NCBI GenBank assembly: GCA_964455745.1
Contig: CAYWBK010000001.1
Coordinates: 1 to 59,080 of the forward strand
Source of the DNA: an uncultured Armatimonadia bacterium
GTDB lineage: Bacteria > Armatimonadota > Zipacnadia > Zipacnadales > CAYWBK01
Direction: 5' to 3'
Length of the DNA: 59,080 nucleotides
Shown here: in pieces, positions 1 through 59,080 of the stretch
How the letters are laid out: the number at the start of each line of letters is the position of its first letter
Position numbering within the stretch: position 1 is the stretch's first letter
Made by a program: the position numbers and the translations under genes
The notes under the pieces: generated by a model
What the model saw: the letters and a program-made list of their open reading frames with translations, nothing else
Database searches by the model: none
What the model was told of the DNA's origin: nothing

Positions 1-2
1 TC

Positions 3-62
3 CAGACGATGGAGACCCTCGGCAAGAACATGGCGTGGCTACTCAAGAAGCTGAATGCGTAG
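3..62 (+). CDS. 3' end of an unidentified gene (partial, runs off the window start)
   Basis: Frame open from the window edge, ending ...QTMETLGKNMAWLLKKLNA with TAG at 60-62. Too short to assign a family. Confidence 0.3.
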   Translation, partial: QTMETLGKNMAWLLKKLNA

Positions 63-140
63 ACAGCTCGGACGATCTCGACGACAAATCGGCCCTGCAT
101 CACGAAGGACCGCCGCTGTCACATGCGCGCGTCGCGAGGG

Positions 141-761
141 TCATTTGCCATAATAGGTCATGAGGCGGAAGTCCAGATCGTCAGCAAGCTCGTCGAACGT
201 TACGCACGACACTCTCTGCGAGTCCACCATGACCTTGTCGGTTCGCCACCGCAGACGGTCCATCTCTCTGCTCTCGAGGTGTACATCCTTGCCAACCACA
301 ATCAGACCATGGAAACGGGCTCTTCTGCTTCCGAAGACGCTCTCGAAGTCGCCCGTGCTGCGCTGATCCTCCAGCGTCCACAGCCAATCAACCACTTGGG
401 AGAACGCGTGCTCATAGCGGGGCGACCATTCGAGAACCGACCTCGCGCGCTTGACGAAGAGACCGTCAGGGGCTGCGTCCTCGAACTCCACCAGCAGATA
501 GTCGTGTTTGGCTGTGTTCCCCACGATCAGGTCGGCTCTGAAGTGCTCACACAAGGGGTATTCGTGCGTAAGCGCATCTGCAGACCCGATATTGAGTACA
601 TACCCCCCTATCAGCATGGACAAGTTGCATCGAGCCTTGAAGAAGGGCAGGATGTGTTGCCGCTCAGCGAGATAGGGTCTGGAGCGTAGCAGGGCTCTGA
701 GCTCCGCCAGTTCGGTACGACACACCTCGGGATCGAAAACGCGCCGCTCTAACCCCCTCAC
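141..761 (-). CDS. Short DUF4263/Shedu-type PD-(D/E)xK-like nuclease domain protein (206 aa)
   Basis: GTG start overlaps the upstream stop (GTGA at 758-761). Blocks FRADLIVG-x9-YLLVEFED, FSQVVDWL, GLIVVGKD and VTFDELADDL occur in the order typical of DUF4263. Call rests on motif recall only. Confidence 0.5.
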   Translation of the reverse strand: MRGLERRVFDPEVCRTELAELRALLRSRPYLAERQHILPFFKARCNLSMLIGGYVLNIGSADALTHEYPLCEHFRADLIVGNTAKHDYLLVEFEDAAPDGLFVKRARSVLEWSPRYEHAFSQVVDWLWTLEDQRSTGDFESVFGSRRARFHGLIVVGKDVHLESREMDRLRWRTDKVMVDSQRVSCVTFDELADDLDFRLMTYYGK

Positions 762-1048
762 TGTGCACTTCCATCCGCCTGCAAGTGCTTCACGCGGTCA
801 GGCCTCACGATGTCCTCGACTATATAGCCGTCTCCCCGGCGGGAGAACAGGACGCGTAACTGTGGCGACGCTCTGAACGCGTACAAGCCTTCGGCGGAGC
901 CGGTTAGTCGGCGCACGTTGTCACTGGATACGAGTTGTCCTGCGTCGTATGTCCCGAGCAGACTCACCGCGCGAAGGACCTTCCCCTGCTCCGTAGGACG
1001 CAGGGTGCGAAGCGCAATCTCAGCTCGGCCAGCCATGCTTACCGTCAT
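758..1048 (-). CDS. RelE/ParE-fold small protein (96 aa), first gene of a two-gene operon
   Basis: SD AAGGTGA lies before the ATG at 1048. Pattern AEIALRTL..RRLTG..GLYAFR..QLRVLF..YIVEDIV resembles RelE/ParE toxins. Confidence 0.5.
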   Translation of the reverse strand: MTVSMAGRAEIALRTLRPTEQGKVLRAVSLLGTYDAGQLVSSDNVRRLTGSAEGLYAFRASPQLRVLFSRRGDGYIVEDIVRPDRVKHLQADGSAQ

Positions 1049-1097
1049 CGATAATCACCTTACGGCTCGGCCTGCGCTGCTCCGCAGCCGTAACTCA

Positions 1098-1127
1098 ATG
1101 ATAGCCTACCCGTTTCCTGCCCGTCAA
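1098..1127 (-). promoter_or_regulatory. Sigma70-like promoter candidate for the 1048..141 operon
   Basis: Minus-sense TTGACG (1127..1122), 18-nt spacer, TATCAT (1103..1098), about 50 nt upstream of the ATG. Confidence 0.35.
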
Positions 1128-1166
1128 CCGCCGTATGGGCGGAATCCGCGCGCTGCCCGTTTCGCC

Positions 1167-1946
1167 TTACTTGGCTGTGACCCATGCCAGGCACGACTGC
1201 ACCAGCTTCGCGTAGGCATCCCTCGCGGCCACTGCCTTCGCGTCCTTGGGGTCCGCGACGGACAGGGCGCTGGCGTCGACAACCGCATACCTGCCCTGTC
1301 CCTCGGTCGCGGCGACGGCGATGGTGACGCCCCCGGCGGATGCCAGCTTCTCGGCTTGCGGGGCCATCAGCCGCACGCCCGCGGGCGCTGTGCCGAGGTT
1401 CTTGAGGCCTGCGACCGCCGGATGGTCCGTCACCTCGACTGCTCCCGGCCCCCTTCCAAGGATCGCGGTCACATCGAGGCCGAGCATCAGGCCATTCACG
1501 GAGACGATGCGCATGACGTTCGGGTCCGAAGCCCGCACCAGGATCAGCGCCCGCCCCCCGGCCCGCAGGTACTCGGTCAGGACAATCGATTCGGCGTCGG
1601 AAAACTGGCGGCAAGAGCCGACGATGGCGACCGCAGGCATGGCGCGCAAGCCGGCGATCAAGGGGTCCGTGATACCGACCGTCCGCAGCGCCGCGGGGTT
1701 CAGATCGGCCGGCACAAGCCCTGCGAGGGTCTGCGCAATGGCAGGCCAGTCGTCGTCCAGTGCGCCGAGGTCTACCAGCGCCCGGCCCTTGAAGTCATTC
1801 GCCGCCGGGAAAACCTGAAGCCCGGCTTCCGCTGCCGCTTTCTGCCCCGGCGGAGCCGAGGGCAAATCGGCAACCGCCACGGCCAGAACCAAAGCCAGGA
1901 ACGCCGCAACAAACGCGCACACCAGCCGGACGCGAGGCGCTCTCAC
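1167..1946 (-). CDS. Hypothetical secreted/membrane-anchored protein (259 aa)
   Basis: GTG at 1946 overlaps the TGA of the upstream gene (GTGA at 1943-1946). N-terminal hydrophobic segment LVCAFVAAFLALVLAVAVA. The longer ORF reaching 2171 overlaps the oxidoreductase gene and is rejected. Confidence 0.55.
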   Translation of the reverse strand: MRAPRVRLVCAFVAAFLALVLAVAVADLPSAPPGQKAAAEAGLQVFPAANDFKGRALVDLGALDDDWPAIAQTLAGLVPADLNPAALRTVGITDPLIAGLRAMPAVAIVGSCRQFSDAESIVLTEYLRAGGRALILVRASDPNVMRIVSVNGLMLGLDVTAILGRGPGAVEVTDHPAVAGLKNLGTAPAGVRLMAPQAEKLASAGGVTIAVAATEGQGRYAVVDASALSVADPKDAKAVAARDAYAKLVQSCLAWVTAK

Positions 1947-2941
1947 CTGAGCATCACCCGATCGCCCGTCTCGAGGGACTTGTGGATGCCCTCCGCCACC
2001 GCCACGGCCGCCCGCGCGTCTTCGGGCGAGATCAGCGGCTCGCGCCTCGTCCGCACGCACTCGGCGAAATGCTCCAATTGCAGCCTCAGGGCCCCCTGCT
2101 GCTTCCCGGCGAAGACCGGACCGTAGGTCACGTCGGGCCTCTCGGCACGCGTCGCGGACGCTACCTCGCACGATTCGTCGCCCAAACGCACGGCAACGCG
2201 TCCCGTGGTACCGACCAGTTCCATTCTTGCGTCAAGCGTGTTCGGGACACCTGCGGGGACGACCCAGCAGGTCTCCAGGCACCCGACACAGCCGTTCGCG
2301 AACCTCATCAGGGCGAAGATGCTGTCATCGGCCTCGGTGAGCAGCTTGCGCGCGCTCTCGGCATACACCGAGATCACCTCGGAGCCCACAAACCAGCGCA
2401 TGATGTCGATGTCGTGCACGCCGAGGAAGAATGCGACCGAGGTCCGGCTCTGAATGCGCAGACCCGAGGCGAGGATGTTGTTGCGCCGCCCGAAGACCTG
2501 GATCGGGTCGCCCGTCGCCCCGGCGTCGATGGCCTGTTTCGCGACCTGGTAGCGTGGGTCGAAGCGCACCACGTGCCCGACCATGAGGGTGACGCCGGCC
2601 TCGCGGCACGCGGCGATGATCGTGTCGCAGTCGGCAACCGATGTCGCCAGGGGCTTCTCGACGAGCACATGCTTGCCGGCCTGCGCGGCCTTCACGCACG
2701 GCTCGACGTGCCGCTGGTCATCGACGCACACGCTGACGAGCTGCACCTGCGGGTCGGAGATCGCCTCCTCGAGGCTGCCCGCCGCGTTGCAGCCGAACTG
2801 TCCGGCGAACTGGGCGGCCCTATCGGCAACAACGTCATACACCTGAACGAGTCGCGTGCCGGCGAGTTCCGCCCAGATGCGGGCGTGCCCCGTACCCATC
2901 ATGCCAAGGCCGATGACCGCCGCGCCGAGTCTGTCAGACAT
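1943..2941 (-). CDS. Gfo/Idh/MocA family oxidoreductase
   Basis: N-terminal Rossmann motif AAVIGLGMMGTGHA, EKPLA motif, length 332 aa. Confidence 0.9.
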   Translation of the reverse strand: MSDRLGAAVIGLGMMGTGHARIWAELAGTRLVQVYDVVADRAAQFAGQFGCNAAGSLEEAISDPQVQLVSVCVDDQRHVEPCVKAAQAGKHVLVEKPLATSVADCDTIIAACREAGVTLMVGHVVRFDPRYQVAKQAIDAGATGDPIQVFGRRNNILASGLRIQSRTSVAFFLGVHDIDIMRWFVGSEVISVYAESARKLLTEADDSIFALMRFANGCVGCLETCWVVPAGVPNTLDARMELVGTTGRVAVRLGDESCEVASATRAERPDVTYGPVFAGKQQGALRLQLEHFAECVRTRREPLISPEDARAAVAVAEGIHKSLETGDRVMLR

Positions 2942-2962
2942 GGGAGAACCTCCGTTGTGTGA

Positions 2963-3041
2963 CCACTAAGACACCAAATCACGAAAACGGCAAGACGGCC
3001 TGCGTATGCCTTTGCCGTTTCGTGCCCTCGTGTCTTAGTGG
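2963..3041. other. 79-nt two-tier hairpin between two same-strand genes
   Basis: ccactaagacac (2963-2974) pairs with gtgtcttagtgg (3030-3041). cacgaaaacggcaa pairs with ttgccgtttcgtg with a 1-nt bulge. 18-nt loop. Confidence 0.6.
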
Positions 3042-3057
3042 TTCGAATCCCCCGTCT

Positions 3058-4104
3058 TCAGCCGCCCCCGCCCATCAGGTACGCCTGCAGTAGCTTTACG
3101 CAGTTCTCCATCGCCCCCAGGTGGCCGATCTCGTAGCCGTGCGTGTTCTCGGTGGGGAAACCTACGCACGCGGCGCGGCCGATGTGTCCGTATTTCACCG
3201 CGGTGCTGACATCGCTGCCGAAGCTGCGCACGAGCATCGGCTGGCACTCCAGCCCCAGGTTCTTCCCCGTAAAACACAGCCGATCCGACAGGCCTTTATG
3301 ATAGACGAAGATCGCGTCTTTATAGAAGATCACCGGCTGGTCACTCATCATAATAGGATATTCGGGGGCAACGGGCGCGATTTCGAGCGCAATGGCCTCG
3401 GACGCCGGGACGTGCGCCGCCGCGTATGCGCCACCCGAGATGCCCGGCTCCTCATTGCTGGTGGCGGCCAGGTACAGATCCCGCGCCGGGCGTAAGCCTG
3501 ACTCGTGGATCGCCCGCGCGAGCAGGACCATCATAGCTACGGAGGCCTTGTCGTCGAGCGCGTAGCCGGCGATGCAATCGCCGAGGAGCATTGGCGTCTT
3601 GCGCGAGCGGGCGACACAGGCGCGAGTGCCGACGCGCACACCCTTCGCCGCAAGTTCATCCTTGCTCAGCTTGCAGTCAATATAGCACAGCCCCCAGTGC
3701 AGGTTGCCTGCCTTCGCCGCGGCGATCTGCGGAGATTCGCCGGTGCTGTGCTTGCTGCCGACGCTGAGAATCCCCGTGATGACCTCGTCGCCCAGCACGT
3801 CCCACGGCCCTTCGCCGTAGGCCCAGGGCACGCATCCCCCCAGAGGTTCGAGCCGCAGCAGGCCCTTGTCATCAATGGTGTGGACGATTGCGCCGATCTC
3901 GTCCTTGTGGGCGAGCACGAGGGTGGCATCCTCCGAGGATCGCCCCTCGATCTTCGCCATGATGTTGTCGTGCGGGTCTCGCCAGACGCTGTCGCAGCAC
4001 CCTTGCAGCAGTTCCTCGACAATGCCTTCCATCTCCCCCTCTTCACCCGAGGGGGAATGGGTCACAAGCAGCCGATCGAGAAGCGAGATCAGTTTGTCGC
4101 GCAT
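3058..4104 (-). CDS. M42 family metallopeptidase (FrvX/CelM-like aminopeptidase)
   Basis: MRDKLISLLDRLLVTHSPSGEEGEM..., LVLAHKDEIG, DDKASVAMMV; 348 aa. Confidence 0.85.
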   Translation of the reverse strand: MRDKLISLLDRLLVTHSPSGEEGEMEGIVEELLQGCCDSVWRDPHDNIMAKIEGRSSEDATLVLAHKDEIGAIVHTIDDKGLLRLEPLGGCVPWAYGEGPWDVLGDEVITGILSVGSKHSTGESPQIAAAKAGNLHWGLCYIDCKLSKDELAAKGVRVGTRACVARSRKTPMLLGDCIAGYALDDKASVAMMVLLARAIHESGLRPARDLYLAATSNEEPGISGGAYAAAHVPASEAIALEIAPVAPEYPIMMSDQPVIFYKDAIFVYHKGLSDRLCFTGKNLGLECQPMLVRSFGSDVSTAVKYGHIGRAACVGFPTENTHGYEIGHLGAMENCVKLLQAYLMGGGG

Positions 4105-4149
4105 ACGTCGTCCTTCCGGTTCGTGGCATTCCGCCGGGATGTGCGGGGT

Positions 4150-4200
4150 GTCGTTGCCGTTCTCCTGGCTCCTGGCTCCTGGCCTCTGGCTCCTGCCGTC
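4150..4200. repeat. Solo left-arm element: about 5 tandem heptads (CCAGGAG, minus sense) plus a GAACGGCAACGAC anchor
   Basis: Plus strand gtcgttgccgttc-tcctggc x about 5-tcctgccgtc, directly after the frame-corrected DUF2156 stop (4201-4203). Confidence 0.7.
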
Positions 4201-5117
4201 TCACTTCTGCCTCACCACGTACTTGTCCACCATTCGCACGGGACAGTACGACTCCTTCGCCTGCCGCAGGCCCGGAATGCCGAGGTCCTGCTCGCGGTTG
4301 ACGAAGGGGGTGTCGGCCCACTGTGCTCGAGAAACTGCTGGTTGATGGCCTGATAGAGACCGTGGAAGTTGCCGTTGGCCTTTTCGATATGGATGACGAG
4401 CGTCTCGGGGTTGAGCAACTCGCCGATCGTGAACGCCTCGACCCGGCCGTCGATGAGGATCGCGCCGCCGATGACGCCAAGGGTGGCCATGTTCCCGAGC
4501 ACCTCGCGGATCGCCGCGTGCTCGGCCAGAAGCGAGGCCACCAGGTCGCAGTGCTTCTCATCGCACCAGCGATCCTGAAGCTCCAGGCATTCGGGGACGA
4601 GGTCAGGAGTCAACCGGCGGTACTCGAAGTCGTGCTTCGACATGAACTGAGCGATGTGGTTCTTCTTCGAGTGATAGCGATTGCCGGACAACTCAATGAG
4701 ATCGCGGACGCTGTAAACATAGTCCGAGTTGTCGCGGTCTTCGGCGATCTCGAAGTCGGTGTCGGTGACGCCGCATCTGTCGAGATCGGCGCGGGAGGCG
4801 TGGGCCAGCTTCGGGTCGTGGCCGAGGTCCTCCAGAATGCCCAGGCACTGCCGCACCGTTTCGACGTTTCCGGCCAGCGGCGGGAGGATGAACGAGTCTT
4901 CGGGGTCGGGCCGGAGCGCAAACAGGCAGATGGCCTCGCCCGCCTTTGCGACCCGGAAGCCGTACTTGGATTTCCAGATGTGCAGATTGGTGAAGTTCAG
5001 GTCGGAGGTATCGGGGCCGTAAGCGGCGAGAGCCGCGCTGAGTTCCTCGCGGTTATCGAGAGCGACCTCGCACATCTCGGGCAATTGAGGGATCGGCATG
5101 GCAGCAGGTTTCCGCAC
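4201..5117 (-). pseudogene. DUF2156 (lysyl-phosphatidylglycerol synthase C-terminal-like) gene with a 1-nt frame break at a G5 run
   Basis: Main frame ends at 4212 with a junk tail. The adjacent frame reads FVNREQDLGIPGLRQAKESYCPVRMVDKYVVRQK* down to 4201. The switch is at 4306-4310 (ggggg). Confidence 0.65.
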
Positions 5118-5153
5118 TGAGGCGGGGATACCTGCCGGGTGGGGCGCAGGCGG

Positions 5154-5972
5154 TCAGTGCGCGGGCTGAGGGTTGGCGAGGATGGGCGAGAAGAAGGCGA
5201 GCACGCGGTCCGGTCTCGGGGCGTGCTTCTCGCCGGGGACGATCTCCTCAGATAGATTCCCCCACCCGTTGTCCGTCGCGAGCTTCCGAGCGGCCTGCCA
5301 TTGCGCGTACAGGGACGGGTAGTGACCATCATCGGAGCCGATGATCTCCCGGATGGGGAGCGTGGCGCGCTCGGGCGACTGCGACAGCGCACGGCCCGGC
5401 AGGCTGCGACCGATGAAGTTGCCGGAATTCGACACCGCCCCGGCGAGCAGGTCAGGATGCAGGAAGACCATCAGCCAAGTGGCGTGCCCGCCCGCTGAGA
5501 AGCCTGTGATGAAGAACCGATGCTGGGCGCTGAACTCGGTCTGCAGCTCCCCGACGATGGCCAGGATGCCTTCCTCGTCGAACCGGCCCCCGCCCTCGTG
5601 GGCGACGAGGTCCACCACGTCCTGTCCGTATCCCACGCCACTCGGATCTTGCTTCCCGGAGTTAGTGACGATTACCGGCGCTACGATGATGAACCGGCTC
5701 TCACGATCCGCGTTTGCATAGGCGCGCACCATATCGGGTTGCGCCCCGCGTGGGCAGCACACGACGAGGATCGGCCGGCTGGCCTGAGGCGCACCCTCCG
5801 CCGGGGGGGCCAGGTAGTAGCGCATGGCGTGGCCGCGCGCGGTCCGCGACAAGATAGAACGGGGGGCAGTCCCGTCCGCACAGGTAACCAAGGGCAGGCT
5901 CAGCAGGACACTCGCGGCGGCCACAAGCAGGGCCAGCTTGCGGCCCATCATGGATAAGCGCAACATCGGCAT
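5154..5972 (-). CDS. Secreted alpha/beta hydrolase (esterase, PHB-depolymerase-like)
   Basis: SD GGAGGTG lies 9 nt before the ATG at 5972. Signal-like MPMLRLSMMGRKLALLVAAASVLLSL. Nucleophile elbow GFSAGG. Confidence 0.7.
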   Translation of the reverse strand: MPMLRLSMMGRKLALLVAAASVLLSLPLVTCADGTAPRSILSRTARGHAMRYYLAPPAEGAPQASRPILVVCCPRGAQPDMVRAYANADRESRFIIVAPVIVTNSGKQDPSGVGYGQDVVDLVAHEGGGRFDEEGILAIVGELQTEFSAQHRFFITGFSAGGHATWLMVFLHPDLLAGAVSNSGNFIGRSLPGRALSQSPERATLPIREIIGSDDGHYPSLYAQWQAARKLATDNGWGNLSEEIVPGEKHAPRPDRVLAFFSPILANPQPAH

Positions 5973-6074
5973 GGGCAGCGACACCTCCGAGAAAGCGCAG
6001 AGCGCCGTCATCGACACTCGCGTGTGATTTCGGCGCTCTGTCGGCGAATCCCTGTGTGGATGCGGCAAACGGCT

Positions 6075-6151
6075 CCCCGACAAGATTGTCGGGGCCACTG
6101 GCTGGCTTGGGGCCTGCGCCTGATTCCCCGACAGGATTGTCGGGGCCACTG
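6075..6151. repeat. Two copies (51-nt period) of a hairpin repeat ccccgaca-ngat-tgtcggggccactg
   Basis: Copies at 6075-6100 and 6126-6151, each with an 8-bp stem. They lie downstream of the Cys-rich gene and upstream of the esterase gene. Confidence 0.8.
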
Positions 6152-6189
6152 TTTGGCCTGGGGCCACTGGCTGCTGCACACTGTCTGGC

Positions 6190-6477
6190 TCAGGCCGGTA
6201 TCTTCTTCGGAGCGCACAACAGGCTCTTGGTCGTGGCGACGCGCCCGCATTTATCGCACACGAACTTCAGCTCGGCCTTCTTCGCCTCGCAGATATGGCG
6301 CGCGCTTTCGATAGGCTTGCCGCAAGCGTCGCAGCAGGCCGCTTTCCCCTCCAGCGGAACCGGGTTGCACAGGTGGCCTTTCGATGTCGTGACGGCGCCA
6401 CAACTGGAGCAGACGAACGTCTTCTTGGCTGGTGCGGCCTTGGCCGGGGCTGCTTTGGCAGCCGCTGCTTTTGCCAT
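6190..6477 (-). CDS. Small basic Cys-rich protein (95 aa) with three CxxCG-x7-(H/L)-x-C knuckles
   Basis: SD AGGAGG lies 8 nt before the ATG. N-terminal AKAAAAKAAPAKAAPAKK. Cys at 23/26/37, 48/49/52/63 and 74/77/88. Confidence 0.7.
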   Translation of the reverse strand: MAKAAAAKAAPAKAAPAKKTFVCSSCGAVTTSKGHLCNPVPLEGKAACCDACGKPIESARHICEAKKAELKFVCDKCGRVATTKSLLCAPKKIPA

Positions 6478-6520
6478 TCGACACGCCTCCTATCCCTCAT
6501 GCGCGAACACGCATTGCGTT

Positions 6521-6566
6521 ATCCGTTTGCCAACGGATTGCAGTATCCGTTTGCCAACGGATTGCA
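6521..6566. promoter_or_regulatory. Two tandem 22-bp palindromic boxes (candidate operator)
   Basis: atccgtttgccaacggattgca at 6521-6542 and 6545-6566, with arms ATCCGTT-n4-AACGGAT. They lie in a divergent intergenic region. Confidence 0.5.
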
Positions 6567-6590
6567 CCGCTCTGTCCACGGTTGTATCAT
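6562..6590 (+). promoter_or_regulatory. Sigma70-like promoter candidate for the sulfatase-like gene
   Basis: TTGCAC (6562-6567), 17-nt spacer, TATCAT (6585-6590). The -35 overlaps the end of the second palindromic box. Confidence 0.4.
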
Positions 6591-6635
6591 GGATTCGTTA
6601 CCGCTTCCGAGACTCCTGCCGAGGTTTCGTATCTT

Positions 6636-7952
6636 ATGAATATTGTCGTTCTCATGCTCGACAGCCTCCGCGCCGATTGTGTGGGCTGCTATGGCAATTC
6701 GGACATCCATACTCCGAACATGGACGCTTTCGCGGCGCAGAGCATCCGCTTCACCCGCGCGTATCCCGAATCGCCGAACACCATCCCCGCGCGCACGGCG
6801 CTGGTGACCGGCTGCTACACCTTCATGAACCGCCCCTGGATGCCGCTGCGCGCCGATGACCTGCACATCGCCGAGCTTCTCCGCGAGCAAGGCTACCTCA
6901 CCGCTGCGTTCTCGGATACGCCGTTCAACAATGGCGCGAACATGACGCGAGGGTTCGACGAGTTCGTCCACTTCCCGATGGGCAAGTGCCTTCCGCCCAT
7001 CGAAGGCGAGACGCCGACCGAATCGGACGCGTACTTCCCGCCGGACTACTCGCCCCCGAAGGAAGTCAACTACTACCTGCGGACGATGGCAAACCGCGAG
7101 ATCTGCACCCGCAAGTACGGCAAGTATCTACCGGCGCTGATGGCCGATCAGGTGAACGACTGGCTGACGAAGCACCGCGAGGACAAGTTTCTCCTGTGGA
7201 TCGACAGCTTCGGCCCCCACGAGCCGTGGGACGCGCCCGAACCGTACCGCAGCATGTACGAGCCGCGTTTCGGCTACGAGGGCCGATACCTGCCGATGCC
7301 GATGGCCCCCTCGATGCACTGGATGGGCCCCGGGGACATCGAGCACGTGCGGGCGCTATACAAGGCCAGCACCACCGAGACGGACGACCAGCTCGTCGGG
7401 CCGGTGATCGCGCACCTCGACAGCCTGGGCCTCGCCGAAGACACGCTGGTCATCCTGATGAGCGATCACGGGGAGGAGTTGGGCGACCACGGCACGATCC
7501 GCAAGTTCGGGTATCCGCTGTATGACGAACTGTCGCGGGTGGTGTGGATGATGCGCCTGCCGGGCACGATCCCCGCGGGCGTGTGCAGCCCGGCTTTGAT
7601 CTCGAACATCGACTTTCTGCCGACCATCGCGCAGATGGCGGGCTTCGAGCTTCCGCGCACGGTGGACGGGGTGAGCCTGGCGCCGCTGGTGAAGGGGGAG
7701 GCGCCTTCCGTGCACGAGAAGCTGTACATGGGGGCGTGGAATGTGCGTTCCGGGGTGATTTGGGATCGGTACAAGTTCATCGACAACCGTGGAGAGAAGC
7801 CGAACGAGTTGTTCGACATGCTGTGCGATCCCCTGGAGCGGCACAACCTGGTCGAGGAGATGCCCGACCTTGCGCACCAACTGCACCGGGACCTATGGGA
7901 TTTCCACCAGCCGTGGAGCCTGAAGCTGAGCCGGCATCATAAGGTGGGGTGA
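6636..7952 (+). CDS. Sulfatase-like (alkaline-phosphatase superfamily) hydrolase with Thr at the formylglycine position
   Basis: MNIVVLMLDSLRAD..., signature T49-I-P-A-R53, later MSDHGEELGDHG. Start chosen at the ATG at 6636, not the longer ORF from 6432. Confidence 0.8.
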   Translation: MNIVVLMLDSLRADCVGCYGNSDIHTPNMDAFAAQSIRFTRAYPESPNTIPARTALVTGCYTFMNRPWMPLRADDLHIAELLREQGYLTAAFSDTPFNNGANMTRGFDEFVHFPMGKCLPPIEGETPTESDAYFPPDYSPPKEVNYYLRTMANREICTRKYGKYLPALMADQVNDWLTKHREDKFLLWIDSFGPHEPWDAPEPYRSMYEPRFGYEGRYLPMPMAPSMHWMGPGDIEHVRALYKASTTETDDQLVGPVIAHLDSLGLAEDTLVILMSDHGEELGDHGTIRKFGYPLYDELSRVVWMMRLPGTIPAGVCSPALISNIDFLPTIAQMAGFELPRTVDGVSLAPLVKGEAPSVHEKLYMGAWNVRSGVIWDRYKFIDNRGEKPNELFDMLCDPLERHNLVEEMPDLAHQLHRDLWDFHQPWSLKLSRHHKVG

Positions 7953-10411
7953 AGAAGAGGGTTCGGGCGGTGCAGCAACGAACCCGGGCTTCGCGCCCCA
8001 TCGTCTTTGGAGGACTACTGCAGGTGGAAGACACCGCGTCGAAGACACCCCGCCCCCACGCACGACTGATGACTGCCGCGGCATTGCTGGCGCTTGTCGC
8101 GCTTGTCGCTCTCGCATATATCCGGTCACTGGCCTTCGGCCAAGCACTCTATGCTTGCGACATCGGGCAGCAAGATTACCCCTGGCAAACCTACCTGGCT
8201 CAGGCCCGCCTGCACGGCGACTGGTTTCCGATCGTGAAGGAGGTGGCCTGCGGCCATCCCCTGTGGGCGGACGGACAGAGCGGGATACTGGACCCGCTCC
8301 ACCTGGTCTGCCTGCTTCCCTTCGCCTCAACTTGGACGTTCGGGCTGACCGTCTTCCTCCATTGCGTAGCCGCTGCCCTGGGGATGTTCCTGCTGGCGCG
8401 ACTGTTTCGGATCAGTCTCACCGGCAGCGTTGTCGCGGGCGCAACATTCGCGCTCTCCGGAGCCGTCGCGACGCACGAGTGGCCGTATCCTCTCATGGCC
8501 ACAGTGGTGTGGATGCCATGGGGTGCACTGGGCGGCATCGAGTGGGCCTACAGACGCACTAGCGGGTGGATGATCGTAGGCGTCCTCGCTGCCGTGTTCA
8601 GTGCGTCCAACCATCCGCAAGAGCTCATCTATACATTCTGCTTCATCGCCGCTGCCGCTCTCGCGTATCAGGCGCTCGTTGCATCGGGTGCAAGAGCGCT
8701 GGAGCGCCGGAGCATCGCAGTGGTTGGGCGCAGCCTCGCTCCCTTCGCATTGGGCCTGGTGTGCTCCGGGATTTGCCTCTATCCCGTGTACGTCATGATA
8801 CACACGTGCGGCGTGGAGCGCGGCGGATGGCGGTTCTTGATCTACGACTCACTGGGTCCGTGGAATCTGGTGACTGCCTTTCTGCCGAACTTCTTCGGAG
8901 CTCCGACTGCGGGCGGCACCTGGGGTACCGCCCAGGTTTGGGAGTCCAGTCTCTACCACGGGGGGCTGGCCGCGCTGCTCGTCCTCGTGGTCCGACCGAC
9001 GAGTGAAGCCCACAGGCGCGCATTCAGGCGCCTGGCTGTGGGCATCATCCTGTTCCTGTTCGTGGCGATGGGCGGGTACAACCCACTGTACCGTCTGGTG
9101 CCCTATCTGCCTGTACTGAACCGGTTCCGGTGTCCGGCCAGATGGGCCATTGTGTCGAGCGGTCTGTTCTGCCTGGCCGTCGGACTGGTGATAGACCGGC
9201 TGCGTCGGCCCGACAACTCCCAGCGGCTGTGGTCGGCATTGGCTCGTATGTGCCTTGGGGTGGGGCTGGCGTGCGGCTTTGCGGCGGCATGGGTGACATT
9301 CGGCAAGCCGATCAATCTCTGGTTGGTACAGAAGGTCATGCACAGGGCCGAGCAGGGAGCCCAGTTGTATGCCTCCTACGCCGGGTTCATCGCCTGTGAC
9401 GCCGCCGAACTGGCGGCTGTATGCCTCGCCGCAGGCTTGGCCTTTCTCGTCGCATCGCGACATCGCGGCTGGGAATCAAGGGCAGTCGGCGCTGCTGTGG
9501 TGCTCGCACTGGCGCAGGTGGTCGTATTCACCTGGCGCTTCGACCCGACGACGGCTCCTGACCGGATCTACCCTGCAGCATCTCTGGGCTCCATATTGGC
9601 GAGCGCCCAGGGCCCTACAGGGCGCGTCATGGTCACCGGCTACGGCGATGATGACACGATCCCGCCCGGCAGTCCTCTGAATTCGCCGCTCGATCCTCTC
9701 CCCGGCGCTCTTTTCGGCGTCAACCGACCGGATTTCTATGGCCCGATGGCGCCGCCGGTCTGCAAACTGATCCGCCACACGGGACATCTGCGGCTGCGGA
9801 GCCCCAGCGTGTCCGCGGCGCTGGGCTGCAACATCCTTTGCGCCGGTCCTGAAGCGGCTGATGTTCCGGCGGGATGGGAGCCTCTGGCACGCCACGATGA
9901 CGACCGCATCTACACGAACGGACTCTACTGCGGCCTGGCTTGGACAGTCAGCCAGAGCACAACCGATGAAGACCTCTGGCAGAGAGTGGAAAACCACGAG
10001 GCGGCTTTGGATGACATGCTCGTGCGGCCGGCGATCAGCCCCGTGGACAGCGGCACCCAGGCTGCGTCTGCAGCGACGCCCGCGCGCCACGTCGACCTCA
10101 CCGCCACAGAGCGCCGTAGCTACCGCTTCCACGTGGATGACGGCCCCAGGCAGTACCTGATCCTGGCGATTTCGAACCTGCCCGGCTGGTCCGCCACCGT
10201 CAACGGCACGCCGGCGCAAATCAGGACCGCCAACACCGCATTCATGGCTGTGGACCTGCCGACAGGGCCGTGCGACGTAGAGTTCAAATACGCGCCATAC
10301 GGGCTGCGGATCGGCGGGGCCATCAGCGCGCTCGGGCTGCTGTGCCTGTTGGTCGTGGTGTTCGCCGACAGACGCCCCACGCGCAGCGATGAGCCGGAGC
10401 CGCCTCGGTAG
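7949..10411 (+). CDS. YfhO-family polytopic membrane protein (putative glycosyl carrier-dependent transferase)
   Basis: Many N-terminal TM segments. C-terminal LPGWSATVNGTPAQI..FMAVDLPTGPCDVEFKYAPYGLRIGGAIS plus a final TM. GTG at 7949 overlaps the sulfatase TGA. Alternative ATG at 8069. Confidence 0.7.
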   Translation: MKKRVRAVQQRTRASRPIVFGGLLQVEDTASKTPRPHARLMTAAALLALVALVALAYIRSLAFGQALYACDIGQQDYPWQTYLAQARLHGDWFPIVKEVACGHPLWADGQSGILDPLHLVCLLPFASTWTFGLTVFLHCVAAALGMFLLARLFRISLTGSVVAGATFALSGAVATHEWPYPLMATVVWMPWGALGGIEWAYRRTSGWMIVGVLAAVFSASNHPQELIYTFCFIAAAALAYQALVASGARALERRSIAVVGRSLAPFALGLVCSGICLYPVYVMIHTCGVERGGWRFLIYDSLGPWNLVTAFLPNFFGAPTAGGTWGTAQVWESSLYHGGLAALLVLVVRPTSEAHRRAFRRLAVGIILFLFVAMGGYNPLYRLVPYLPVLNRFRCPARWAIVSSGLFCLAVGLVIDRLRRPDNSQRLWSALARMCLGVGLACGFAAAWVTFGKPINLWLVQKVMHRAEQGAQLYASYAGFIACDAAELAAVCLAAGLAFLVASRHRGWESRAVGAAVVLALAQVVVFTWRFDPTTAPDRIYPAASLGSILASAQGPTGRVMVTGYGDDDTIPPGSPLNSPLDPLPGALFGVNRPDFYGPMAPPVCKLIRHTGHLRLRSPSVSAALGCNILCAGPEAADVPAGWEPLARHDDDRIYTNGLYCGLAWTVSQSTTDEDLWQRVENHEAALDDMLVRPAISPVDSGTQAASAATPARHVDLTATERRSYRFHVDDGPRQYLILAISNLPGWSATVNGTPAQIRTANTAFMAVDLPTGPCDVEFKYAPYGLRIGGAISALGLLCLLVVVFADRRPTRSDEPEPPR

Positions 10412-10435
10412 GACGTCTGCCAGGAGGTCTACCCC

Positions 10436-13351
10436 ATGTCGCCGCTGTCACTGATTGCCCTGCTCCTCCCGCATTCGGTCCTCGGCGCAGAGGCCATCCG
10501 TCTGCCTGTGATCGCCGACACCTCGCTGCAGGCACATCCGAGCGAAGTCAACTGCAACAGCGGCGCGTCGAGCGTCATCCGCATCAAGGGCAATGAGCAC
10601 TACATGCTCCTGAAGTTCGATCTCGCGCCGCTGCAGGGACAGCGCGTCGCGCAGGCCACGCTGCACCTCCACAACGCCCACCCGAACCTGCTGCGCACGG
10701 TGGGCCTGTCTACCATCGCCGCCGACTGGCAGGAGGGCACCGGGACCGGCGGGCCGGCGACCGACGGCTGCACCTTCACCCGCGCCGTCTGGCCGGACAA
10801 GATGTGGGCCGGGCCGGGCAGCGACTTCCTCGATGTGGCGATCACCCACGGCAACACCATCGTCCGCTATGTGGACATCCGCCAGGAGCCGGACGACTGG
10901 TTCGCGGTCGATGTCGATCCGCTGCTCGTCGACGCGATGATGTGCGGCTTCTCGTATGGCCTGTGCCTGTCCGACGAGAAAGGCCAGACGATGGCCAACA
11001 ATGACGTCCACTCGCGCGAACAGAACGCCTTCGCCCCGTACATGGCGGTCGAACCCGAAATCCCCAGCGCGAGGCTGGCGGCGCTGACACTGGCCCCGGT
11101 CGCCGCCGAGCCCTGGCCGGCTGCGGCGACGTTCGACACCGGGGCGATCCGCGTGAGACTCACCTCGCCGGGCGCGCTGGGGTATCGGGTCCAGTGTGAC
11201 CCGGCATACTCCAGCAAGCGCACGGAACTGCCGCGCTACCTCATTCCCCAGCCTGCGCCTGCCGGGCAGGAGCAGTCCTTCGTCATCCCCGGCCTGAAGC
11301 CCGGTGTGCCTTACGAGGTCCGCGTGCAGGCCGTGGCGTACCTCGGTCGCGAGAGCAACGTGCAAGCGCTCGAGGCGACTGCGAGCGCGGCCAAGGCGAA
11401 GCCTGCTCCGCTGGCGGCCCCGCGGCCCGTTACCAAGGTACTTGCTCAGCCACAAGCAGTTGGCAGCCTACGCGCGTGGATCTGCCCGGCTGAATGCAAG
11501 GTGCATCCGGTAAGCGCCAATGTGCTTGAGGAGGTGGGCGCGGCCAGATATGGTGGACCGCTCGCCGGCGCGTATGCCGGACAGAATCCAGTGTGGCTGC
11601 GCGACACCGCTTACTGCAAAGGCGCGCGCGGCGAAGTCGTCGCAGTTCAACTCATCGTCGAGACGACCAAGGGCACGCCGGTCTCTTTCAGCGTCCAGTT
11701 CGCCCCCGGCGCGGCGAACCCGATGCCGAATCCCGTCGGCGTGTACCGCAACTGGTACGTGAATGACGGTGACTGGTACGCCGACTACATGGCCCCGATG
11801 CCCGACGGCAAGGCCATGATCCCCGCGCCGGACAATGCAGTTCCCGGCCAACGCAATCAGTCGTTCACCATTGTCTGGGAACTCCCGCGCGATGCCAGGC
11901 AGGGCGAGGCAACCGGCCAGGTGCGCGTTGTGCCTGATTCGGGCGGGCCCGGTCCCGTTATCCCGATCCGCATGTGGGTCCGCAACTTCGAGGTCCCCGC
12001 GAAGACGAGTTTCGAGCTGGACCTCAACTGCTACGGGCCGGTGTGCCAGGCCGCCAACTGGGACGATTATCTCGCCCGCGAGCGCAAGTTCTTCGCCGCG
12101 GCGCACGCCCTGCGCGGGACGCTCAACCCGCTGGGGTACTCGCACTCCGGCAACAACGACTTCGGCTGGGTACCGCAAGTCAGCGGCGCGGGCAAGGACA
12201 TCCGCGTCACCGACTGGAGCGTCTACGACCGGCACTGGGGGCCGTACCTCGACGGCAGCGCCTTCGGCGGGGTGAGGGCCGGGGTGCCGGTCTCACATAT
12301 CTATCTACCGCTGTACGAGGGCTGGCCGACGCCGATGGACGGCCATTACACCGGCGGGAACGACATCCGCAAGTACCCGGACAACATCATCGCCCACGCC
12401 ATGACGGCTCCGCCGGTCGAGCAGGCCTTCGACTCGACACTCAAGGAGGCGTTCGTATCGGTGACGCGGCAGTTCGTCGAGCACTTCGCCGAGCGCAGGT
12501 GGCTGCAGACCGACATGCAGTGCTACCAGAACGATAAGTACTACTACAAAGATGAGAAGTCGAACTTCCGGGGCATCTCCTGGTGGTTGCTCGACGAGCC
12601 GATGCACCGGGATGACTGGCTGGCGCTGCGGTTGTTTGCGGGGCTGTACCGGGAGGGCTTGAGGCTGGCAGGTGACACGCCGGCCCCACGGGGCCTGGCG
12701 GGCGAGACGCCCGCCCCACGCGTTGCGGCTGAAGGAATGCCCGCCGCACGCGGAGGCGAAGGGCCTGGCCCGCGCTTCATCTATCGGGGCGACATCTCGC
12801 GGCCCCAGTACCAGCGCGACTGGCTCGACGGGCGCATCGACCTGATGTGCGTCAGCTCGGAGTTGTTCGCGCACCCGCAATACTGCCGGCGTTTCCGCGA
12901 CCAGGGCGTGACCCTGTGGCATTACGGCGAGGCGAACCCGATCTCGCAGACGAATCTGACGGCGGTCGGCTGGGCGCTGAAGGCCTACTGCGCCGGGGCC
13001 GACGGCATCCTGCCCTGGAACTCCATCGGGGGTCCGGGGGCCCTCACGCAGCCGGACCCGACCGGGCTGCTCATCCCCGGAGACCGCTTCGGCGCCACGG
13101 GGCCGGTCGTCAGCCTGCGGCTTCTCGCGCTGTGTCGCGGGCAGGAGGATGTGGAGTACCTGAACCTGTTGGCGAAGCGACGCGGATATGACCGGGACCA
13201 GATGGCGCGACTGGTGAGCGACTTCGTCGGGCTGTCGGGCCGGCAGCAACAGACATCCGCCGAGGACGCCGGGCGTCTGCAGTTCGACATGCTATCGCCC
13301 GAGCAGTTCTCCGAACTGAGGGAGGCGGTCGCGCGGGAGTTGGAGAAGTGA
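10436..13351 (+). CDS. Secreted multidomain glycoside-hydrolase-like protein (N-terminal DNRLRE/CBM-like domain, FN3, DUF4091/GH123-like C-terminal part)
   Basis: SD AGGAGG lies 8 nt upstream. Signal peptide present. YMLLKFDLAPLQGQRVAQATLHLH, PGLKPGVPYEVRVQAV, ...GILPWNSIGG. Confidence 0.65.
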   Translation: MSPLSLIALLLPHSVLGAEAIRLPVIADTSLQAHPSEVNCNSGASSVIRIKGNEHYMLLKFDLAPLQGQRVAQATLHLHNAHPNLLRTVGLSTIAADWQEGTGTGGPATDGCTFTRAVWPDKMWAGPGSDFLDVAITHGNTIVRYVDIRQEPDDWFAVDVDPLLVDAMMCGFSYGLCLSDEKGQTMANNDVHSREQNAFAPYMAVEPEIPSARLAALTLAPVAAEPWPAAATFDTGAIRVRLTSPGALGYRVQCDPAYSSKRTELPRYLIPQPAPAGQEQSFVIPGLKPGVPYEVRVQAVAYLGRESNVQALEATASAAKAKPAPLAAPRPVTKVLAQPQAVGSLRAWICPAECKVHPVSANVLEEVGAARYGGPLAGAYAGQNPVWLRDTAYCKGARGEVVAVQLIVETTKGTPVSFSVQFAPGAANPMPNPVGVYRNWYVNDGDWYADYMAPMPDGKAMIPAPDNAVPGQRNQSFTIVWELPRDARQGEATGQVRVVPDSGGPGPVIPIRMWVRNFEVPAKTSFELDLNCYGPVCQAANWDDYLARERKFFAAAHALRGTLNPLGYSHSGNNDFGWVPQVSGAGKDIRVTDWSVYDRHWGPYLDGSAFGGVRAGVPVSHIYLPLYEGWPTPMDGHYTGGNDIRKYPDNIIAHAMTAPPVEQAFDSTLKEAFVSVTRQFVEHFAERRWLQTDMQCYQNDKYYYKDEKSNFRGISWWLLDEPMHRDDWLALRLFAGLYREGLRLAGDTPAPRGLAGETPAPRVAAEGMPAARGGEGPGPRFIYRGDISRPQYQRDWLDGRIDLMCVSSELFAHPQYCRRFRDQGVTLWHYGEANPISQTNLTAVGWALKAYCAGADGILPWNSIGGPGALTQPDPTGLLIPGDRFGATGPVVSLRLLALCRGQEDVEYLNLLAKRRGYDRDQMARLVSDFVGLSGRQQQTSAEDAGRLQFDMLSPEQFSELREAVARELEK
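12665..12753. repeat. Three REP-like units embedded in frame in the CDS
   Basis: ctggcaggtgacacgccggccccacgg, cctggcgggcgagacgcccgccccacgcg and gaaggaatgcccgccgcacgcgg encode LAGDTPAPRGLAGETPAPRVAAEGMPAARGG. The same repeat occurs in intergenic regions at 38.7, 40.0 and 44.6 kb. Confidence 0.6.
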
Positions 13352-13426
13352 GGGCGGGGGCGCCGTCCCAGCGTCGCCGAGCGATGTCGGCGTCCATATC
13401 CGTTCAAATATGAGGCTACCGCAGCT

Positions 13427-15403
13427 ATGCGCAGATTCGCACTCATCGCGGTCGTATGCAGCACCCTTACCGCACAACTAGCCGTGTCCGCAGCCGATGA
13501 CGACCCCAGGTTCAGCCATGCCCGGGATGCCGTCACCATCGCGGTCATGGACCAGACGCTCACCGTCTCGTTGACCGACGGCAGCTTGCACCTCGCCTCG
13601 CCCTCCGGCGACTGCACCCTTGATCCTTCGCTGCAATTGGGCGACGGCTGGACCGCCCCGTCGAAGGCGGAGAAACAGCCGGTGGTGTCCTCGAGCGCAG
13701 GCAGGCTCGAGGTGGACATCACCTATCCCGTCAAGGACGAGCGCGAGTTTCTGATCCGCGTCGAGGCCCTGCGCGGCATACCGGCGGTGTTCGTCACCAG
13801 CAAGCTGAGGGTGCTCTCGGGCACGCGAGGGCAGTACTACTACTGGCAGAGCAACATCAGCGCCGACCGATACTCGGCCCCCGGCGCACAGGGCGTCGAG
13901 GCCATCCCCTTCCGCACGAAGGAGTGGGACAGCATCCCCTGGCGCAACTGGTGGCACTTCCCGAAGGCCGAGGGCGGCATCGCTGTTTTCCCGACGAATA
14001 TGGCCGGCCGCGGCCCCGGAGAGACCGGCAGCGTGTTCCTGCACGCGCTGCCGCGCTCGACCACGCTCTCGCCGGGAGAGACGCTCAACGCGAGCTTCGG
14101 GCTGGCGGGAGTGAAGGATGCCGGGGCGGCTGCGGCGCTGTTCGCGAAGACGCCCCCGCACATCATCCTCGCACTCGATCCCTTCACTGAGGCCCGGCAG
14201 GCGAGCAAGATCGACGTGGGGAAGGCCGCCCCGAACTGGCTGCGCGAGGCGGAGGCTTACAACCTGTACTATCGGTCATCACCGGACTGGACCGACGACG
14301 TGGTCCATAGCAAGCTACAGCGCTTCCCGTTCATCATAGGCAGTACACCGGATAGGAAAGCGCTCGAACGCTGCCACAAGGCCGGGGTGAAGCTGCTGCA
14401 CTATGTGGTCTACACGTGCCTCCTCGACACCGACATGCAGAAGGCCGGCGGGGGCAAGGTCTACAGTGAGTGGTACGAGTCGATCGACAATGAGAGCCGC
14501 GACCTCAAGGACCACCCGGACTGGAAGTGCATCGACGACAAGGGGCAAGTTGAAAGAGATGCCTGGGGGAAAGACCACGGGCACCCCGGCCTGCTGAATA
14601 CCTGCCTGCACCAGAAAGGCCTGCATGAGGCGGCGGTGCGACAAGTGCGGATGCTCATGGAAATGGGCTACGACGGGGTCTTCATCGACCTCGCCGGCCC
14701 CACGGTCGAGTGCTATGGCCCGCAGTTCGGCAAGCACACGCACACCGACGGGCGCAAGACGAACACGGAGGCCTACGAGGACCTCCTGCGCGAGATCTAC
14801 CAGACGGTGAAGAGCTTCGGCAATGACCGCGTCGTGATCCAGAACACCTGCACTTCGACGCTGGGCAGCCACTGGGCATACACGGACGCGCAGATGCTCG
14901 AGGCCTTCCCGTATGGCGAGGGTTCGACCGACCTGCGCTCCACCTGGCCGGAGATGCGCTGGTCTGTTGCGCGGCACGATGAGGCCCTCGCGCGCGGGAA
15001 GGTCATCGTGACGCTCCCCTACTTCGGCGGCGCGATGTCAGACCGGATGAAGGATGCGGCGCTGCTGTCCTACGCCTATTCGCGCCTGTACGGTCCATTG
15101 TGGGCAGACGGGTACACGCTGGCGGGGATCAAAGGCGGGGAGGCGTTCGCGGATGCGGTGTACGGGATTCGCCTGGGGAGGCCGACTTCGGACCTCAAGC
15201 GCATAGGCGGGGTGCAGTACCGAGCGTTCGAGAAAGGCGTGGCACTCCTAAACCCGGACGCGTGGGCGGAGACGGTGAAGGTGCCGGTGGCCGGTACGAA
15301 GGCCTTACGGGATGTCGGCTGGGACCGGAACCTGACGCCGGAGGGCGGGAGTGTGTGCGTGGAGATGCCGGCGCAGTCGGGGAGGGTGCTGGTGAGGGAA
15401 TAG
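13427..15403 (+). CDS. Secreted TIM-barrel glycoside-hydrolase-like protein (GH114/GHL-type guess)
   Basis: Signal peptide MRRFALIAVVCSTLTAQLAVSAA. MGYDGVFIDLAGP...VVIQNTC block. Confidence 0.55.
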   Translation: MRRFALIAVVCSTLTAQLAVSAADDDPRFSHARDAVTIAVMDQTLTVSLTDGSLHLASPSGDCTLDPSLQLGDGWTAPSKAEKQPVVSSSAGRLEVDITYPVKDEREFLIRVEALRGIPAVFVTSKLRVLSGTRGQYYYWQSNISADRYSAPGAQGVEAIPFRTKEWDSIPWRNWWHFPKAEGGIAVFPTNMAGRGPGETGSVFLHALPRSTTLSPGETLNASFGLAGVKDAGAAAALFAKTPPHIILALDPFTEARQASKIDVGKAAPNWLREAEAYNLYYRSSPDWTDDVVHSKLQRFPFIIGSTPDRKALERCHKAGVKLLHYVVYTCLLDTDMQKAGGGKVYSEWYESIDNESRDLKDHPDWKCIDDKGQVERDAWGKDHGHPGLLNTCLHQKGLHEAAVRQVRMLMEMGYDGVFIDLAGPTVECYGPQFGKHTHTDGRKTNTEAYEDLLREIYQTVKSFGNDRVVIQNTCTSTLGSHWAYTDAQMLEAFPYGEGSTDLRSTWPEMRWSVARHDEALARGKVIVTLPYFGGAMSDRMKDAALLSYAYSRLYGPLWADGYTLAGIKGGEAFADAVYGIRLGRPTSDLKRIGGVQYRAFEKGVALLNPDAWAETVKVPVAGTKALRDVGWDRNLTPEGGSVCVEMPAQSGRVLVRE

Positions 15404-15413
15404 CGAGGCGGCG

Positions 15414-15677
15414 TCACATCCGCATGGGCGAGGCGGTGGGCAGGCGGCCTCTGCTACGTCCGACGAAGTAGTAGATTAGCGCGCCGAGGAAATGCACGAA
15501 GATGATGACCAGAACCCACAGAAGCTTCTCGGTCGAGTCGGGGAACTCGCGGCGGAGGCAGTCGATCAGCGCCGCGATCCACAGGACGCATGCGGCAACG
15601 CCGACCAGGATGACGAACCCATAGAAGGCGATAACCGCGACTACGAGTGCGGTTTCCGGCGCTGTGGAATGGTCCAT
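15414..15677 (-). CDS. PLD-nuclease N-terminal (PLDc_N) domain small membrane protein
   Basis: WIAALIDCLRREF..KLLWVLVIIFVHFLGALIYYFVGR; 87 aa, two TM segments. Confidence 0.75.
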   Translation of the reverse strand: MDHSTAPETALVVAVIAFYGFVILVGVAACVLWIAALIDCLRREFPDSTEKLLWVLVIIFVHFLGALIYYFVGRSRGRLPTASPMRM

Positions 15678-15723
15678 CGCTTTGGCCCCCTGGCTTAGTC
15701 ATCCGTATCCGTATGTGCGCCGA

Positions 15724-15951
15724 CTACTTGAGCAGCCGCTGGAACTCCTCGACCGTCATGCCGGCCTGCGCCAAGATGCGCCGCAGTGTTCCCGGCGGAA
15801 CGTCGCGTCCGCCGTGGCGAGGGACTGCGACCAGTTGCTGGCGTTCGGGGTGGACGAGAATTGTGTGGCTGCCCTCTCTGTCAATCTCGAACCCGGCTGA
15901 TAGCAGCGCGGCAATGATCTCCCGCGCCGAGACGACAGGCAGCTTAGGCAC
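15724..15951 (-). CDS. hicA: HicA-family mRNA interferase toxin
   Basis: MPKLPVVSAREIIAALLSAGFEIDREGSHTILVHP...VPRHGGRDVPPGTLRRIL; 75 aa. Overlaps hicB by 8 nt. Confidence 0.85.
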   Translation of the reverse strand: MPKLPVVSAREIIAALLSAGFEIDREGSHTILVHPERQQLVAVPRHGGRDVPPGTLRRILAQAGMTVEEFQRLLK

Positions 15952-16291
15952 TGGCCGCCTCCCAGCGTACAGGCAGCCTGTAGACCGATATCTCGGGTGA
16001 TTCCGTCATGTCGACGGTGACGCGAGGGTTGTCGGCGGGAATGGGCCAGTCGTGGTCACGCAGTGTCGCCACGTACAGTGACATGGCTTCCTGCACCATC
16101 ATCAGCGCTTCGGGAAGGGTGTCGCCGAAGCTCGCACAGTCGTTCAGCGCAGGGACATACGCCGTATACCGGCCGTCATCCTCGCGAAGGACTACGACTG
16201 TGTAGATCGTGCCAGGCTCTTCACGACGCCGGGATCGCCGTGGCGTCCGCGTCATTCGCTCCTTACTCGCGACGGGGGCCCTAATGACCAT
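15944..16291 (-). CDS. hicB: HicB-family antitoxin
   Basis: ATG at 16291 follows AGGAGG-cgaacg. YTVVVLREDDGRYTAYVPALNDCASFGDTLPEALMMVQEAM. Confidence 0.8.
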   Translation of the reverse strand: MVIRAPVASKERMTRTPRRSRRREEPGTIYTVVVLREDDGRYTAYVPALNDCASFGDTLPEALMMVQEAMSLYVATLRDHDWPIPADNPRVTVDMTESPEISVYRLPVRWEAASA

Positions 16292-16309
16292 CGTTCGCCT
16301 CCTGGGTAG

Positions 16310-16338
16310 ATTATAGCCAGACCTGCCGCCGGGCACAA
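16310..16338 (-). promoter_or_regulatory. Sigma70-like promoter candidate for hicBA
   Basis: Minus-sense TTGTGC (16338-16333), 17-nt spacer, TATAAT (16315-16310), just upstream of the SD. Confidence 0.45.
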
Positions 16339-16389
16339 CGGGCAGCCTGCGCGGGGTCACGGCGTCCGAGACCTGGGGCTTCTGCCCGA

Positions 16390-16556
16390 GGTGCTTAACC
16401 TGTGGCGCTCCAGCAGAGCGCCAAGGCCAGCGCCGAGTTCACTCGGCGAACTCCGTTGCCCATCCCCCGCGCGAGGCCGCCGACTGAAGTCGGCGCTGGC
16501 CTTGGCGTTCCTTCGGATCGCCTTGCAGGTTAAGCACCGGGCACTGAAGTGCCCGG
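16390..16556. repeat. About 165-nt nested palindromic element (MITE/BIME-like or structured RNA)
   Basis: 13-bp outer arms (16390-16402 / 16526-16538) and 16-bp inner arms (16419-16434 / 16492-16507), both perfect. Two hairpins with TGAA loops at 16478-16495 and 16537-16556. Confidence 0.7.
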
Positions 16557-16631
16557 TCTAGATCGAACGTCACACGAGACTGAAGCAACCACCAATCACA
16601 TTCATCATACTCATTATGCTGAATTCCCCCT

Positions 16632-16660
16632 TTTGCCCCGCGCCGCACTTATGCTATACT
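16632..16660 (+). promoter_or_regulatory. Sigma70-like promoter candidate (extended -10) for the phosphofructokinase gene
   Basis: TTTGCC (16632-16637), 17-nt spacer, TGcTATACT with TATACT at 16655-16660. Confidence 0.45.
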
Positions 16661-16733
16661 TCCCTCTCGTCCGTGCAACCGTCCATCTACGGGCCCGTCC
16701 GGCCCGCCATTGTCACTGGGAGGTAAGTTACCC

Positions 16734-17963
16734 ATGTCGCTCAAAGGAAACGCACTCATCGGCCAGTCCGGCGGGCCGACCATTGTCATCAATGCCAGCC
16801 TCGTCGGAGCCGTCCAGGAAGCCCAGAAGACCGACAGCATCGACCGCTTCTTCGGCGGCATCCACGGCCTCGACGGCGTGCTCAACGAGAAGTTCATCGA
16901 CCTCTTCCGCGAGGACGACAACGTCATCGACGCGCTGAAGACCACCCCGTCCGCGGCGCTCGGCTCCAGCCGCCTGAAGCCCAAGGAAGCCGACCTCGAG
17001 CGCGTCCTGCAGGTCTTCAAAGCCCACAACATCCGCTATTTCTTCTACATCGGCGGGAACGACAGCCAGCTCACCTGCCACAAAATCTCCGAACTGGCCG
17101 CCGGGTCGGATTGGGAGATGCGCGTGATGGGCATCCCCAAGACCATCGACAATGACCTGCCGATCACCGACACCTGCCCGGGCTTCGGCAGCGCCGCTCG
17201 CTATGCCGCCGCCGCGGTGCAATATGCCTCCAAGGATGCCGAGGCGTTCGGCAATGGCGAGGTCATCGAGATCATGGGGCGACACGCGGGCTGGATGACC
17301 GGCGCGGCCCAGGTCGGCCGCCTCGATGACTACATGGCCCCGCATCTCGTGTATCTGCCCGAGGTCGCGGTGGACATCGACGACATCGCCAACGACGCCA
17401 AGGCCGCGTTCAAGAAGCACGGCTATGTGGTTGTGGCGGTCTCGGAGGGCCTGGAATTGACGAAGAGCGCGGAAGACGAGGCCAAGCTCGACGAGTTCGG
17501 CCACGCTCGCCTCGGCGGCGTCGCAAAAGCCCTCGCCGGGATGCTGGAGGAGAAGGTCGGCGTCCGCTTCCGCCACGACACCCTCGGCAACCTGCAGCGC
17601 TGCTTCGCCGCGAGCGTGTCGGAGACAGACTTCAACCAGGCGTATGCGGTCGGCCAGCAGGCCGTGAAACTCGCCGTCGAGGGCGAGACCGGCTACATGA
17701 TTACCATCGACCGCGAGAGCGATGAGCCGTATGCGTGGCACCTGGGCATGACCGAACTGATGAACGTGGCGGACAAGACCAAGTACGTGCCGCGCGATTG
17801 GGTCAACGAGGCCGGCAATGGCGTGACCGAGGAATTCATCAGATACGCCAAGCCGCTCATCCAGGGCCGCGAGGTGGCGCTGCCGACCGGCATCCCCGCT
17901 TTCCCGCGCCTGCAGAAGCATTTCATCGAGCCGAAGCTGCCGGAATATGTGAGGACGAAGTAG
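16734..17963 (+). CDS. pfk: Phosphofructokinase-family enzyme, probably PPi-dependent
   Basis: SD GGGAGG lies before the ATG at 16734. GQSGGPTIVINAS, YIGGNDSQ, PKTIDNDL, EIMGRHAGW. Confidence 0.85.
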   Translation: MSLKGNALIGQSGGPTIVINASLVGAVQEAQKTDSIDRFFGGIHGLDGVLNEKFIDLFREDDNVIDALKTTPSAALGSSRLKPKEADLERVLQVFKAHNIRYFFYIGGNDSQLTCHKISELAAGSDWEMRVMGIPKTIDNDLPITDTCPGFGSAARYAAAAVQYASKDAEAFGNGEVIEIMGRHAGWMTGAAQVGRLDDYMAPHLVYLPEVAVDIDDIANDAKAAFKKHGYVVVAVSEGLELTKSAEDEAKLDEFGHARLGGVAKALAGMLEEKVGVRFRHDTLGNLQRCFAASVSETDFNQAYAVGQQAVKLAVEGETGYMITIDRESDEPYAWHLGMTELMNVADKTKYVPRDWVNEAGNGVTEEFIRYAKPLIQGREVALPTGIPAFPRLQKHFIEPKLPEYVRTK

Positions 17964-17980
17964 GGGCGAACGGCGTTGAA

Positions 17981-18062
17981 CCACAGAGACCCGGAGAGCA
18001 CAGAGAACGGCTGGGAAACGGCTGTCATTGCACGGCCGGGGCCGTTCTCTGTGTCTCTGCGG
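17981..18062. terminator. Long hairpin between convergent genes (candidate bidirectional terminator)
   Basis: cacagagaacggc (17999-18011) pairs with gccgttctctgtg (18041-18053). An outer ccacagaga / tctctgcgg extension adds to the stem. No clear U-tract. Confidence 0.5.
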
Positions 18063-18123
18063 TCAATCGTCGCATGGCGTATCTCGTAGCATGAGGCTTG
18101 TCCGGTCCACCGGCGTGGCGACA

Positions 18124-19443
18124 TCAGCCGCCGAGCACTCGTTTCGCCTGCGTCACCGTGCGGGCGGTCAGGCCGCTGATGCGGTTGATCTCGAAACCCG
18201 CTACTGCGCTGTGCAGCGTGTCGTTTAGCGGCGCGGTCCATTTCTCCGGCACGCCCTCGGCCCCCAGTAGCGCCCCCATGACCGACCCCGCTGTCGCCCC
18301 GTTGCAGTCCGTGTCCAGGCCGCCCATGACGGCGATGCAGATCGCCTTCTCGAAGTCGCCGCTCGCGTGCAGGCACCCGATGAGCACCACGACCGCGTTG
18401 TTGATCGTATGGACCGGGTGGTAATGGCCGTACTTCGCGTCCATACGGCTCCACGTCGTCTCCCAGGCATCATCCTCGGCGCACCAGGCCACCGTGTCCC
18501 GCACGGCCTCGGCAAGGCGCGACTGCGCGGGGATCTCGGACAGCGCGATCTCGATAGCCGCGTGCAGGTCGTCGGTCGCCACGCACGCGGCGATCAGCGC
18601 GGCGAAGAACATCTCCCCGTAGATGCCGTTCTTGATGTGCGAGATGCAGGCATCGCGCCAGGCGAACTCGGCGGCTTTCTCAAGCCAGGTGGCGGCGCAA
18701 TAGGCGAAGCCGTCGCAACGGATCTGGGCCCCGATCCACTCGCGGAAAGGGTTCATCAGCACGGCGGACTGGGGCGGCCAGACCTCGTCGACGAAGTTGC
18801 GGTAGGCCTCGCGCTCGGCGGTGTAGACACGATGGTACGGCAGGCACTCGAGCCAGACGCCGGCGACATCGCGAGGCGTGAAGTCGGGGCCGAAACGCTC
18901 CAGGCAGTGCAGGCCGATGACGGTGTAATCCGTATCATCGTCGCGCGCGCCATAGCGGATGTTGCCCCGGAGGCAGTCGTTGTCGGGCGGGTAGGCGGCC
19001 ATGCCCTCGGGGACCTCGCGAACGGGCGGGAAGTAGTCGGCGAGCGGGTAGGCTTGCGCGTGCTTGAGGATCGCCTCGATGTCAGCCTTGCGCCACCCCT
19101 CGACCGGCTTGCCTAACATGCACCCGACCGTGCGGCCCAGCCACGCGCCGCGGATGCGGTCGGACAAGACCCCATCGGAGACCGCCGGGAGACGGCGCGG
19201 GCCCTCGGGGCGGGCTGCCCTGATCTCGGCGAGGGTCGAGAGCTCGATATACGGGAAGTCGGGCACGGAGCGAGCCTCGGCGGCCTGGTTCCACCATGCG
19301 AGAAGGGCGTCGTGCTGCGGGATCGGCGCGAGGCTTGTGGCCTGATCGAGGAGGGTCCTCAGAGCGGTCGTATCGCAGCCTTCCTCGGCCAGTTGGGCAA
19401 GCTCCGCGAAGGCGAGATTGCGCAAGGTATCGACGCTGAGCAT
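18124..19443 (-). CDS. ADP-ribosylglycohydrolase family protein
   Basis: ARDDDTDYTVIGL and GGLDTDCNGATAGSVMGALLG. Start chosen at the ATG at 19443 (MLSVDTL...) with an AAGGA SD. Confidence 0.85.
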   Translation of the reverse strand: MLSVDTLRNLAFAELAQLAEEGCDTTALRTLLDQATSLAPIPQHDALLAWWNQAAEARSVPDFPYIELSTLAEIRAARPEGPRRLPAVSDGVLSDRIRGAWLGRTVGCMLGKPVEGWRKADIEAILKHAQAYPLADYFPPVREVPEGMAAYPPDNDCLRGNIRYGARDDDTDYTVIGLHCLERFGPDFTPRDVAGVWLECLPYHRVYTAEREAYRNFVDEVWPPQSAVLMNPFREWIGAQIRCDGFAYCAATWLEKAAEFAWRDACISHIKNGIYGEMFFAALIAACVATDDLHAAIEIALSEIPAQSRLAEAVRDTVAWCAEDDAWETTWSRMDAKYGHYHPVHTINNAVVVLIGCLHASGDFEKAICIAVMGGLDTDCNGATAGSVMGALLGAEGVPEKWTAPLNDTLHSAVAGFEINRISGLTARTVTQAKRVLGG

Positions 19444-19599
19444 GAGCGTGTTCCTTTCGGGCGGGATGTGGTAGGGGTTCGACCGCCGAGAGGGTGTGAC
19501 CTGCCGGGGGAGGGCGGCGACCGGACTGGGGTGGCGGGCGGAGCCGCTCATCCTCTGCCGTCGCCTGCTGAAGCGGAAACAATGAAGGCCGATTCTGTG

Positions 19600-19628
19600 T
19601 TGACCTCTCCGAACACGGTTGGTATACT
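19600..19628 (+). promoter_or_regulatory. Near-consensus sigma70-like promoter for the hdrBC-like/glt-like operon
   Basis: TTGACC (19600-19605), 17-nt spacer, TATACT (19623-19628), about 38 nt before the ATG at 19666. Confidence 0.55.
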
Positions 19629-19665
19629 AACGGGCCAACGTCGTAGCTAAGGACGGCTCCTTGTC

Positions 19666-21066
19666 ATGTTTGCTGCCTTCTGGGGTTGCTTCATCGCGGG
19701 CAGGTTCCCATTCCTCGAAAAGTCAACTCGCGCCGGCCTCGATCAATTGGGCTTTGAGTTTGCTGACCTCGATGGCTTTACCTGTTGCCCCGAAAAGTCC
19801 CTCGTCAAGAACCGAAGTGAAGAGATCTGGCTTCTGACCGCGGCGCGCAATCTGGCGCTCGCCGAGGAAGCCGGACACGACCTTTTCAGCCCTTGCAACG
19901 GATGCGTCGGCACCCTCAAAGGCGCCGAGAAGCACATCGTCAACGACTCGAAGCTGCACGCCGAGGTCAATGAGAAGCTCGCGACCATCGGCAAGCGGCT
20001 GGAGGGCAACGTCGATGTGCGGCACCTGCTGGAGATCCTTCACGATGTCATCGGCCTCGACCGCATCCGCCAGAGCGTCGTGCATCCGCTGAAAGGTCTG
20101 CGCGTGGCCGTGCACGCGGGGTGCCACCAGACGCGCCCGAGCGAGGACCTCGAACTCGACGACCCCCTCGACCCGACGATGTTCGAGAAGATCATCAAGG
20201 CTCTCGGGGCGACGGTCGTCGACTACCCAAGCAAGCTCTTGTGCTGCGGCGGGACGATGAACACGGCCGGGCTCACCGAGCCGGCCGAGAACATGACCCG
20301 GCGCAAGCTGCGGGAACTGTCGGACATCGGCGTGGATTGCATCTGCGTCGTGTGCCCGGCGTGTTTCATGCAGTACGACATCGCCCAGTTCAACATGGAG
20401 CGCCAGGGGCACCGCTACAACGTGCCGGTGGCGTACATCATGGAACTCATCTGCGTCGCGATGGGGCTTGATGTCTCGGAGATGGGGCTGGACATGCACC
20501 GCATCCCCATCGAGTCGGCGCTGGAGAGGTTCATCTCCGGCGCGAGTGATAAGCGCACGATCCGCAGCCGTTTCGACATCCCGGCGATGGAGCGATGCCT
20601 CGAGTGTCAGGCGTGCTCGCGCAATTGCGCGGCGATGCTCAACGAGAACGCCTACAGCCCGTACGAACTGATGCGCAGCGTTGTGGAGGGCGACCTGGGC
20701 GAGGCGCTCAAATCGGAGGACGTGTGGCGGTGCCTGGAGTGCTATGAGTGCAAGGAACGCTGCTTCCAGAACTTCGGCATGATTACCGCGATGCGGACGC
20801 TGAAGGAGCTTGCGATCGAGCGCGGCCTCGCGCCGACAGCCGTGACCGCCGGCATCCAGGCGTTCGAGGACAGCGGTCTTCTCACACAGCCCTCCGCCTC
20901 GCGGCGCAAGAAGCTGGGCCTCCCGGACTCGACCAAGTCGGGGATCGAGGAACTGCGGGAGCTGGTCGGCCTGGAAGCCAAGCCGCGGAAACGGCAGGAG
21001 TCAGGAGCTGACGGCAGCGGCGAGAAAGCGGCAGGGGGACGCCGTCGCCGTGTGCCGCCGTCCTGA
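19666..21066 (+). CDS. HdrB-like (two CCG domains) fused to an HdrC-like 2x[4Fe-4S] domain
   Basis: FWGCF..FTCCPEK..SPCNGC; HAGCHQ..LLCCGG..VCPAC; CLECQACSRNC and CLECYECKERC. Confidence 0.8.
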   Translation: MFAAFWGCFIAGRFPFLEKSTRAGLDQLGFEFADLDGFTCCPEKSLVKNRSEEIWLLTAARNLALAEEAGHDLFSPCNGCVGTLKGAEKHIVNDSKLHAEVNEKLATIGKRLEGNVDVRHLLEILHDVIGLDRIRQSVVHPLKGLRVAVHAGCHQTRPSEDLELDDPLDPTMFEKIIKALGATVVDYPSKLLCCGGTMNTAGLTEPAENMTRRKLRELSDIGVDCICVVCPACFMQYDIAQFNMERQGHRYNVPVAYIMELICVAMGLDVSEMGLDMHRIPIESALERFISGASDKRTIRSRFDIPAMERCLECQACSRNCAAMLNENAYSPYELMRSVVEGDLGEALKSEDVWRCLECYECKERCFQNFGMITAMRTLKELAIERGLAPTAVTAGIQAFEDSGLLTQPSASRRKKLGLPDSTKSGIEELRELVGLEAKPRKRQESGADGSGEKAAGGRRRRVPPS

Positions 21067-21107
21067 TCTCAGAGCGCCCGGCTCCCGGGCACTGCTTTCG
21101 CAAACGT

Positions 21108-21233
21108 GTGCCGCATTTTACGCATCTACGCGAGTTCCATTCTGGCGGGAGGGAATGAAGAGTCGACGACCGCCGTGCGCCGTCTTCCCAACTCCTAACT
21201 CCCATATCCCGCCTCTTCAGGGGTGTAAACCCG
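21108..21233. repeat. Solo right-arm element with a decayed 3' remnant of a four-helix-bundle ORF
   Basis: Diverged copy of 24466-24601. An identical 21-mer agttccattctggcgggaggg lies at 21133-21153 and 24497-24517. Heptads cttccca/actccta/actccca are followed by cccgcctcttcagg directly before the ATG. Confidence 0.65.
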
Positions 21234-22316
21234 ATGTTTCGTGACTACAACCGCGACAGCGCGGCTTGCGGCCTTATCGGCTGGATGAACCGCAAGGGCA
21301 AGAGACAGGATGGCGCCGGCATGATCCGGGCCATCGAGAACATGCAAGAGCGGGGCAACGGCCTCGGCGGCGGATACGCGGCCTACGGCATCTACCCGGA
21401 GCATCGCGACCTGTATGCGATGCACCTGATGTACGACGGCGAGACCGCAAAGGCCAAGTCGGAGGACTGGATCAAGAGCCGGTTCGATATCGAGCACGCC
21501 GAGCCGATCCCGACCCGCAAGTCGTCGGCCATCCGCAACGAGCCGCTGCTGTGGCGCTATTTCTGCAAGCCGAACGGGGACTATGGCTACGGCACCGAGG
21601 CGGACTACGTCGTCGATGCGGTGATGGGCGTCAACGTCGAAATCGACGGGGCGTTCGTCTTCTCCAGCGGCAAGAACATGGGCGCTTTCAAGGCCGTGGG
21701 CTTCGCCGCGGACGTGGGCCGTTTCTTCCGGCTCGACGAGTATGAGGCCTACATCTGGACCGCGCACGAGCGCTTCCCGACCAACACCCAGGCATGGTGG
21801 GGCGGAGCGCATCCGTTCTGTCTGCTGGACTACTCGGTCGTCCATAACGGCGAGATTTCGTCTTACGGGATCAACCGCCGGTACCTGGAAATGTATGGGT
21901 ATAGCTGCACGCTGCAGACGGACACCGAGGTCATGGTGTATCTGTTCGACTTCCTCGTCCGCAAGCAAGGGCTGCCACTGGACGTAGCCGCAAGCGTCGT
22001 GGCAGCGCCCTTCTGGAAGGACATCGACGACGAGCAGGACCCGCAGAAGAAGGAATTGGAGACGACCTTGCGGACGGTATACGCCTCGGCACTGGTCAAC
22101 GGGCCGTTCGCGATCCTGCTGGGTCACTCGCGCGGGCTGATGGGTCTCAACGACCGGATCAAGCTGCGACCGATGGTTGCGGCGGAGGACGGCGACGATC
22201 TGTATATTGCGAGCGAGCACGCGGCAATCCGCGTCATCTGCCCTGAGCCTGAGCGCACCTGGATGCCGAAAGCCGGCGAACCCGTGATGGGGTGGCTGGA
22301 TGAGGGCGTCGCCTGA
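21234..22316 (+). CDS. Class-II (Ntn) glutamine amidotransferase, glutamate synthase domain-1-like
   Basis: ...SAACGLIGWMN (Cys12), RGNGLGGGYAAYG, HNGEISSYG; 360 aa. Confidence 0.8.
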   Translation: MFRDYNRDSAACGLIGWMNRKGKRQDGAGMIRAIENMQERGNGLGGGYAAYGIYPEHRDLYAMHLMYDGETAKAKSEDWIKSRFDIEHAEPIPTRKSSAIRNEPLLWRYFCKPNGDYGYGTEADYVVDAVMGVNVEIDGAFVFSSGKNMGAFKAVGFAADVGRFFRLDEYEAYIWTAHERFPTNTQAWWGGAHPFCLLDYSVVHNGEISSYGINRRYLEMYGYSCTLQTDTEVMVYLFDFLVRKQGLPLDVAASVVAAPFWKDIDDEQDPQKKELETTLRTVYASALVNGPFAILLGHSRGLMGLNDRIKLRPMVAAEDGDDLYIASEHAAIRVICPEPERTWMPKAGEPVMGWLDEGVA

Positions 22317-22358
22317 CGGCGAACGGCTTCCTACCCCTGCCGCGCTGCGCGCGGCCAT

Positions 22359-22424
22359 CCCCTCCCTCGTAGGGAGGGGAAACGGCGACCTCACCCCCGG
22401 CCCCTCTCCACAAGTGGAGAGGGG
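22359..22424. repeat. REP-like hairpin pair in the intercistronic gap
   Basis: cccctccc-tcgta-gggagggg (22359-22379) and cccctctccac-aa-gtggagagggg (22401-22424). The second recurs at 39925-39950. Confidence 0.7.
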
Positions 22425-22514
22425 GGAAGAGCGCACTTTCCCGCGCGGCGCGGTATATCCCGGTAGCAGGGAGCCCGCGATGCGCGTTCAAACCAACGAG
22501 TTGGATAGATTAAC

Positions 22515-24026
<1,512 letters not shown>

Positions 24027-24083
24027 GGACGGCGAGGACGGCAGGAGTTGGGAGTTGTGGAGTTAGGAGTTGACGGCAACGGC
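24027..24083. repeat. Left arm of the four-helix-bundle insertion (heptads GGAGTTR plus GACGGCAACGGC anchor)
   Basis: ggacggcgaggacggc-aggagtt-gggagtt-gtggagtt-aggagtt-gacggcaacggc, directly after the TGA at 24024-24026. Confidence 0.7.
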
Positions 24084-24144
24084 GGCAAGTCCGGTCCGGG
24101 AGTTTGAGGACGGCGGCTGGAACGCTGAAGCCGATACGAGGGGA

Positions 24145-24531
24145 ATGCCTGTGGGGGACAGACCTGTCGCCAAGAGCTTCAGAGACCTCATTGTCTGGCA
24201 GAAGGCGCATGAGTTTGTCTTGTATGTATATCGCCTAACTGAGGATTTCCCTAGAAACGAGATGTTCGGCCTTACGTCTCAACTCCGCCGCGCTGCCGTG
24301 TCCGTGCCCGCCAATATTGCCGAAGGATTCCGCCGCAGAGGGCGGGCGGACAAGGCTCATTTCATGAATATCGCCGAGGCTTCGCTGGATGAGGCGCTCT
24401 ACTATCTCATTCTCGCCCAAGACCTCGGGTATAGCGAAACCCAAGATGGCGTCGCGCAGGCCGAAGCCGTGAGCGCGCATACTGCGCGCATACGCAAGTT
24501 CCATTCTGGCGGGAGGGGAGTGAAGGTTTGA
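24145..24531 (+). CDS. Four-helix-bundle protein (TIGR02436, 23S rRNA intervening-sequence protein family)
   Basis: FRDLIVWQKAHEFVLYVYRLTEDFPRNEMFGLTSQLRRAAVSVPANIAEGFRR. ATG at 24145 follows GAGGGG. Confidence 0.85.
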   Translation: MPVGDRPVAKSFRDLIVWQKAHEFVLYVYRLTEDFPRNEMFGLTSQLRRAAVSVPANIAEGFRRRGRADKAHFMNIAEASLDEALYYLILAQDLGYSETQDGVAQAEAVSAHTARIRKFHSGGRGVKV

Positions 24532-24543
24532 TGGCCGGCGTCC

Positions 24544-24598
24544 GTCGTTTGCCGTCTCCTAACTCCCAGTTTCCAATTCCTAACTCCCGCCTCCTCAG
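24544..24598. repeat. Right arm of the four-helix-bundle insertion (inverted relative to the left arm)
   Basis: gtcgtttgccgtctc-ctaactccc-agtttcc-aattcct-aactccc-gcctcctcagg, ending in AGGTGA before the next start codon. Confidence 0.7.
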
Positions 24599-25345
24599 GT
24601 GATTAACGTGCAAATCGACGCAACCGGAACCCCGTACCGACAGCTTAACGAGCAGGTTCGGGAAATCGCGGAGAACGGCGAGAAGGCCATCGAACTCGTC
24701 AATGTCAACGGTCATCGATATATCGGCGCGGGGCTGAAGAAAGGCGTCAGCATCGACGTCTTCGGCATACCGGGCAATGACCTCGCCGCCTTCCTCAATG
24801 GCGCGACCATCCATATCCACAACGGCGCCCAGGATGGCGTAGCCAATACGATGAACGACGGCTCGGTCGTCATCGACGGCGATGCGGGCGACGTTCTCGG
24901 CTACGGAATGCGCGGCGGCGAAGTGTATGTGAAGGGCGACGTCGGTTATCGCGTGGGCATCCACATGAAGTCGGACAAACACCGCTCGCCGGTGATCGTT
25001 GCCGGCGGTCGTGCGGGCGATTTCCTCGGCGAGTACATGGCCGGCGGGACGCTGGTAGTGCTGGGCCTGGAAGAGGACACCAAGCCGCTCATGGGCGATT
25101 ATTGCGGCACCGGCATCCACGGCGGCACGATCTACCTGCGCGGGGAGATCGACAAGTCGCACATCGCGACGCGAGATGCGACACTGCGCGAGGCGGACGA
25201 AACGGACCTGGAGAAGGTCAAGCCGTACATCGCCAAATTCTGCGAGCGCTTCGGCTACACGATGGAGCAGGTCATGGCGGAGAAGCTGTGGGTCGTGGCT
25301 CCGAACCGGCGCAGAGCTGGCGCGGCGTATGTGGCGAATCCATAG
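24599..25345 (+). CDS. GXGXG-motif protein (glutamate synthase domain-3 / FwdC-like)
   Basis: GHRYIGAGL..IDVFGIPGNDLAAFLNGATIHIHGNAQDGVANTM-like repeats and GGEVYVKGDVGYRVG. GTG at 24599 or in-frame GTG at 24608. Confidence 0.85.
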   Translation: MINVQIDATGTPYRQLNEQVREIAENGEKAIELVNVNGHRYIGAGLKKGVSIDVFGIPGNDLAAFLNGATIHIHNGAQDGVANTMNDGSVVIDGDAGDVLGYGMRGGEVYVKGDVGYRVGIHMKSDKHRSPVIVAGGRAGDFLGEYMAGGTLVVLGLEEDTKPLMGDYCGTGIHGGTIYLRGEIDKSHIATRDATLREADETDLEKVKPYIAKFCERFGYTMEQVMAEKLWVVAPNRRRAGAAYVANP

Positions 25346-25371
25346 GGCGAAGCATCGCGAAAAGGAGCATC

Positions 25372-25411
25372 AGCGCCCGGTTGGCGAGAGTCAGCCGGGC
25401 GCTTTGGGTTC
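25372..25411 (+). terminator. Rho-independent terminator after the glt-like operon
   Basis: gcgcccgg (25373-25380), 14-nt loop, ccgggcgc (25395-25402), followed by tttgggtt. Confidence 0.6.
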
Positions 25412-25535
25412 TCGTCTCCGGAATGCGACAGCGTTCACATTTGTAACCGATGGCGGCTGCTGGCGCGCCCGTGCAGCGAGTTTGGCGTTCAGATTTCGGT
25501 GGAGTGCCATCTCTCGCGGAGGGTATTATTCTGGT

Positions 25536-26669
25536 ATGGATACCACACGCTATGATATGCCTGCGCGGCAGGAAATGATCCAAGCTCTGATGCGACGCGA
25601 CGCGTCATACGACGGCCTGTTCTACTTTGCCGTCACGACGACCGGAATCTTCTGCAGGCCATCCTGTCCGGCGCGAAGACCGAAGCCCGAGCACGTGGAG
25701 TTCTATGCCAGTCAACGTGAGGCGCTGTTCGCCGGCTTCCGGCCCTGCGCCCGGTGCCGACCTCTCGAAAGCGAAGACGGCGCGCCGGACTGGGCGACAA
25801 CGCTTGTGCGACGGGTGGAGGCAGACCCGACACGGCGCATCACCGATATGGAGCTTCGGCGGGAGGGCATCGATCCTGTGGCGGCTCGCCGGTTTTTCAA
25901 GAAAGCCTTCGGCCTGACCTTCCAGGCTTACGCGCGGGCCAGGCGCCTCGGATCTGCGTTCGCAGCCATCAAGGCAGGGGCAAGTCTCGACGACGCTGTC
26001 TTCGATCACGACTGGGAGTCGCATTCCGGGTTCCGCGAGGCCTTCGAGAAGGCCTCCGGCACGACGCCAGGCGCGGCTCGGGCGTCCGACTTCGTTCGCC
26101 TGGCATGGATCGAGACGCCGCTGGGGCCGATGGTTGCAGCGGCCACCGAAGATGCTGTCTGCCTGTTGGAGTTCTCTGATCGCCGGATGCTGGAAGCGCA
26201 GTTGGCAACGCTGAGGCGGCGCTTCCGTCTCCCCCTTCTGCCGGGTGACAGCCCTCTCTTCGATCGGCTCCGCGCCGAACTATCCGAGTATTTCACCGGC
26301 CGGCGCTCAGCATTCGATCTGCCACTCAAGTACCCCGGCACCGAGTTTCAACATCAGGTGTGGGATGCACTGCTGCATATCCCATACGGCGAAACGCGCA
26401 GTTACTCGGATCTTGCCCGCGAAATGGGCGATCCACAGGCGGCTCGCGCCGTGGGGCGTGCCGTCGGCCTCAACCGGATTGCCATTCTCGTCCCATGCCA
26501 CCGTGTCATCAACGCGGACGGGGGGCTCGGCGGATACGGCGGGGGCTTGTGGCGAAAGCTGCGACTGCTCGAAACTGAGGCGGCAGGTCGGCGCCCCGAG
26601 GCCCTGAAGGGGGACGCCGGCCCTGAGGCTCTCTCCCACGTCGGCGAGTTGATGCCTTGGCAGACGTGA
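25536..26669 (+). CDS. ada: Bifunctional Ada-like regulator / O6-methylguanine-DNA methyltransferase
   Basis: FCRPSCPARRP..CARCRP (Ada zinc site), an AraC-type HTH region, and the PCHRVI active site. Start at the ATG at 25536. Confidence 0.85.
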   Translation: MDTTRYDMPARQEMIQALMRRDASYDGLFYFAVTTTGIFCRPSCPARRPKPEHVEFYASQREALFAGFRPCARCRPLESEDGAPDWATTLVRRVEADPTRRITDMELRREGIDPVAARRFFKKAFGLTFQAYARARRLGSAFAAIKAGASLDDAVFDHDWESHSGFREAFEKASGTTPGAARASDFVRLAWIETPLGPMVAAATEDAVCLLEFSDRRMLEAQLATLRRRFRLPLLPGDSPLFDRLRAELSEYFTGRRSAFDLPLKYPGTEFQHQVWDALLHIPYGETRSYSDLAREMGDPQAARAVGRAVGLNRIAILVPCHRVINADGGLGGYGGGLWRKLRLLETEAAGRRPEALKGDAGPEALSHVGELMPWQT

Positions 26670-26703
26670 ATCTTTGGCGGGACTGCTGAACGGCCCTAAC
26701 ACC

Positions 26704-26726
26704 TTGGGGGGATTGCATCCCCCCAA
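26704..26726. terminator. 10-bp GC hairpin between convergent genes (REP family GGGGGAyTGCrTCCCCC)
   Basis: ttggggggat-tgc-atccccccaa. A related copy lies at 33222-33242. Confidence 0.55.
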
Positions 26727-26809
26727 ACCCCTGCGGTACTGAACGTCAAAGGCCTTACAGGCTTCTATCCAAGTTCACGACTGACGGAATGATCGGGCGT
26801 CGCGCGACT

Positions 26810-29071
26810 TCATTGTCCGGATTGGCGGTCTGCCGCTTTGCCCCGCACCGCATATATCTGCGCGTTTATCGTACGCGCCGCGTTCACCAACTCCCAATAG
26901 GGGTAGTCCGCATTCGAGACGAAACCGATGTTGTAGTTCTCCCCGTCCCAGCGACCGGTCAGCGGCTCGTCGTGGTACTGGAACCAGTGGCAGCCCACAA
27001 ATGCCGGCAGCGCCCACGCGCTCCGAACGTACTGCGCATACAACCGGCCGCGCTCGCCCTGGTCGTGGGCACTGTTGCAGCCGACGTTGAACATACCCCG
27101 GTCCAGCGCCCCGAAGTGGAACTCCCCGATCAAGCACGGCTTGCCGAGAGTGCTCGTAAACGCCCACTTGTCCGTCAGCAAGGCAGGCTCGTAGACATTG
27201 AAGCTAACCACATCGCACGTGTCGGCTGCAGCGCGGACGATCTCCATGTCGGGCGGCAAATTCGCGAACCGGCAGCCGAGGTTGAGGTGGTTCGGATCGG
27301 CCTTCTTTAGCGCGGCGGCGGCGACCTCGAAGTGCCTGCGCGCGAAAAGCGCCAGGAAACCCTTCAAGTCGGCCTTGCAGGCGTCGGTCATCGCAGCGGG
27401 GACTTTCACGGGCTCGACAAGAAGTTTCTCCCAGCTTGCGCAGGCGGTGTGCCAGGCCTCATTCAGCCGCGCGATGTCGGCATATCTCCCTCTCAGCCGA
27501 TCAACGAAGGCGCGCTTGGCAGCAAGCGTGTCGTCCGAGGCCAATGCGGAGATTGCGACATCGAGGTCCGCCTCATTCGGGCCGCTTCCCCAGCGCGCCC
27601 AGGCGACCTCGTTCTCGAAAAAGTAACCGATGCACCACGGATCGTCGCGCGAATCGCGGATCACGTGCTTCTCGACCCACGTGGGCATGGCATCAAGCGG
27701 CGGATTGGCCAGAAGCTCGTTCAGCCGGCCGGGGAACGCTTCGTCGAAGACATCCACCTGATCGCCCGAATGCGCGGTCGGAAAGTAGCGCAGCACGCGA
27801 TGCTGGTCAAGCCAGCCGAGAACAACCGGCACCGTGTATGGCACGCGGCGCTGGCGGCAGGCTTCCGGCAGCGACCAGTTGCCGAGCGTGTTGAATCCCC
27901 AGGCGAGCATCCGCCGGGAACTGATGTCGGCATACCGGCGCTGCCAGTCCGGCCCGTATTTGCGGCGCAGATTCATCGCGTTGAAGTCCGCCCAGCGATC
28001 GGCGCGGACGAGACAGAACTCCTCGAGCGGGTCGCCCTTGCCGGGGAGCCAGGAGAACAGCTCATCGCGGCCGGTGATATGGGTGGTTTCCGAGGGGAAC
28101 GCGACGCCGTCGATACCCTGAGAGAAGAAAAGGTGCCCTGACGGGGTAACCAGCCACCATCGCCCGCCCTGCCTGGGCCCGCCGGCGACTTCCGCGTTGC
28201 CGACGACATACGCGGTGCGGAAGAAGCCGGTCGCCCGCAGCTCCGGGCCGGCCGCCCAGCCGCCGTACTCGTCGAGATCGGCCGGGCGCTTCTGGCCAGC
28301 GATCCACTGTTCTTCCTCGGCCAGTTCCCGCTGCAAGTCTGCGTCGGAATGCACCTTGCCCGGCCAGTCGTCGCGGCTGTACTGCCCGTAGCGATCCACG
28401 ATGCCCTTCAGATCGGGCCTGGGCAGCAGGCGCACATTGTCGATGATGAGGGTGTGGTCCTTCGTCGGCCCCGGGAGCCAGATCTCAAAAGTGGTGATAT
28501 GCGACCAGTCAAGCGGCTCGCCGACGGGTCCGTCCTGCGTGGTTGGGAGCGCGCCGGGGACGACCGTGGGGCCGCGACGCATCTCGGCCATGCGCTCGAA
28601 GGTGACCTCCACCGTGACGGTGCGGCCCGAAGGCAGCGACTGATACAGCCAGCCGGTGCGGGAATGATGGGCGCCATCGGCGGCCGGATCGTCATCGACA
28701 CGGGTGGCCAGATAGGGCTCAGCCCGTTCGAGGTTCGTGACATCGAATGCCACTGCCCCGTACTGCCGCCAGTCGCCGCTGGGGAAGCCCTGTCCTACGT
28801 GGAAGGTGATGTTGGGCCACGGGCCGGGGTGGAATACCACTTTAGCGGCGTGTGTGCCATCGGTTACGCCCTTGCCCATCACCAGCGAGATGGTGACATT
28901 GGAGGGCACGACCTTCGCAATATCGGCCTGCGACTCGAACGAGTTGATGCACGTCTCGGCGGCGAGGGCGATGCCGCCCAGGCCGAAGATCACCATGAGA
29001 GTGAGAACGGGCGCGAGCTTCAAGAGCGCTGGGCCTCCTCTTGATCCGTGCGAATGGGTGGAGAACGCCAT
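26810..29071 (-). CDS. Secreted glycoside hydrolase (GH50 beta-agarase-like / GH42-like guess)
   Basis: Signal/TM LLKLAPVLTLMVIFGLGGIALAAE. WGFNTLGNWS and KPCLIGEFHFGALD. The ATG overlaps the GH43 stop (TAATG at 29069-29073). Confidence 0.6.
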   Translation of the reverse strand: MAFSTHSHGSRGGPALLKLAPVLTLMVIFGLGGIALAAETCINSFESQADIAKVVPSNVTISLVMGKGVTDGTHAAKVVFHPGPWPNITFHVGQGFPSGDWRQYGAVAFDVTNLERAEPYLATRVDDDPAADGAHHSRTGWLYQSLPSGRTVTVEVTFERMAEMRRGPTVVPGALPTTQDGPVGEPLDWSHITTFEIWLPGPTKDHTLIIDNVRLLPRPDLKGIVDRYGQYSRDDWPGKVHSDADLQRELAEEEQWIAGQKRPADLDEYGGWAAGPELRATGFFRTAYVVGNAEVAGGPRQGGRWWLVTPSGHLFFSQGIDGVAFPSETTHITGRDELFSWLPGKGDPLEEFCLVRADRWADFNAMNLRRKYGPDWQRRYADISSRRMLAWGFNTLGNWSLPEACRQRRVPYTVPVVLGWLDQHRVLRYFPTAHSGDQVDVFDEAFPGRLNELLANPPLDAMPTWVEKHVIRDSRDDPWCIGYFFENEVAWARWGSGPNEADLDVAISALASDDTLAAKRAFVDRLRGRYADIARLNEAWHTACASWEKLLVEPVKVPAAMTDACKADLKGFLALFARRHFEVAAAALKKADPNHLNLGCRFANLPPDMEIVRAAADTCDVVSFNVYEPALLTDKWAFTSTLGKPCLIGEFHFGALDRGMFNVGCNSAHDQGERGRLYAQYVRSAWALPAFVGCHWFQYHDEPLTGRWDGENYNIGFVSNADYPYWELVNAARTINAQIYAVRGKAADRQSGQ

Positions 29072-29940
29072 TACCGCACCCTCAGTGCCCCGCCTTCTTC
29101 CACCAGCGGCAGTAGATGCGCCCTCTCATGTGGCGTTTCGTTCGGCGAGTGCAGCGTGAGGTAGAGCTGCCCGTCGAAGGCGCGGAAGATCATGCCGTGG
29201 CCGCCGTCGCCCTTGTATAGCGGCTCGGGGAGCTGCTCCCACGGGCCGGTGATCTTGCCGGTCTGCGAGCGCGCGACGCCCTGCGCGTATCCGGTGTCGC
29301 AAAAACTCGACCAGAGCATCAAGAGCGTCCCGTCGGCGCAGCGATGCAGGAACGGGCCATCGGTCACATAGTCCGCCTGGTTCTCCATGTGCCGACCCCA
29401 GGGGGCGTCGGAGGCGTGGAAGAGCAAGACCGGATCGCCGGTGGCGGCGCAAAGCTCCGGCGTGAGCGGGATCGCGCAGATCTGCCCGTCATGCACCTGC
29501 ACCCACTCATGGCAGAAGACCATCCACGGGATGTGATCCTCGGCGACGAAGAGCGTGCCGTCGAGGCATTCCCAGTCGCGCGGGGTGACGGGGCCGTTGC
29601 TGTGCACGCGGAAGGGGCCCCGAGGTGATTCCGAGCGCAATACCTGCGTCCCGCGGCAGACGCCCTCGGCCTTGAAGCTGGCGAGCATGTAGTACGAGTT
29701 GCCGTAGCGGTGGACCTCCGGGGCCCAGTAGTTGCGGTCCGACCAGAAGCCCGGCTCGGGGCGGAAGACCGGGAACGGGCCCTCCCACTCGGCAAAGTCG
29801 CTGCTGCAGTAGGCGTCGAAGCCCGTCGCCGGCGGACCCCAGCAGTTGAGGTCGGTGGTTCCATATAGATAGTACCGGCGCTCTTCGGCGACGGGGACGA
29901 TGAACGGGTCGCGGATTTGGATGTCGGTGAGACGGGGCAT
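29071..29940 (-). CDS. Glycoside hydrolase family 43
   Basis: SD AAGGAG lies before the ATG at 29940. IRDPFIV, YYLYGT, NYWAPEV, VTDGPF, GHG. Confidence 0.85.
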   Translation of the reverse strand: MPRLTDIQIRDPFIVPVAEERRYYLYGTTDLNCWGPPATGFDAYCSSDFAEWEGPFPVFRPEPGFWSDRNYWAPEVHRYGNSYYMLASFKAEGVCRGTQVLRSESPRGPFRVHSNGPVTPRDWECLDGTLFVAEDHIPWMVFCHEWVQVHDGQICAIPLTPELCAATGDPVLLFHASDAPWGRHMENQADYVTDGPFLHRCADGTLLMLWSSFCDTGYAQGVARSQTGKITGPWEQLPEPLYKGDGGHGMIFRAFDGQLYLTLHSPNETPHERAHLLPLVEEGGALRVR

Positions 29941-30061
29941 GATCGCACTCCTTGAGGGTGATGGGGTATTCCGCGGTCCGGCAGGCGGAACCTTCGCCAT
30001 CAAGGGTGCAGCCCGACGCGAGGGAGGGGCGAGGCGACTGCCACGCCCCTTCGCCCAGGTG

Positions 30062-30640
30062 TCATTGCGGTGGCACAGTAGGCGGGTGGCTATTGCGCCG
30101 AAACATCTCCGCGCCTTCGAGGGCGCGCGCCAGCCGCTCGTGGCGCTCGGGATCTTTCTCCGAAGCGAGAGCAAGCCGCAGTCTCGCGCAAGCCATCTCA
30201 GGGCCGTCGATCATGACAAGCATCTGGACTCCACCTGTTGCGGCTGCGTAGCCGTCGTCAACGGCCATGAGCTTGACAAGACCGGGCACTGCCGCACCGC
30301 CGATCCTGACCAATGCCAGAGCACAGGGGAAATTAGAGATCATCTCGGGGTGGTAGGACGGATGCGGCTCGAAAGCGGCGTGCTCCAGCAAAATTGGCAC
30401 GGCTTCGTTGGCCCGCAACTCACCCAGCAGCGTGGCAGCTGTAGCGGCATCGTCCGGCTTGGTGCGAAAGGCCTCACCGTTCTGCAGGAACCCAGTCAAA
30501 CTCAAGATCGCAGCCTTCCGCGCCTGGACTGCATCCTTTCCCACAGCGACAGGGTCCTGGTCGGCCGCACCAACTGCAGAGGCCAGTATGACCAGGAGTG
30601 CGGTTCGGAAGGTTAGTCCGGTCCATGTGCACTTGTGCAT
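30062..30640 (-). CDS. Hypothetical secreted protein (helical-repeat-like)
   Basis: Start at the ATG at 30640 with a hydrophobic leader TGLTFRTALLVILASAVGAA. No family recognised. Confidence 0.5.
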   Translation of the reverse strand: MHKCTWTGLTFRTALLVILASAVGAADQDPVAVGKDAVQARKAAILSLTGFLQNGEAFRTKPDDAATAATLLGELRANEAVPILLEHAAFEPHPSYHPEMISNFPCALALVRIGGAAVPGLVKLMAVDDGYAAATGGVQMLVMIDGPEMACARLRLALASEKDPERHERLARALEGAEMFRRNSHPPTVPPQ

Positions 30641-30805
30641 GCTGTTCCCATCGCTCCCTCGCCTATAGTTGCGATAAGTGTTCGCCACGTGCATGGACGA
30701 TCCTTCCGTCGAATGGCCAGCACTGTGCGCTGAAGGGCAAAGGCGGCGGCTGTGGAAATGGGGCGCTTGCCGCCAGACCCATCATCACCGCCACGGAGGC
30801 CATTC

Positions 30806-31144
30806 ATGTCCGATCGCATCATCCGCACCGATAAGTACACGCCGCACGCGAAGGAACCGGGCGTCTTCCTGAAGCACTTCTTCAGCAGCGCCGACAACGA
30901 CCGGCTCAACAACTTCGAGCTTCGCATCGACCCCGGCTGCGGCATCTCGCCGCACGTTCACGAAGCCGCGACCGAGTTCTTCTACGTCATCAGCGGGACA
31001 GGCGAAGTGCTGCTCAACGGGGAGTGGCAGGTGCTACAGCCCGGCGATGCCCTCAAGGCCACGACCGGCAACGAGCACGGGTTCCGCAACCGAACTGACG
31101 AACCGATGCTATTGTACGCGCTGTTCAGCCCGCCGGTTCGCTGA
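30806..31144 (+). CDS. Cupin domain protein
   Basis: SD GGAGG lies before the ATG at 30806. G-x5-HVH-x3-E...G and GNEHGFRN motifs. Confidence 0.8.
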   Translation: MSDRIIRTDKYTPHAKEPGVFLKHFFSSADNDRLNNFELRIDPGCGISPHVHEAATEFFYVISGTGEVLLNGEWQVLQPGDALKATTGNEHGFRNRTDEPMLLYALFSPPVR

Positions 31145-31235
31145 GGGGCGCGGGGGGAGGTCCGCGTTCGCGCCTCGCCGAAACACGCGTCGGCATTGCC
31201 AGGGCAATACACAGACTCCCGGAGGAATCTCACCG

Positions 31236-31883
31236 ATGACCGATTTCGCGCTCAAGAACGGCGACACGTTCGTAATGATCGGCGACAGCATTACCGATTG
31301 CGGTCGGCGCGATGTGGCCGCCCCGTACGGCGACGGGTATGTGGCGCTCACCGTAGACATGGCCCGCGCCGCGTGTCCTGCAGGCGGCTTCACCATCGTG
31401 AACAAGGGCATCGGCGGGGACAACACCCGGGGCCTTCTGGAGCGCTGGGATGACGATGTGATCCGCTACGACCCGGCGTGGGTGTCGATTCTCATCGGCA
31501 TCAACGATCAGCACACGTATATGGGCGACCCGGTGAACGGCATCAGCCCGAAAGTGTACCGCGAGTGCTACGACGCGTTCCTCGCACGCACGAAGGAAAA
31601 GACCTCAGCGCGGCTCATCATCCTCGACCCCTTCTACATCAGCGTCGCGGCGGCCGAGGGGACCTGGCGGCGCAAGGTGCTGGACTTGATCCCCGAGTAC
31701 ATCGCGGTGTGTGGCGAGATGGCGGCGAAGTATGACGCGGCGCATATCGCAACTCACGCGATCTACCAAGAACACCTCAAGTACCGGGATGCGGAGGCGT
31801 ATTGCCCGGAGCCGGTGCACCCGAACCGCGCCGGGCACGTGGTGATGGCGGCGGAGATCATCAAGGCGCTGCAAGGCGCGTAG
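31236..31883 (+). CDS. SGNH/GDSL hydrolase
   Basis: SD GGAGG. FVMIGDSITD, NKGIGGDNT, ILIGINDQ, C-terminal HPN..GH. Confidence 0.85.
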   Translation: MTDFALKNGDTFVMIGDSITDCGRRDVAAPYGDGYVALTVDMARAACPAGGFTIVNKGIGGDNTRGLLERWDDDVIRYDPAWVSILIGINDQHTYMGDPVNGISPKVYRECYDAFLARTKEKTSARLIILDPFYISVAAAEGTWRRKVLDLIPEYIAVCGEMAAKYDAAHIATHAIYQEHLKYRDAEAYCPEPVHPNRAGHVVMAAEIIKALQGA

Positions 31884-31906
31884 CGTCGGCAGCCGAGGAG
31901 AAGCCG

Positions 31907-33175
31907 ATGTCGCCAACAATGCCTAACGATGCGGACGACCGACGCGCAACGTGGCGGGCCTCTTTGGTGGACCCCGTTCGCGGCGAGTTGATCGGGACCG
32001 GAGTAGACCTCCCACAGCGCGTCCAGCAAGTGGCGGAGCCGCTGCGAGGCGAGCCAGCGTTCGACCCGGCGCTGATCGACGCCATTGCCGAGAGACTGCC
32101 CGTTCTGCCCGTGAGCACCGGCTCGCCGCTGCTGGACCGCTCCGTGACGATCGGCCTCGCGCACATTGAAGCAACGTTCCAGGGAGATCACCCGAAGTAC
32201 GGCGTGGGAACCTACGCCGAAGACATCCACGACGGGTTTCCACCGACGATCATCGCCACGGTGGACGCGCTGACTTTGTGGGGCCTGGCCGGTCGCGCGG
32301 AGACGCTCTTCGGCTACTGGCTGAACCGCTTCGTCCGCACGGACGGAACCATCGACTATTACGGCCCGTCCGGGAGTGAATACGGCCAAATCCTCACCAC
32401 GGCGCGACGTCTGCTGGATCGGGGCGGCGACGGGACATGGCTTGCCGCGCATCATTGCCAACTCGAACGCCTGTCGCTGCACCTGCGCGATCTGATCGAG
32501 TTCGGCGGGGGGACGCGGGTATTCGCAGACATCCCGGAAGCGGACGAGCGAGAGCAGACGGCAACGTACTTCCACAACATCGCCTGGGTTGTGCGCGGGC
32601 TGAACGACTGGGCCGAGGTTCTGGAAGCGTACCTGGGCAAGAGCGCGGAAGCTCACTGGTGCCGGACGGCGTCGCGCGACCTGAGGCGCGTGCTCCTCGA
32701 CGCGATCTCCGCCGCATGGCCGCAAGACCCCGATGACTGGTGGCTGCGCCCGACCGTCGAGGAGAATGACGGATACCTGTCCCGCCCCGAGGGCTTCATC
32801 ACCCAAAACCGCTTCGGCAGCTACACCAACTACCGCTACTGGCCGGAGCTTCTGTCGAGCGGGGCGCTGTTGTCGGAGATGATGCGGCGAATTGTGAAGG
32901 CGCGGCTGAACAGCGGCGGCCAATTCTGCGGCATGACGCGATTTGAAGAGCGCCTCGACGACTGGCCTCTCGCGGAGTATCTCGAAGGCCTGTGGCATCT
33001 GGGGCTGTACGACGACTACCGGCTGACCCTTTGGGGGCATATCTGTTACCACCAGGCGGAGGGGCACTTGACCGCTTACGAGCAGGTCACCCTCCCGCCG
33101 GGCGAAAAGGTGGCCGATTACTGCCTACCGTGCCAACTGGTGGCGGCACGCGCCGCGAAGCGGCTGATCGCCTAA
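31907..33175 (+). CDS. Hypothetical protein (possible alpha/alpha-barrel glycosidase-like)
   Basis: SD GAGGAG lies before the ATG at 31907. 422 aa with coding-like composition. No family recognised. Confidence 0.55.
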   Translation: MSPTMPNDADDRRATWRASLVDPVRGELIGTGVDLPQRVQQVAEPLRGEPAFDPALIDAIAERLPVLPVSTGSPLLDRSVTIGLAHIEATFQGDHPKYGVGTYAEDIHDGFPPTIIATVDALTLWGLAGRAETLFGYWLNRFVRTDGTIDYYGPSGSEYGQILTTARRLLDRGGDGTWLAAHHCQLERLSLHLRDLIEFGGGTRVFADIPEADEREQTATYFHNIAWVVRGLNDWAEVLEAYLGKSAEAHWCRTASRDLRRVLLDAISAAWPQDPDDWWLRPTVEENDGYLSRPEGFITQNRFGSYTNYRYWPELLSSGALLSEMMRRIVKARLNSGGQFCGMTRFEERLDDWPLAEYLEGLWHLGLYDDYRLTLWGHICYHQAEGHLTAYEQVTLPPGEKVADYCLPCQLVAARAAKRLIA

Positions 33176-33221
33176 CCTGAGGCAGGACCGGCGAGACACG
33201 AACTGCAACGGCTTTTACGCC

Positions 33222-33242
33222 CTGGGGGACTGCGTCCCCCAG
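33222..33242. terminator. 9-bp GC hairpin (same REP family as 26704)
   Basis: ctgggggac-tgc-gtcccccag, followed by accccgc as in the 26.7-kb copy. Confidence 0.5.
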
Positions 33243-33276
33243 ACCCCGCATCGCCACGGAGGCTACTGACCGTTCA

Positions 33277-35196
33277 ATGCGCTGGGAACTCACCGCCGAC
33301 CACGCCATCACCTGGAATGTCGCCGAAGACGGCCACCTTCCCCACGAAGATCACGTGGAGATGAGCGGACGCCGCATCTCGACTATCGTCACCTATGGGG
33401 CCGATGCCGACGGCCGCCTGACGCTCGCGCGCGAGGTCATCTGGCCGATGCTTCGGACCATGCCCGGCGATGTCAGGGGCTACCTGCGCCGCCACTACGG
33501 CGACGAATGCGCCCCTGATGTGCTCGTCGACGGCGAGCGCTTCTCCCCACCCCCGCTCCGGCGCGTCAGATTCGATGGCACACTGACCTTCGAGCATCGT
33601 CCGAGCGCCTCCGGCCTGGCGCTGGTCCGCACACTGTGGCCTTCCACCAACAGCACAGCCGTGTTCGAGCAGTGGACACTGCGCAACTCCGGCTCGCGCC
33701 GCATTCGCGTTGAAGTGACCGGCAGCGGCACCACGGAGACTGACAGCGGCGTCTACGGAGAATACGCGCTGGAGACGCAGATCATCGCGCCGGGCGCTCG
33801 CGATGTCACTCCGGGCGACGCCGTCGTCTTCAGCATAGCCTTCACGGCGCGCAAGACGGCGGATGCCCCGCTCGCGCCGGATCTTGCCGCCGAACTGCAA
33901 GCGCGGGAGGGCTTCTTGCGGGAAATCGGCTCGGCCCTGCGTCTGGAGACACCGGAACCCGCGCTCAACGCCGCCTTCGACTTCGCGAAGATCCGCGCGG
34001 CGGAAAGTATCTTCGATACCGCGATGGGCCTGGTGCACTCGCCCGGCGGAGGAAATTACTACGGCGGCATCTGGGCGAACGATCAGGCCGAGTACTCAGG
34101 GCCGTTCTTCCCGTTCCTCGGCTACGCAACTGCCAACGAGGCCGCGCTGAATGCCTATCGCGTTTTCGCCCGCGCGATGACGCCCGCATACGAGGCGCTG
34201 CCGTCCTCGTTCGAAGTCGAGGGCACGGTCGCCTGGTCCGGAGCCGGGGACCGTGGCGACGCGGCGATGATCGCCTACGGCGCGTCGCGCTTCGCTTTAG
34301 CGCGCGGGGACCGGGAGATCGCCGAGGAACTCTGGCCGGCGATTGCGTGGTGTCTGGAGTTCTGCCGCCGGAAGACGAGCGCCACGGGTATCGTTGAGTC
34401 CGATTCCGATGAACTGGAGAACCGTTTCGAGAGCGGATCGGCGAACCTGTCGACATCAACCCTCGCCTACGGCGGGCTGCGCTCGGCGGCGAACCTGGGG
34501 CGCGAGCTTGGGCATAGCGAACAGGCCGGCGAGTACGATCGCCGGGCCGATGTGTTAAGGGCAGCCATTGAGGGCTATTTCGGAGCGAATGTCGAGGGAT
34601 TCGACACCTACCGCTACTATGACGGCAACACGGTCCTGCGCTCGTGGATCTGCCTGCCGCTGACGATGGGCATCCTGGAGCGCAAGGCGGGAACCATCGC
34701 CGCGCTGTTTTCGCCGCGTCTCTGGACCGACGACGGACTGGCGACTGAGAGCGGCGACAAGGTCTTCTGGGACCGCTCGACTCTGTATGCCTTGCGCGGG
34801 GTTTTCGCGGCCGGCGAGACCGAGCTGGCCCTGCGCCATCTGATCGCCTACAGTCAAAGGCGACTCCTCGGCGAGCACGTGCCCTACCCGGTGGAAGCCT
34901 ACCCGGAGAACAATCAGCAGCACCTGTCCGCGGAGAGCGCCTTGTACTGCCGCGTCGCCATCGAGGGCATCTTCGGCGTCACCCCGACGGGCCTGCGCAG
35001 CTTCACCTGCACCCCGAGGCTTCCCGCGCAGTGGCCGGCGATGGCTCTACGCGGTGTCCGCGCATTCGGGCGCAGTTTCGACCTGCACGTCGAGCGCAAA
35101 GGCGCTGGGCTGGTCGTGACCGTCCAGGCCGGCGAGCGGACCGCCTTCCGAGACGAGGGGGCGGAGGGCGACACGTTTGCGGTTGTGCTGCCGTGA
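33277..35196 (+). CDS. Putative six-hairpin glycoside hydrolase (glycogen-debranching/GH63-like guess)
   Basis: 639 aa. GGGNYYGGIWANDQAEYSGPFFPFLGY block. Function call is weak. Confidence 0.5.
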   Translation: MRWELTADHAITWNVAEDGHLPHEDHVEMSGRRISTIVTYGADADGRLTLAREVIWPMLRTMPGDVRGYLRRHYGDECAPDVLVDGERFSPPPLRRVRFDGTLTFEHRPSASGLALVRTLWPSTNSTAVFEQWTLRNSGSRRIRVEVTGSGTTETDSGVYGEYALETQIIAPGARDVTPGDAVVFSIAFTARKTADAPLAPDLAAELQAREGFLREIGSALRLETPEPALNAAFDFAKIRAAESIFDTAMGLVHSPGGGNYYGGIWANDQAEYSGPFFPFLGYATANEAALNAYRVFARAMTPAYEALPSSFEVEGTVAWSGAGDRGDAAMIAYGASRFALARGDREIAEELWPAIAWCLEFCRRKTSATGIVESDSDELENRFESGSANLSTSTLAYGGLRSAANLGRELGHSEQAGEYDRRADVLRAAIEGYFGANVEGFDTYRYYDGNTVLRSWICLPLTMGILERKAGTIAALFSPRLWTDDGLATESGDKVFWDRSTLYALRGVFAAGETELALRHLIAYSQRRLLGEHVPYPVEAYPENNQQHLSAESALYCRVAIEGIFGVTPTGLRSFTCTPRLPAQWPAMALRGVRAFGRSFDLHVERKGAGLVVTVQAGERTAFRDEGAEGDTFAVVLP

Positions 35197-35260
35197 TGTC
35201 GTCTGCCGCTTTTCGACAATATCATCTCTATCGAGGCAACTGCAAGAATCGCTGCGTCGT

Positions 35261-35384
35261 CTGTAGGAGCGAGCTCCAGACCGCGATTGCCGTTAATGCG
35301 CCGCTTCAAAAACATGCTTTTGTCTCCATAGACGCTATTTGCACATAATGCGGGGCGGTCGCACTCTGGAGAGTGCTCCTACAG
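35261..35384. repeat. Imperfect inverted repeat pair (REP-like: ctgtaggagc..ctccaga..ccgc)
   Basis: Left arm 35261-35284 and right arm 35355-35384, in an AT-richer intergenic gap. Confidence 0.45.
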
Positions 35385-35434
35385 ACTTCTGCAATCGTCT
35401 CTATCATCTCAGGATTCGGGTGTCATCTCAAACC

Positions 35435-37612
35435 ATGGGAATACGCTGTTCTGCCCTGCTGGTCGCATCATTGGCTGTTGCGGCCACTATACTTGCCCTG
35501 CCTTTGGCCTCAGCCGACATCCAGGCACACGCGGTTTATGAGCCGCCATCTCCGCAGGCCATCGATCTCGGCGCGAACCTCTTCCTGAAAGCCCCGGTGA
35601 AGGCCTCTGGGCATTGGGACGGCTGCGTGCCCGAGAACGCGGTCGATGGCCGGCACGACAATCCGGGCGTTCATTGGGCGGCCGAGAACATCCCTGTGTG
35701 GCTTACTGTGGAGTTGAAAGAGCCGCGCGAGCTGAACCTCATCCGCCTGTGGACCTACTGGGACAATCGGCGATATTACCAATTCTGCATTGAGGGCTCG
35801 CTTGACGGCACGCAATGGACGATGCTTGCGGATCACCGCAGCAACACGACTCCGGCGACTGATGCCGGCGAGTCATTCGTCTTCCCCACCACGCGCGTAA
35901 AGTACGTTCGCACGACCTTCACGCATGATTCGGTCGGCGATGTCACGGGCGGGCATATCGTCGAGATCGAGGGCTACTGCCTCGCCCCGCAGCAAGCGGA
36001 GGCCTTCAGTGGTTACGAGCGCCGCTGGAGCGCCGGCCCGAACGGGCTGCAAGGCGCGTTCGGATCCATCGACGAACGCTATCCCCGCGACGAGCCGCCG
36101 CCGCTTGTGGCGTCGAAACAGGCTCAGGCCTGGTCGGCCACCGCCTGGCGTGGCGAGCGCGTCCATGCGCAGATCGTGCTGTGGTCGCGAGACGGGGCGA
36201 CTCAGGTGCGCTTCGTCCCCACCGAACTGCGCAGCGATTCCGGGGGCACGATCCCGGCGGCGTGCGTGCGTCCTAACTTCGAGCGCTATGTTCTCGGCGA
36301 TGGGAAGCTGCTGGCCGATATTCTCGACACCGCCCAGCGGCTCGACATCCCCGGCCGCAGCGTGCGCCCTATCTGGGTATCAGTGGATGTGCCGCGAGAC
36401 GCGAAGCCCGGAGTGTACCGAGGCCGGGTGGATGTCCTCGCCGCGGGCCAGACGGCGCTGCCCTTCCAGGTGAATGTCGAAGTCCTGCCCGCGGTGCTCC
36501 CGCCGCCGTCGGCATGGTCGTTCCGCCTCGACTTATGGCAGAACCCCTTCGCCATCGCGCGCTACCACCATGTGCAGCCGTGGTCGGAGGAGCACCTGCA
36601 ATTGCTGGAGCCGCACCTAAAGCTTCTGGCCTCGGCAGGCCAAAAGTGCATCACCACCAGCATCATCCACCACCCCTGGGGCACGCAGACTTACGACCCG
36701 TACGATTCGATGATCGAGTGGAAGCGCCACCGCGACGGCACGTGGAGCTACGACTACACGATCTTCGACAAGTGGGTCGAGTTGGCGATGCACTGCGGGA
36801 TTACGGATTCGATCAACTGCTACACCGTCGCGATGCCGCAGTATTTCGATGAAGCGACCGGCGACTACACGAGCGGCGGGATGTCACTGGAGGACATCTG
36901 GCGGCCGTTCCTGCAGGACTTCACGGCGCACCTGAAAGCGAAGGGGTGGCTGGGCAAGACGGCTCTCGCAATGGATGAGTGGCCGCTGCCGCAGATGAAG
37001 CCGATGATCGCCTTCATCCGCAAGGCCGCGCCGCAACTGAAGATCGCGCTGGCCGGGAGCAATGAGCCGGAGTTGAAGGACGAGATCGACGACTGGTGCG
37101 TGTTCATCGCGCCGCCGCTGGACCCGGAGATCGCGCGGGAGCGGGCCGCGAAGGGCCGGACGACTACGTTCTACGTCTGCTGCGGCCCTGGTCGCCCGAA
37201 CACGTTCACTTTCTCGTCCCCGGCGGAGGCCGCGTGGCTCGGCTGGTATGCCGCGGCGCAAGGGTACTCGGGCCTGCTGCGTTGGGCCTACGATAGCTGG
37301 GTGTCCGATCCGATGTACGACACAAGTTATGTAACCTGGCCGGCGGGCGATTGCTTCCTCGTCTACCCCGGCGCGCGCAGCTCGGTCCGGTTCGAGCGCC
37401 TGCGCGAAGGCATCCAGGATTTCGAAAAAGTGCGGATCGTGCGAGCGGCGTTAGGCAATTCGACCGATGCGGCAGCGAAGGCGGCATTGCAGCGCCTCGA
37501 TGCCGCGCTGGCAAAGTTCACTTACGAGAGAGTCCAGACGCAACCGGCGGCGGACGCCGTCAACGAAGCCCGGAGCGCGCTGACCGCGGCGAGCCGGCAG
37601 ATCGTACACTGA
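35435..37612 (+). CDS. Secreted F5/8 type C (discoidin) domain plus DUF4091/GH123-like glycoside hydrolase
   Basis: Signal peptide. ENAVDG..WAAE..WLTVELKEP..IRLW. C-terminal LLRWAYDSW. Confidence 0.7.
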   Translation: MGIRCSALLVASLAVAATILALPLASADIQAHAVYEPPSPQAIDLGANLFLKAPVKASGHWDGCVPENAVDGRHDNPGVHWAAENIPVWLTVELKEPRELNLIRLWTYWDNRRYYQFCIEGSLDGTQWTMLADHRSNTTPATDAGESFVFPTTRVKYVRTTFTHDSVGDVTGGHIVEIEGYCLAPQQAEAFSGYERRWSAGPNGLQGAFGSIDERYPRDEPPPLVASKQAQAWSATAWRGERVHAQIVLWSRDGATQVRFVPTELRSDSGGTIPAACVRPNFERYVLGDGKLLADILDTAQRLDIPGRSVRPIWVSVDVPRDAKPGVYRGRVDVLAAGQTALPFQVNVEVLPAVLPPPSAWSFRLDLWQNPFAIARYHHVQPWSEEHLQLLEPHLKLLASAGQKCITTSIIHHPWGTQTYDPYDSMIEWKRHRDGTWSYDYTIFDKWVELAMHCGITDSINCYTVAMPQYFDEATGDYTSGGMSLEDIWRPFLQDFTAHLKAKGWLGKTALAMDEWPLPQMKPMIAFIRKAAPQLKIALAGSNEPELKDEIDDWCVFIAPPLDPEIARERAAKGRTTTFYVCCGPGRPNTFTFSSPAEAAWLGWYAAAQGYSGLLRWAYDSWVSDPMYDTSYVTWPAGDCFLVYPGARSSVRFERLREGIQDFEKVRIVRAALGNSTDAAAKAALQRLDAALAKFTYERVQTQPAADAVNEARSALTAASRQIVH

Positions 37613-37629
37613 CAGGAGATAGGCCGAAC

Positions 37630-38685
37630 ATGGAACCAGTGAAGCTCGGAGTCATCGGGTGCGGCGTCATCGGGCCGCATCATCTGGCCGGCGCGGCTGA
37701 ATCGCCGCTGATCGAGGTTGTCGCCGTCGCGGACCGGATCGAGGAGCGCGGCAAAGCCGCGGCAGAGAAGTTCGGCGTGTCGAAGGTCTACCTGGAGGGC
37801 GACGACCTCATCGACGATCCGGACATCGAGGCCGTCGTGCTGGCGCTTCCGGCCTGCGGGCGCGGAAGTCTCGCCCTGCACGCTTTCTCCAAGGGCAAGC
37901 ACGTGCTCACCGAGAAGCCGGTCGGGATGAGCGCCGCTGAGGTGCAGCAGATGATCGCCGCCAAGGGCGATCTGGTCGGAGCCTGCTGCTCGTCGCGGTA
38001 CCGCTTCCCCGAGGGCGCGGAGAAGGCCACGGAGATCATCGCGTCGGGCGTGTTGGGCGATCTGCGCGAGGTGCACTTCCGGTGTTTCAGCCCGGCGGGG
38101 CCGCCCCCGCAAAGCCCTCCGCCGCCCTGGCGGCTGAAGAAGGCCATGAACGGCGGCGGGTTTCTCTGCAATTGGGGCTGTTATGACCTCGACTACATGC
38201 TGGGAATTACGGGCTGGTCGCTGAAGCCCAAAACCGTGTTCGCGCGGACGTGGACCGTCTCCCCCATCTTCGAGCCGAACGTCGCCCCCGGCTCCGACGC
38301 CGAGACGCACTTCACGGCGCTGATCGCCTGTGAGAACGGCACGACCATCAGCATCGAACGCGGCGAGTACATGCCAATCCGGGCGGAAGACTCGTGGCAG
38401 ATCATCGGCACGACGGGATCCTTGCGGCTGCACATGCTGCCCAACGACCCCAAGCAGATCATCCTCGACAAGGCCGTGTACGAGCAGGGCATCGTCACCG
38501 AGGTGGTCTGGGAGGGCGATGAGGACAACTCGAAGGTGCACGCCGGGCCAGTCAGGGATTTCGCCGCCGCGATTCGCGAAAAGCGCGCGCCGAGGACAAG
38601 CCTGGAACAGGCGCTCATAGTAGCGAAGATCACCGACGCGGTGTATGCGTCGGCGGCGAAGGGCACATCGGTCGAGGTCGAATAG
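37630..38685 (+). CDS. Gfo/Idh/MocA family oxidoreductase
   Basis: SD AGGAG. KLGVIGCGVIGPHH, TEKPVGMS. Confidence 0.9.
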   Translation: MEPVKLGVIGCGVIGPHHLAGAAESPLIEVVAVADRIEERGKAAAEKFGVSKVYLEGDDLIDDPDIEAVVLALPACGRGSLALHAFSKGKHVLTEKPVGMSAAEVQQMIAAKGDLVGACCSSRYRFPEGAEKATEIIASGVLGDLREVHFRCFSPAGPPPQSPPPPWRLKKAMNGGGFLCNWGCYDLDYMLGITGWSLKPKTVFARTWTVSPIFEPNVAPGSDAETHFTALIACENGTTISIERGEYMPIRAEDSWQIIGTTGSLRLHMLPNDPKQIILDKAVYEQGIVTEVVWEGDEDNSKVHAGPVRDFAAAIREKRAPRTSLEQALIVAKITDAVYASAAKGTSVEVE

Positions 38686-38713
38686 GCACGCGTGGCGAAG
38701 GTGGTGCGGCAGA

Positions 38714-38802
38714 GCGCGTGGCGCGGGCGTCTCGCCCGCGATGCCGTTCCGCGGCGTCATCCACCGACAACGGCCTGGCAGGCGAGACGCCTGCCCCACG
38801 CG
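38714..38802. repeat. Inverted pair of REP units (cgcgtggSgcRggcgtctcgccYgc...)
   Basis: Units at 38714-38747 and 38769-38802. The composite is the reverse complement of 44608-44684 apart from the spacer. Confidence 0.8.
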
Positions 38803-38842
38803 ACGGAGACGAAGCGGACCACTCCCAGTCAGAGAGGCGATC

Positions 38843-39892
38843 ATGGCGAAGAAACAGCGCTACCTCAACCCGTTCGATGGCGTCATGGCGTGGATCAAGC
38901 ACGAGAAGTCCGACCTGACCTTCGAGGGCAAGACCCGCGAGGACTATGAGACCTGGGAGAAGGCGTTTCGCTCGCGGCTCAAGCGGCTGCTGGGGCCTCT
39001 CCCCGAACGCGTGCCGCTGGACCCGGAGATCGTGGAGACGGTGGACTGCGGCGACTACATCCGCGAAAAGGTCATCTACGATACCGAGAAGTACGCCAGC
39101 GTCCCGGCGTATGTGCTGATCCCCAAGGGCCTCAAGCCCGGGGAGAAGCGGCCCGGAATCCTCGCCGCGCACGGGCACGGGCGTGGGAAAGTCGACATCT
39201 GCGCGGTGTATGACACTCCCGAGGAGAGCGAGTTCGTGGGGGCGCTGAACTACGACTACGCCCGGCAGTTCGCGCGGCGTGGGTATGTGGTGATCGCGCC
39301 GGACTGGCGCGGCTTCGGCGAGCGGCTCAGCCCGAAGGAGTGGGCGCGCGAAGGCCGCGACCCGTGCAATGTTAACTACATGGCACACGGGTACCTGGGC
39401 CACCACCTGCTGGCGCTGCAGATTTGGGACGGAATGCGGACCGTGGACTACCTGCAGTCGAGGCCGGAGGTGGACGGCAAGCGACTGGGCGTCGCCGGGC
39501 TGTCCTTCGGCGGGACGATGACAACCTACCTGGCGGCGCTGGAGCCAAGGCTGAAGGTCGCCTGCATCAGCGGGTATCTGAGCACGGTCAAGGGGGATGC
39601 GATGACGCTTCGCGGCAACGGCAACTTCTGCGGGGCGCAGTACATGCCGGGGCTGCTGACCATCGGGGACATCCCCGAAGTCGCGGGCCTCATCGCCCCG
39701 AAGCCGTTGTGCGTGGAGATGGGCGAGCAGGACCAGTGCTTCGTGATCGAAGACACGAAGAAAGCGTTCGCGCAACTCAAGAAGATCTACAAAGCGGCGG
39801 GGGTGCCGGAGCGACTCATCGGGGACGTGCATCCCGGCGGGCACGTGTGGAGTGGCGCGAAGTCGTTCCCCTGGTTCGAGAAGTGGGTCTGA
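38843..39892 (+). CDS. Alpha/beta hydrolase (acetyl-xylan-esterase/dienelactone-hydrolase-like)
   Basis: ATG at 38843 follows AGAGAGG. GLSFGG nucleophile elbow. ILAAHGHG. Confidence 0.8.
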   Translation: MAKKQRYLNPFDGVMAWIKHEKSDLTFEGKTREDYETWEKAFRSRLKRLLGPLPERVPLDPEIVETVDCGDYIREKVIYDTEKYASVPAYVLIPKGLKPGEKRPGILAAHGHGRGKVDICAVYDTPEESEFVGALNYDYARQFARRGYVVIAPDWRGFGERLSPKEWAREGRDPCNVNYMAHGYLGHHLLALQIWDGMRTVDYLQSRPEVDGKRLGVAGLSFGGTMTTYLAALEPRLKVACISGYLSTVKGDAMTLRGNGNFCGAQYMPGLLTIGDIPEVAGLIAPKPLCVEMGEQDQCFVIEDTKKAFAQLKKIYKAAGVPERLIGDVHPGGHVWSGAKSFPWFEKWV

Positions 39893-39924
39893 GGGCACCT
39901 CCTCGGCCGCCTGCGGCGGCCACT

Positions 39925-40002
39925 CCCCCTCTCCACTCGTGGAGAGGGGGAGAAACAGCCTGCAGCTATCGCGTGGAGCGGGCGTCTCGCCCGCTGGCCG
40001 TT
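39925..40002. repeat. Two REP-like hairpins (ccccctctccac-tc-gtggagaggggg; cgcgtggagcgggcgtctcgcccgc)
   Basis: Copies of the families seen at 22401 and at 38714/44651. Confidence 0.7.
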
Positions 40003-40086
40003 CTCTGGCCCTCCATGCTTCCTGTGGATGCGCGGTTCATCGCACGCCTCGTGCTCAGGCTTCAGCGCAGCGTAGCTGTCATCGCC

Positions 40087-40584
40087 CTACCTGGCGGGGG
40101 AAAGCCGATGGAGGTGCCACGAATCGGCTAGGCTTGGCTTGAGTTGGAGGGCCTTGCGGTACTCGGCTTGCTCGCGGTCCTGATCGCCTTTGTGCCAGTA
40201 TGCGAGCCCGCGTTCGACATAGGCCTCCGCACAGTCGGGCTTGAGCGCGATGGCCCTGTCGAGGTCCGCGATGGCCTCGTCGAAGTCAGCGGCGGCCTTG
40301 TCGGAGCCAGCGGTGGTGCGGTCATAGGTACCCTTGCCGTCGTAGGCGGTCCCACGGCGGTAGTAGGTGTCGGCGCTGTTCGGCCTGAGCGCGATGGCCT
40401 GGGTGTACTGCGCTATCGCACTGTCGTAGTCGTCCGTACGCAGAAGTGCGTCGGCCCGCTCCACACAGGCCCTTGCGGCAATCCTTCGCGAGCACACGGG
40501 CAGCATCGTAGCGAGCAACGCTACCAGCGCAGCGCACAGAACCGCGCCCACAACAGCCCACTTCAGCAGTCTGGTCATGGTCAT
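40087..40584 (-). CDS. TPR-repeat protein with an N-terminal membrane anchor
   Basis: LLKWAVVGAVLCAALVALLATML. Repeated A..Y..AI.L.P....AY..RG motifs. Start at 40584 or 40578. Confidence 0.7.
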   Translation of the reverse strand: MTMTRLLKWAVVGAVLCAALVALLATMLPVCSRRIAARACVERADALLRTDDYDSAIAQYTQAIALRPNSADTYYRRGTAYDGKGTYDRTTAGSDKAAADFDEAIADLDRAIALKPDCAEAYVERGLAYWHKGDQDREQAEYRKALQLKPSLADSWHLHRLSPAR

Positions 40585-40641
40585 CCCCCGAACAGCGTCT
40601 CCCCTGCGATCCACCGCGCTCGCGCGGCTCCTGACACCCGC

Positions 40642-41571
40642 TCACGCCTCAAACAGCCCGCCCTGCAGGTAACGCTCGCCGGTGTCGCACAGGATTGTGA
40701 CGATGGTCTTGCCGGCGTTCTCGGGGCGCTTGGCCAACGTGACCGCTGCGGCCACGTTCGCGCCTGCGGAGATGCCGACCAGCAAGCCCTCCTCCTTCGC
40801 ACAACGGCGCGCCATCACGACGGACTCTTCGTAGGTCAGCGCCATCACCTCGTCCAGCAGCTCGCGCTGCAGGACCTCCGGCACAAATCCGGCGCCGATC
40901 CCCTGAATCTTGTGCTGGCCCCTGCGGCCCTCGCTGAGGATCGGCGAGTCAATCGGCTCCACCGCGACCGCCAGCGCGCCGGGCTTGCGGGCCTTCAGCA
41001 CCCGCGCGATGCCGGTGAGCGTCCCGCCGGTGCCGACCCCGGCGACGATGGCATCAACCGCGCCGCCGGTCGCCTCCCAGATCTCCTCCGCCGTCGTCTT
41101 CTCGTGGATGTCCGGGTTTGCGGGGTTCTGAAACTGCTGGGGGATGAACGCATCACCCAATTCGGCGGCCAGTTCGCTCGCCCTCTCGATTGCGCCGGTC
41201 ATGCCGCGAGTGCCCTCAGTGAGGACCAGTTCGGCCCCGTAGGCCTTCAGCAACATGCGGCGCTCAACGCTCATCGTCTCGGGCATCGTGAGGATGCAGC
41301 GGTACCCCTTGACCGAGGCCGTCATCGCGAGAGCGATCCCGGTGTTGCCGCTCGTCGGCTCGATGATGACCGTCTTGCCGGGCGTGATGAGGCCCTGCTC
41401 TTCGGCGGCCTCGATCATCGCCTTGCCAATGCGATCCTTGACGCTGGCGCCGGGGTTGAAGAATTCCGCCTTGGCGAGGACGGTCGCGGAGGCACCGTCG
41501 GTGACGTGGTTGAGGCGGATGAGGGGCGTTTCGCCTATGGTCTCGAGGACGTTGTTGTAGACTTTGCGCAT
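40642..41571 (-). CDS. cysK: Cysteine synthase A (O-acetylserine sulfhydrylase)
   Basis: [39 protein letters not shown]. Confidence 0.92.
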
Positions 41572-41580
41572 GGTTGGATA

Positions 41581-41622
41581 CTCCAGGATGCTGGATGCTG
41601 GATGCTGGGAACGGCAACGGCC
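41581..41622. repeat. Solo right-arm element (3 perfect heptads GATGCTG plus GAACGGCAACGGC anchor) directly upstream of cysK
   Basis: Heptads at 41587-41607. Minus sense reads gccgttgccgttcc-cagcatc x3-ctggagtatccaaccATG. Confidence 0.7.
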
Positions 41623-41675
41623 CCACCCCGCCGCCCTTACGGGCGGCACCCCTCCCGTGCCGGGAGGGGAACGGC

Positions 41676-44549
41676 CTATGGCACTTCGACTGTGATCTCC
41701 GGCGATTGATCGTTCGTGAACTGCGTGCCCTCATAGTACAGCCAGCCGGGGTCGCAGCTTGTGTAAGTGCCCGGATCGACGGCGGTCTCGGACCAGGTGC
41801 CGTCGAGGCGCTGGAGAGCGAGGGCCACTCCGCGGAACTTGTAGCAGTCGCCGCCGGCATTGCCCAACTGGATCACATTCGTGCGCCGGAGGCGTGAGAC
41901 CTGCTCGGGAGGGATGTCGATGAAGGTCTCCTGCCAGGCGGACAGCTCGCCCCGGTTGGGAGGCACGCGGGCGAGCTTCTCGCCGTTGAGGGTGATCCAC
42001 TTGTCGATGTACTGCGGCTCGCCGTTCACGTCGAAGACTTCCAGCCGCAGCCGCGCGGCCTTCAGGTGCGCCAGCTCGTCGTCGGTGATGTGAATCAGTT
42101 CGCGCTTGCGCTCGATGAGCGTCGGTTTGAGGGCGCAGACCGTCTGGCGCGCGTACTGCTGGGCGATGGGCAGGGGAGTGTGCAGGCCGGACGGGCGCGC
42201 GTCTCGGGCAACAACGGGCCGGTCCATGACCAGCCAGGCTTCCACCGTGGCCCTGGTGGATGAGAAAGGGCGCTCCCCGGCAGGAGGCAGCTTCGCCTCG
42301 ACAGTGACGGACTTGCCTCTCAATGCCCTCAGGTCGATGGACTGCAGATGCCAGTTCGGCCCGTCGGCGCGCCGCAGCTTCGCGGCCCGACCGTCGATGC
42401 TGATGGATGTGAAGTCGGTCTGGCCCTGCGCGCGCACAGTCAGGTACAGGTCGCAGCGGGCCATGTCCTCGTTGGGGACGGCGAAGGCGGTGCGGATGAG
42501 AGGCTCGAGGCTTTGCGCGTCGAGCGATGTCGTGATGGGGGGAGGGGACGCCTCGGCCCCGGAGGGAACGCGAGCGGCGCCGGCGACGCGTCCCGGCGTG
42601 ACGTCGATCAACATGACGCTGCAGCCGGGAATGTCCCAGCGCGCCTCGCGGCCGGATACCCAGGTGCGAGGCGCGGACGCGTAGTATGGGTAGATGACCC
42701 GCGCGGAGAAGGCTTTGCGGGTCGCGCCGCGGTAAAAGACGGACTGATCGAAGGGAACGCGGATGGAGGCTGCCCCCGGTGCGGGATTGCGCAACGCAAT
42801 GATGCCGTGATCTCCGTTCCAGTGCACGTAGCCGTATGGCTCGCCCTGGCGCACGTCGCCGCCGATCATCACCGTGTTGCGCAGGGCTTCGGAGTTCTCG
42901 ACCGCCCAGCGCGTAGCCTCGCCGAGGACCTCCCAGCGCGGCTTATCCATGAGATCGGGGGTGATGTACAGCTCCTTGAGCTGCACCCCGCGCGCGTAGT
43001 ACAGCACCGCCATGTCCGAAAACTCGCGGAGCGTCTCGTCATCGCCGCCCAGCTTGCACAAGCGACCGTGGATGATCCCGTGGGTCATCAATGCCGACAG
43101 CGGCACGAGATTGTGGTCGCGCATGTAGACATTGTAGAAATGCCCGTCGCGGTAGCTCATGTCCCACTCGCGCGGGGCAAGCTGCGGGAAGGTCTTCTCA
43201 TAGCCGAAATCCCCCGCGCACATCCAGATCGAATCGGCGTACATCAGCCACCAGGGCGAGAGCCACACGCTGGAGGTGATGTTGAGGAAGATCGAGGGGT
43301 TGACCTTGCGCTCGAAGGCCAGCAGGTCGATTTCGGCGTCGAGGCTGGCCTCGTGGCCGTGCAGTTGATCGGGCAAGTGGCCGTGGCCGGGGGCCGAGCA
43401 TTGCAGGCTGTTGAAATCGTGCTTGTAGTAGGCGAGGTTCCCGTCGCGGATGAGGCGCTCGGTGGCCCGGCGGATCTCGGCGTTGTATTTCGGCGCGGCG
43501 ATGCAGTAGAAATCCCCGAGGTTCGAGCGCTCGTACCCCTGCGCGACACCCCAATCAATGTTGAGGTTCGTCCCGTTAAGCGGCATCCACAGCCCCAGGC
43601 GCGAGCCGCCCTTCTCGAGGCCTTGCGCGAGGGGCCGGAAGCCTTGCGGATAGCGCTTCGGATTAGGCTTCCAGATGGAGTTATAGTCCTGCCAGCCGTC
43701 ATCCGGCGTGAAGGCATCCATCTTCAGGCGGTAGGGGTCGAGCAGGTTCACCTTGAACTTGTGGAAGGCATCCAGAACGTTGGGGATAGTCATCGCGTCG
43801 CCCTGCAAGTCGTACCACGAGTTGTACTGCAGGAAGTTTCGCGTCTGGATGCGGATCGTGTTCAGGTAGTCGCTGAACGCAAGTTCGCGCGTGAGGCCGC
43901 GAGGGGTGACGCCGATCACCGCCGGCTTCGAGACGAGCGGAGCCGCGAGGGATCGGCCGGGGTAATGGTGCAGGATCAAGTCGCGCTGCGTCTCGCCGGG
44001 CTTTAAGCGGAGGTCATTATAGCCGGCGGGGTATTCGAGGCCCGCATACCAGATGTCGCCGAGGAAAGCCGGCTGGCCGTAGCCGCCACGAGTGGCGGGA
44101 GCGGCGACGGTGAGGCGCTCCACGTCCAGTTCGTCGATGACGGTCTCGGCCCGTCCGGTGACGGTGAGTTGCTTGCGCATGAACGGGTCGTCGCCGTGGA
44201 CCCAGTAGCGGACGGCGACCTTGAGGCCGGAGGTGGGGCTGGTCGCCTCGAACGTGACGGACGACGCGGTCGTTTTCGGGGCAGACCAGGTGAAGGCCGA
44301 AGCGGGGACGGTCGCGCCCTGGTAGACTTTGACCGTGAACTCCTCGGCGGCGAACACGGGAAGCGCGTCAGAGCCGTCACCACGGGCGAAGGCGACGGTC
44401 GACCAGACGGTGCCGCGCCTGGCCCACTCGCGCTGGATCGCGGCGTTCCCGAGGACTAGCTTGTCGCCGGTCAATCTACAATATGGGCCAGCATGGGCGG
44501 CGGTGACAGAGGTGATGGCAATGAGGGCAAGTGCGCGAAGCTGGGTCAT
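41676..44549 (-). CDS. Secreted GH36/GH31-clan alpha-galactosidase-like glycoside hydrolase with a C-terminal beta-sandwich region
   Basis: SD AAGGTG lies before the ATG at 44549. Signal peptide. [24 protein letters not shown]. Confidence 0.6.
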
Positions 44550-44607
44550 GGGGGACACCTTCGTTGATAGCTCTGCTGCTGGTAACAGTCAGGCAGGCTT
44601 CGGGACA

Positions 44608-44684
44608 ACGCGTGGGGCAGGCGTCTCGCCTGCCAGGCTGTCACCTGCGAAACGGCATCGCGGGCGAGACGCCCGCGCCACGCG
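44608..44684. repeat. Inverted pair of REP units, a mirror copy of 38714-38802
   Basis: Units at 44608-44641 and 44651-44684. The second is the exact reverse complement of 38714-38747. Confidence 0.8.
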
Positions 44685-44693
44685 AGGCCGCTG

Positions 44694-46442
44694 TCATTCA
44701 TAGCGGTAAAGCCGGACATCGAGCGGCGCGAAGGTCGCCTCGGCGGTGAGATCGACCTGTTGCGCGGCGCCGCCGGTCAGCTCGCGGACGCTTCGCGCGC
44801 CATCGGCCCACGGCAGCCTCGCCTTCACCGGCTCGCCGCCGGTGGCGTGGTTGATGACCGCTACGAGCCAGCCGCTGCCGTCCCGCACGCGCCGGGCCTC
44901 AAGCTGCGGGTACGCGACCGGGTAGTGGAAGTGGCCGCGCTCGGGCGACCAGTTCAGATACGCCGCCTCGCCGGCCTGGGAGTACGGCGCGCGGAGGCGC
45001 GAGTCGGCCGGCAGCGGGATGACGCGGACATCATGCACCAGACTGGCCCGGCGCGTCACGCCGATGGTGATGTCCGGGTCGGGCTTGCGGCCGTATTCGT
45101 CCTGCAGCAGGCAGCGGTCGTCCAGGTACACGGCGACGCCTTTCGGCAGCGACATGATCGCCTGCCAGTTGACGCGCGGGAGGCGCGTATGGGCGGGAAT
45201 GTAGAGCATCCCCTCGCGCAGGCGGTGGATGTCTTGCGGGCACAGGTAAGCCCACGGCAGCCCGAGGCAAGCGACCTGGGTGTAGAGCGCTTGCGAGGCG
45301 TCGTCATCGGCATTCAGGCGGTCGGTGAGGAGCACGTGAAGCCTCGCCGGGGCCTGGGAGAGCTTGCGAAGCTGCGGCTCCAGGCGGCGCAGATCGGCCA
45401 GAATGCCCGGCGTCGCCTGGTGTGTCTCCTTCGCGGCGGGCTTGTTCCACTGGCCCCAGGCGAAGCTGGCCGACATCCACTCGTTGTTCAGGGCGCTGAG
45501 GAAGTACCGATACCGCGACTTCGCCGGCGAGCCGCCATAGATGTAGTCGTCATTATAGAGGTGAAGCTCGGAGTTGAAGACCGGCTTGCCGGTCGTGCGA
45601 GCGATGTCGCCCATCGCCTTGATGCGCCACTGCGGGTAGTCGGCGAGCACATCGTCCCAGCAGATCATCGACAGACCCTCGCACGCACGGTGCAACAGCG
45701 GATCGCCGCCGGTCTTCGGGCAGTAGAGCAGCTTGCCGAGGGCAGGCTCGCAAACCTTCGAGTACAAAGCGCTGTAGTACCGATCGAAGACCTCGACAGC
45801 GAAGCGCTGGTAGTCGACCTGGCCGGGCGAATCGACGGCAGGCACGGCGACCGCGTCGAAACTCGCGAACTTCGTCCCCCAGGCGGCGTTGAGGGCGTCG
45901 ATGGTCTTGTGCCGGGCTTTCAAATCGGCGATGAAGGCCGCCCACCACTTCGGGTGGTCCTTCGGATTGCCGCCTGTCGGGCCGACCTCGTTCCCCAGCA
46001 TGATCCCGGCGACGCATTTATGGCCTTTCAGCACCCGCACCCAGTCGGTGAGGAACTTCGCGGCGCGTAGCGGGTCCTCAACGGCGTCATCCAGGCCGCC
46101 GCCCTCACCCGGTGAGCCGAACTGGATGTTGTGCATGAGGAAGAAGCGCACGTCATGGCCGTCGCACCAGTCGAGGACCGCGGATGCGGTGCGTTCGAGA
46201 TCGCTGCCGGGCGTGGGGATCGTCCAGGTCCACGAGGCGAACTCGACGAGATTGAAGCCGTCGGCGTGGAGCTTTTCAAGCTCGGCGATGGCGGCGTCGG
46301 CTTTCGGCGGGCAGAAGAAGACGACGCCCTCTGCCAGTGGCAACGAGACGGGAGGAGCCGCGTGGCAGCCCGCGAGCGGGATGGCCGCAAGAGCGAAGAT
46401 GATGGGCAGGCGGAGCGCAGTGACAGGACTTGAGGTGAGCAT
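44694..46442 (-). CDS. Lipoprotein glycoside hydrolase (GH42/GH5-like TIM barrel)
   Basis: ATG at 46442 follows GAGGA. Lipobox IPLAGC. GFNLVEFASWTW, MLGNEVGP. Confidence 0.6.
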   Translation of the reverse strand: MLTSSPVTALRLPIIFALAAIPLAGCHAAPPVSLPLAEGVVFFCPPKADAAIAELEKLHADGFNLVEFASWTWTIPTPGSDLERTASAVLDWCDGHDVRFFLMHNIQFGSPGEGGGLDDAVEDPLRAAKFLTDWVRVLKGHKCVAGIMLGNEVGPTGGNPKDHPKWWAAFIADLKARHKTIDALNAAWGTKFASFDAVAVPAVDSPGQVDYQRFAVEVFDRYYSALYSKVCEPALGKLLYCPKTGGDPLLHRACEGLSMICWDDVLADYPQWRIKAMGDIARTTGKPVFNSELHLYNDDYIYGGSPAKSRYRYFLSALNNEWMSASFAWGQWNKPAAKETHQATPGILADLRRLEPQLRKLSQAPARLHVLLTDRLNADDDASQALYTQVACLGLPWAYLCPQDIHRLREGMLYIPAHTRLPRVNWQAIMSLPKGVAVYLDDRCLLQDEYGRKPDPDITIGVTRRASLVHDVRVIPLPADSRLRAPYSQAGEAAYLNWSPERGHFHYPVAYPQLEARRVRDGSGWLVAVINHATGGEPVKARLPWADGARSVRELTGGAAQQVDLTAEATFAPLDVRLYRYE

Positions 46443-46597
46443 GACCGGGTGATTCCTCGCCAGCGGCGAGAGGGCCTTCACGAGGCGGCAGGAGTCGCGG
46501 AAACACCTGGCCAATACTTGCAGCGTATAGGTTCTTCTGGGGAGGACGCACACTCCCCACATATCCACATCCGCTCCACTGACCGAGGTGACCTGCG

Positions 46598-47106
46598 ATG
46601 TCGGAGAAGATTGCCTGCCCGAAGTGCAACGCCGAGAACTTCGCCACTGACCGTCAATGTCTCTCGTGTGGGGCCGAACTCGGGACGCGGCCTGCCGTGG
46701 CTCCCCCGACCACAAGCCCGCGAACGGAGGGACGAGGGCCCGAAGCGCGGGGGAAGCCACTCCCGATGGCAAAGCATCGGACTGTAACGCAGCGAATGCT
46801 GGATCTCATCATCGAGAACCAGACCGGGGCGCTCATCGGGACCTTCGTGGGCTGCCTTCCGCTGGTGATCGTGGTGGCAATGGGGCTTCGCTTGGCGGCG
46901 GGTCCATCATCGGCGGCACCATCATCAGTTTGATCCCCATCGCTGTCAGCGTGTACTGCTTCGTGCAATACACCAGCGATCCGGATATTTTCTGGCCGTT
47001 CATCGTGTGCGTCTTTCTCACCGGCTTCGTAGGCTGGATCCTGATCGTCCTGGGAGCGGTCATCGGCGCAGCAATCGAGAGGGCGGTCCAGGCACGAAAA
47101 CCGTAG
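46598..47106 (+). pseudogene. Zinc-ribbon N-terminal membrane protein, frame broken at a G4 run
   Basis: CPKCNAEN..CLSCGAEL, then TM segments. Frame 1 stops at 46933. The adjacent frame continues ASLGGGSIIGGTIISLIPIAV...ERAVQARKP to 47106. The switch is at 46882-46885. Confidence 0.55.
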
Positions 47107-47277
47107 GCTTTCCCTTAGAGAGTCTGTGTCGGGGCAACCGCAACAAAGAAGGCAAGACGCTATACCCGATCCCGGCGACCTGGCACCTCAAGAATGAGGC
47201 GACTTGGCGGCAGATCGAGGAATGAGGCGCAGGCATCGCGCCGCTCGACACGCTAACCTACCCGGCAGGAGTGGCAG

Positions 47278-49071
47278 ATGAGATTCGCATCACTTGTGGT
47301 ATCACTGCTGTGTTCCGCCGCCATCGCCGACACCGTGCTCGTGCGCGATGGCAAGTCCGACTTCACGGTGGTGCTGTCCGAATCAGCGTCGCCCTCCGAG
47401 GCCCATGCGGCACAGGAGCTTCGCGCTTTCGTGCGCCAGGTCTCGGGAGCCGATCTGCCGCAGGTGATCGCCGGGGCGAAGCTGCCGGCTCATGCCATCT
47501 TCATCGGCGACACCGAAGCCCTCCGGGGCCAGAAGGCGCGACCGAACCTCAGCGCCCTGGGTGACGAGGGCTTCGTCATCCGCACCTTCGGGCCGCACCT
47601 CGTCATCGCCGGCGGGCGACTGCGCGGCACCATGTACGGGGTCTACACGTTCCTGGAAGAGCAACTCGGCTGCCGGTGGTACACGTCGTTCGTCAGCCGC
47701 ATCCCCAGAACGCCCACGATCGTCCTCAAGCCGCTGAATGCCTCTCGCCGGCCGGATTTCGAGTACCGGTGCGTGCAGTTCCCCGACACCTGGGATGCCG
47801 ACTGGGCGGCGCGCAACAAGATCAACGGCCCCAGTTCGGCGGCGGACAAGGCACGCGGCGGCAAGATCGAGTACGGACGGTTCGCCCACACTTTCGCGGA
47901 ACTCGTGCCCGAGGGCGCCTACTTCAAGGACCATCCTGAATATTTCTCGCTGATCGACGGCAAGAGGGTCGGCGGCGCGCAGCTTTGCCTCTCGAACCCG
48001 GATGTGGTGCGCATCGCGACCGCCACCGTGATGCGGTGGATCAAGGAGAACCCCACAGCGAAGATTTGGTCGGTGTCCCAAAACGACAACGAGAGCTACT
48101 GCCATTGCCCAAAGTGCGCGGCCATCGCCGCCGAGGAGGGCAGCCAGGCCGGGCCGGTGATCCGGTTCGTGAACGCAATCGCCGACGAGGTCGCCAAGGT
48201 CCGGCCCGACGTGCTGATCGACACGCTCGCCTACAACTACACGCAGGAACCGCCGAAGCTCACGAAGCCGCGCCCCAACGTCCGCGTCCGGCTGTGCGTT
48301 TTCGACTGCGTGTACCACCCGTACGAGACCTGCCCTGCGAATGCCCCGTTCATGAACCGGCTGCGCGGCTGGGGGAAGATCATGGACGGCGTGTATATCT
48401 GGCAGTACACGACCGTGTTCACCGACTACCTGCTGCCGCTTCCCGAGATCGCCAAGCTGTCCGCCGACATTCCGATGTACAAGCGCACCGGCGTGACCGG
48501 CGTCTTCTCGCTGGGCAGCCACACCTCGGGCAACGGCCCGGCAGGCTCCGGCGGGTTCATGGACGGCCTCAAGGCCTACATGCTCGCCAAGCTGCTCTGG
48601 GACTGCCATGCGGACTCAGCGGCCATCGTCCGCGACTATCTGGACGGGTACTTCGGCAAGGCGGGCAAGCCTATCGGCGAGTATCTGTACCTGTTGGAGC
48701 AACGGGTGAAACCCCTGACCATCCACGGCTGGTGCGCCACGCGGTCAATCGACGACGTAGCCCCACTAATGACGCCGCAGATCATGGCCCGCAGCGAGGA
48801 GTTGTTCGACCAGGCGGAGCGGGTCGCCGACAACCGCGACGTTCTCGCGCGTGTAAAGCACGCCCGCTTCTCGCTCGAGTACGTGAAGATCATGCGCCGG
48901 GTGAAGAGCGCCGGCGAGTCGGGCACTCTCGAGGAGCGTGCGGCAACGCTCGCAGCCCTGAAGGACTTCGCGACGAGATGCTCGGCCGACGGCATCGCCC
49001 AGTGGAAAGAGGGCGAGCCGCTGAACGCAACCGTGGACCGGCTGGCGGCGGGACTGGCGAAGAAGGGGTAG
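47278..49071 (+). CDS. DUF4838 domain protein (GH20-related fold, secreted)
   Basis: SD AGGAG. Signal peptide. ESYCHCPKCAAIAAEEGSQAGPVIRFVN. Confidence 0.8.
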   Translation: MRFASLVVSLLCSAAIADTVLVRDGKSDFTVVLSESASPSEAHAAQELRAFVRQVSGADLPQVIAGAKLPAHAIFIGDTEALRGQKARPNLSALGDEGFVIRTFGPHLVIAGGRLRGTMYGVYTFLEEQLGCRWYTSFVSRIPRTPTIVLKPLNASRRPDFEYRCVQFPDTWDADWAARNKINGPSSAADKARGGKIEYGRFAHTFAELVPEGAYFKDHPEYFSLIDGKRVGGAQLCLSNPDVVRIATATVMRWIKENPTAKIWSVSQNDNESYCHCPKCAAIAAEEGSQAGPVIRFVNAIADEVAKVRPDVLIDTLAYNYTQEPPKLTKPRPNVRVRLCVFDCVYHPYETCPANAPFMNRLRGWGKIMDGVYIWQYTTVFTDYLLPLPEIAKLSADIPMYKRTGVTGVFSLGSHTSGNGPAGSGGFMDGLKAYMLAKLLWDCHADSAAIVRDYLDGYFGKAGKPIGEYLYLLEQRVKPLTIHGWCATRSIDDVAPLMTPQIMARSEELFDQAERVADNRDVLARVKHARFSLEYVKIMRRVKSAGESGTLEERAATLAALKDFATRCSADGIAQWKEGEPLNATVDRLAAGLAKKG

Positions 49072-49324
49072 CGGCCCTCTGTTGCCGGACCACATGCGCA
49101 AGTATGCGCGTTTCCGGTACGTGCCGGAGCTATCGCCCGGCGAGCACACCGTCAAGTTCACGGTCAAGGCGCTGCCCGAGGGCACATCGTGCTATCTGGG
49201 GGAGTTCCTGATCGCGGGGATGGCGGTGAGGTGAGGCGGGAGGTGCCTCATCGTCCGATACTCCACCTGCGGTCTGGACCGAGCCGTCTGCAGTGCGGCC
49301 GCGAATGTGAAGGGATGCCCTGCT

Positions 49325-50455
49325 ATGGAAGAACCGGACGGCCCGTCTTCGACATCCAAATCCGAGACTGACAGGTGGCTCAGCGAGTGGCAAGAGCGCC
49401 ACCGCGTGCTGTGGGCTGAGACCGGCGACCCCATGTACGCAGAGAGGCAGGCGACCATCGAACAGCGGATCGCGCACTGGCCCAGCGAGTGGGGCGACGA
49501 AATGGAGGTCACCATCTACGGGGACTTCATTCCTCCGCCGACCGAATTGCACGTCGAGGCACTTGGCATCACGGTGTACCCCGAGGAGATAGACAATGCA
49601 CTCACCCGGCAGGCAAGCTGTACCCTGCGGGCCAGGGTCAGGGTCGAGGCGAGGACCCTGGACGCCGTCGCTGATGCAGCCCGCCGGGTCAACTCCCTTC
49701 TGGGGGCCTGGACGCTTGTCTCGTGGGGCAACAGTGCCTTCGGGTGGTTGGACTACTTCACTCGCGTGGATACCGGCTGTGGACTGGCGGTATTCGACAA
49801 TGAGCACCTGCCGGTGGCCGTCAAGGCCATCTTGGAGTTGCCGAAAGGGTCGAAGAAGCACGTCGATGCCGCTCTCTACTGGGTGCGCGCCGCACGACGG
49901 CCGAGCCTGGAGCCAGACCGTTGGAGCGGCCTTCTGCACCACTACGCCAACTACTGGAATGCGTTTGAATGCTTGGTCGCGGCGGCGTGCGACCTGTGCC
50001 CTCCGCGGAGGCTGTCGAAAGATGAGAAGCAGGCGCGGATCGACGAACTCATGGCTCGACGCTCAGGCATCCTCACGCCGGAAGACATTGAGCGCTGCTA
50101 TCACGATATCGTGAACCCAGGCCCCACCGCACGGGCGCGCCACGCTCTCGGCGTGTGCTTTCCCCCCAACCCCTACGGGCATCTAGCGCAATCATACGCA
50201 GAGGAGTGTTTCGACCGGAAGGACAAACGGAATCGGCTCTACCAGATACGCAACGACATTAATCACGGTGCGATCGACGCCGAGAGCCATGAAGAGCAGA
50301 CCCGGATTCCCGCGCGCCTTGAGCTGCTGTGGCTGATTGTGTGGCAGATGTTTGGGGCTCTGCTTCCCGTCCCGGTGCCTGTGCCGACGGCCTACGAGAG
50401 GCGGAAGCAGACCTGGGCAGGGCCGCCCGCTCCGCAGGACCAAGGCGGGGAGTAG
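49325..50455 (+). CDS. Hypothetical protein with a C-terminal HEPN-like Rx4H motif
   Basis: RNRLYQIRNDINHGAID, with preceding helices ALYWVRAA and YANYWNAFECLVAAA. Alternative GTG start at 49307. Confidence 0.55.
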   Translation: MEEPDGPSSTSKSETDRWLSEWQERHRVLWAETGDPMYAERQATIEQRIAHWPSEWGDEMEVTIYGDFIPPPTELHVEALGITVYPEEIDNALTRQASCTLRARVRVEARTLDAVADAARRVNSLLGAWTLVSWGNSAFGWLDYFTRVDTGCGLAVFDNEHLPVAVKAILELPKGSKKHVDAALYWVRAARRPSLEPDRWSGLLHHYANYWNAFECLVAAACDLCPPRRLSKDEKQARIDELMARRSGILTPEDIERCYHDIVNPGPTARARHALGVCFPPNPYGHLAQSYAEECFDRKDKRNRLYQIRNDINHGAIDAESHEEQTRIPARLELLWLIVWQMFGALLPVPVPVPTAYERRKQTWAGPPAPQDQGGE

Positions 50456-50485
50456 TGGCGATCTGAGAGCGAAGCGGCGCGTCAG

Positions 50486-50495
50486 CCCCCCCCCC
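50486..50495. repeat. Homopolymeric C10 tract
   Basis: gtcag-cccccccccc-gccgg, in the intergenic region upstream of comM/yifB. Confidence 0.9.
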
Positions 50496-50683
50496 GCCGG
50501 GGCAGTCTGCTCTGCCTATCGCAGGTGCGGTCCCTCGGTGAACCGTCCACAGCCTGCAACGCAGCGCAGCAGGCGACATCGGTGTCAACTCACGCCGTCC
50601 TCTGCCGAAGCAGGTCCTTCCCCCTTCCCCGTCCAATACTCCCCCTCGAAGTCTGGAGCTTCAAGAGGGGACCCCACTACCAC

Positions 50684-52216
50684 ATGCTTGCTCGTATCCA
50701 CTCCGCTGCCATCTATGGCATCGACGCTTATCCTGTGCAGGTTGAAGTTGACATCAGCAATGGTCTTCGCAAGTTCGTGATCGTCGGGCTGCCCGATGCC
50801 GCCGTGCGCGAGAGCGAGGAACGCGTCAACGCTGCTTTGCGCAACAGCGGCTTCGAGGCGCCCATTGACCGTGTGGTCGTGAACCTCGCCCCCGCCGACA
50901 TCCACAAGCAAGGCCCGGCGTTCGACTTGCCCATCGCCATCGGGATACTCGTCGCGATGGGGCAGGTCAACATCGACAAGCTCGACGACATCGCCATCGT
51001 CGGGGAGCTGGCGCTCGACGGCATGGTGCGGCCGATCAGCGGCGTCCTGCCGATGGCCCTCGGGGCGCGCGAATGGGGGAAGCGGGCCATCGTCGTGCCG
51101 CCGGACAACGGCAAGGAAGCGGCGGTCGTCGATGACTTCGAGGTCTACACCGCCGACACGCTGTATGATTGCGTCTCGCTTTTGGAGCAGGGCCTTCTCG
51201 CGGACCCGGTGCGTGTCGAGCCGGAGGAGATGTCGCTGGATGTATCCGAATACGCGGTGGACTTCGCCGATGTGCGCGGGCAGGAGCATGTGAAGCGGGC
51301 GCTGGAGGTCGTCGCCGCCGGCGGGCACAACCTGCTGATGATCGGGCCGCCGGGGTCGGGCAAGACGATGCTGGCGCGGCGGCTGCCGACGATCCTCCCG
51401 CCGATGAGCCTCCCCGAGGCGCTGGAGGTCACGAAGCTGTACAGCGTGGCGGGCATGTTGCCCAAAAGCCAGGCGCTCATGCGCGAGCGGCCCTTCCGCG
51501 CCCCGCACCACACGGTCAGCACGCCGGGGCTTGCCGGCGGCGGGTCGATCCCCCGACCCGGCGAAGTCAGCCTCGCGCACAATGGAGTGCTGTTCCTCGA
51601 CGAGCTGCCGGAGTTCAGCCACGCGGCGTTGGAAGTCATGCGCCAGCCGCTGGAGGACGGGCATGTGACCATCGCGCGTGCGGCGGCGACGCTGAGCTTC
51701 CCGGCGAAGGTGCAACTCATCGCCGCGATGAACCCGTGCCCCTGCGGCTTCCACACCGACCCGACGCGGCAGTGCACCTGCAACGCGGGGCTGGTTGCGC
51801 GGTATCTGAAGCGCGTGTCGGGGCCGCTGTTGGACCGGATCGACGTGCATATCGAGGTGCCGCGCCTCAAGCCGGACGAGATCATGGACAAGCGCAACGG
51901 CGAACCCTCGACCGCGATTCGCGACCGGGTGATGCGGGCGCGGGCGCTGCAAAGCGAGCGGTTCGCCACGATCCCAATCCACTGCAATGCCCAGATGAAC
52001 TCGAAGATGCTGCGCAAGTTCTGCAATCTGCCGGAGGACGTGGAGGCTTTGCTGCGGGCGGCCATCGACCAGTTCGGCCTATCGGCGAGGGCGCACGACC
52101 GGATCGTCCGCGTAGCGCGAACCATCGCGGACCTCGACGGCAGCGAAACCATCGGCGTCGCCCACTGCGCGGAGGCGATTCAATACCGGAGCCTGGACCG
52201 GAAGCTTTGGGGGTAA
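50684..52216 (+). CDS. comM: YifB/ComM family Mg-chelatase-like ATPase
   Basis: MLARIHSAAIYGIDAYPVQVEVD, GPPGSGKTMLA, GVLFLDELPEF, C-terminal RSLDRKLWG. Confidence 0.92.
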   Translation: MLARIHSAAIYGIDAYPVQVEVDISNGLRKFVIVGLPDAAVRESEERVNAALRNSGFEAPIDRVVVNLAPADIHKQGPAFDLPIAIGILVAMGQVNIDKLDDIAIVGELALDGMVRPISGVLPMALGAREWGKRAIVVPPDNGKEAAVVDDFEVYTADTLYDCVSLLEQGLLADPVRVEPEEMSLDVSEYAVDFADVRGQEHVKRALEVVAAGGHNLLMIGPPGSGKTMLARRLPTILPPMSLPEALEVTKLYSVAGMLPKSQALMRERPFRAPHHTVSTPGLAGGGSIPRPGEVSLAHNGVLFLDELPEFSHAALEVMRQPLEDGHVTIARAAATLSFPAKVQLIAAMNPCPCGFHTDPTRQCTCNAGLVARYLKRVSGPLLDRIDVHIEVPRLKPDEIMDKRNGEPSTAIRDRVMRARALQSERFATIPIHCNAQMNSKMLRKFCNLPEDVEALLRAAIDQFGLSARAHDRIVRVARTIADLDGSETIGVAHCAEAIQYRSLDRKLWG

Positions 52217-52267
52217 TACATGAATGTGGTATACTTGCACCCTGCGGAGCAATCGGGAGGTGACCAC

Positions 52268-52492
52268 ATGACACGCACGGCGGTGATTGACGAGATAGAC
52301 AAGCGACTCGAAGCGCTACCGCGCTACCTGCAGGAGCGCGTGTTGGGCTTTGCCGAGGGTCTCGCGGCCACTTTCCCTAAGGGTATGTCCGGGCAGGAGG
52401 CCCTGCAGATCGCCGGCACGATCTCCTCGGAGGAAGCGGCTCGGATGATGGCGGTGATCGAGGAGGAGTTCGAGAAGGTGGATGGAGCGTGA
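52268..52492 (+). CDS. DUF2281/VapB-like antitoxin-type small protein, apparently C-terminally truncated
   Basis: SD GGGAGGTGA lies before the ATG at 52268. LEALPRYLQERVLGFAEGLA and AGTISSEEAARMMAVIEEEFEKVD. No toxin gene follows. Confidence 0.5.
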   Translation: MTRTAVIDEIDKRLEALPRYLQERVLGFAEGLAATFPKGMSGQEALQIAGTISSEEAARMMAVIEEEFEKVDGA

Positions 52493-52888
52493 CACGCCCG
52501 ATCCGATCTCTCCCGCTGCTGTCTCTCGTCGCCGTGGTACCGCAGTTCGCAGCTTCAGACCCCGGCTTCATCCTCACTTCCCCTGGACTCATCGTCTCTA
52601 TCTCCCCGAACGGGCAGGCCGTCGCCGAGCGGACCAGGCCTCGCGGCTTCGCACGCGAGGTGCGCATCACTGTGGGACGCAGCTAATCCTCTCAGCCGGT
52701 CTGGACCGACCCGCTGGCGCCAGCGCCGCTCGATGATCTGCCCCTCACCCACGGCGGCGGGCATCTCTCCCGCCCCTCGTACTCCATCCCCCTCGCGACC
52801 CTGCCGGGCCCCCAGAGCGGCGCCACCGGCGTCACCCACTGCGCCGAGGCGATCCAGTGCCGGAGCCTGGACCGGAAGCTTCTGGGGG
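52489..52888 (+). pseudogene. Chimeric remnant: internally deleted 5' part of a paralogue of the 55615 gene fused to a copy of the comM 3' end
   Basis: MTRPIRSLPLLSLVAVV..SPNGQAVAERTRPRGFAREVRI, then ..WTDPLAPAPLDDLPLTHGGG..SYSIPLATL..PQS, then GVTHCAEAIQCRSLDRKLLG. Confidence 0.6.
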
Positions 52889-52924
52889 TAAAACGAACGG
52901 GCGAGCCATCTCTGGCCCGCCCGG
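52889..52924 (-). terminator. Rho-independent terminator of the DUF1559 gene (copy A)
   Basis: Minus sense cgggcgggcc-agagat-ggctcgcccg followed by ttcgtttta. Confidence 0.6.
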
Positions 52925-52950
52925 GTGTGCGGCCTCAATTACATCCCCGC

Positions 52951-53628
<678 letters not shown>

Positions 53629-54084
53629 ACCAACCACATCCTTTCCATCCGGCTGGGGAGTAATGGATCGGTTGACGCAACCACCGCCCGCAACGGACGG
53701 TGACTTCCAGAAGGGAATGCGTCGCGTGAATGCTGCTGCTGATCGTTCAGGTTCAACGCATGGAACAGACAGTCGTCGTGGGGTGGACCACGTTATGCTT
53801 GAGCGCTTTGACATGCCATCCGCGGAGACGCGGTCGTCCGTGACGACTAAGAATTCGCCGTAGATTGCCGCATTCCTGCTTGTAGTCAGCGGATGGAAAT
53901 GGTAGGGATAGGCGTTCTTTATGTGGAGTCTGGCAATGGCAACGAAGGCCTGCAGCAGCCCGCGATAGTATTGTATGCTCAGCCGGTACATGGGGAGGCC
54001 GCGAGAAACAACCTGCACTTCCCGAGGACCTGCGAACCAGGGAGGGCCAAATGAAAGGTGACCGCCATCGAGGGACCCGGGACA
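53629..54084. other. Conserved about 450-nt leader/divergent control region, copy A
   Basis: Aligns along its length with 55155-55614 through long identical blocks. No conserved ORF. Confidence 0.5.
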
Positions 54085-54302
54085 GTGGACCGACCAGTCA
54101 TTTGTGCCGTGCTACTGCTTGCCGCCGTCGCGCCAGCGCCGCTCGATGATCTGCCCCTCACCCACGGCGGCGGGCATCTCTCCCGCCCCTCGTACTCCAT
54201 CCCCCTCGCGACCCTGCCGGGCCCCCAGAGCGGCGCCACCGGCGTGGCTCACTGCGCCGAGGCGATCCAGTGCCGGAGCCTGGACCGGAAGCTTCTGGGG
54301 GG
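54085..54302 (+). pseudogene. Chimeric remnant, copy B (signal-peptide stub, internal fragment, comM 3' tail)
   Basis: [15 protein letters not shown], then APAPLDDLPLTHGGG..SYSIPLATL..PQS, then GVAHCAEAIQCRSLDRKLLG. Confidence 0.6.
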
Positions 54303-54338
54303 TAAAACGAACGGGCGAGCCATCTCTGGCCCGCCCGG
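54303..54338 (-). terminator. Rho-independent terminator of the DUF1559 gene (copy B)
   Basis: Same hairpin as at 52898-52923, followed by a minus-sense T-rich run. Confidence 0.6.
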
Positions 54339-54380
54339 TTCCAACGCTGCCCCCCCAAGAGAGAAGCCTGACCTGATCGT

Positions 54381-55154
54381 CTAGTAGTCGTGGGGGTCCT
54401 GGCCGAGGTCCCATTGGGAACCGCCCAGGAAGAACCAGTTGATGTCGTAGTTCGGGCAATTGAACGAGCTAACCTGGGGAACGCTCTGCACCTTGACGTG
54501 GCCGTCCATGTAGCAGGCATTGGAGACGCCTGCGGCTCCCTTGTTCGTCGTGTCCCAGCAGTAGTAGGTGTTGCCGCCCCAGTGCCACATCTCCTCGATG
54601 AGCATCGCCATCTGCGCCGGGTGCAGCGGCGTCGAGTCCTTGATGCTCTTATTGTTGACGGTAGCATACGTGTCGAGGGCGTGACGCCAGTAATATGAGC
54701 CGCGCTGCTGCCCCGATATCCAGCGCGCATCTTGATTGTCGGACGGGCAGATGAACACCTGGCTGTTCTTCACGTAAGGGTTCAAAACGAGGCCCATGCC
54801 GGCGAGAGAGTCGTGATTGTCGTCATTCCACACTCGGATCGCGTACGCGTCGATGGCCATTCCCCCTCCGGCGGTTCCTCCGTCTCCGCCGTTGGGGACA
54901 TACCAGGCGCCGTACGGTTGGGAGGACGCGTAGCTGCTGACGCGGCAGTCGGGGAAGCACCCGTCGTAATCTGTGCAGTAAGATAGCATCGCCAAGCCCA
55001 ATTGCTTGAGATTCGAGGCGCAACTCGACTGACGCGCCTTCTCCCGCGCGCGGGCGAAGACAGGGAAGAGGATCGCCGCCAATATGGCAATGATCGCGAT
55101 CACCACCAACAATTCGATGAGTGTAAAGCCGTGTCGTCTGGTCAAACTAACCAC
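54381..55154 (-). CDS. Prepilin-type N-terminal cleavage/methylation domain protein (DUF1559 pseudopilin), copy B
   Basis: ..[49 protein letters not shown]-terminal MDGH. Start is GTG at 55154, or more likely TTG at 55145, which is positionally equivalent to the ATG of copy A. Confidence 0.85.
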
Positions 55155-55573
55155 ATCCTTTCCGTCCAGTTGGGAAATGGTAGATCGGTTGACGCAACCA
55201 CCGCCCGCAACGGACGGTGACTTCCAGGAGGGAATGCATCGCGTGAATGCTGCTACTCATCGTTGAGGCTCAACACATAGAACGGACAGCCGCCTTGGGG
55301 TGGGTCACGCTGTGCTTGAGCGCCCTGATATACCGTCCGGTAAGGCATGCATATCCACGGCTAGTAGGAATTCGCCGTAGCTTGCCGCATTCCTGCTTTG
55401 AATTGACTGATGGAAATGGTAGGGTTAAGGGTTCTTTGTGTGGAGTCAAGCAATGGCGGCGAAGGCCTGCAGCAGCCAGCGATAGTATGGTACACTGAGC
55501 CGGTACATGGGGTGAGGCAAAGAGGACGAACCTGCACTTCCCGAGGATCGGGGAACCAAGGAGGGCCAGACGA
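55155..55573. other. Conserved about 450-nt leader/divergent control region, copy B
   Basis: See 53629-54084. Confidence 0.5.
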
Positions 55574-55618
55574 ATGGCGGCAATCATCGAGGGGGCCGGG
55601 ATGGTGCGAGGCCAGTGA
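55574..55618 (+). CDS. Possible 14-codon upstream ORF coupled to the main gene
   Basis: SD AAGGAGG (55558-55564) lies 9 nt before the ATG. Encodes MAAIIEGAGMVRGQ. Its TGA overlaps the GTG start of the main ORF (GTGA at 55615-55618). Confidence 0.25.
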   Translation: MAAIIEGAGMVRGQ

Positions 55619-58600
55619 ACCGACCAGCCACTGCTTTCGTGCTCCTACTTGCCGCCGCGGTACCAGCGCTTGCGGGAGCCAGCAGCTCGCTCGGCGTCTC
55701 AGCCCCCGGCCTCACCGTTTGCGTCTCCCCGAACGGCGACGTCATGGCCCGGCGCATCGGCCCCAAAGGCTTCATCCGTGAGGTACGTCTTTCCAGCGCT
55801 CTCACGAAGTGCAGACCGGACGGTGAAGCGCGGGTCGTCGCAGTTGGGGACCGCGTCGACGTCTCGCAGGCGTGGGTGCAGGCCGAGACGGACCGGCGGT
55901 GCGTGCTGATCCAGCGTTTCTCCCCCACTCCGAGCAGCATCCGGTGGGAGATCGAGGTGCTGGGCGATGGCGCGCCGTGGACTGCGCCCATCGAGACGCG
56001 AATGCAGTGGCCGGCAGCGGGGACGGCCACCTTCTGGACCGCATGGGGCAGCAGCAAGCCCTCGCAGCCGGGGTGGACCGACCCGCTGGCGCCGGTGCCG
56101 TTCGATGATCTGAACCTCACCTACGGCGGCGTGGATTTCGCCCGCCCCGACTCGTACTCCATCCCCCTCGCCACAGTGCTCGACCCCCAGAGCGACACCG
56201 GGCTGAGCCTGGCGCTGTCGCCCGAGGACCTGAGCCTCGACACGACGCTGACCACGACGTGCGGCGGGGAGATCGTCTTCTCCCGCGCGAACCGGCGGAT
56301 CAGCGCCAGATCGCCGGTGCGGTTCGCGATGGACCTGGTGCCCCACCGGGCCGACTGGCGCGAGGCGCTGGGGTGGATGGTCGCGCGCTACCCGGCCTAT
56401 TTCGACCCGCCGAATCCGAGAGCGGATGATGTCGCCGGGTGCGGCGCGTATTCGGCTTATGAGGGCGAACTGGATGTGAAGAAGCTCACCCGGATGGCGT
56501 TCTCGGCGAACTGGAAGGCGAGCTTCGACTTCCCACACATGGGGATGTACTTGCCGCCTGTGGGCGGCCCGCTGGTGGGCGACACGGTGGAATGGCAGCG
56601 GTTCGGCGGGGGCAAGACGACGATCCGGCGCATGGCCGAGTATTCGCGGCAGATGCGTGCGGCGGGCTTCCATGTGCTCAACTACTTCAACGTGACCGAA
56701 TACGGCGCGGGGGTGCAGTTCCCGCCGCCGCCGAGAAAGGCGAAAAGCGACGCCGATCTGTGGCGGGATGCGAACGACTTCTTGTGGTACGCCATCCCGG
56801 ATGCAGTACTGTACGATGCGGTGGGGCGGCCGTACGGGTCGTGGGAGGGCGCTGTCGCCACCGATTGCGCCGGGCCGAAGTATCAGGCGTTCTTGCTGGA
56901 TCAGGCGCGGCGGCATGTGCGGGAGTTGCCCGAAAGCTCGGGCATCTGCATCGACCGGCTCGACTGGACGCGGCTGTACAACCCGCGCGCCGATGACGGA
57001 GCGAGCTGGATCAACGGCAAGCCTGCGAGGTCGCTCATCGTCTCGTGGCAGGACACGCTGGGCAAGTTAGGGCCGATCATGCACGCGGGGGGCAAGGTCA
57101 TCTACGTGAACCCGCTCAACCGGCGGCTGGAGCTTCTGCGGCAGGTGGACGGCCTCTACGACGAGATGGGCGGGATGCCGCACAGCGTCAACCTGTGCGC
57201 GCTGATGGGGGTGCGCAAGCCGGTGATGGAGTGGACCGGGAGCGTGGCCGACCTGCAGCCGAACCCCGACCCGGTATTCCAGCGCTGCCTGTATATGGGC
57301 GTCTTCCCCACCGTGCCTTTCCCGGCGAACGATCACACGATCAACCCCGACGCATGGGCCGAGGGGTATTACCTACAATACGGGCCGCTCCTGGACGCCC
57401 TGCGCGGGCGGAAGTGGGTGCTGAGGCCGCACGCGATCGAGGTCGAGGGCGCGGCGGCCAAGGCGAACCTGTTCGAGGTTCCCGGCGGGTATGTCGTGCC
57501 GGTGACTTTCGGCGGGGATCGGCCCAGCGCGACGGTCGTGCTGCGCGGACTGCCGCGCCTTGAGGGCCAGCGTGAATGGCGCGTCGAGGTCTGCCAACCG
57601 GGGGGCCGGTGGCGATGGTTGCCCTCTGTGGCGGCTGGGGGCTTGATCCGCCTGGAGGCGCCGCTGCGAAGGGGATGCGCGATGGTGAGACTGTCGCACA
57701 CATGGATGCTGCCGAAAGACCGCTGCTTCACCGGCGAGGCGGCGCTGAAAGCCGGAACCCTGATTGCCGGCGCGACCTTGCGTTACACGCTGGACGGCAG
57801 CGAGCCGACAGGGACATCGCCAGTGTATGCCAGGCAGATCAAGCTGCGGGCAACGACGATGGTGAGGCTCGCAGTCTTTCGTGATGGTCAACGGCTGGGG
57901 CGCGCGCTGTCGACCAAGTATGTGAAGACCGCACCGTCCGCTCCGACGATCACACCCCCGCGAGCGGTGTTCGGGCGCGAAGTCACCGCACGGCTGGACG
58001 CGCCGTTGGAGAGACGCGGGGCTTGTATTCGATACACGCTCGACGGGAGCGACCCGACGGCAGCCTCGTCGCAGTACACCAGCCCGCTGAAGCTGACTGA
58101 GACCACCACCGTCAAGGCGCGGGTATGGGTGCCGGGTGCTGGATTCGGGCCGGTGCAGACCGCCATCTTCGCCAAGACCCCGCCGCCGCCACCGCCGGCC
58201 GATGTGTCAATCGGCGATCTGCAGCCGCTGGTGTCGACTGTTGGCTGGGGCGGATACGCCAAGCGGCACCGCTCGATTGAGGGGCGGCCCCTGTCGATTG
58301 CCGGACGCGCATACGCCAAGGGCATGGGGGTCAGCGCGATCTCGGAGCTGGTGTACGACCTCAAGCCGGAGTACAAGGCCTTCGCCGCCGCCGCCGGGCT
58401 TGATGATGAAATGCGGGACTGGACGCTCGGCAGTATCACCTACCAGGTGTTCGTCGACGGCAAACTACTGCACGAAAGCCCGGTGCTGCGGCAGGGCGAG
58501 GCATGGTTTATCAACGTGCCGATCCCGCCGGGCAGCAAGCAGATACGGCTCGTGGTCGGCGATGCGGGTGATGGCATCAACTGCGACCACGGCGACTGGG

Positions 58601-58626
58601 GAGACGCGGGGTTTCTGGTGAGGTGA
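55615..58626 (+). CDS. Secreted multidomain glycoside-hydrolase-like protein with two chitobiase/hexosaminidase-C-like domains and a C-terminal NPCBM domain
   Basis: Signal peptide. GATLRYTLDGSEPT and ACIRYTLDGSDPT repeats. C-terminal LSIAGRAYAKGMGV..ITYQVFVDGKLL..GDAGDGINCDHGDWGDAGF. Confidence 0.8.
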   Translation: MNRPATAFVLLLAAAVPALAGASSSLGVSAPGLTVCVSPNGDVMARRIGPKGFIREVRLSSALTKCRPDGEARVVAVGDRVDVSQAWVQAETDRRCVLIQRFSPTPSSIRWEIEVLGDGAPWTAPIETRMQWPAAGTATFWTAWGSSKPSQPGWTDPLAPVPFDDLNLTYGGVDFARPDSYSIPLATVLDPQSDTGLSLALSPEDLSLDTTLTTTCGGEIVFSRANRRISARSPVRFAMDLVPHRADWREALGWMVARYPAYFDPPNPRADDVAGCGAYSAYEGELDVKKLTRMAFSANWKASFDFPHMGMYLPPVGGPLVGDTVEWQRFGGGKTTIRRMAEYSRQMRAAGFHVLNYFNVTEYGAGVQFPPPPRKAKSDADLWRDANDFLWYAIPDAVLYDAVGRPYGSWEGAVATDCAGPKYQAFLLDQARRHVRELPESSGICIDRLDWTRLYNPRADDGASWINGKPARSLIVSWQDTLGKLGPIMHAGGKVIYVNPLNRRLELLRQVDGLYDEMGGMPHSVNLCALMGVRKPVMEWTGSVADLQPNPDPVFQRCLYMGVFPTVPFPANDHTINPDAWAEGYYLQYGPLLDALRGRKWVLRPHAIEVEGAAAKANLFEVPGGYVVPVTFGGDRPSATVVLRGLPRLEGQREWRVEVCQPGGRWRWLPSVAAGGLIRLEAPLRRGCAMVRLSHTWMLPKDRCFTGEAALKAGTLIAGATLRYTLDGSEPTGTSPVYARQIKLRATTMVRLAVFRDGQRLGRALSTKYVKTAPSAPTITPPRAVFGREVTARLDAPLERRGACIRYTLDGSDPTAASSQYTSPLKLTETTTVKARVWVPGAGFGPVQTAIFAKTPPPPPPADVSIGDLQPLVSTVGWGGYAKRHRSIEGRPLSIAGRAYAKGMGVSAISELVYDLKPEYKAFAAAAGLDDEMRDWTLGSITYQVFVDGKLLHESPVLRQGEAWFINVPIPPGSKQIRLVVGDAGDGINCDHGDWGDAGFLVR

Positions 58627-58742
58627 GGCGACGCGCTCACAGTGGTGACGCCAACCGATGCGGGATGCCGTTGACGGGGTCCGGAGGCCTGTCCCTCCTC
58701 GACGGCACACGCCGTTGACGTTCTCCCCTCTCCACTTGTACC

Positions 58743-58937
58743 TGTTTAGCGACTTCTTCCCTTGGACCATGTGGCAGCGCGATTCATCGCGCTAAATGCG
58801 GGGCGAACTGCCATCCTCGTATCACGCCATCGGCTGCGGGTAAGCATTTGGTCGAAGTAGAAGCGCAGGTAGCTATACGATGTGATCCGCGCGATGAATC
58901 GCGCTGCCACATGGTCTGAGAGAGGTGCCGCTAAACA
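58743..58937. repeat. REP doublet / MITE-like element with 28-bp perfect inverted repeats
   Basis: gaccatgtggcagcgcgattcatcgcgc (58765-58792) pairs with gcgcgatgaatcgcgctgccacatggtc (58889-58916). Outer tgtttagcg / cgctaaaca. Each arm holds its own 7-bp hairpin. Confidence 0.75.
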
Positions 58938-59080
58938 CATACCCCCGCTTGCGGAGAGGGGGCGGGGGGTGAGGCGCCGTTGCGCCACGCGCAGCCTGGA
59001 GCCGGCTCGAAGGGGAACATCTAGCGCCCGTCAGCCGTTCGTGATAGATGGAAGCGCCACACACGCGCTCGCCGATCATT

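Follow-up and report, generated by a model that had tools for sequence, protein, structure and literature searches.

A RelE/ParE-like protein coupled to a nuclease-only E-x-E Shedu enzyme: a candidate two-gene defence module

Near the beginning of the window—the whole stretch of 59,080 nucleotides analysed—lie two overlapping genes on the reverse strand, which pair we consider, with a confidence slightly on the favourable side, to be a self-contained two-gene Shedu-type defence module that joins a RelE/ParE-fold partner to a translationally coupled, nuclease-only Shedu effector, hereafter SduA. The minimal form of Shedu, consisting of the nuclease without further domains, is an already recognised class for which PADLOC holds a model specific to the clade, and is accordingly not new; the novelty lies in the obligatory partner and in the E-x-E motif shared across the clade. 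Neither the upstream partner nor the Glu in motif III was mentioned in the Shedu literature that we searched, in which we likewise found no description of a pairing of Shedu with a RelE-like protein, and those publications that name Shedu alongside RelE or toxins concern unrelated systems. The locus comprises the following features, in window coordinates:

1..62, forward strand: 3' end of a convergent gene for a flavodoxin-like FMN reductase (Flavodoxin_2/FMN_red), outside the two-gene unit
141..761, reverse strand: SduA gene, an ORF of 206 aa with a GTG start, encoding a nuclease-only (Type 2) Shedu
758..761, reverse strand: GTGA overlap between the partner stop and the SduA GTG start, consistent with translational coupling
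758..1048, reverse strand: partner gene, an ORF of 96 aa with its ATG at 1048, assigned to a divergent branch of the RelE/ParE superfamily
1055..1061, reverse strand: Shine–Dalgarno-like AAGGTGA, 6 nt 5' of the partner ATG, as read from the sequence
1098..1127, reverse strand: candidate sigma-70-like promoter matching the consensus (TTGACG at 1127..1122, an 18-nt spacer, TATCAT at 1103..1098)

Both reading frames and their 4-nt junction proved to be as a preliminary description of this DNA had reported them; the ribosome-binding and promoter-like sites were present at the positions given there, and all the peptide motifs quoted in that description were found in the translations. The promoter candidate, located in a 118-nt non-coding stretch upstream of the partner gene, agrees with the consensus at 10 of 12 positions and was the sole such site within positions 1..1400, for which interval shuffled sequences would lead one to expect 0.3. 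At the other end, the downstream gene is indeed convergent, as had been proposed; it encodes the flavodoxin-like reductase, has its stop codon at window positions 60–62—it is annotated in locus L081 as the gene at 10556–11131—and marks the boundary of the two-gene unit. The lower GC content that had been guessed by eye was borne out by computation, the module having a GC fraction of 0.590 versus a window mean of 0.649 ± 0.022, and thus ranking among the lowest 1.7% of windows of that size, which deficit marks the module as foreign here. GC3 is likewise lower in the two module genes (0.68 and 0.71) than in their neighbours (0.87 and 0.75). In the source contig the module is flanked by ordinary metabolic genes, with no defence island around it, a setting that speaks against a defence role. 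The source annotation left the 96-aa ORF uncalled and miscalled the start of SduA, whose GTG start is backed by the conservation of residues 1–48 among the homologues.

The product of the 206-aa ORF is a Shedu of the nuclease-only class (Type 2), belonging to the DUF4263 family of PD-(D/E)xK enzymes. The assignment to DUF4263 made in the preliminary description was sustained by Pfam, by PADLOC, and by the match of the fold to solved Shedu structures: SduA scored 90.8 bits against PF14082 (SduA_C; cutoff 27, E 1.4e-25), with residues 35–192 on profile positions 5–158 of 159, and matched the PADLOC model PDLC00379 at full length (E 2.2e-80), with residues 1–204 on positions 1–205 of 211, all 206 aa aligning to that nuclease-only model. 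The AF2 model of SduA was of high quality (pLDDT 92.6, pTM 0.90), and Foldseek returned 8ps4 (E. coli SduA) and 8ti9 (B. cereus nuclease domain) as the best matches, with a probability of 1.00 and TM scores of 0.63–0.69, which similarity emerged from the fold comparison alone, the sequence and profile searches of SduA against the PDB having given no Shedu match. The N-terminal sensor or regulatory domain whose fusion to DUF4263 defines Type 1 Shedu is absent, with motif I being reached already at residue 33. The approximately 60 aa that had been taken to precede the nuclease core consequently form part of the nuclease domain, since they contain the motif I Glu33 and the Pfam match itself starts from residue 35.

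Of the canonical Shedu motifs, I (E), II (D), and IV (Q) are present in SduA, but in the E-x-K of motif III the Lys is replaced by Glu94. The corresponding codons are:

663..665, reverse strand: Glu33, motif I, at least 90% conserved in alignment A1 and invariant in 80 loci
531..533, reverse strand: Asp77, motif II, invariant
480..488, reverse strand: Glu92-Phe93-Glu94, motif III, with Glu for the canonical Lys; E-x-E invariant
396..398, reverse strand: Gln122, motif IV, invariant

By their spacing, Glu92 and Glu94 match E264/K266 of the B. cereus Shedu and E283/K285 of the E. coli protein; 44 residues separate motifs I and II here, one fewer than in B. cereus (45) and one more than in E. coli (43), and 28 separate motifs III and IV, as against 29 in both solved Shedu proteins. 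This spacing identifies Glu94 as the substituted position and so upholds the earlier observation of a Glu for the canonical Lys, but the substitution is no peculiarity of the locus: E-x-E occurred in 85 of 85 relatives—80 genome loci plus five plasmid or phage copies—and the catalytic acidic and Gln positions were constant over those 85 sequences down to an identity of 28%. Because the catalytic positions are invariant to that extent, we argue for a working active site, which would be of the BamHI type (Glu33, Asp77, Glu92-x-Glu94, and Gln122), and nuclease activity of an E-x-E Shedu is, on those sequence grounds, plausible.

A different interpretation would make of the E-x-E protein a dead pseudo-nuclease, retained as a DNA-binding scaffold or sensor while any killing would fall to the partner or to unlinked factors. 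The Lys of motif III is essential in other Shedu enzymes, as established with the K285A variant of E. coli SduA and K557A of V. cholerae SduA, and a Lys-to-Glu exchange inactivates both EcoRV and EcoRI (PMC3025578). Dead enzymes, however, normally lose constraint, whereas motifs I–IV, the Glu at the Lys position included, have stayed invariant across more than 10 phyla; moreover, BamHI and OkrAI—active two-metal enzymes having an E/D/E-x-E constellation—and BtsCI, with a Glu likewise in the place of the Lys, all function with exactly such a substitution (PMC3025578). We therefore hold the loss of catalysis to be very doubtful.

The family of the 96-aa partner was less readily recognised. That sequence alone gave no match in Pfam, PADLOC, NCBIfam, PHROGs, or the PDB, and a word-indexed homologue search returned only the query itself; but the impression of an orphan was overturned by tblastn against the related loci and by an exhaustive search, which latter yielded about 85 stand-alone relatives. 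The large multi-stretch matches of that exhaustive search were spurious, P0145 and P0178 being WD40 propellers and P0151 and P0165 carrying other unrelated domains. Against the PDB, the partner family profile (A3) matched the P. horikoshii RelE (1wmi_A, E 2.3e-4), YoeB (1.2e-3 and 5.9e-3, S. aureus YoeB among them), and HigB (0.075), in each instance over the full domain. At the level of the individual members, 43 Pfam matches were distributed among ParE_toxin, Gp49, HigB-like, ParE_like, YoeB, YafQ, MqsR, and YhaV, none of which attained the gathering score, and members also matched PHROG 1213, annotated as 'RelE-like toxin', at 9e-5 and 8e-4. A model of the single sequence displayed the element order alpha-alpha-beta-beta-beta, but was poor (pLDDT 54), and a Foldseek search with that model returned nothing significant, approximately 20 of the top 50 entries being RelE-superfamily toxins; an hhalign comparison of the partner profile with one YoeB fragment gave a weak probability of 16% (P 0.0016) for a target that had been picked post hoc. 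The RelE/ParE character ascribed to the small ORF in the preliminary description is consequently valid for the family profile and the member matches, but not for the single sequence, and we assign the partner to the RelE/ParE superfamily at the superfamily or profile level only.

Within the partner family, a basic patch is conserved, with K/R at positions 47, 59, and 65; the Arg at 65, retained in 88–92% of the sequences, falls in the alignment on the Arg that RelE and YoeB conserve. In view of that patch, the partner may possess an RNase activity of its own. In the RNase members of the superfamily the catalytic residues are of the type of E46/R65/H83/Y84 in YoeB; the partner family conserves no His, Tyr, or Arg near the C-terminus such as YoeB, RelE, and HigB use, and its best-conserved residue is the near-invariant Asp79, which position is peculiar to that family. 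As had been remarked beforehand, no cognate antitoxin gene stands beside the partner at the locus, the upstream region being non-coding and the downstream gene that of SduA.

The comparative data bear most directly on the pairing. All 78 of the genome loci that could be tested, which span more than 10 phyla, encode the partner directly 5' of SduA, and so do all five of the plasmid or phage copies inspected, an arrangement other than that of a single-gene Shedu. Reciprocally, when eight partners were found by their own sequence, an SduA_C gene of 207–213 aa came directly after them in 10 of 11 places, and the remaining place contained a 35-aa stub after the partner. Co-occurrence in related genomes, which had been set in advance as the test on which the pairing should stand or fall, was thus strongly positive in both directions. 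The 4-nt overlap was present at 39 of 77 homologous junctions, with 68 of the 77 lying within 20 nt, and the two proteins have co-evolved (Mantel r 0.79, with none of 2000 permutations as high). The partner, with a mean pairwise identity of 23% versus 45% for SduA, evolves much faster. From these comparisons of sequences, the partner appears to be an obligatory companion of the nuclease in this Shedu clade. A search for Rosetta-stone fusions between the partner and SduA produced none, the long homologue P0084 (283 aa) simply having a C-terminal tail.

The same comparisons refute the notion of two unrelated ORFs that happen to adjoin, or of a small ORF that is no gene at all, a proposal to which we concede a negligible probability: the source annotation has no call at the small ORF, the single sequence has no family match, and the word-indexed search found nothing but itself, yet about 85 stand-alone relatives, the two-way co-occurrence, the co-evolution, and the conserved overlap at the junction all stand against it. 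As a side observation, gene callers often overlook the small partner gene, which has no entry in the PLSDB gene table for the Ri plasmid.

With respect to genomic context, the neighbours of the pair elsewhere include genes for a relaxase, integrases, TniB, CcdAB, ParDE, SocA/Panacea, TIR, and a NERD-helicase. One copy, in a Vibrio phage element, adjoins a GajB-like gene; others reside on conjugative plasmids, the plasmid copies including those on Ri plasmids and in an IncFII leading region, and there are also copies on integrative and prophage-like elements. Many copies are chromosomal, amid housekeeping genes.

These locations would be compatible with a plain addiction module without any immune role, in which SduA would be a DNase toxin and the partner a labile, antitoxin-like inhibitor, the pair serving to stabilise mobile elements. 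The presence of copies on plasmids and on integrative and prophage-like elements, the frequent proximity of classical toxin–antitoxin pairs (CcdAB, ParDE), the tight coupling of the genes together with the fast evolution of the partner, and the toxicity of isolated Shedu nuclease domains all speak in favour of that possibility. All the DUF4263 systems tested experimentally, however, have proved to be anti-phage; the many chromosomal copies between housekeeping genes are at variance with a function confined to mobile elements; and the sensor-like N-terminal fusions described below would make little sense on a simple antidote. An exclusive role in addiction is, in our estimation, unlikely. Addiction and defence are compatible roles, and the former explanation overlaps with the one that we favour.

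In several lineages the partner bears N-terminal additions. These comprise a REase_AHJR-like domain in nine Nostocales loci, three unclassified types of domain in the Planctomycetes partners, and, in locus L028—the sole one with a Phd/YefM domain—a fused Phd/YefM DNA-binding half. The fused Nostocales partners have an invariant RN-LAHGY motif, whose interpretation as HEPN obtained no support from the profile searches of Pfam, PADLOC, NCBIfam, and the PDB. Type 1 Shedu proteins carry variable sensor domains (PMC10441436), which variability the N-terminal domains of the partners would seem to parallel.

The L028 fusion to a domain of the antitoxin type may also be enlisted for a reversal of the roles, according to which the RelE-like partner would be the effector, a ribosome-dependent mRNA interferase, and SduA its neutraliser and/or a DNA-sensing subunit, with infection freeing the RNase. 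The toxin-first gene order is typical of higBA and Gp49-type modules and is the order observed here; the partner, furthermore, belongs by profile to a superfamily of toxins, lacks an antitoxin gene to go with it, and exhibits a basic patch that includes the Arg aligned with that of RelE and YoeB. Nevertheless, SduA is the more conserved of the two proteins and has invariant catalytic residues, which combination is the signature of an enzyme and not of an antitoxin, while the partner lacks a conserved C-terminal His/Tyr/Arg and conserves Asp79 best. In addition, six loci have an SduA gene interrupted by nonsense codons beside an intact partner, whereas no partner gene is so interrupted—a difference not significant given the gene sizes (P ~0.10)—and the single locus with the 35-aa stub likewise has no full SduA, losses that cells could scarcely tolerate with SduA as the antidote. 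We regard this reversal as distinctly unlikely.

We therefore return to the two-gene defence module with SduA as the effector. The isolated B. cereus Shedu nuclease domain is highly toxic and constitutively active (PMC10441436), and the N-terminal domain of E. coli SduA limits toxicity, for which reasons we would expect SduA to need a regulator; the partner, because of its faster evolution and its use as a platform for the fusion of variable N-terminal domains, resembles such a regulator. In the mechanism that we propose, the product of the downstream gene would be the effector, a nuclease-only Shedu DNase with a BamHI-type site, and the partner would most likely bind that nuclease, replacing in trans the fused N-terminal domains of other Shedu proteins; by so doing it would restrain an otherwise constitutively active and toxic nuclease and/or couple it to an infection signal, and the extra N-terminal domains of the partner in several lineages might be alternative sensors. 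The analysis establishes the gene structure, the family and fold assignments, the exchange in the catalytic motif, the strict co-occurrence in both directions, the co-evolution, and locations elsewhere on mobile elements or in defence islands; that the two proteins associate, that the nuclease is active, which of them regulates the other, and that the pair acts against phages is what we infer. The label of a split Shedu, used in the preliminary description, is fair for the architecture, although nothing indicates a Shedu N-terminal domain as the ancestor of the partner. More tentatively, and with a confidence that stops somewhat short of even, we envisage this branch of Shedu as an obligatory two-gene system in which a trans-acting regulator or sensor platform of the RelE/ParE fold attends a BamHI-type E-x-E nuclease, and in whose boldest form the partner would still cut ribosome-bound mRNA, thus uniting RNA and DNA effectors in one operon.

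Both the literature and the PADLOC SduA model treat Shedu as a one-protein system. About 30% of Shedu proteins have no sensor domain—the nuclease-only Type 2 accounts for 2,286 of 7,687 proteins (PMC10441436)—and how the toxic nuclease stays silent in them is an open question in the literature, where the authors suggested that enzymes of Type 2 'may be constitutively active' (PMC10441436). In one widespread clade, at least, a separate and previously unannotated small protein may silence the nuclease, which would, if true, exemplify the recruitment of a RelE/ParE toxin fold to a regulatory or adaptor role. The clade-wide exchange of Lys for Glu, for its part, provides a natural setting in which an immune nuclease can be probed for BamHI-type chemistry, and the detection rules for SduA could be improved by requiring the pair. 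The copies on elements of Enterobacter (NZ_CP074151), Pantoea (NZ_CP143401), and Vibrio (the phage element PQ189353) are tractable, so that the two-gene hypothesis is directly testable.

Compared with known systems, the partner is akin to the RelE, YoeB, HigB/Gp49, and ParE toxins in its size (~90–100 aa) and predicted secondary-structure order, and has the RelE/ParE-like 'A..L..L' motif in the N-terminal helix as well as the 'Y.R...R(I/L)(I/L)F' strands; unlike those toxins, it is followed by a nuclease gene instead of being accompanied by an antitoxin gene, its family shows no conservation of the catalytic residues found at the C-terminus of the RNase toxins, and no Pfam model matches it at threshold. 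With BamHI and OkrAI, SduA has in common the catalytic set E, D, E-x-E (E77, D94, E111, and E113 in BamHI), with a Glu where most PD-(D/E)xK enzymes have Lys, but those enzymes differ from SduA in protein family, oligomeric context, and biology, so that the likeness, as judged by motif spacing, would be one of active-site chemistry only. A closer precedent for the organisation is the KELShedu of E. coli (KELA plus KELB), where both proteins are needed and the small partner binds and stabilises the nuclease, and which is, as here, bicistronic, with a small upstream gene (KELA, 110 aa) nearly abutting that of the DUF4263 nuclease (PMC12577705). KELA, however, has a WYL-like SH3 beta-barrel fold, binds dsDNA, and contacts KELB (361 aa) by docking on an N-terminal domain of the latter (PMC12577705), whereas the partner here is RelE/ParE-like, with a predicted alpha-alpha-beta-beta-beta order, and SduA has no N-terminal domain for docking; that difference in fold rules out KELA as a relative of the partner. 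The nearest known counterpart of the nuclease itself is the Type 2 Shedu of Gu et al. (PMC10441436; PDLC00379), with which SduA shares the DUF4263 nuclease, the absence of an N-terminal sensor domain, and motifs I, II, and IV plus the first Glu of motif III at equal spacing, its length being close to that of the toxic nuclease-only construct of B. cereus (residues 171–380); but whereas Shedu has been described as a single-gene system, and constitutive activity has been suggested for Type 2, the clade of SduA always comes with the upstream partner and with a Glu for the motif III Lys.

The module in the window comprises two open reading frames (ORFs), the downstream one here called SduA and the upstream one its partner, along with the following features:

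1048..758, minus strand: partner ORF of 96 aa, ATG start
761..141, minus strand: SduA ORF of 206 aa, GTG start, downstream of the partner ORF
761..758, minus strand: overlap of the two frames by 4 bases, the partner TGA lying inside GTGA
6 nt upstream of the partner ATG, minus strand: AAGGTGA, by direct reading
1127..1098, minus strand: promoter-like TTGACG-18 nt-TATCAT, by consensus match
60-62: stop codon of a flavodoxin-like reductase gene, the next gene downstream, convergent with the module and outside it

The promoter-like match was the sole one in the first 1400 bases, for which shuffles expect 0.3. The G+C content was 0.590 in the module versus 0.649 +/- 0.022 in the whole window, with 1.7% of the windows of the module's size being that low, and the GC3 was 0.68 and 0.71 in the module ORFs versus 0.87 and 0.75 in the adjoining genes. 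The preliminary description had reported the GTGA overlap, the two upstream elements, the convergence with the gene at the edge, and—by eye—a lower GC, which observation is therefore confirmed in all particulars. The module is flanked on one side by a Gfo/Idh/MocA oxidoreductase and a protein without known family and on the other by the flavodoxin-like reductase and a phosphoribosyltransferase, being thus a low-GC insertion amid housekeeping genes, which arrangement resembles that of locus L095, where the module (3001-3920) is inserted among the genes of a formate dehydrogenase cluster. Upstream of the module, the longest ORF (1167-2171, minus strand; 334 aa, GTG start) is called at 251 aa, with no family, in the source annotation, and its stop lies 118 nt before the partner gene. 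In the whole window (1-59080) we found no tRNA or tmRNA gene, nor any Rfam family at the gathering threshold.

SduA matched Pfam SduA_C (PF14082) over residues 35-192 (E 1.4e-25) and, end to end, the PADLOC SduA model PDLC00379, of only 211 positions (E 2.2e-80); its relatives of 205-215 aa number more than 110, and NCBI gives several the name 'Shedu immune nuclease family protein'. Sequence and profile searches of the PDB with SduA matched no Shedu structure; the top structural matches of an alignment-based AlphaFold2 model (pLDDT 92.6) were 8ps4 (E. coli SduA) and 8ti9 (the B. cereus Shedu nuclease domain), with a probability of 1.00 and TM 0.63-0.69. The DUF4263 nuclease first proposed from the sequence is accordingly borne out by both family and fold. 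Gu et al. (PMC10441436) distinguish Type 1 Shedu, with N-terminal sensor domains, from Type 2, with DUF4263 only, the latter constituting 2,286 of 7,687 Shedu proteins; they suggest that Type 2 'may be constitutively active', and a B. cereus nuclease-only construct (residues 171-380) was highly toxic. SduA is a Type 2 Shedu, sized like that construct. The approximately 60 aa described ahead of the nuclease core do exist, though not as a sensor remnant: that stretch carries the catalytic motif I. The source metagenome annotation begins SduA at Met49 (158 aa), so that motif I is lost; because residues 1-48 are conserved among homologues, we consider the GTG start correct.

The four PD-(D/E)xK motifs correspond as follows:

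B. cereus Shedu: motif I E204; II D249; III E264 / K266; IV Q295
E. coli SduA: motif I E226; II D269; III E283 / K285; IV Q314
SduA family here: motif I E33; II D77; III E92 / E94; IV Q122

Since the spacings in SduA (44, 15, 2, and 28 residues) agree with those in B. cereus (45, 15, 2, and 29) and E. coli (43, 14, 2, and 29), Glu94 stands at the Lys position of motif III. The replacement of E-x-K by E-x-E noticed earlier thus holds, but as a property of the clade rather than of this locus: the E..D..E-x-E..Q..DW pattern was invariant in 80/80 genome loci and in all five plasmid or phage copies, at identities down to 28%. In E. coli SduA, K285A abolished both cleavage and immunity; restriction enzymes rarely have Glu at this position, where a Lys-Glu swap is harmful both ways (PMC3025578). 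The E, D, E-x-E constellation of SduA is also that of BamHI (E77, D94, E111, E113) and OkrAI, which are active two-metal enzymes (PMC3025578). That SduA might be a dead pseudo-nuclease is quite improbable, all the metal-binding positions being invariant, which invariance argues for an active site of the BamHI type.

The partner alone matched no database family, and a word-indexed search gave only itself. By tblastn against the 80 loci encoding SduA relatives, a partner was found directly upstream in about 25, and two rounds of profile searching joined all 77 upstream ORFs with it; an exhaustive HMMER search gave 95 hits; some 85 were proteins of 77-140 aa, with most in the range 85-115 aa. The few large hits tested were WD40 or other repeat proteins, and spurious. 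As judged from these relatives, the 96-aa ORF is a real gene and not an orphan. The source metagenome annotation called no gene for it (module at window 141-1048; 9451-10477 in the source locus L081), and the gene table of pRi1724, an Ri plasmid, likewise lacks a partner ORF that is present in the DNA (L092). Against the PDB, a 71-member partner profile placed YoeB-type toxins at the top, just short of significance, and a 78-member profile matched P. horikoshii RelE (1wmi_A, an identity that we checked and confirmed; E 2.3e-4), S. aureus YoeB (1.2e-3 and 5.9e-3), and HigB (0.075), in alignments spanning the whole domain. The members gave 43 Pfam hits on RelE/ParE-type toxin families (ParE_toxin 17, Gp49 10, HigB-like 7, ParE_like 4, YoeB 2, and YafQ, MqsR, and YhaV 1 each), all below the gathering score; two matched the PHROG family 'RelE-like toxin', two bear the JGI name RelE, and the gene is labelled 'RelE-like' in the depositors' annotation of a Vibrio phage element. 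A single-sequence structure model was poor (pLDDT 54; order helix-helix-strand-strand-strand), and with it some 20 of the top 50 Foldseek matches were RelE-superfamily toxins, none significant. A basic patch (K/R at 47, 59, and 65) is conserved, position 65 aligning with the Arg conserved in RelE and YoeB, and Asp79 is near-invariant; the family alignment has no conserved His or Tyr at the C-terminus. We accept the partner, on profile evidence, as a divergent RelE/ParE member at the superfamily level only; the assignment originally made from one sequence stands through the family profile, whereas that single sequence matches nothing.

Of the 80 genome loci compared, two were cut by contig ends, and the partner was present in 78/78 of those scored, including a Neobacillus locus with a non-canonical start codon. 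The pair spans Cyanobacteria, Planctomycetota, Desulfobacterota, Alpha-, Beta-, and Gammaproteobacteria, Bacteroidota, Bacillota, Armatimonadota, Verrucomicrobiota, Chloroflexota, Acidobacteriota, Gemmatimonadota, and others, as well as plasmids (Aliarcobacter, Enterobacter, Pantoea, and Ri plasmids) and the Vibrio phage element. The junction was a 4-nt overlap in 39/77 loci and within 20 nt in 68/77, and the partner and nuclease distances were correlated (Mantel r 0.79; 0/2000 permutations as high). When eight partner proteins were searched by their own sequence, a 207-213-aa SduA_C gene came next in 10/11 places, with a 35-aa stub in the remaining one. The neighborhood of the two ORFs is thus conserved in related genomes, the possibility of their being unrelated neighbors is judged refuted, and by sequence the two form an obligatory unit.

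Certain partners carry additional domains. In nine Nostocales loci (L014, L019, L022, L031, L032, L040, L048, L050, L060) the partner domain forms the C-terminal end of a ~320-414-aa protein, whose N-terminus, in 2/2 scanned, has a REase_AHJR-like nuclease fold (PF18743, E 2e-24), followed by a ~200-aa helical region with an invariant RN-LAHGY (Rx4H) motif; a HEPN reading of that region, by eye, found no support from profile searches. Planctomycetes partners have three distinct conserved N-terminal extensions of 100-170 aa (L017/L021/L026; L043/L070/L047; L062/L075), the start codons being uncertain in these high-GC genomes, without a family match in Pfam or PADLOC. In L028 (3477-3995) the partner domain follows the DNA-binding N-terminal half of a Phd/YefM antitoxin (31.2 bits, cutoff 29.8), so that antitoxin half and toxin-fold domain share one polypeptide; Phd/YefM is the family with which YoeB and ParE-type toxins are classically paired. 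Whereas in Type 1 Shedu diverse sensor domains are fused to the nuclease, here diverse N-terminal domains are fused to the partner, and mainly because of this mirroring we assign the partner to sensing or regulation.

Outside the window the neighbors are of the kinds that characterise mobile and conflict islands, among them relaxase, integrases, Mu-type transposase with TniB, CTD10/MC6/DUF2326, SocA/Panacea, CcdAB, ParDE, NERD-helicase, TIR, and a GajB-like gene. The copy on a Pantoea IncFII plasmid (L093) lies in the leading region, where antirestriction, DUF1380, and psiB/psiA genes surround it; that on an Enterobacter plasmid (L091) adjoins ssb and a gene for a phage head protein; and that of the Vibrio phage element (L094) adjoins a gene described as Gabija GajB-like. 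In L097 (169-2150) the module is found a short way downstream of a gene with a NucS_C domain, and NucS/EndoMS is structurally the nearest relative of the Shedu nuclease.

With some preference, we propose that the nuclease would be the effector and that the partner, made in fixed proportion to it through translational coupling, would bind and restrain and/or direct it, and so stand in, in trans, for the regulatory domains that other Shedu proteins carry as fusions. The analysis shows the anatomy, the family assignments, the motif substitution, the co-occurrence, the co-evolution, and the context, whereas the binding, the activity, the direction of control, and the role in defence are what we infer. 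If, alternatively, the partner were a toxic RNase with SduA as its neutraliser or sensor, the relative conservation would be unexpected, the mean identity being 45% for the nuclease versus 23% for the partner, which evolves about twice as fast. Moreover, 6/80 SduA genes (L011, L012, L017, L022, L050, L070), two from isolates (Anabaena azotica and Dolichospermum planctonicum), each contain a single in-frame TAA or TAG, the affected codon differing in all six, in a frame that is otherwise full-length, beside intact partners; partners had no nonsense codons, an asymmetry that is not significant. The six look as if a costly nuclease had been inactivated independently each time. We regard the toxic-RNase alternative as distinctly unlikely. 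A pure addiction module, itself rather unlikely, overlaps with the preferred explanation of effector plus regulator.

The nuclease itself belongs to a known, already modelled class. The Shedu literature searched had no mention of a Type 2 partner, RelE/ParE proteins, or a motif III Glu, and none of the openly available papers searched contained both 'Shedu' and 'RelE-like'; one GenBank record bears both labels side by side, without comment. The finding alters how a considerable share of this intensively studied defence family should be read and can be tested at once, the mechanism itself being a proposal. The only two-component Shedu described, the E. coli KELShedu (KELA and KELB; PMC12577705), differs in fold, its partner being a WYL-like barrel and ours a member of the RelE/ParE superfamily, and in architecture, since the KELShedu partner docks on the N-terminal domain of a 361-aa nuclease, whereas SduA here is nuclease-only.

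Follow-up and report, generated by a model that had tools for sequence, protein, structure and literature searches.

The segment at about 24020-24602 of the window, as we call the whole 59,080-nt stretch of DNA analysed here, is in our opinion probably a cassette of the intervening-sequence (IVS) type, situated in the mRNA of a split glutamate-synthase-like operon: a four-helix-bundle (4HB) gene standing between inverted arrays of 7-nt units, with a stem that would be processed. We refer to this segment as E1. A preliminary description had proposed that the kind of element first noted in 23S rRNA has here colonised a polycistronic mRNA, and "mRNA analogue of an rRNA IVS" is indeed a fair description of E1: the protein family is the same, the arms are inverted, tandem heptamers are present and about 30 operons lack the insertion. 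New with respect to the literature searched is the finding, from sequence comparison, that genes of the 4HB family as a rule stand between inverted heptad arrays, which ties the family to the intergenic heptamer repeats.

The split operon and its additional gene

The region 19600-25345 reads as a single plus-strand operon with the order HdrBC-like, GATase, FMN, 4HB and GXGXG. The sole promoter-like match in the operon region, a sigma-70-like TTGACC-17-TATACT with TG (19600..19628, plus strand), lies 5' of the first cistron, an HdrB/HdrC-like CCG and 4Fe-4S gene (19666..21066, plus) whose 3' end runs on across the left arm belonging to another element, E2. It is followed by a class-II glutamine amidotransferase (GATase) cistron (21234..22316, plus) and by a Fer4 and Glu_synthase (FMN) cistron (22515..24026, plus), the stop of which adjoins the left arm of E1. 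Then come the 4HB ORF of 128 aa (24145..24531, plus; ATG at 24145, stop at 24531) and the GXGXG-domain cistron (24608..25345, plus). A scan of the operon region found no promoter-like or terminator-like sites at the E1 arms and spacers, and, since E1 brings along neither a promoter nor a terminator, it would be transcribed within the operon mRNA. An Rfam scan of 19000-26000 returned nothing at E ≤ 1.

That a TIGR02436-type ORF of 128 aa lies between the FMN and GXGXG genes, as had been claimed, is borne out by matches well above the cutoffs, both to PF05635 (1.1e-34, 119.3 bits, cutoff 33.8) and to TIGR02436 (1e-32, 112.6 bits, cutoff 24). The HMM matches end at about residue 110 of 128, short of a full-length bundle. 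The last 20 or so codons are frameshifted relative to relatives, and the family C-terminus is found in the +1 frame of E1 as ARILRAYASSILAGGE (also RILRAYASSILAGGE), in each case followed by a stop, where it matches the equally terminated C-termini SKMLRAYANAILAE and SRMLRAYASAILAE of relatives. An identical frameshifted protein is encoded by a metagenome contig of another sample. By these alignments the E1 protein is a family member with a frameshifted C-terminus, and because of this frameshift the protein may not matter here. With a dN/dS of 0.07-0.15, the ORF has, as judged from codon comparison, evolved under purifying selection for the greater part of its history. At synonymous sites the 4HB gene has diverged 2-4 times as much as the genes flanking it, which could be due to copy exchange or simply to weaker codon bias.

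In sequence comparison with the PDB, the best match of the 4HB protein is 2GSC, the structure of Xanthomonas XCC0516 (E 7.4e-22), and 2RLD matches at E 4e-5; 2GSC is a pentameric four-helix bundle, to which the comparison makes the 4HB protein homologous. The family is large, with at least about 8,000 relatives at E ≤ 1e-10, and phage carriage in IMG/VR comes down to three distant relatives, all with heptad arms.

Some more specific identities were tried and rejected. The 4HB protein is like the DGR accessory protein Avd in its distantly homologous fold and pentameric form (phrog_3206, 1e-9; NF033474, 28.9 bits), but the latter score is below the cutoff of 80 and, unlike Avd, the 4HB gene has metabolic neighbours of the Glu-synthase type, with no reverse transcriptase and no template/variable repeat (TR/VR) pair nearby. 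HEPN-type RNases are distant relatives of the four-helix-bundle fold. The motif R-x4-6-H of a HEPN-like RNase can be read in the window as R-ADKA-H, but in the two closest relatives, L001 and L002, the corresponding residues are R/K-PEKA-R. PADLOC gave no anti-phage defence match for the 4HB gene.

These two relatives, whose proteins are 78-80% identical to that of E1 over the aligned part, lie on metagenome contigs with the operon order HdrBC, GATase, FMN, 4HB, GXGXG, the insertion being at the same site. Their arms are heptad arrays too (AACTCCY, GGAGTTR/GAAGTTR), in copy numbers different from those of E1. About 30 loci of several phyla have FMN directly before GXGXG, and in their spacers of 25-130 nt neither tblastn nor a profile HMM detected a 4HB gene. 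Since these operons of the same order are without the gene while in two close relatives it occupies an identical position, E1 is, on this comparison, a lineage-specific insertion, which entered the FMN/GXGXG spacer in an ancestor and has been inherited since. The comparison with orthologous operons recommended in the preliminary description supports an insertion into an operon, and both carriers have arms that pair. Against the GTDB species representatives, the GXGXG protein has its best matches in Armatimonadota MAGs at 52-59% identity, with none closer; the empty sites, at no more than 59% aa identity, are too divergent to give the exact cassette ends, and no target-site duplication was seen. 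No transposase was found in or beside the elements.

The arms of E1 and what they may do

The left arm (24020..24118, plus) is purine-rich and Shine-Dalgarno-like. It consists of the 9-nt tandem repeat GAGGACGGC in 2.6 copies (24025-24046), of four GGAGTTR heptads upstream of the 4HB ORF (24044-24072) and of the inner stem GACGGCAACGGC. The right arm (24532..24602, plus) begins with the inner stem CCGTCGTTTGCCGTC, continues with the heptads CTAACTCC, CAGTTTC, CAATTCC and TAACTCC (24556-24588) and closes with CCGCCTCCTCAGGTGA. The preliminary description had read both arms correctly, except that it omitted the 9-nt repeat from the left one. Matches like GGAGTTRGGAGTT number 8 in the window against 1.25 expected, and 6 of the 8 are at E1 or E2.

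There are stop codons in all three frames within the right arm of E1; not every right arm has them (those with TTCTGGC units, e.g., do not). The end of the cassette supplies AGGTGA (24597..24602, plus), the Shine-Dalgarno of the GXGXG cistron, and in L001 and L002 as well CAGGTGA precedes the GXGXG start codon, that is, the right arm ends in the downstream Shine-Dalgarno. The AGGTGA had been noted before; the start codon placed directly behind it at 24599, from which the mechanical ORF call also runs, probably does not stand. Given the aligned starts of two relatives (ATG in L001, and GTG), the true start is probably GTG 24608, with AGGTGA as its Shine-Dalgarno.

The left arm agrees with the reverse complement of the right arm in 54 of 72 columns (75%), which is the three quarters that had been estimated by eye. 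Folding, too, gave the anticipated result: the two arms form a duplex of -95.6 kcal/mol, compared with the -61.8±5.3 that 300 dinucleotide shuffles of the arms only give (z = -6.4, 0/300), and in the MFE fold of 24010-24620 (611 nt) the arms are paired end to end. By the same arm-only shuffles, the duplexes of L001 and L002 have z of -7.0 and -3.0. When 130-nt flanks are compared with mononucleotide shuffles (-89 kcal/mol), z for the window is only -1.8; this test is noisy and is superseded by the arm-only test and by the TRF census described below. A signature of sense-strand RNA pairing is absent from the arm mismatches of 30 loci, where G.U-compatible and A.C mismatches number 53 and 45, and in view of this neutral outcome it could be on the DNA that selection for pairing acts. 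The mismatch comparison may also be blurred, as tandem repeats allow more than one register of pairing. Some 500 nt separate the arms of E1, and a long-range stem would face competition from translation of the ORF.

What we infer for E1, largely by analogy with rRNA, is the following. In the operon mRNA, the purine-rich left arm with its AGGAG-like units and the pyrimidine-rich right arm would form a long imperfect stem in vivo, from which the ORF is looped out. Such a stem is a likely RNase III substrate, and the transcript would be cut at the arms. The stops of the right arm in three frames and its ready-made Shine-Dalgarno would keep the flanking cistrons expressed; as the downstream cistron would thereby stay translatable, the insertion may be tolerated, even inside essential operons.

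Heptad arrays beyond E1

The generality of the arms was assessed by a TRF census of period-7 arrays with at least three units in 80 metagenome loci encoding 4HB relatives at 58-76% identity. At up to 220 nt from the 4HB gene the array density is 1.76/kb, elsewhere in the same loci it is 0.15/kb, and in unrelated operon loci (906 kb) it is 0.04/kb; the enrichment beside the 4HB gene is thus 12-fold over the rest of the loci and about 40-fold over the unrelated operons. Inspection of the flanks of TIGR02436 relatives had been advised in the preliminary description, and among the 60 genes of these metagenome loci with enough flank there is an array on at least one side in 52 and on both sides in 32. 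In 22 of the 32 two-sided cases, the units on the two sides are reverse complements of each other with at most one mismatch. At the extreme, as in L084, the arrays reach some 28 units per side. By this census, inverted heptad arms are general to the 4HB gene family.

The upstream unit has the consensus A-G-R-A-K-N-C (AGRAKNC) and is 72% purine. An element's own arms differ by 1.09 mismatches per 7 against 2.09 between different loci (permutation p<1e-4), that is, the arms covary. Units vary among the elements of one contig (E1-E4 in the window, L092, L022) while they match inside each element, and relatives at 41-54% identity use other units altogether (GTGACGA, CGGATAC, GAGTAGG, AGTGGTT) with the inverted symmetry kept. 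Variation between elements together with a match within each is what selection on pairing would predict, and not a single sequence-specific reader. Polarity is equally regular: in ORF-bearing elements the purine-rich arm is always 5', and in loci with gene calls the 4HB ORF is co-directional with the upstream gene. The cassette splits housekeeping operons, for example between rplU-rpmA and obg, after trmD and after trx. Orientation heuristics (longest ORF, G1-G2) cannot be trusted in DNA of high GC content, in which ORFs known to be antisense score like real genes, and the tallies of upstream co-directional genes that they give (33:25 and 45:15) are a hint only.

The window itself contains further copies. 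E2 (20988-21233) is, judging from its homology with E1, a decayed second copy of the cassette, one spacer upstream in the same operon. Its left arm, GGCAGGAGTCAGGAGCTGACGGCAGCGGCG (20988..21025, plus), is 88% identical to that of E1 over 26 nt and falls within the 3'-terminal part of the HdrBC-like ORF, which can read into it. A remnant of the 4HB ORF C-terminus (21106..21159, plus) translates to CRILRIYASSILAGGNE, with 27 nt that are 96% identical to the end of the E1 ORF (E 9e-8). The right arm (21160..21233, plus), made of AACTCCT/AACTCCC heptads and CCGCCTCTTCAGGGG, ends 8 nt before the GATase start codon. The arms of E2 pair no better than chance (z -0.8, arm-only shuffles). The other two elements are solo arms without an ORF, both between co-directional minus-strand genes. 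E3 (4150..4200, minus) is an array of the left-arm type, on the minus strand GACGGC-(AGGAGCC)x5-AACGGCAACGAC, which shares its GACGGC...ACGGCAACG flanks with E1; E4 (41585..41625, minus) is of the right-arm type, on the minus strand GCCGTTGCCGTTCC-(CAGCATC)x3, with the (CAGCATC)x3 coming after GCCGTTGCCGTT and about 15 nt before an ATG.

In other phyla, spacers of this operon contain inverted heptad pairs without an ORF. There are three in L022, one of them exactly between FMN and GXGXG; one in L020, between HdrBC and GATase and absent from four relatives; and one each in L030 and L043. Among the operon loci, every ORF-less pair that was read has its purine-rich arm first. No 4HB remnants turned up in the ORF-less hairpins when six-frame fragments of 80 operon loci were searched with a profile HMM built from 78 census proteins, and descent from an ORF-bearing cassette is visible only in E2. 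Many heptad arrays have no 4HB gene nearby. The preliminary description had missed that the arms are general to the family, that they occur without the ORF and that E2 is present in the same operon.

Known elements and competing readings

The ORF-bearing IVSs of 23S rRNA (S23p of Coxiella burnetii; Leptospira, Xanthomonas, Brucella) encode the same PF05635/TIGR02436 family as E1, in sense to the host transcript and in the loop of a terminal inverted-repeat stem, which for E1 is predicted. The terminal stem of the Coxiella IVS has 28 bp and is cut by RNase III (Warrier et al. 2016, PMC4990558); such cleavage is an established fact for rRNA IVSs and, by analogy, a likely one for E1. In Coxiella, AGAAGA and then 3-4 tandem heptamers GACAGAT, in strain-variable number, stand upstream of the S23p ORF (PMC4990558), and E1 likewise has, before its ORF, an AG-rich stretch resembling a Shine-Dalgarno and tandem heptamers whose copy number varies. 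ORF decay is also common to both, as the Coxiella ORF is eroding, that of E1 is frameshifted and that of E2 deleted. Unlike 23S rRNA IVSs, E1 lies between two protein cistrons of a polycistronic mRNA rather than in helix 25 or 45, its ORF was for most of its history under purifying selection, and its arms are longer, contain translation signals and are on either side made up mostly of heptad arrays.

E1 is also akin to the intergenic heptamer arrays, GGGAATC of Xanthomonas and GGGGA(C/T)T of Nostoc (PMC4692102), to which class the TAACTGA repeats of Beggiatoaceae, Cyanobacteria and Bacteroidetes (PMC4679880) and the cyanobacterial STRR belong. These are period-7 arrays between co-oriented genes; they are transcribed and strain-variable in copy number, in operons they often face each other as convergent (inverted) pairs at a distance of 36-67 nt, and those of the pyrimidine strand stand just before the next start codon and contain stops, as in E1. 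E1 has in common with them the co-oriented spacer, the 5' position of the purine strand and the inverted partner. The difference is that known arrays enclose no gene and those of E1 bracket a protein gene. In Xanthomonas there are 70-75 inverted pairs, in spacers such as gltB/gltD, groES/groEL and atpA/atpG, which were taken as G-quadruplex formers (Rehm et al. 2015, PMC4692102). One array, GGGAATCGGGAGTGGAGAATCGGGAATC, lies between bccP and XCC0516, the gene of the 2GSC protein, and overlaps the XCC0516 start by 17 nt (PMC4692102, S2 Table A, #15). TAACTGA arrays occur just 5' of start codons, with stops in all frames, for which an unidentified heptamer-binding post-transcriptional regulator, possibly mobile, was proposed (MacGregor 2015, PMC4679880). 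The published Coxiella and Xanthomonas data fit a link between 4HB genes and heptads which was never made there, and in the literature searched in full text no paper joins TIGR02436 genes to inverted heptad arms outside rRNA. Finally, E1 resembles MITEs and REP/BIME as a short, non-autonomous-looking inverted repeat in operon spacers that is able to form mRNA hairpins, and in Xanthomonas the ORF-less forms outnumber the ORF-bearing ones, in a MITE/REP-like manner; unlike MITEs and REP/BIME, it has tandem-heptad arms with a unit that differs per element, and no transposase or RAYT-like gene.

The reading which we take most seriously after our own, unlikely as we hold it to be, is that of a MITE or foldback element acting at the DNA level, with the heptad arrays serving as terminal inverted repeats or hairpin/cruciform sites for a recombinase or transposase supplied in trans, or for replication slippage, the RNA stem being incidental and the 4HB gene cargo or helper. 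In its favour are the multiple copies and the solo arms within a single window of 59 kb, and the ORF-less inverted pairs in operon spacers of other phyla, including the L020 pair that close relatives do not have. The strand-symmetric arm mismatches (53 vs 45) and the 2-4-fold synonymous divergence of the 4HB gene, as if copies had been exchanged or replaced, point the same way, and a transposon origin of IVSs was proposed by Burgin and by Ralph and McClelland, as cited in PMC4990558. Against it, none of the elements has a transposase in it or beside it; neither do the empty sites, at ≤59% aa identity, define a target-site duplication. The units differ within one genome, unlike the terminal inverted repeats of a single transposase, and the strict polarity to transcription, in our own loci and in PMC4692102, is not expected from it.

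To a regulatory module we give slightly less credence still. The arrays would here be RNA or DNA binding sites of the pentameric, Avd-like 4HB protein, which would exert post-transcriptional control over itself and the flanking cistrons, the inverted symmetry following from the geometry of binding and not from any selection for a stem. It would account for the 12-fold enrichment of arrays beside 4HB genes (about 40-fold against unrelated operon loci), for the conserved core A-G-R-A-K-N-C and for the purifying selection on a protein that has a homologue in the 2GSC pentamer and a weak one in Avd, which binds nucleic acids, and a heptamer-binding regulator is just what MacGregor (2015, PMC4679880) proposed. 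It does not sit well with distant members that have quite different units and yet matching arms of their own, with the many arrays that have no 4HB gene nearby, or with the frameshift in the window's own 4HB ORF. As to mere coincidence, in which a common small gene would stand in a GC-rich spacer like any other and have low-complexity flanks that happen to be complementary, we find it scarcely credible. GC-rich shuffles do give large energies (about -62 kcal/mol for the arms only, and -89 with 130-nt flanks, where the window has z -1.8), but none of 300 shuffles reached the observed energy, the pattern recurs in 52 of 60 relatives, the arms covary (p<1e-4) and a homologous second copy exists in E2. 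Duplex energy, census, array enrichment and arm covariation together refute it.

Returning to the IVS-type cassette, one may extend it to a broader scheme, which we put forward as a speculation and consider improbable in its full form. TIGR02436 genes with heptad arms would be the protein-coding, autonomous form of a widespread and hitherto unrecognised class of element, and STRR, the Xanthomonas GGGAATC and the Beggiatoa TAACTGA arrays and hairpins its ORF-less derivatives; the Avd-like 4HB pentamer would act in trans, recognising the heptad hairpin and causing it to spread or to be maintained, perhaps via an RNA intermediate released by RNase III, and the 23S rRNA IVS would be such an element landed in rRNA.

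Three old puzzles meet here, namely the origin of the ORF-bearing 23S IVSs, the function of the 4HB family and the over-representation of intergenic heptamers, and our analysis suggests that they are faces of one thing. For annotation it is of consequence that these cassettes split conserved operons (rpmA/obg, accB/accC, the glutamate-synthase subunits) and extend or truncate neighbouring ORFs. A heptad-armed cassette can live in any abundant transcript, be it rRNA or the mRNA of an operon, and the neighbouring genes are apparently not silenced by it.

Divergence and reading frame of the inserted gene

The four-helix-bundle (4HB; TIGR02436/PF05635) gene at 24145-24531, which lies between the inverted heptad-array arms of cassette E1, shows higher synonymous divergence than the genes next to it. 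When the window is compared with L001 and L002, the metagenome contigs that carry the two closest 4HB proteins in the same operon order, dS is 1.4-2.3 for the 4HB gene, 2-4 times the value for its FMN and GXGXG neighbours (0.36-0.81). It looks as if the cassette occupied a fixed site at which its copies had been swapped or replaced; alternatively, the raised value may reflect saturation in a short gene.

The E1 ORF is itself frameshifted near codon 108 (24465-24531), and its +1 frame holds the family C-terminus, ARILRAYASSILAGGE followed by a stop, adjoined by an 11-nt tandem duplication, GCGCGCATACT, at 24473-24493. The same frameshifted protein is also encoded by an independent metagenome contig of 775 nt (L003).

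Further downstream, a mechanically called ORF (25176-26669) shares 170 nt with the 3' end of the GXGXG gene. Ada/Ogt domains appear in its product only from residue ~132 onward, so this Ada-like gene probably begins well after the called start.

Heptad arms without an ORF

Two solo arms occur elsewhere in the window, both on the minus strand. E3, a left-arm-type array (AGGAGCC)x5 at 4150-4200, has the same flanks as the left arm of E1 (GACGGC and ACGGCAACG); the genes on either side of it, 4212-5117 and 3058-4104, both run on the minus strand. E4 is a right-arm-type array, GCCGTTGCCGTTCC-(CAGCATC)x3, in the stretch 41585-41675, which also has two GC-rich hairpins ahead of the array, CCCCTCCCGGCACGGGAGGGG and GCCGCCCGTAAGGGCGGC; an ATG at 41572 follows the array by ~15 nt. 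The window also holds a 24-nt tandem repeat, ACGGATTGCAGTATCCGTTTGCCA, at 6509-6566 (2.4 copies, 91% match).

Paired arms without an ORF are found at other loci. Every spacer of the homologous operon in a Nitrospinota MAG (L022) contains such a hairpin (321-390, 1969-2038 and 2823-2980), with units that differ among them (AATTGGA, TAAGTTT, AATTGAA), and one occupies exactly the FMN|GXGXG junction. In a Peptococcaceae MAG (L020), an array pair at 10825-11037, reading (CAGGAGT)x4, ~170 nt, TTCTGAA/CTGACTA arrays, lies in the HdrBC|GATase spacer, the junction also occupied by the decayed cassette E2. No 4HB remnant is detectable between its arrays, and the pair is missing from four related MAGs (L017, L024, L025, L036). 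A third contig (L164) has an inverted pair at 8340-8464 (ATTTGTA x4.7 / AAATTAG x4.7), flanked by a SPOUT methyltransferase gene on one side and cobA on the other, as well as a 4HB cassette of unlike unit between rpmA and obg.

Abundance of arrays and cassettes

Three contigs start inside long heptad arrays (L107, 1-97; L145, 1-127; L134, 1-71). Such arrays probably break short-read assemblies, hence metagenome censuses would under-count them. Four others (L085, L092, L132, L156) carry two 4HB genes within 2-3 kb, flanking one host gene; some genomes appear to be densely colonised.

Follow-up and report, generated by a model that had tools for sequence, protein, structure and literature searches.

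Our analysis of the 59-kb window (the whole stretch of DNA presented above, at its full length) centres on the interval between two intact genes on the plus strand. The first, comM/yifB (50684..52216), encodes a Mg-chelatase-like AAA ATPase with Pfam Mg_chelatase, ChlI and Mg_chelatase_C domains and scores 636 bits against TIGR00368 (cut-off 362); its longest ORF has a start at 50525. The second, which we call G0 (55615..58626), encodes a secreted protein of 1003 aa. Its NPCBM, CHB_HEX_C_1 and Fn3_assoc domains all lie in the C-terminal third, while the N-terminal ~690 residues gave no match in Pfam, NCBIfam or PDB sequences. It is a putative sugar-binding enzyme, 'glycosidase' being the label given to it in an earlier, sequence-only reading of this DNA.

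Between comM and G0 lie two genes on the minus strand that encode DUF1559 prepilin-like proteins, D1 (52951..53637, starting at GTG 53637 or ATG 53628; Pfam SBP_bac_10/DUF1559) and D2 (54381..55154; Pfam N_methyl and SBP_bac_10), each giving its name to a subfamily. Both end at intrinsic terminators on the minus strand, located at 52898..52923 for D1 (an 11-bp stem with a T-run at 52897-52888) and at 54312..54337 for D2 (a hairpin followed by a T-run). These hairpins close the DUF1559 genes, not the plus-strand gene fusions described below, and that of D1 is homologous to the hairpin that closes a three-gene DUF1559 array in L092. The leader/divergent promoter regions of the two genes, L1 (53638..54057) and L2 (55155..55614), are 81% identical in alignment and share a block of 45 identical nt (53666-53710 and 55183-55227). 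Each leader also contains a relic on the minus strand (~53737-53832 in L1, ~55252-55334 in L2), which is the decayed 3' end of a third DUF1559 array member.

Fusions of the large gene to the comM tail

The 5' end of G0 is present three times in the window, in the intact gene from 55615 and in two dead, internally deleted fragments further upstream on the plus strand, G1 (52489..52815) and G2 (54058..54228). G1 is interrupted in frame by a stop codon (52684-52686) and has lost the counterpart of ~55801-56045 of G0; its 5' part (52489-52673 versus 55615-55800) has 59% nucleotide and 44% amino acid identity to G0, and its 3' part (52674-52815 versus 56046-56190) 83% nucleotide identity. G2 lacks the equivalent of ~55670-56088. 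Its 5' part (54058-54129 versus 55585-55660, ~80% identity) meets a 3' part of the junction type at CCAGCGC (54133-54139), a motif that G0 has at 55663-55669, and it opens an uninterrupted chimeric ORF of 108 aa (54058-54384) that starts with the signal peptide of the large gene. Because G1 retains large-gene sequence that is missing from G2, it cannot derive from G2.

Each fragment is fused to a copy of the comM 3' tail, followed by a hairpin terminator and a convergent DUF1559 gene. The tail, too, is present three times: the genuine one, T0 (52142..52216, plus strand, compared over 52142-52213), is the parent of two pseudo-tails, T1 (52816-52887) and T2 (54229-54300), both 83-85% identical to it. 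The join falls in a 9-nt microhomology, AGCGxxACC, which reads AGCGAAACC in comM (52142-52150, inside T0) and AGCGACACC in G0 (56191-56199). The sequence-only reading had proposed a head-to-tail duplication joining the large gene to the comM tail, and the join bears this out; the 9-nt site adjoins the caccgg/ccatcgg patch that it had suggested as a possible microhomology. Alignments of the locus likewise upheld all six of the observations from which that reading set out.

Near-identity of the junction blocks

The two fusions lie in blocks of near-identical sequence, J1 (52717..52924), consisting of the 3' part of the fragment, T1 and the terminator, and J2 (54130..54338), which includes T2. 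In a computed alignment, at an offset of 1413 nt, they differ by the three substitutions and one G that had been counted by eye; the substitutions are clustered at 52833, 52834 and 52836, and the extra G extends a G run before 54305. This identity (98.5% within the window genome) exceeds that of the rest of the unit, which is ~80% or unalignable: leader and gene 5' end have 79-82% identity, and the DUF1559 gene bodies, at 40-55%, are essentially unalignable as DNA. With the 20.5% difference rate of the other alignable unit parts as reference, three or fewer differences in 208 sites have P = 4.6e-17, and 0 of 20000 permutations were as extreme.

The junction blocks are 81-84% identical to their parents, and J2 of the window is 92.8% (fragment part) and 88.4% (tail part) identical to J2 of L094, a diverged strain described below. 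T1 and T2 of the window have ACC, GCC, TGCC and CTTCT states in common that are absent from all three other tail sequences (T0 and both L094 tails) and are thus derived. Because the paralogous junctions are closer to each other (98.5%) than the orthologous ones (88-93%), and because T1 and T2 share these derived states, the comparison supports gene conversion, one of the options put forward in the sequence-only reading, as the process that has kept J1 and J2 near-identical. The concerted evolution of tufA/tufB and of rRNA operons by gene conversion is similar, in that paralogues within a genome are closer than orthologues between genomes and that the blocks of identity have sharp edges and reach no further than the homology does. 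In contrast to those systems, the sequence converted here is not a selected gene but non-functional debris (pseudogene fragments plus a terminator) of 208 nt, in copies 1.4 kb apart.

Near-identity could also result from function and purifying selection, acting on the terminator plus a downstream regulatory element, on an antisense or small RNA, or on the 108-aa chimeric protein. Each block does contain the terminator of its DUF1559 gene, and the unit-2 chimeric ORF, open over 108 codons with the large-gene signal peptide at its start, has a duplicated promoter region upstream. We nevertheless find this explanation unlikely, since the equivalent frame of unit 1 is broken by a stop, the differences from the parents are not enriched at third codon positions (7/4/2 by codon position), and the block has neither excess RNA structure beyond the hairpin on either strand (z = -1.0 and -0.4) nor any match in an Rfam search. 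In addition, variants within the population cluster in junction 1, and the orthologous block of L094 differs by 7-12%, its tail part matching genuine comM, which is the signature of conversion and not of a conserved element. The codon-position counts suggest that the junction sequence is decaying neutrally, and the blocks are non-functional relics except for the terminator hairpin that they contain, selection on which could add to the conservation of ~40 of the 208 nt.

Recurrence in other assemblies and in a diverged strain

The window is a contig from a metagenome, contigs built from short reads stop inside the repeats in several cases (at 54069, 54163, 54250 and 55198), and the marker states of the junctions vary between assemblies, all of which would fit a collapsed or chimeric repeat created during assembly. 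In L001, L002 and L093, three assemblies of the same population, junction 1 is, for example, longer than in the window by the three bases CTA following 52775, and L097 has J1 markers behind D2; such differences could reflect path switching in a 208-nt repeat and not true conversion alleles. The chance that the repeats themselves arose in this way is negligible, however. The same arrangement is found at 99.9% identity in other assemblies and samples (L001, L002, L003, L093, L097 and L098), the full three-unit layout being reproduced in L001 (JGI) and L002 (ENA, with different assembler naming) and parts of it in four further samples, and the same chimeric junction and gene order recur in a strain that is 5-16% diverged by segment, whereas an artefact is not inherited with divergence. 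The repeat structure is real.

The diverged strain, L094, roughly 90-95% identical to the window strain, shares the junction of fragment 2 to the tail as well as D1, D2 and the two leaders, with segment identities of 84-96%. Because L094 has the same fragment 2, both junction structures predate its split from the window lineage. It lacks unit 1 (a small ORF and G1), and its genuine comM tail is directly followed by the terminator and the 3' flank of D1. Its comM reads AGCGGCACC at the microhomology (a match of 8/9), and between its pseudo-tail and the genuine comM tail the identity is 98.5%. Fine-scale states are less certain in this contig, whose numerous single-base indels suggest that it may derive from noisy long reads. 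Horizontal acquisition of unit 1 by the window lineage would also account for the difference between the strains. We argue instead for its loss from L094, on the grounds that G1 is too complete and too diverged for a recent origin, its distance from its parent G0 being far greater than that between the window strain and L094.

One unit missing in L094 would also fit an origin of the units by site-specific insertion at the comM 3' end, as cassettes or islets, through an integron-like mechanism or att-site accretion, each insertion bringing a replacement comM tail. The 3' ends of comM are integration targets in other bacteria, and the three tail copies lie in direct orientation, one per unit, in small units of one gene each that stand in a row with repeated boundaries, as integron cassettes do. 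An att-site model gives no reason, however, for the piece of the downstream large gene that is also found at the end of each unit, and the joins fall in microhomologies of 7-9 nt. Unlike integron cassettes, the genes here have a promoter each, and the unit boundaries derive from the chromosomal genes on either side, of which they are fragments. Neither the units nor the adjoining sequence contains an integrase, transposase or recombinase, and the repeat analysis of the locus gave no attC-like inverted repeats; further copies of the repeat blocks are absent from the rest of the 59-kb window, and a metagenome scan for the hairpin recovered only the same locus. Site-specific insertion is accordingly very improbable, and the 'cassette-like architecture' of the sequence-only reading is apt as a description only, the searches having turned up neither an integrase or attC-like site nor structured RNA or dispersed copies.

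The DUF1559 genes and the history of the locus

The D1 and D2 proteins are near-identical over their first ~40 residues and 44% identical overall, a strong divergence that rapid diversification of the cargo had been invoked to explain. This proposal is refuted by the tree, in which D1 and D2 fall in separate clades: orthologues of D1 elsewhere are 54-76% identical at the amino acid level, and the D2 orthologue P0241, in the three-gene tandem array of L092, is 72% identical. The two genes are members of different subfamilies, both of them old, and each is closer to genes of other organisms than to its neighbour.

Alignments show that D1 is a mosaic, and in this sense the cargo replacement suggested by the sequence-only reading is right. 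The gene is of the D2 type in its leader, its ribosome-binding site and its first 80-120 nt, and of the D1 type in its body: the sequence upstream of its start matches D2 and the region upstream of the D2 orthologue in L092, whereas the coding sequence from ~nt 80-120 to the stop matches the D1 orthologues in L089 and L090. It is possible, though less likely than not, that a dispersed D1-type paralogue elsewhere in the genome overwrote the body of one duplicated DUF1559 gene by ectopic gene conversion. Homology for this would have been provided by the conserved 5' end and last codons, and D1 changes type inside the conserved 5' region and a second time right at the stop codon, where ACGACnnCTAG is common to both subfamilies; the L089 and L090 orthologues sit in unrelated contexts, and in the tree the third member of the L092 array falls outside the D1 type. 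Tandem arrays with short spacers are, however, common to the point of being the norm in this family, which makes a deletion between neighbouring 5' ends mechanistically simpler, and downstream of D2 the array-end terminator comes directly after 15 nt homologous to the L092 inter-gene spacer, which is what deletion of a downstream member would leave. A duplicated two-gene array with reciprocal loss explains the mosaic as well as ectopic replacement does, and recombination between the 5' ends of neighbours is its most likely route.

Pilin antigenic variation in Neisseria occurs through cassette recombination between pilE and pilS, and there, as here, pilin-like genes have a conserved 5' end and a variable body, and recombination in the 5' end gives a mosaic. 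Our locus differs in that it has no promoterless silent cassettes, D1 and D2 each having a leader, ribosome-binding site and terminator, and in that the change is on an evolutionary timescale, being common to two strains, rather than phase variation. DUF1559 proteins are not known to form surface pili.

Taken together, we favour, with a probability of about 0.8, a history of old, serial, microhomology-mediated tandem duplications, followed by deletions, fusion of paralogues and continuing gene conversion between short direct repeats. The duplications would have occurred in the interval between comM and a convergent DUF1559 pseudopilin array, the array lying divergently upstream of the NPCBM-domain gene. 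The ancestor would have resembled L094 at the comM end, where the order of comM stop and minus-strand terminator can be observed, and would have continued with the DUF1559 gene(s), a leader and the large gene. At AGCGxxACC, a 9-mer present both in the comM tail and ~580 nt inside the large gene, illegitimate recombination may then have generated a head-to-tail duplication, with a dead fusion of a large-gene 5' fragment to the comM tail at the join that is still visible. The second junction would have arisen either from a duplication joined at CCAGCGC or from unequal crossover plus internal deletion, leaving fragment 2 with a younger 5' part and a copied 3' part. The two units would have come to hold DUF1559 genes from different old subfamilies. 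D1 would most likely have been formed as a fusion when neighbouring tandem paralogues recombined at their conserved 5' ends, the complementary copy being lost from the other unit. In the window lineage, RecA-type gene conversion would hold the 208-nt junction blocks near-identical; in L094, conversion would have reset the pseudo-tail to the genuine comM sequence, and unit 1 would have been lost, most simply by tail-by-tail recombination. The number and order of these events cannot be fixed from two strains, and dating is crude, the segments being short and their identities uneven (59% for the G1 5' part, 81% for the leaders and 81-84% for the junctions versus their parents).

Microhomology-mediated (illegitimate) duplication and unequal crossing-over have been described for the Salmonella and E. 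coli chromosomes, where the join points resemble those found here: the unit of our locus is head-to-tail, its new join fuses downstream to upstream sequence, and microhomologies of 7-9 nt lie at its joins, the difference in unit number between strains being explicable by recombination between repeats. Most bacterial duplications are unstable and quickly lost, whereas this locus is old (~20% leader divergence, common to L094), fixed, and has a different gene in each unit. It is a new, well-documented instance of known processes, that is, an unusually clear case of ordinary genome evolution.

The small ORF of unit 1 (52268..52492, plus strand, 74 aa) has no toxin partner. A family search gave 145 representative clusters at E <= 1e-3, mostly full-length and of 73-78 aa, with weak DUF2281 and VAPB_antitox matches among its relatives, and the ORF belongs to a real family of proteins of ~75 aa with weak DUF2281/VapB-antitoxin-like similarity. 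The interior of unit 1 is occupied by this small antitoxin-like ORF instead of a terminator, a DUF1559 gene and a leader.

Anatomy of a three-unit tandem array

Our analysis showed that the tandem duplication at 52100-56300 is real, old and the product of several steps, that its pseudogene junctions have been homogenised and that its pseudopilin paralogues are sorted or mosaic. It is a well-resolved new instance of known processes and no new kind of genetic system. The comM/yifB gene (50684-52216, plus strand; Pfam and TIGR00368) is followed by a small ORF of 74 aa (52268-52492, plus) and by G1 (52489-52815, plus), a dead 5' fragment of the downstream gene for a 1003-aa protein, with an in-frame stop at 52684-52686. 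G1 is fused to T1, a copy of the last 72 nt of comM (52816-52887), after which come a minus-strand hairpin with a T-run (52923-52898) and D1 (52951-53637, minus), a DUF1559 prepilin-like gene. A 420-nt leader, L1, separates D1 from G2 (54058-54228), a second and shorter fragment of the large gene that is fused to a second comM tail copy, T2 (54229-54300), and then follow the same hairpin as in the unit before (54337-54312, minus), the second DUF1559 gene, D2 (54381-55154, minus), the second leader, L2 (55155-55614), and the intact large gene, G0 (55615-58626). The three comM tails and three large-gene 5' ends thus delimit three units of 674, 1413 and ~1960 nt, in which the head-to-tail join, from the large-gene 5' fragment (to the equivalent of 56199) into the comM tail (from the equivalent of 52142), lies at 52816 and 54229. 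An identity profile was made along 52717-54139 and 54130-55669, which form one collinear alignment: leader and gene 5' end are 79-82% identical between the units, ungapped, and the DUF1559 gene bodies 40-55%. Only the two ends of unit 1 are common to other units, and no further copies of the region's sequences were found elsewhere in the 59-kb window.

This repeat anatomy and these identities bear out, as written, the duplication, fusions and near-identical junctions described in the sequence-only reading. The hairpin that it placed after each fusion is present, but as the terminator of a DUF1559 gene on the minus strand. Its name for the large gene, a glycosidase, is unproven, as the domain search recognised only the accessory or carbohydrate-binding domains NPCBM, CHB_HEX_C_1 and Fn3_assoc, and residues 1-695 have no match in Pfam, NCBIfam or PDB sequences. 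A 960-aa form of the protein is recorded on five contigs; homologues of the gene at 56-69% identity, none of which adjoins comM or a DUF1559 gene, are too distant to inform on the locus.

The fragment-to-tail join falls within AGCGAAACC in comM (52142) and AGCGACACC in the large gene (56191), and the junction copies read AGCGGCGCC; in the contig of a related strain, L094, comM has AGCGGCACC, which matches the large gene at 8 of 9 positions. The parent-like 5' sequence of G2 gives way to junction-type sequence at CCAGCGC, a motif that occurs at 55663, 52720 and 54133 within a 19-nt patch of partial homology. The second junction could be due to a second duplication joined at CCAGCGC, or to an unequal crossover and a subsequent internal deletion. 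In its mechanics the locus follows classical bacterial tandem duplication at microhomologies, with unequal crossing-over and concerted evolution. Compared to its parents, the junction differs 7/4/2 by codon position, with no enrichment of third positions, and so its DNA has been drifting without coding constraint.

Several smaller features of the interval are worth recording. Within the otherwise 81%-identical leaders, a 45-nt block is perfectly identical (53666-53710 and 55183-55227); it lies ~30-75 nt upstream of the DUF1559 start codons, contains GGTTG-N3-CAACC and is a candidate promoter or operator, and it is also the sole leader stretch long enough to seed homologous recombination. The unit 2 chimera leaves an open frame of 108 codons (54058-54384, plus) that runs from the large-gene signal peptide through the fragment and the comM tail into read-through. 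Since this frame lies behind the duplicated upstream region of the large gene, with no terminator on the plus strand ahead of D2, a spurious protein call and antisense transcription into D2 could result. The small ORF directly 3' of comM is a member of a widespread protein family (~75 aa, 145 representative clusters) that shows weak similarity of the DUF2281/VapB-antitoxin type; no toxin gene follows it, its stop overlaps the G1 start, and it is absent from L094. The idea that it was the ancestral upstream neighbour of the large gene was dropped, as the local score of its 3' end against the region upstream of the intact large gene (13, against a shuffle mean of 10.8 and maximum of 17) was not significant. 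Neither Pfam nor NCBIfam gave a match for a 382-aa ORF upstream of comM (49307-50455, plus; 376 aa in public assemblies). A 35-nt inverted repeat (58758-58792 and 58889-58923, 91% complementary) lies downstream of the large gene, and two positions just before it, 58748 and 58755, set the window apart from all five other assemblies. Public gene calls use other start codons than the window's ORFs.

Independent assemblies and the age of unit 1

The whole interval is covered by two contigs from other assemblies, L001 (JGI 3300041809) and L002 (ENA ERZ27250145), which over 11 kb have 99.94% identity to the window. Other short-read contigs end inside the repeats (L003 at 54069, L004 and L005 at 55198, L097 at 54163 and L098 at 54250), as true repeats cause them to do. 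The population is present in the samples JGI 3300041809, 3300041955, 3300042090, 3300014658 and Ga0181527, in SRR13216277 and SRR6946416, and in the runs behind ERZ27250145. A metagenome scan for the hairpin recovered L093, a contig from another sample with D1, junction 1, fragment 1 and the small ORF. This one contig, from the same locus, was all that the scan yielded with the L092 variant of the hairpin also allowed, in a collection that lacks several contigs known through their proteins, and there was no sign in it of a dispersed repeat family around the terminator. The decisive contig, L094 (ENA ERZ25039472, contig_84368, 5894 nt), was reached via cluster membership and represents a different strain, with a by-segment identity to the window of 84-96% and many single-base indels that long-read sequencing may have caused. 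Its order is that of the window, namely terminator, D1, L1, G2 fused to the tail, terminator, D2, L2 and large gene, and its G2 has the same internal structure. The rearrangement has thus been inherited with divergence, and the tandem structure is real in the DNA and no artefact, on the basis of several assemblies, rather than raw reads, and a diverged strain. A comM scan of genome contigs gave best relatives of 51-58% identity, from many phyla, and no usable synteny.

The genuine comM tail of L094 is followed without interruption by the terminator and the D1 3' flank, and this convergent comM-terminator-D1 layout is the starting point predicted by the duplication model. L094 is without the equivalent of 52216-52815, i.e. 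the small ORF and G1. G1 retains the large-gene equivalents of 55670-55800 and 56046-56088, which are missing from G2, and the truncated form of G2 is common to both strains. The 5' part of G1 is, moreover, only 59% identical to the parent gene in nucleotides and 44% in amino acids, compared to 92-95% between the intact genes of the two strains in that part. With sequence missing from G2 and a 5' part far more diverged than the strains' intact genes, G1 cannot be a recent derivative of either G2 or G0. On the simplest reading, the three-unit state would be old and unit 1 would have been lost in L094 by recombination between the tail repeats; its absence there could also mean that unit 1 was gained horizontally by the other lineage.

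Homogenisation of the junctions

The two junction blocks, J1 (52717-52924) and J2 (54130-54338), each made of the fragment 3' part, the pseudo-tail and the terminator, differ by three substitutions in a six-base stretch (GTCACC against GTGGCT at 52831-52836 and 54244-54249), and J2 has one more G in the run before 54305 (52891 in J1). This amounts to 3 differences in 208 sites against a background of 20.5%, the difference rate in the other alignable parts of the units (P = 4.6e-17), and the observed identity was reached in 0 of 20000 permutations. Simple divergence since the event that duplicated the leaders, which are now 81% identical, would be expected to leave the junctions ~80% identical, and they are 98.5% identical. 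The window and L094 copies of J2 are 92.8% identical in the fragment part and 88.4% in the tail part, in what is a comparison with one genome of uncertain base quality. T1 and T2 of the window share the derived states ATC>ACC, GCG>GCC, TACC>TGCC and CTTT>CTTCT, which are absent from the window's genuine tail and from both L094 tails, and the L094 pseudo-tail is in turn 98.5% identical to the genuine comM tail. Paralogues that resemble each other more than their orthologues, in both lineages and in different directions, carry the signature of repeated gene conversion. Conversion of the junctions, which had been proposed from the sequence, therefore stands, given 98.5% identity between J1 and J2 against 88-93% between strains and the shared derived tail states. 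The block of identity ends on both sides exactly at the limits of homology between the two units, as expected of homology-limited conversion.

Conservation of the junctions by some function would also keep the two copies alike, but is a weak explanation: neither strand of the block, when folded, has excess RNA structure beyond the terminator, Rfam gave no match on 52000-56400 at E-values up to 1, the reading frame is broken in unit 1, and the block is not conserved between strains.

Over 11 kb, the window differs from L001/L002 at few sites, and these cluster in the fragment and junction of unit 1 (52685, 52816 and a CTA insertion after 52775, the counterpart of 54188 in junction 2). Junction 1 of L093 has the CTA form too, as does the single junction block of L094, the equivalent of J2, and since the parent gene reads CGA there, the extra CTA bases look ancestral. 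Junction 1 of the window has the junction-2 state at this site, and L097 carries junction-1 markers behind D2. Marker combinations vary in this way among assemblies and, these being assembly data, they could represent either conversion alleles or path switches by the assembler.

Origin of the DUF1559 genes and relation to known systems

D1 and D2 both carry the prepilin cleavage/methylation motif (G|FTLIE) and a DUF1559 domain; D2 matches PF07963 and PF07596 above the gathering score, D1 matches PF07596, and TIGR02532 is found in both. The two proteins are 44% identical to each other. D1 has a relative at 76% (P0122) and then a series at 54-67%, D2 a relative at 72% (P0241) and then a series at 50-63%, and D1 ranks ~88th in the match list of D2. 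A neighbour-joining tree of the variable part places them in separate clades. Rapid diversification of the cargo after duplication, as the sequence-only reading had offered, is refuted by these closer relatives elsewhere and by the separate clades.

On contig L092, the D2 orthologue sits in the middle of three closely spaced DUF1559 genes, an array that ends in a homologous terminator hairpin; the third gene of this array was ruled out as a D1 orthologue by the tree. D1 itself is a mosaic. Through its first 80-120 nt, leader and ribosome-binding site included, it matches D2 and the upstream region of the D2 orthologue, and the rest of the gene, as far as the stop codon, matches the D1 orthologues. 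In both leaders there are ~100 nt from the decayed 3' end of another member of the array, the orthologue of the first gene in L092, as supported by DNA homology to L092 (scores of 41 and 50 against a shuffle maximum of 17) and by a 13-aa tblastn match (E = 0.011); a DUF1559 family HMM built from 184 proteins found nothing in six-frame translations of both leaders. On the 3' side of D2, 15 nt of L092-type inter-gene spacer lead directly into the array-end terminator. The mosaic structure of D1, the leader relics and the L092-type spacer and terminator point to an ancestral tandem array that would have been duplicated and later pruned. In one unit, neighbouring paralogues would have recombined at their conserved 5' ends, placing a D1 body behind a D2-type front, and the D1-type member would have been lost from the other unit. 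The main alternative to such an array fusion is ectopic conversion from a dispersed D1-type gene, which could have produced the same mosaic; the D1 orthologues (on L089 and L090) lie in unrelated contexts.

The array does not have the defining properties of an integron or att-site system: its unit ends are fragments of both flanking genes, no tyrosine recombinase or integrase was found among ORFs and called genes from 47 kb to the window end or on L001/L002, and there are no attC-like imperfect inverted repeats at the boundaries, the inverted-repeat search having given only terminator hairpins and chance pairs. What it shares with pilin cassette variation of the pilE/pilS type is no more than the use of a conserved 5' end for recombination. 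In contrast to pilE/pilS, each DUF1559 copy is a complete gene and has a leader, a ribosome-binding site and a terminator, partial silent copies are absent from the window, and the mosaic is common to two strains, i.e. evolutionary rather than a phase variation. We consider it improbable that the conserved arms (leader and first ~45 codons on one side; stop-codon region, terminator and junction block on the other) are portable homology arms for swapping DUF1559 pseudopilin bodies between paralogues. If they were, this would be a recombination-based diversification locus for a hugely expanded, uncharacterised family of cell-envelope proteins, with junction blocks retained for promoting such exchange or the gain and loss of units. 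Swapping is compatible with the mosaic D1, with the strain-specific divergence in the C-terminal third of D2 and with the interstrain difference in unit number, none of which requires it.

The locus provides a clean natural case in which tandem duplication, microhomology joins, paralogue fusion and gene conversion have reshaped a bacterial locus, and shows the DUF1559 family, very large, almost unstudied and of unknown function, gaining copies that are transcribed independently, from a duplicated promoter and to a duplicated terminator of their own. Points to note in annotation are a mosaic gene, a repeat at which short-read assemblies break, and two pseudogene fragments, of which one is an open chimeric ORF of 108 aa that gene callers will list as a protein.

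Three further observations concern the DUF1559 genes and their relatives. In the D2 3' flank and C-terminal third (54339-54600), the window is 50-78% identical to L094, compared to 92-97% for D1, L1 and most of L2, and either fast evolution or another local recombination in D2 would explain this. Directly after the array-end terminator of L092 (6780-6991), a ~55-nt unit (GGCGTCCTCACCCCCCTACCCCCCTCTCCCTGCGCCTTCGGCTAAGGAGAGGG) occurs twice within ~200 nt and may be a small dispersed repeat element. Contig L090 has a further DUF1559 5' end immediately after the D1 orthologue (10715-10934), with a TTG start and a ten-residue motif, which was missed by public gene calls, so that the array there is longer than annotated.
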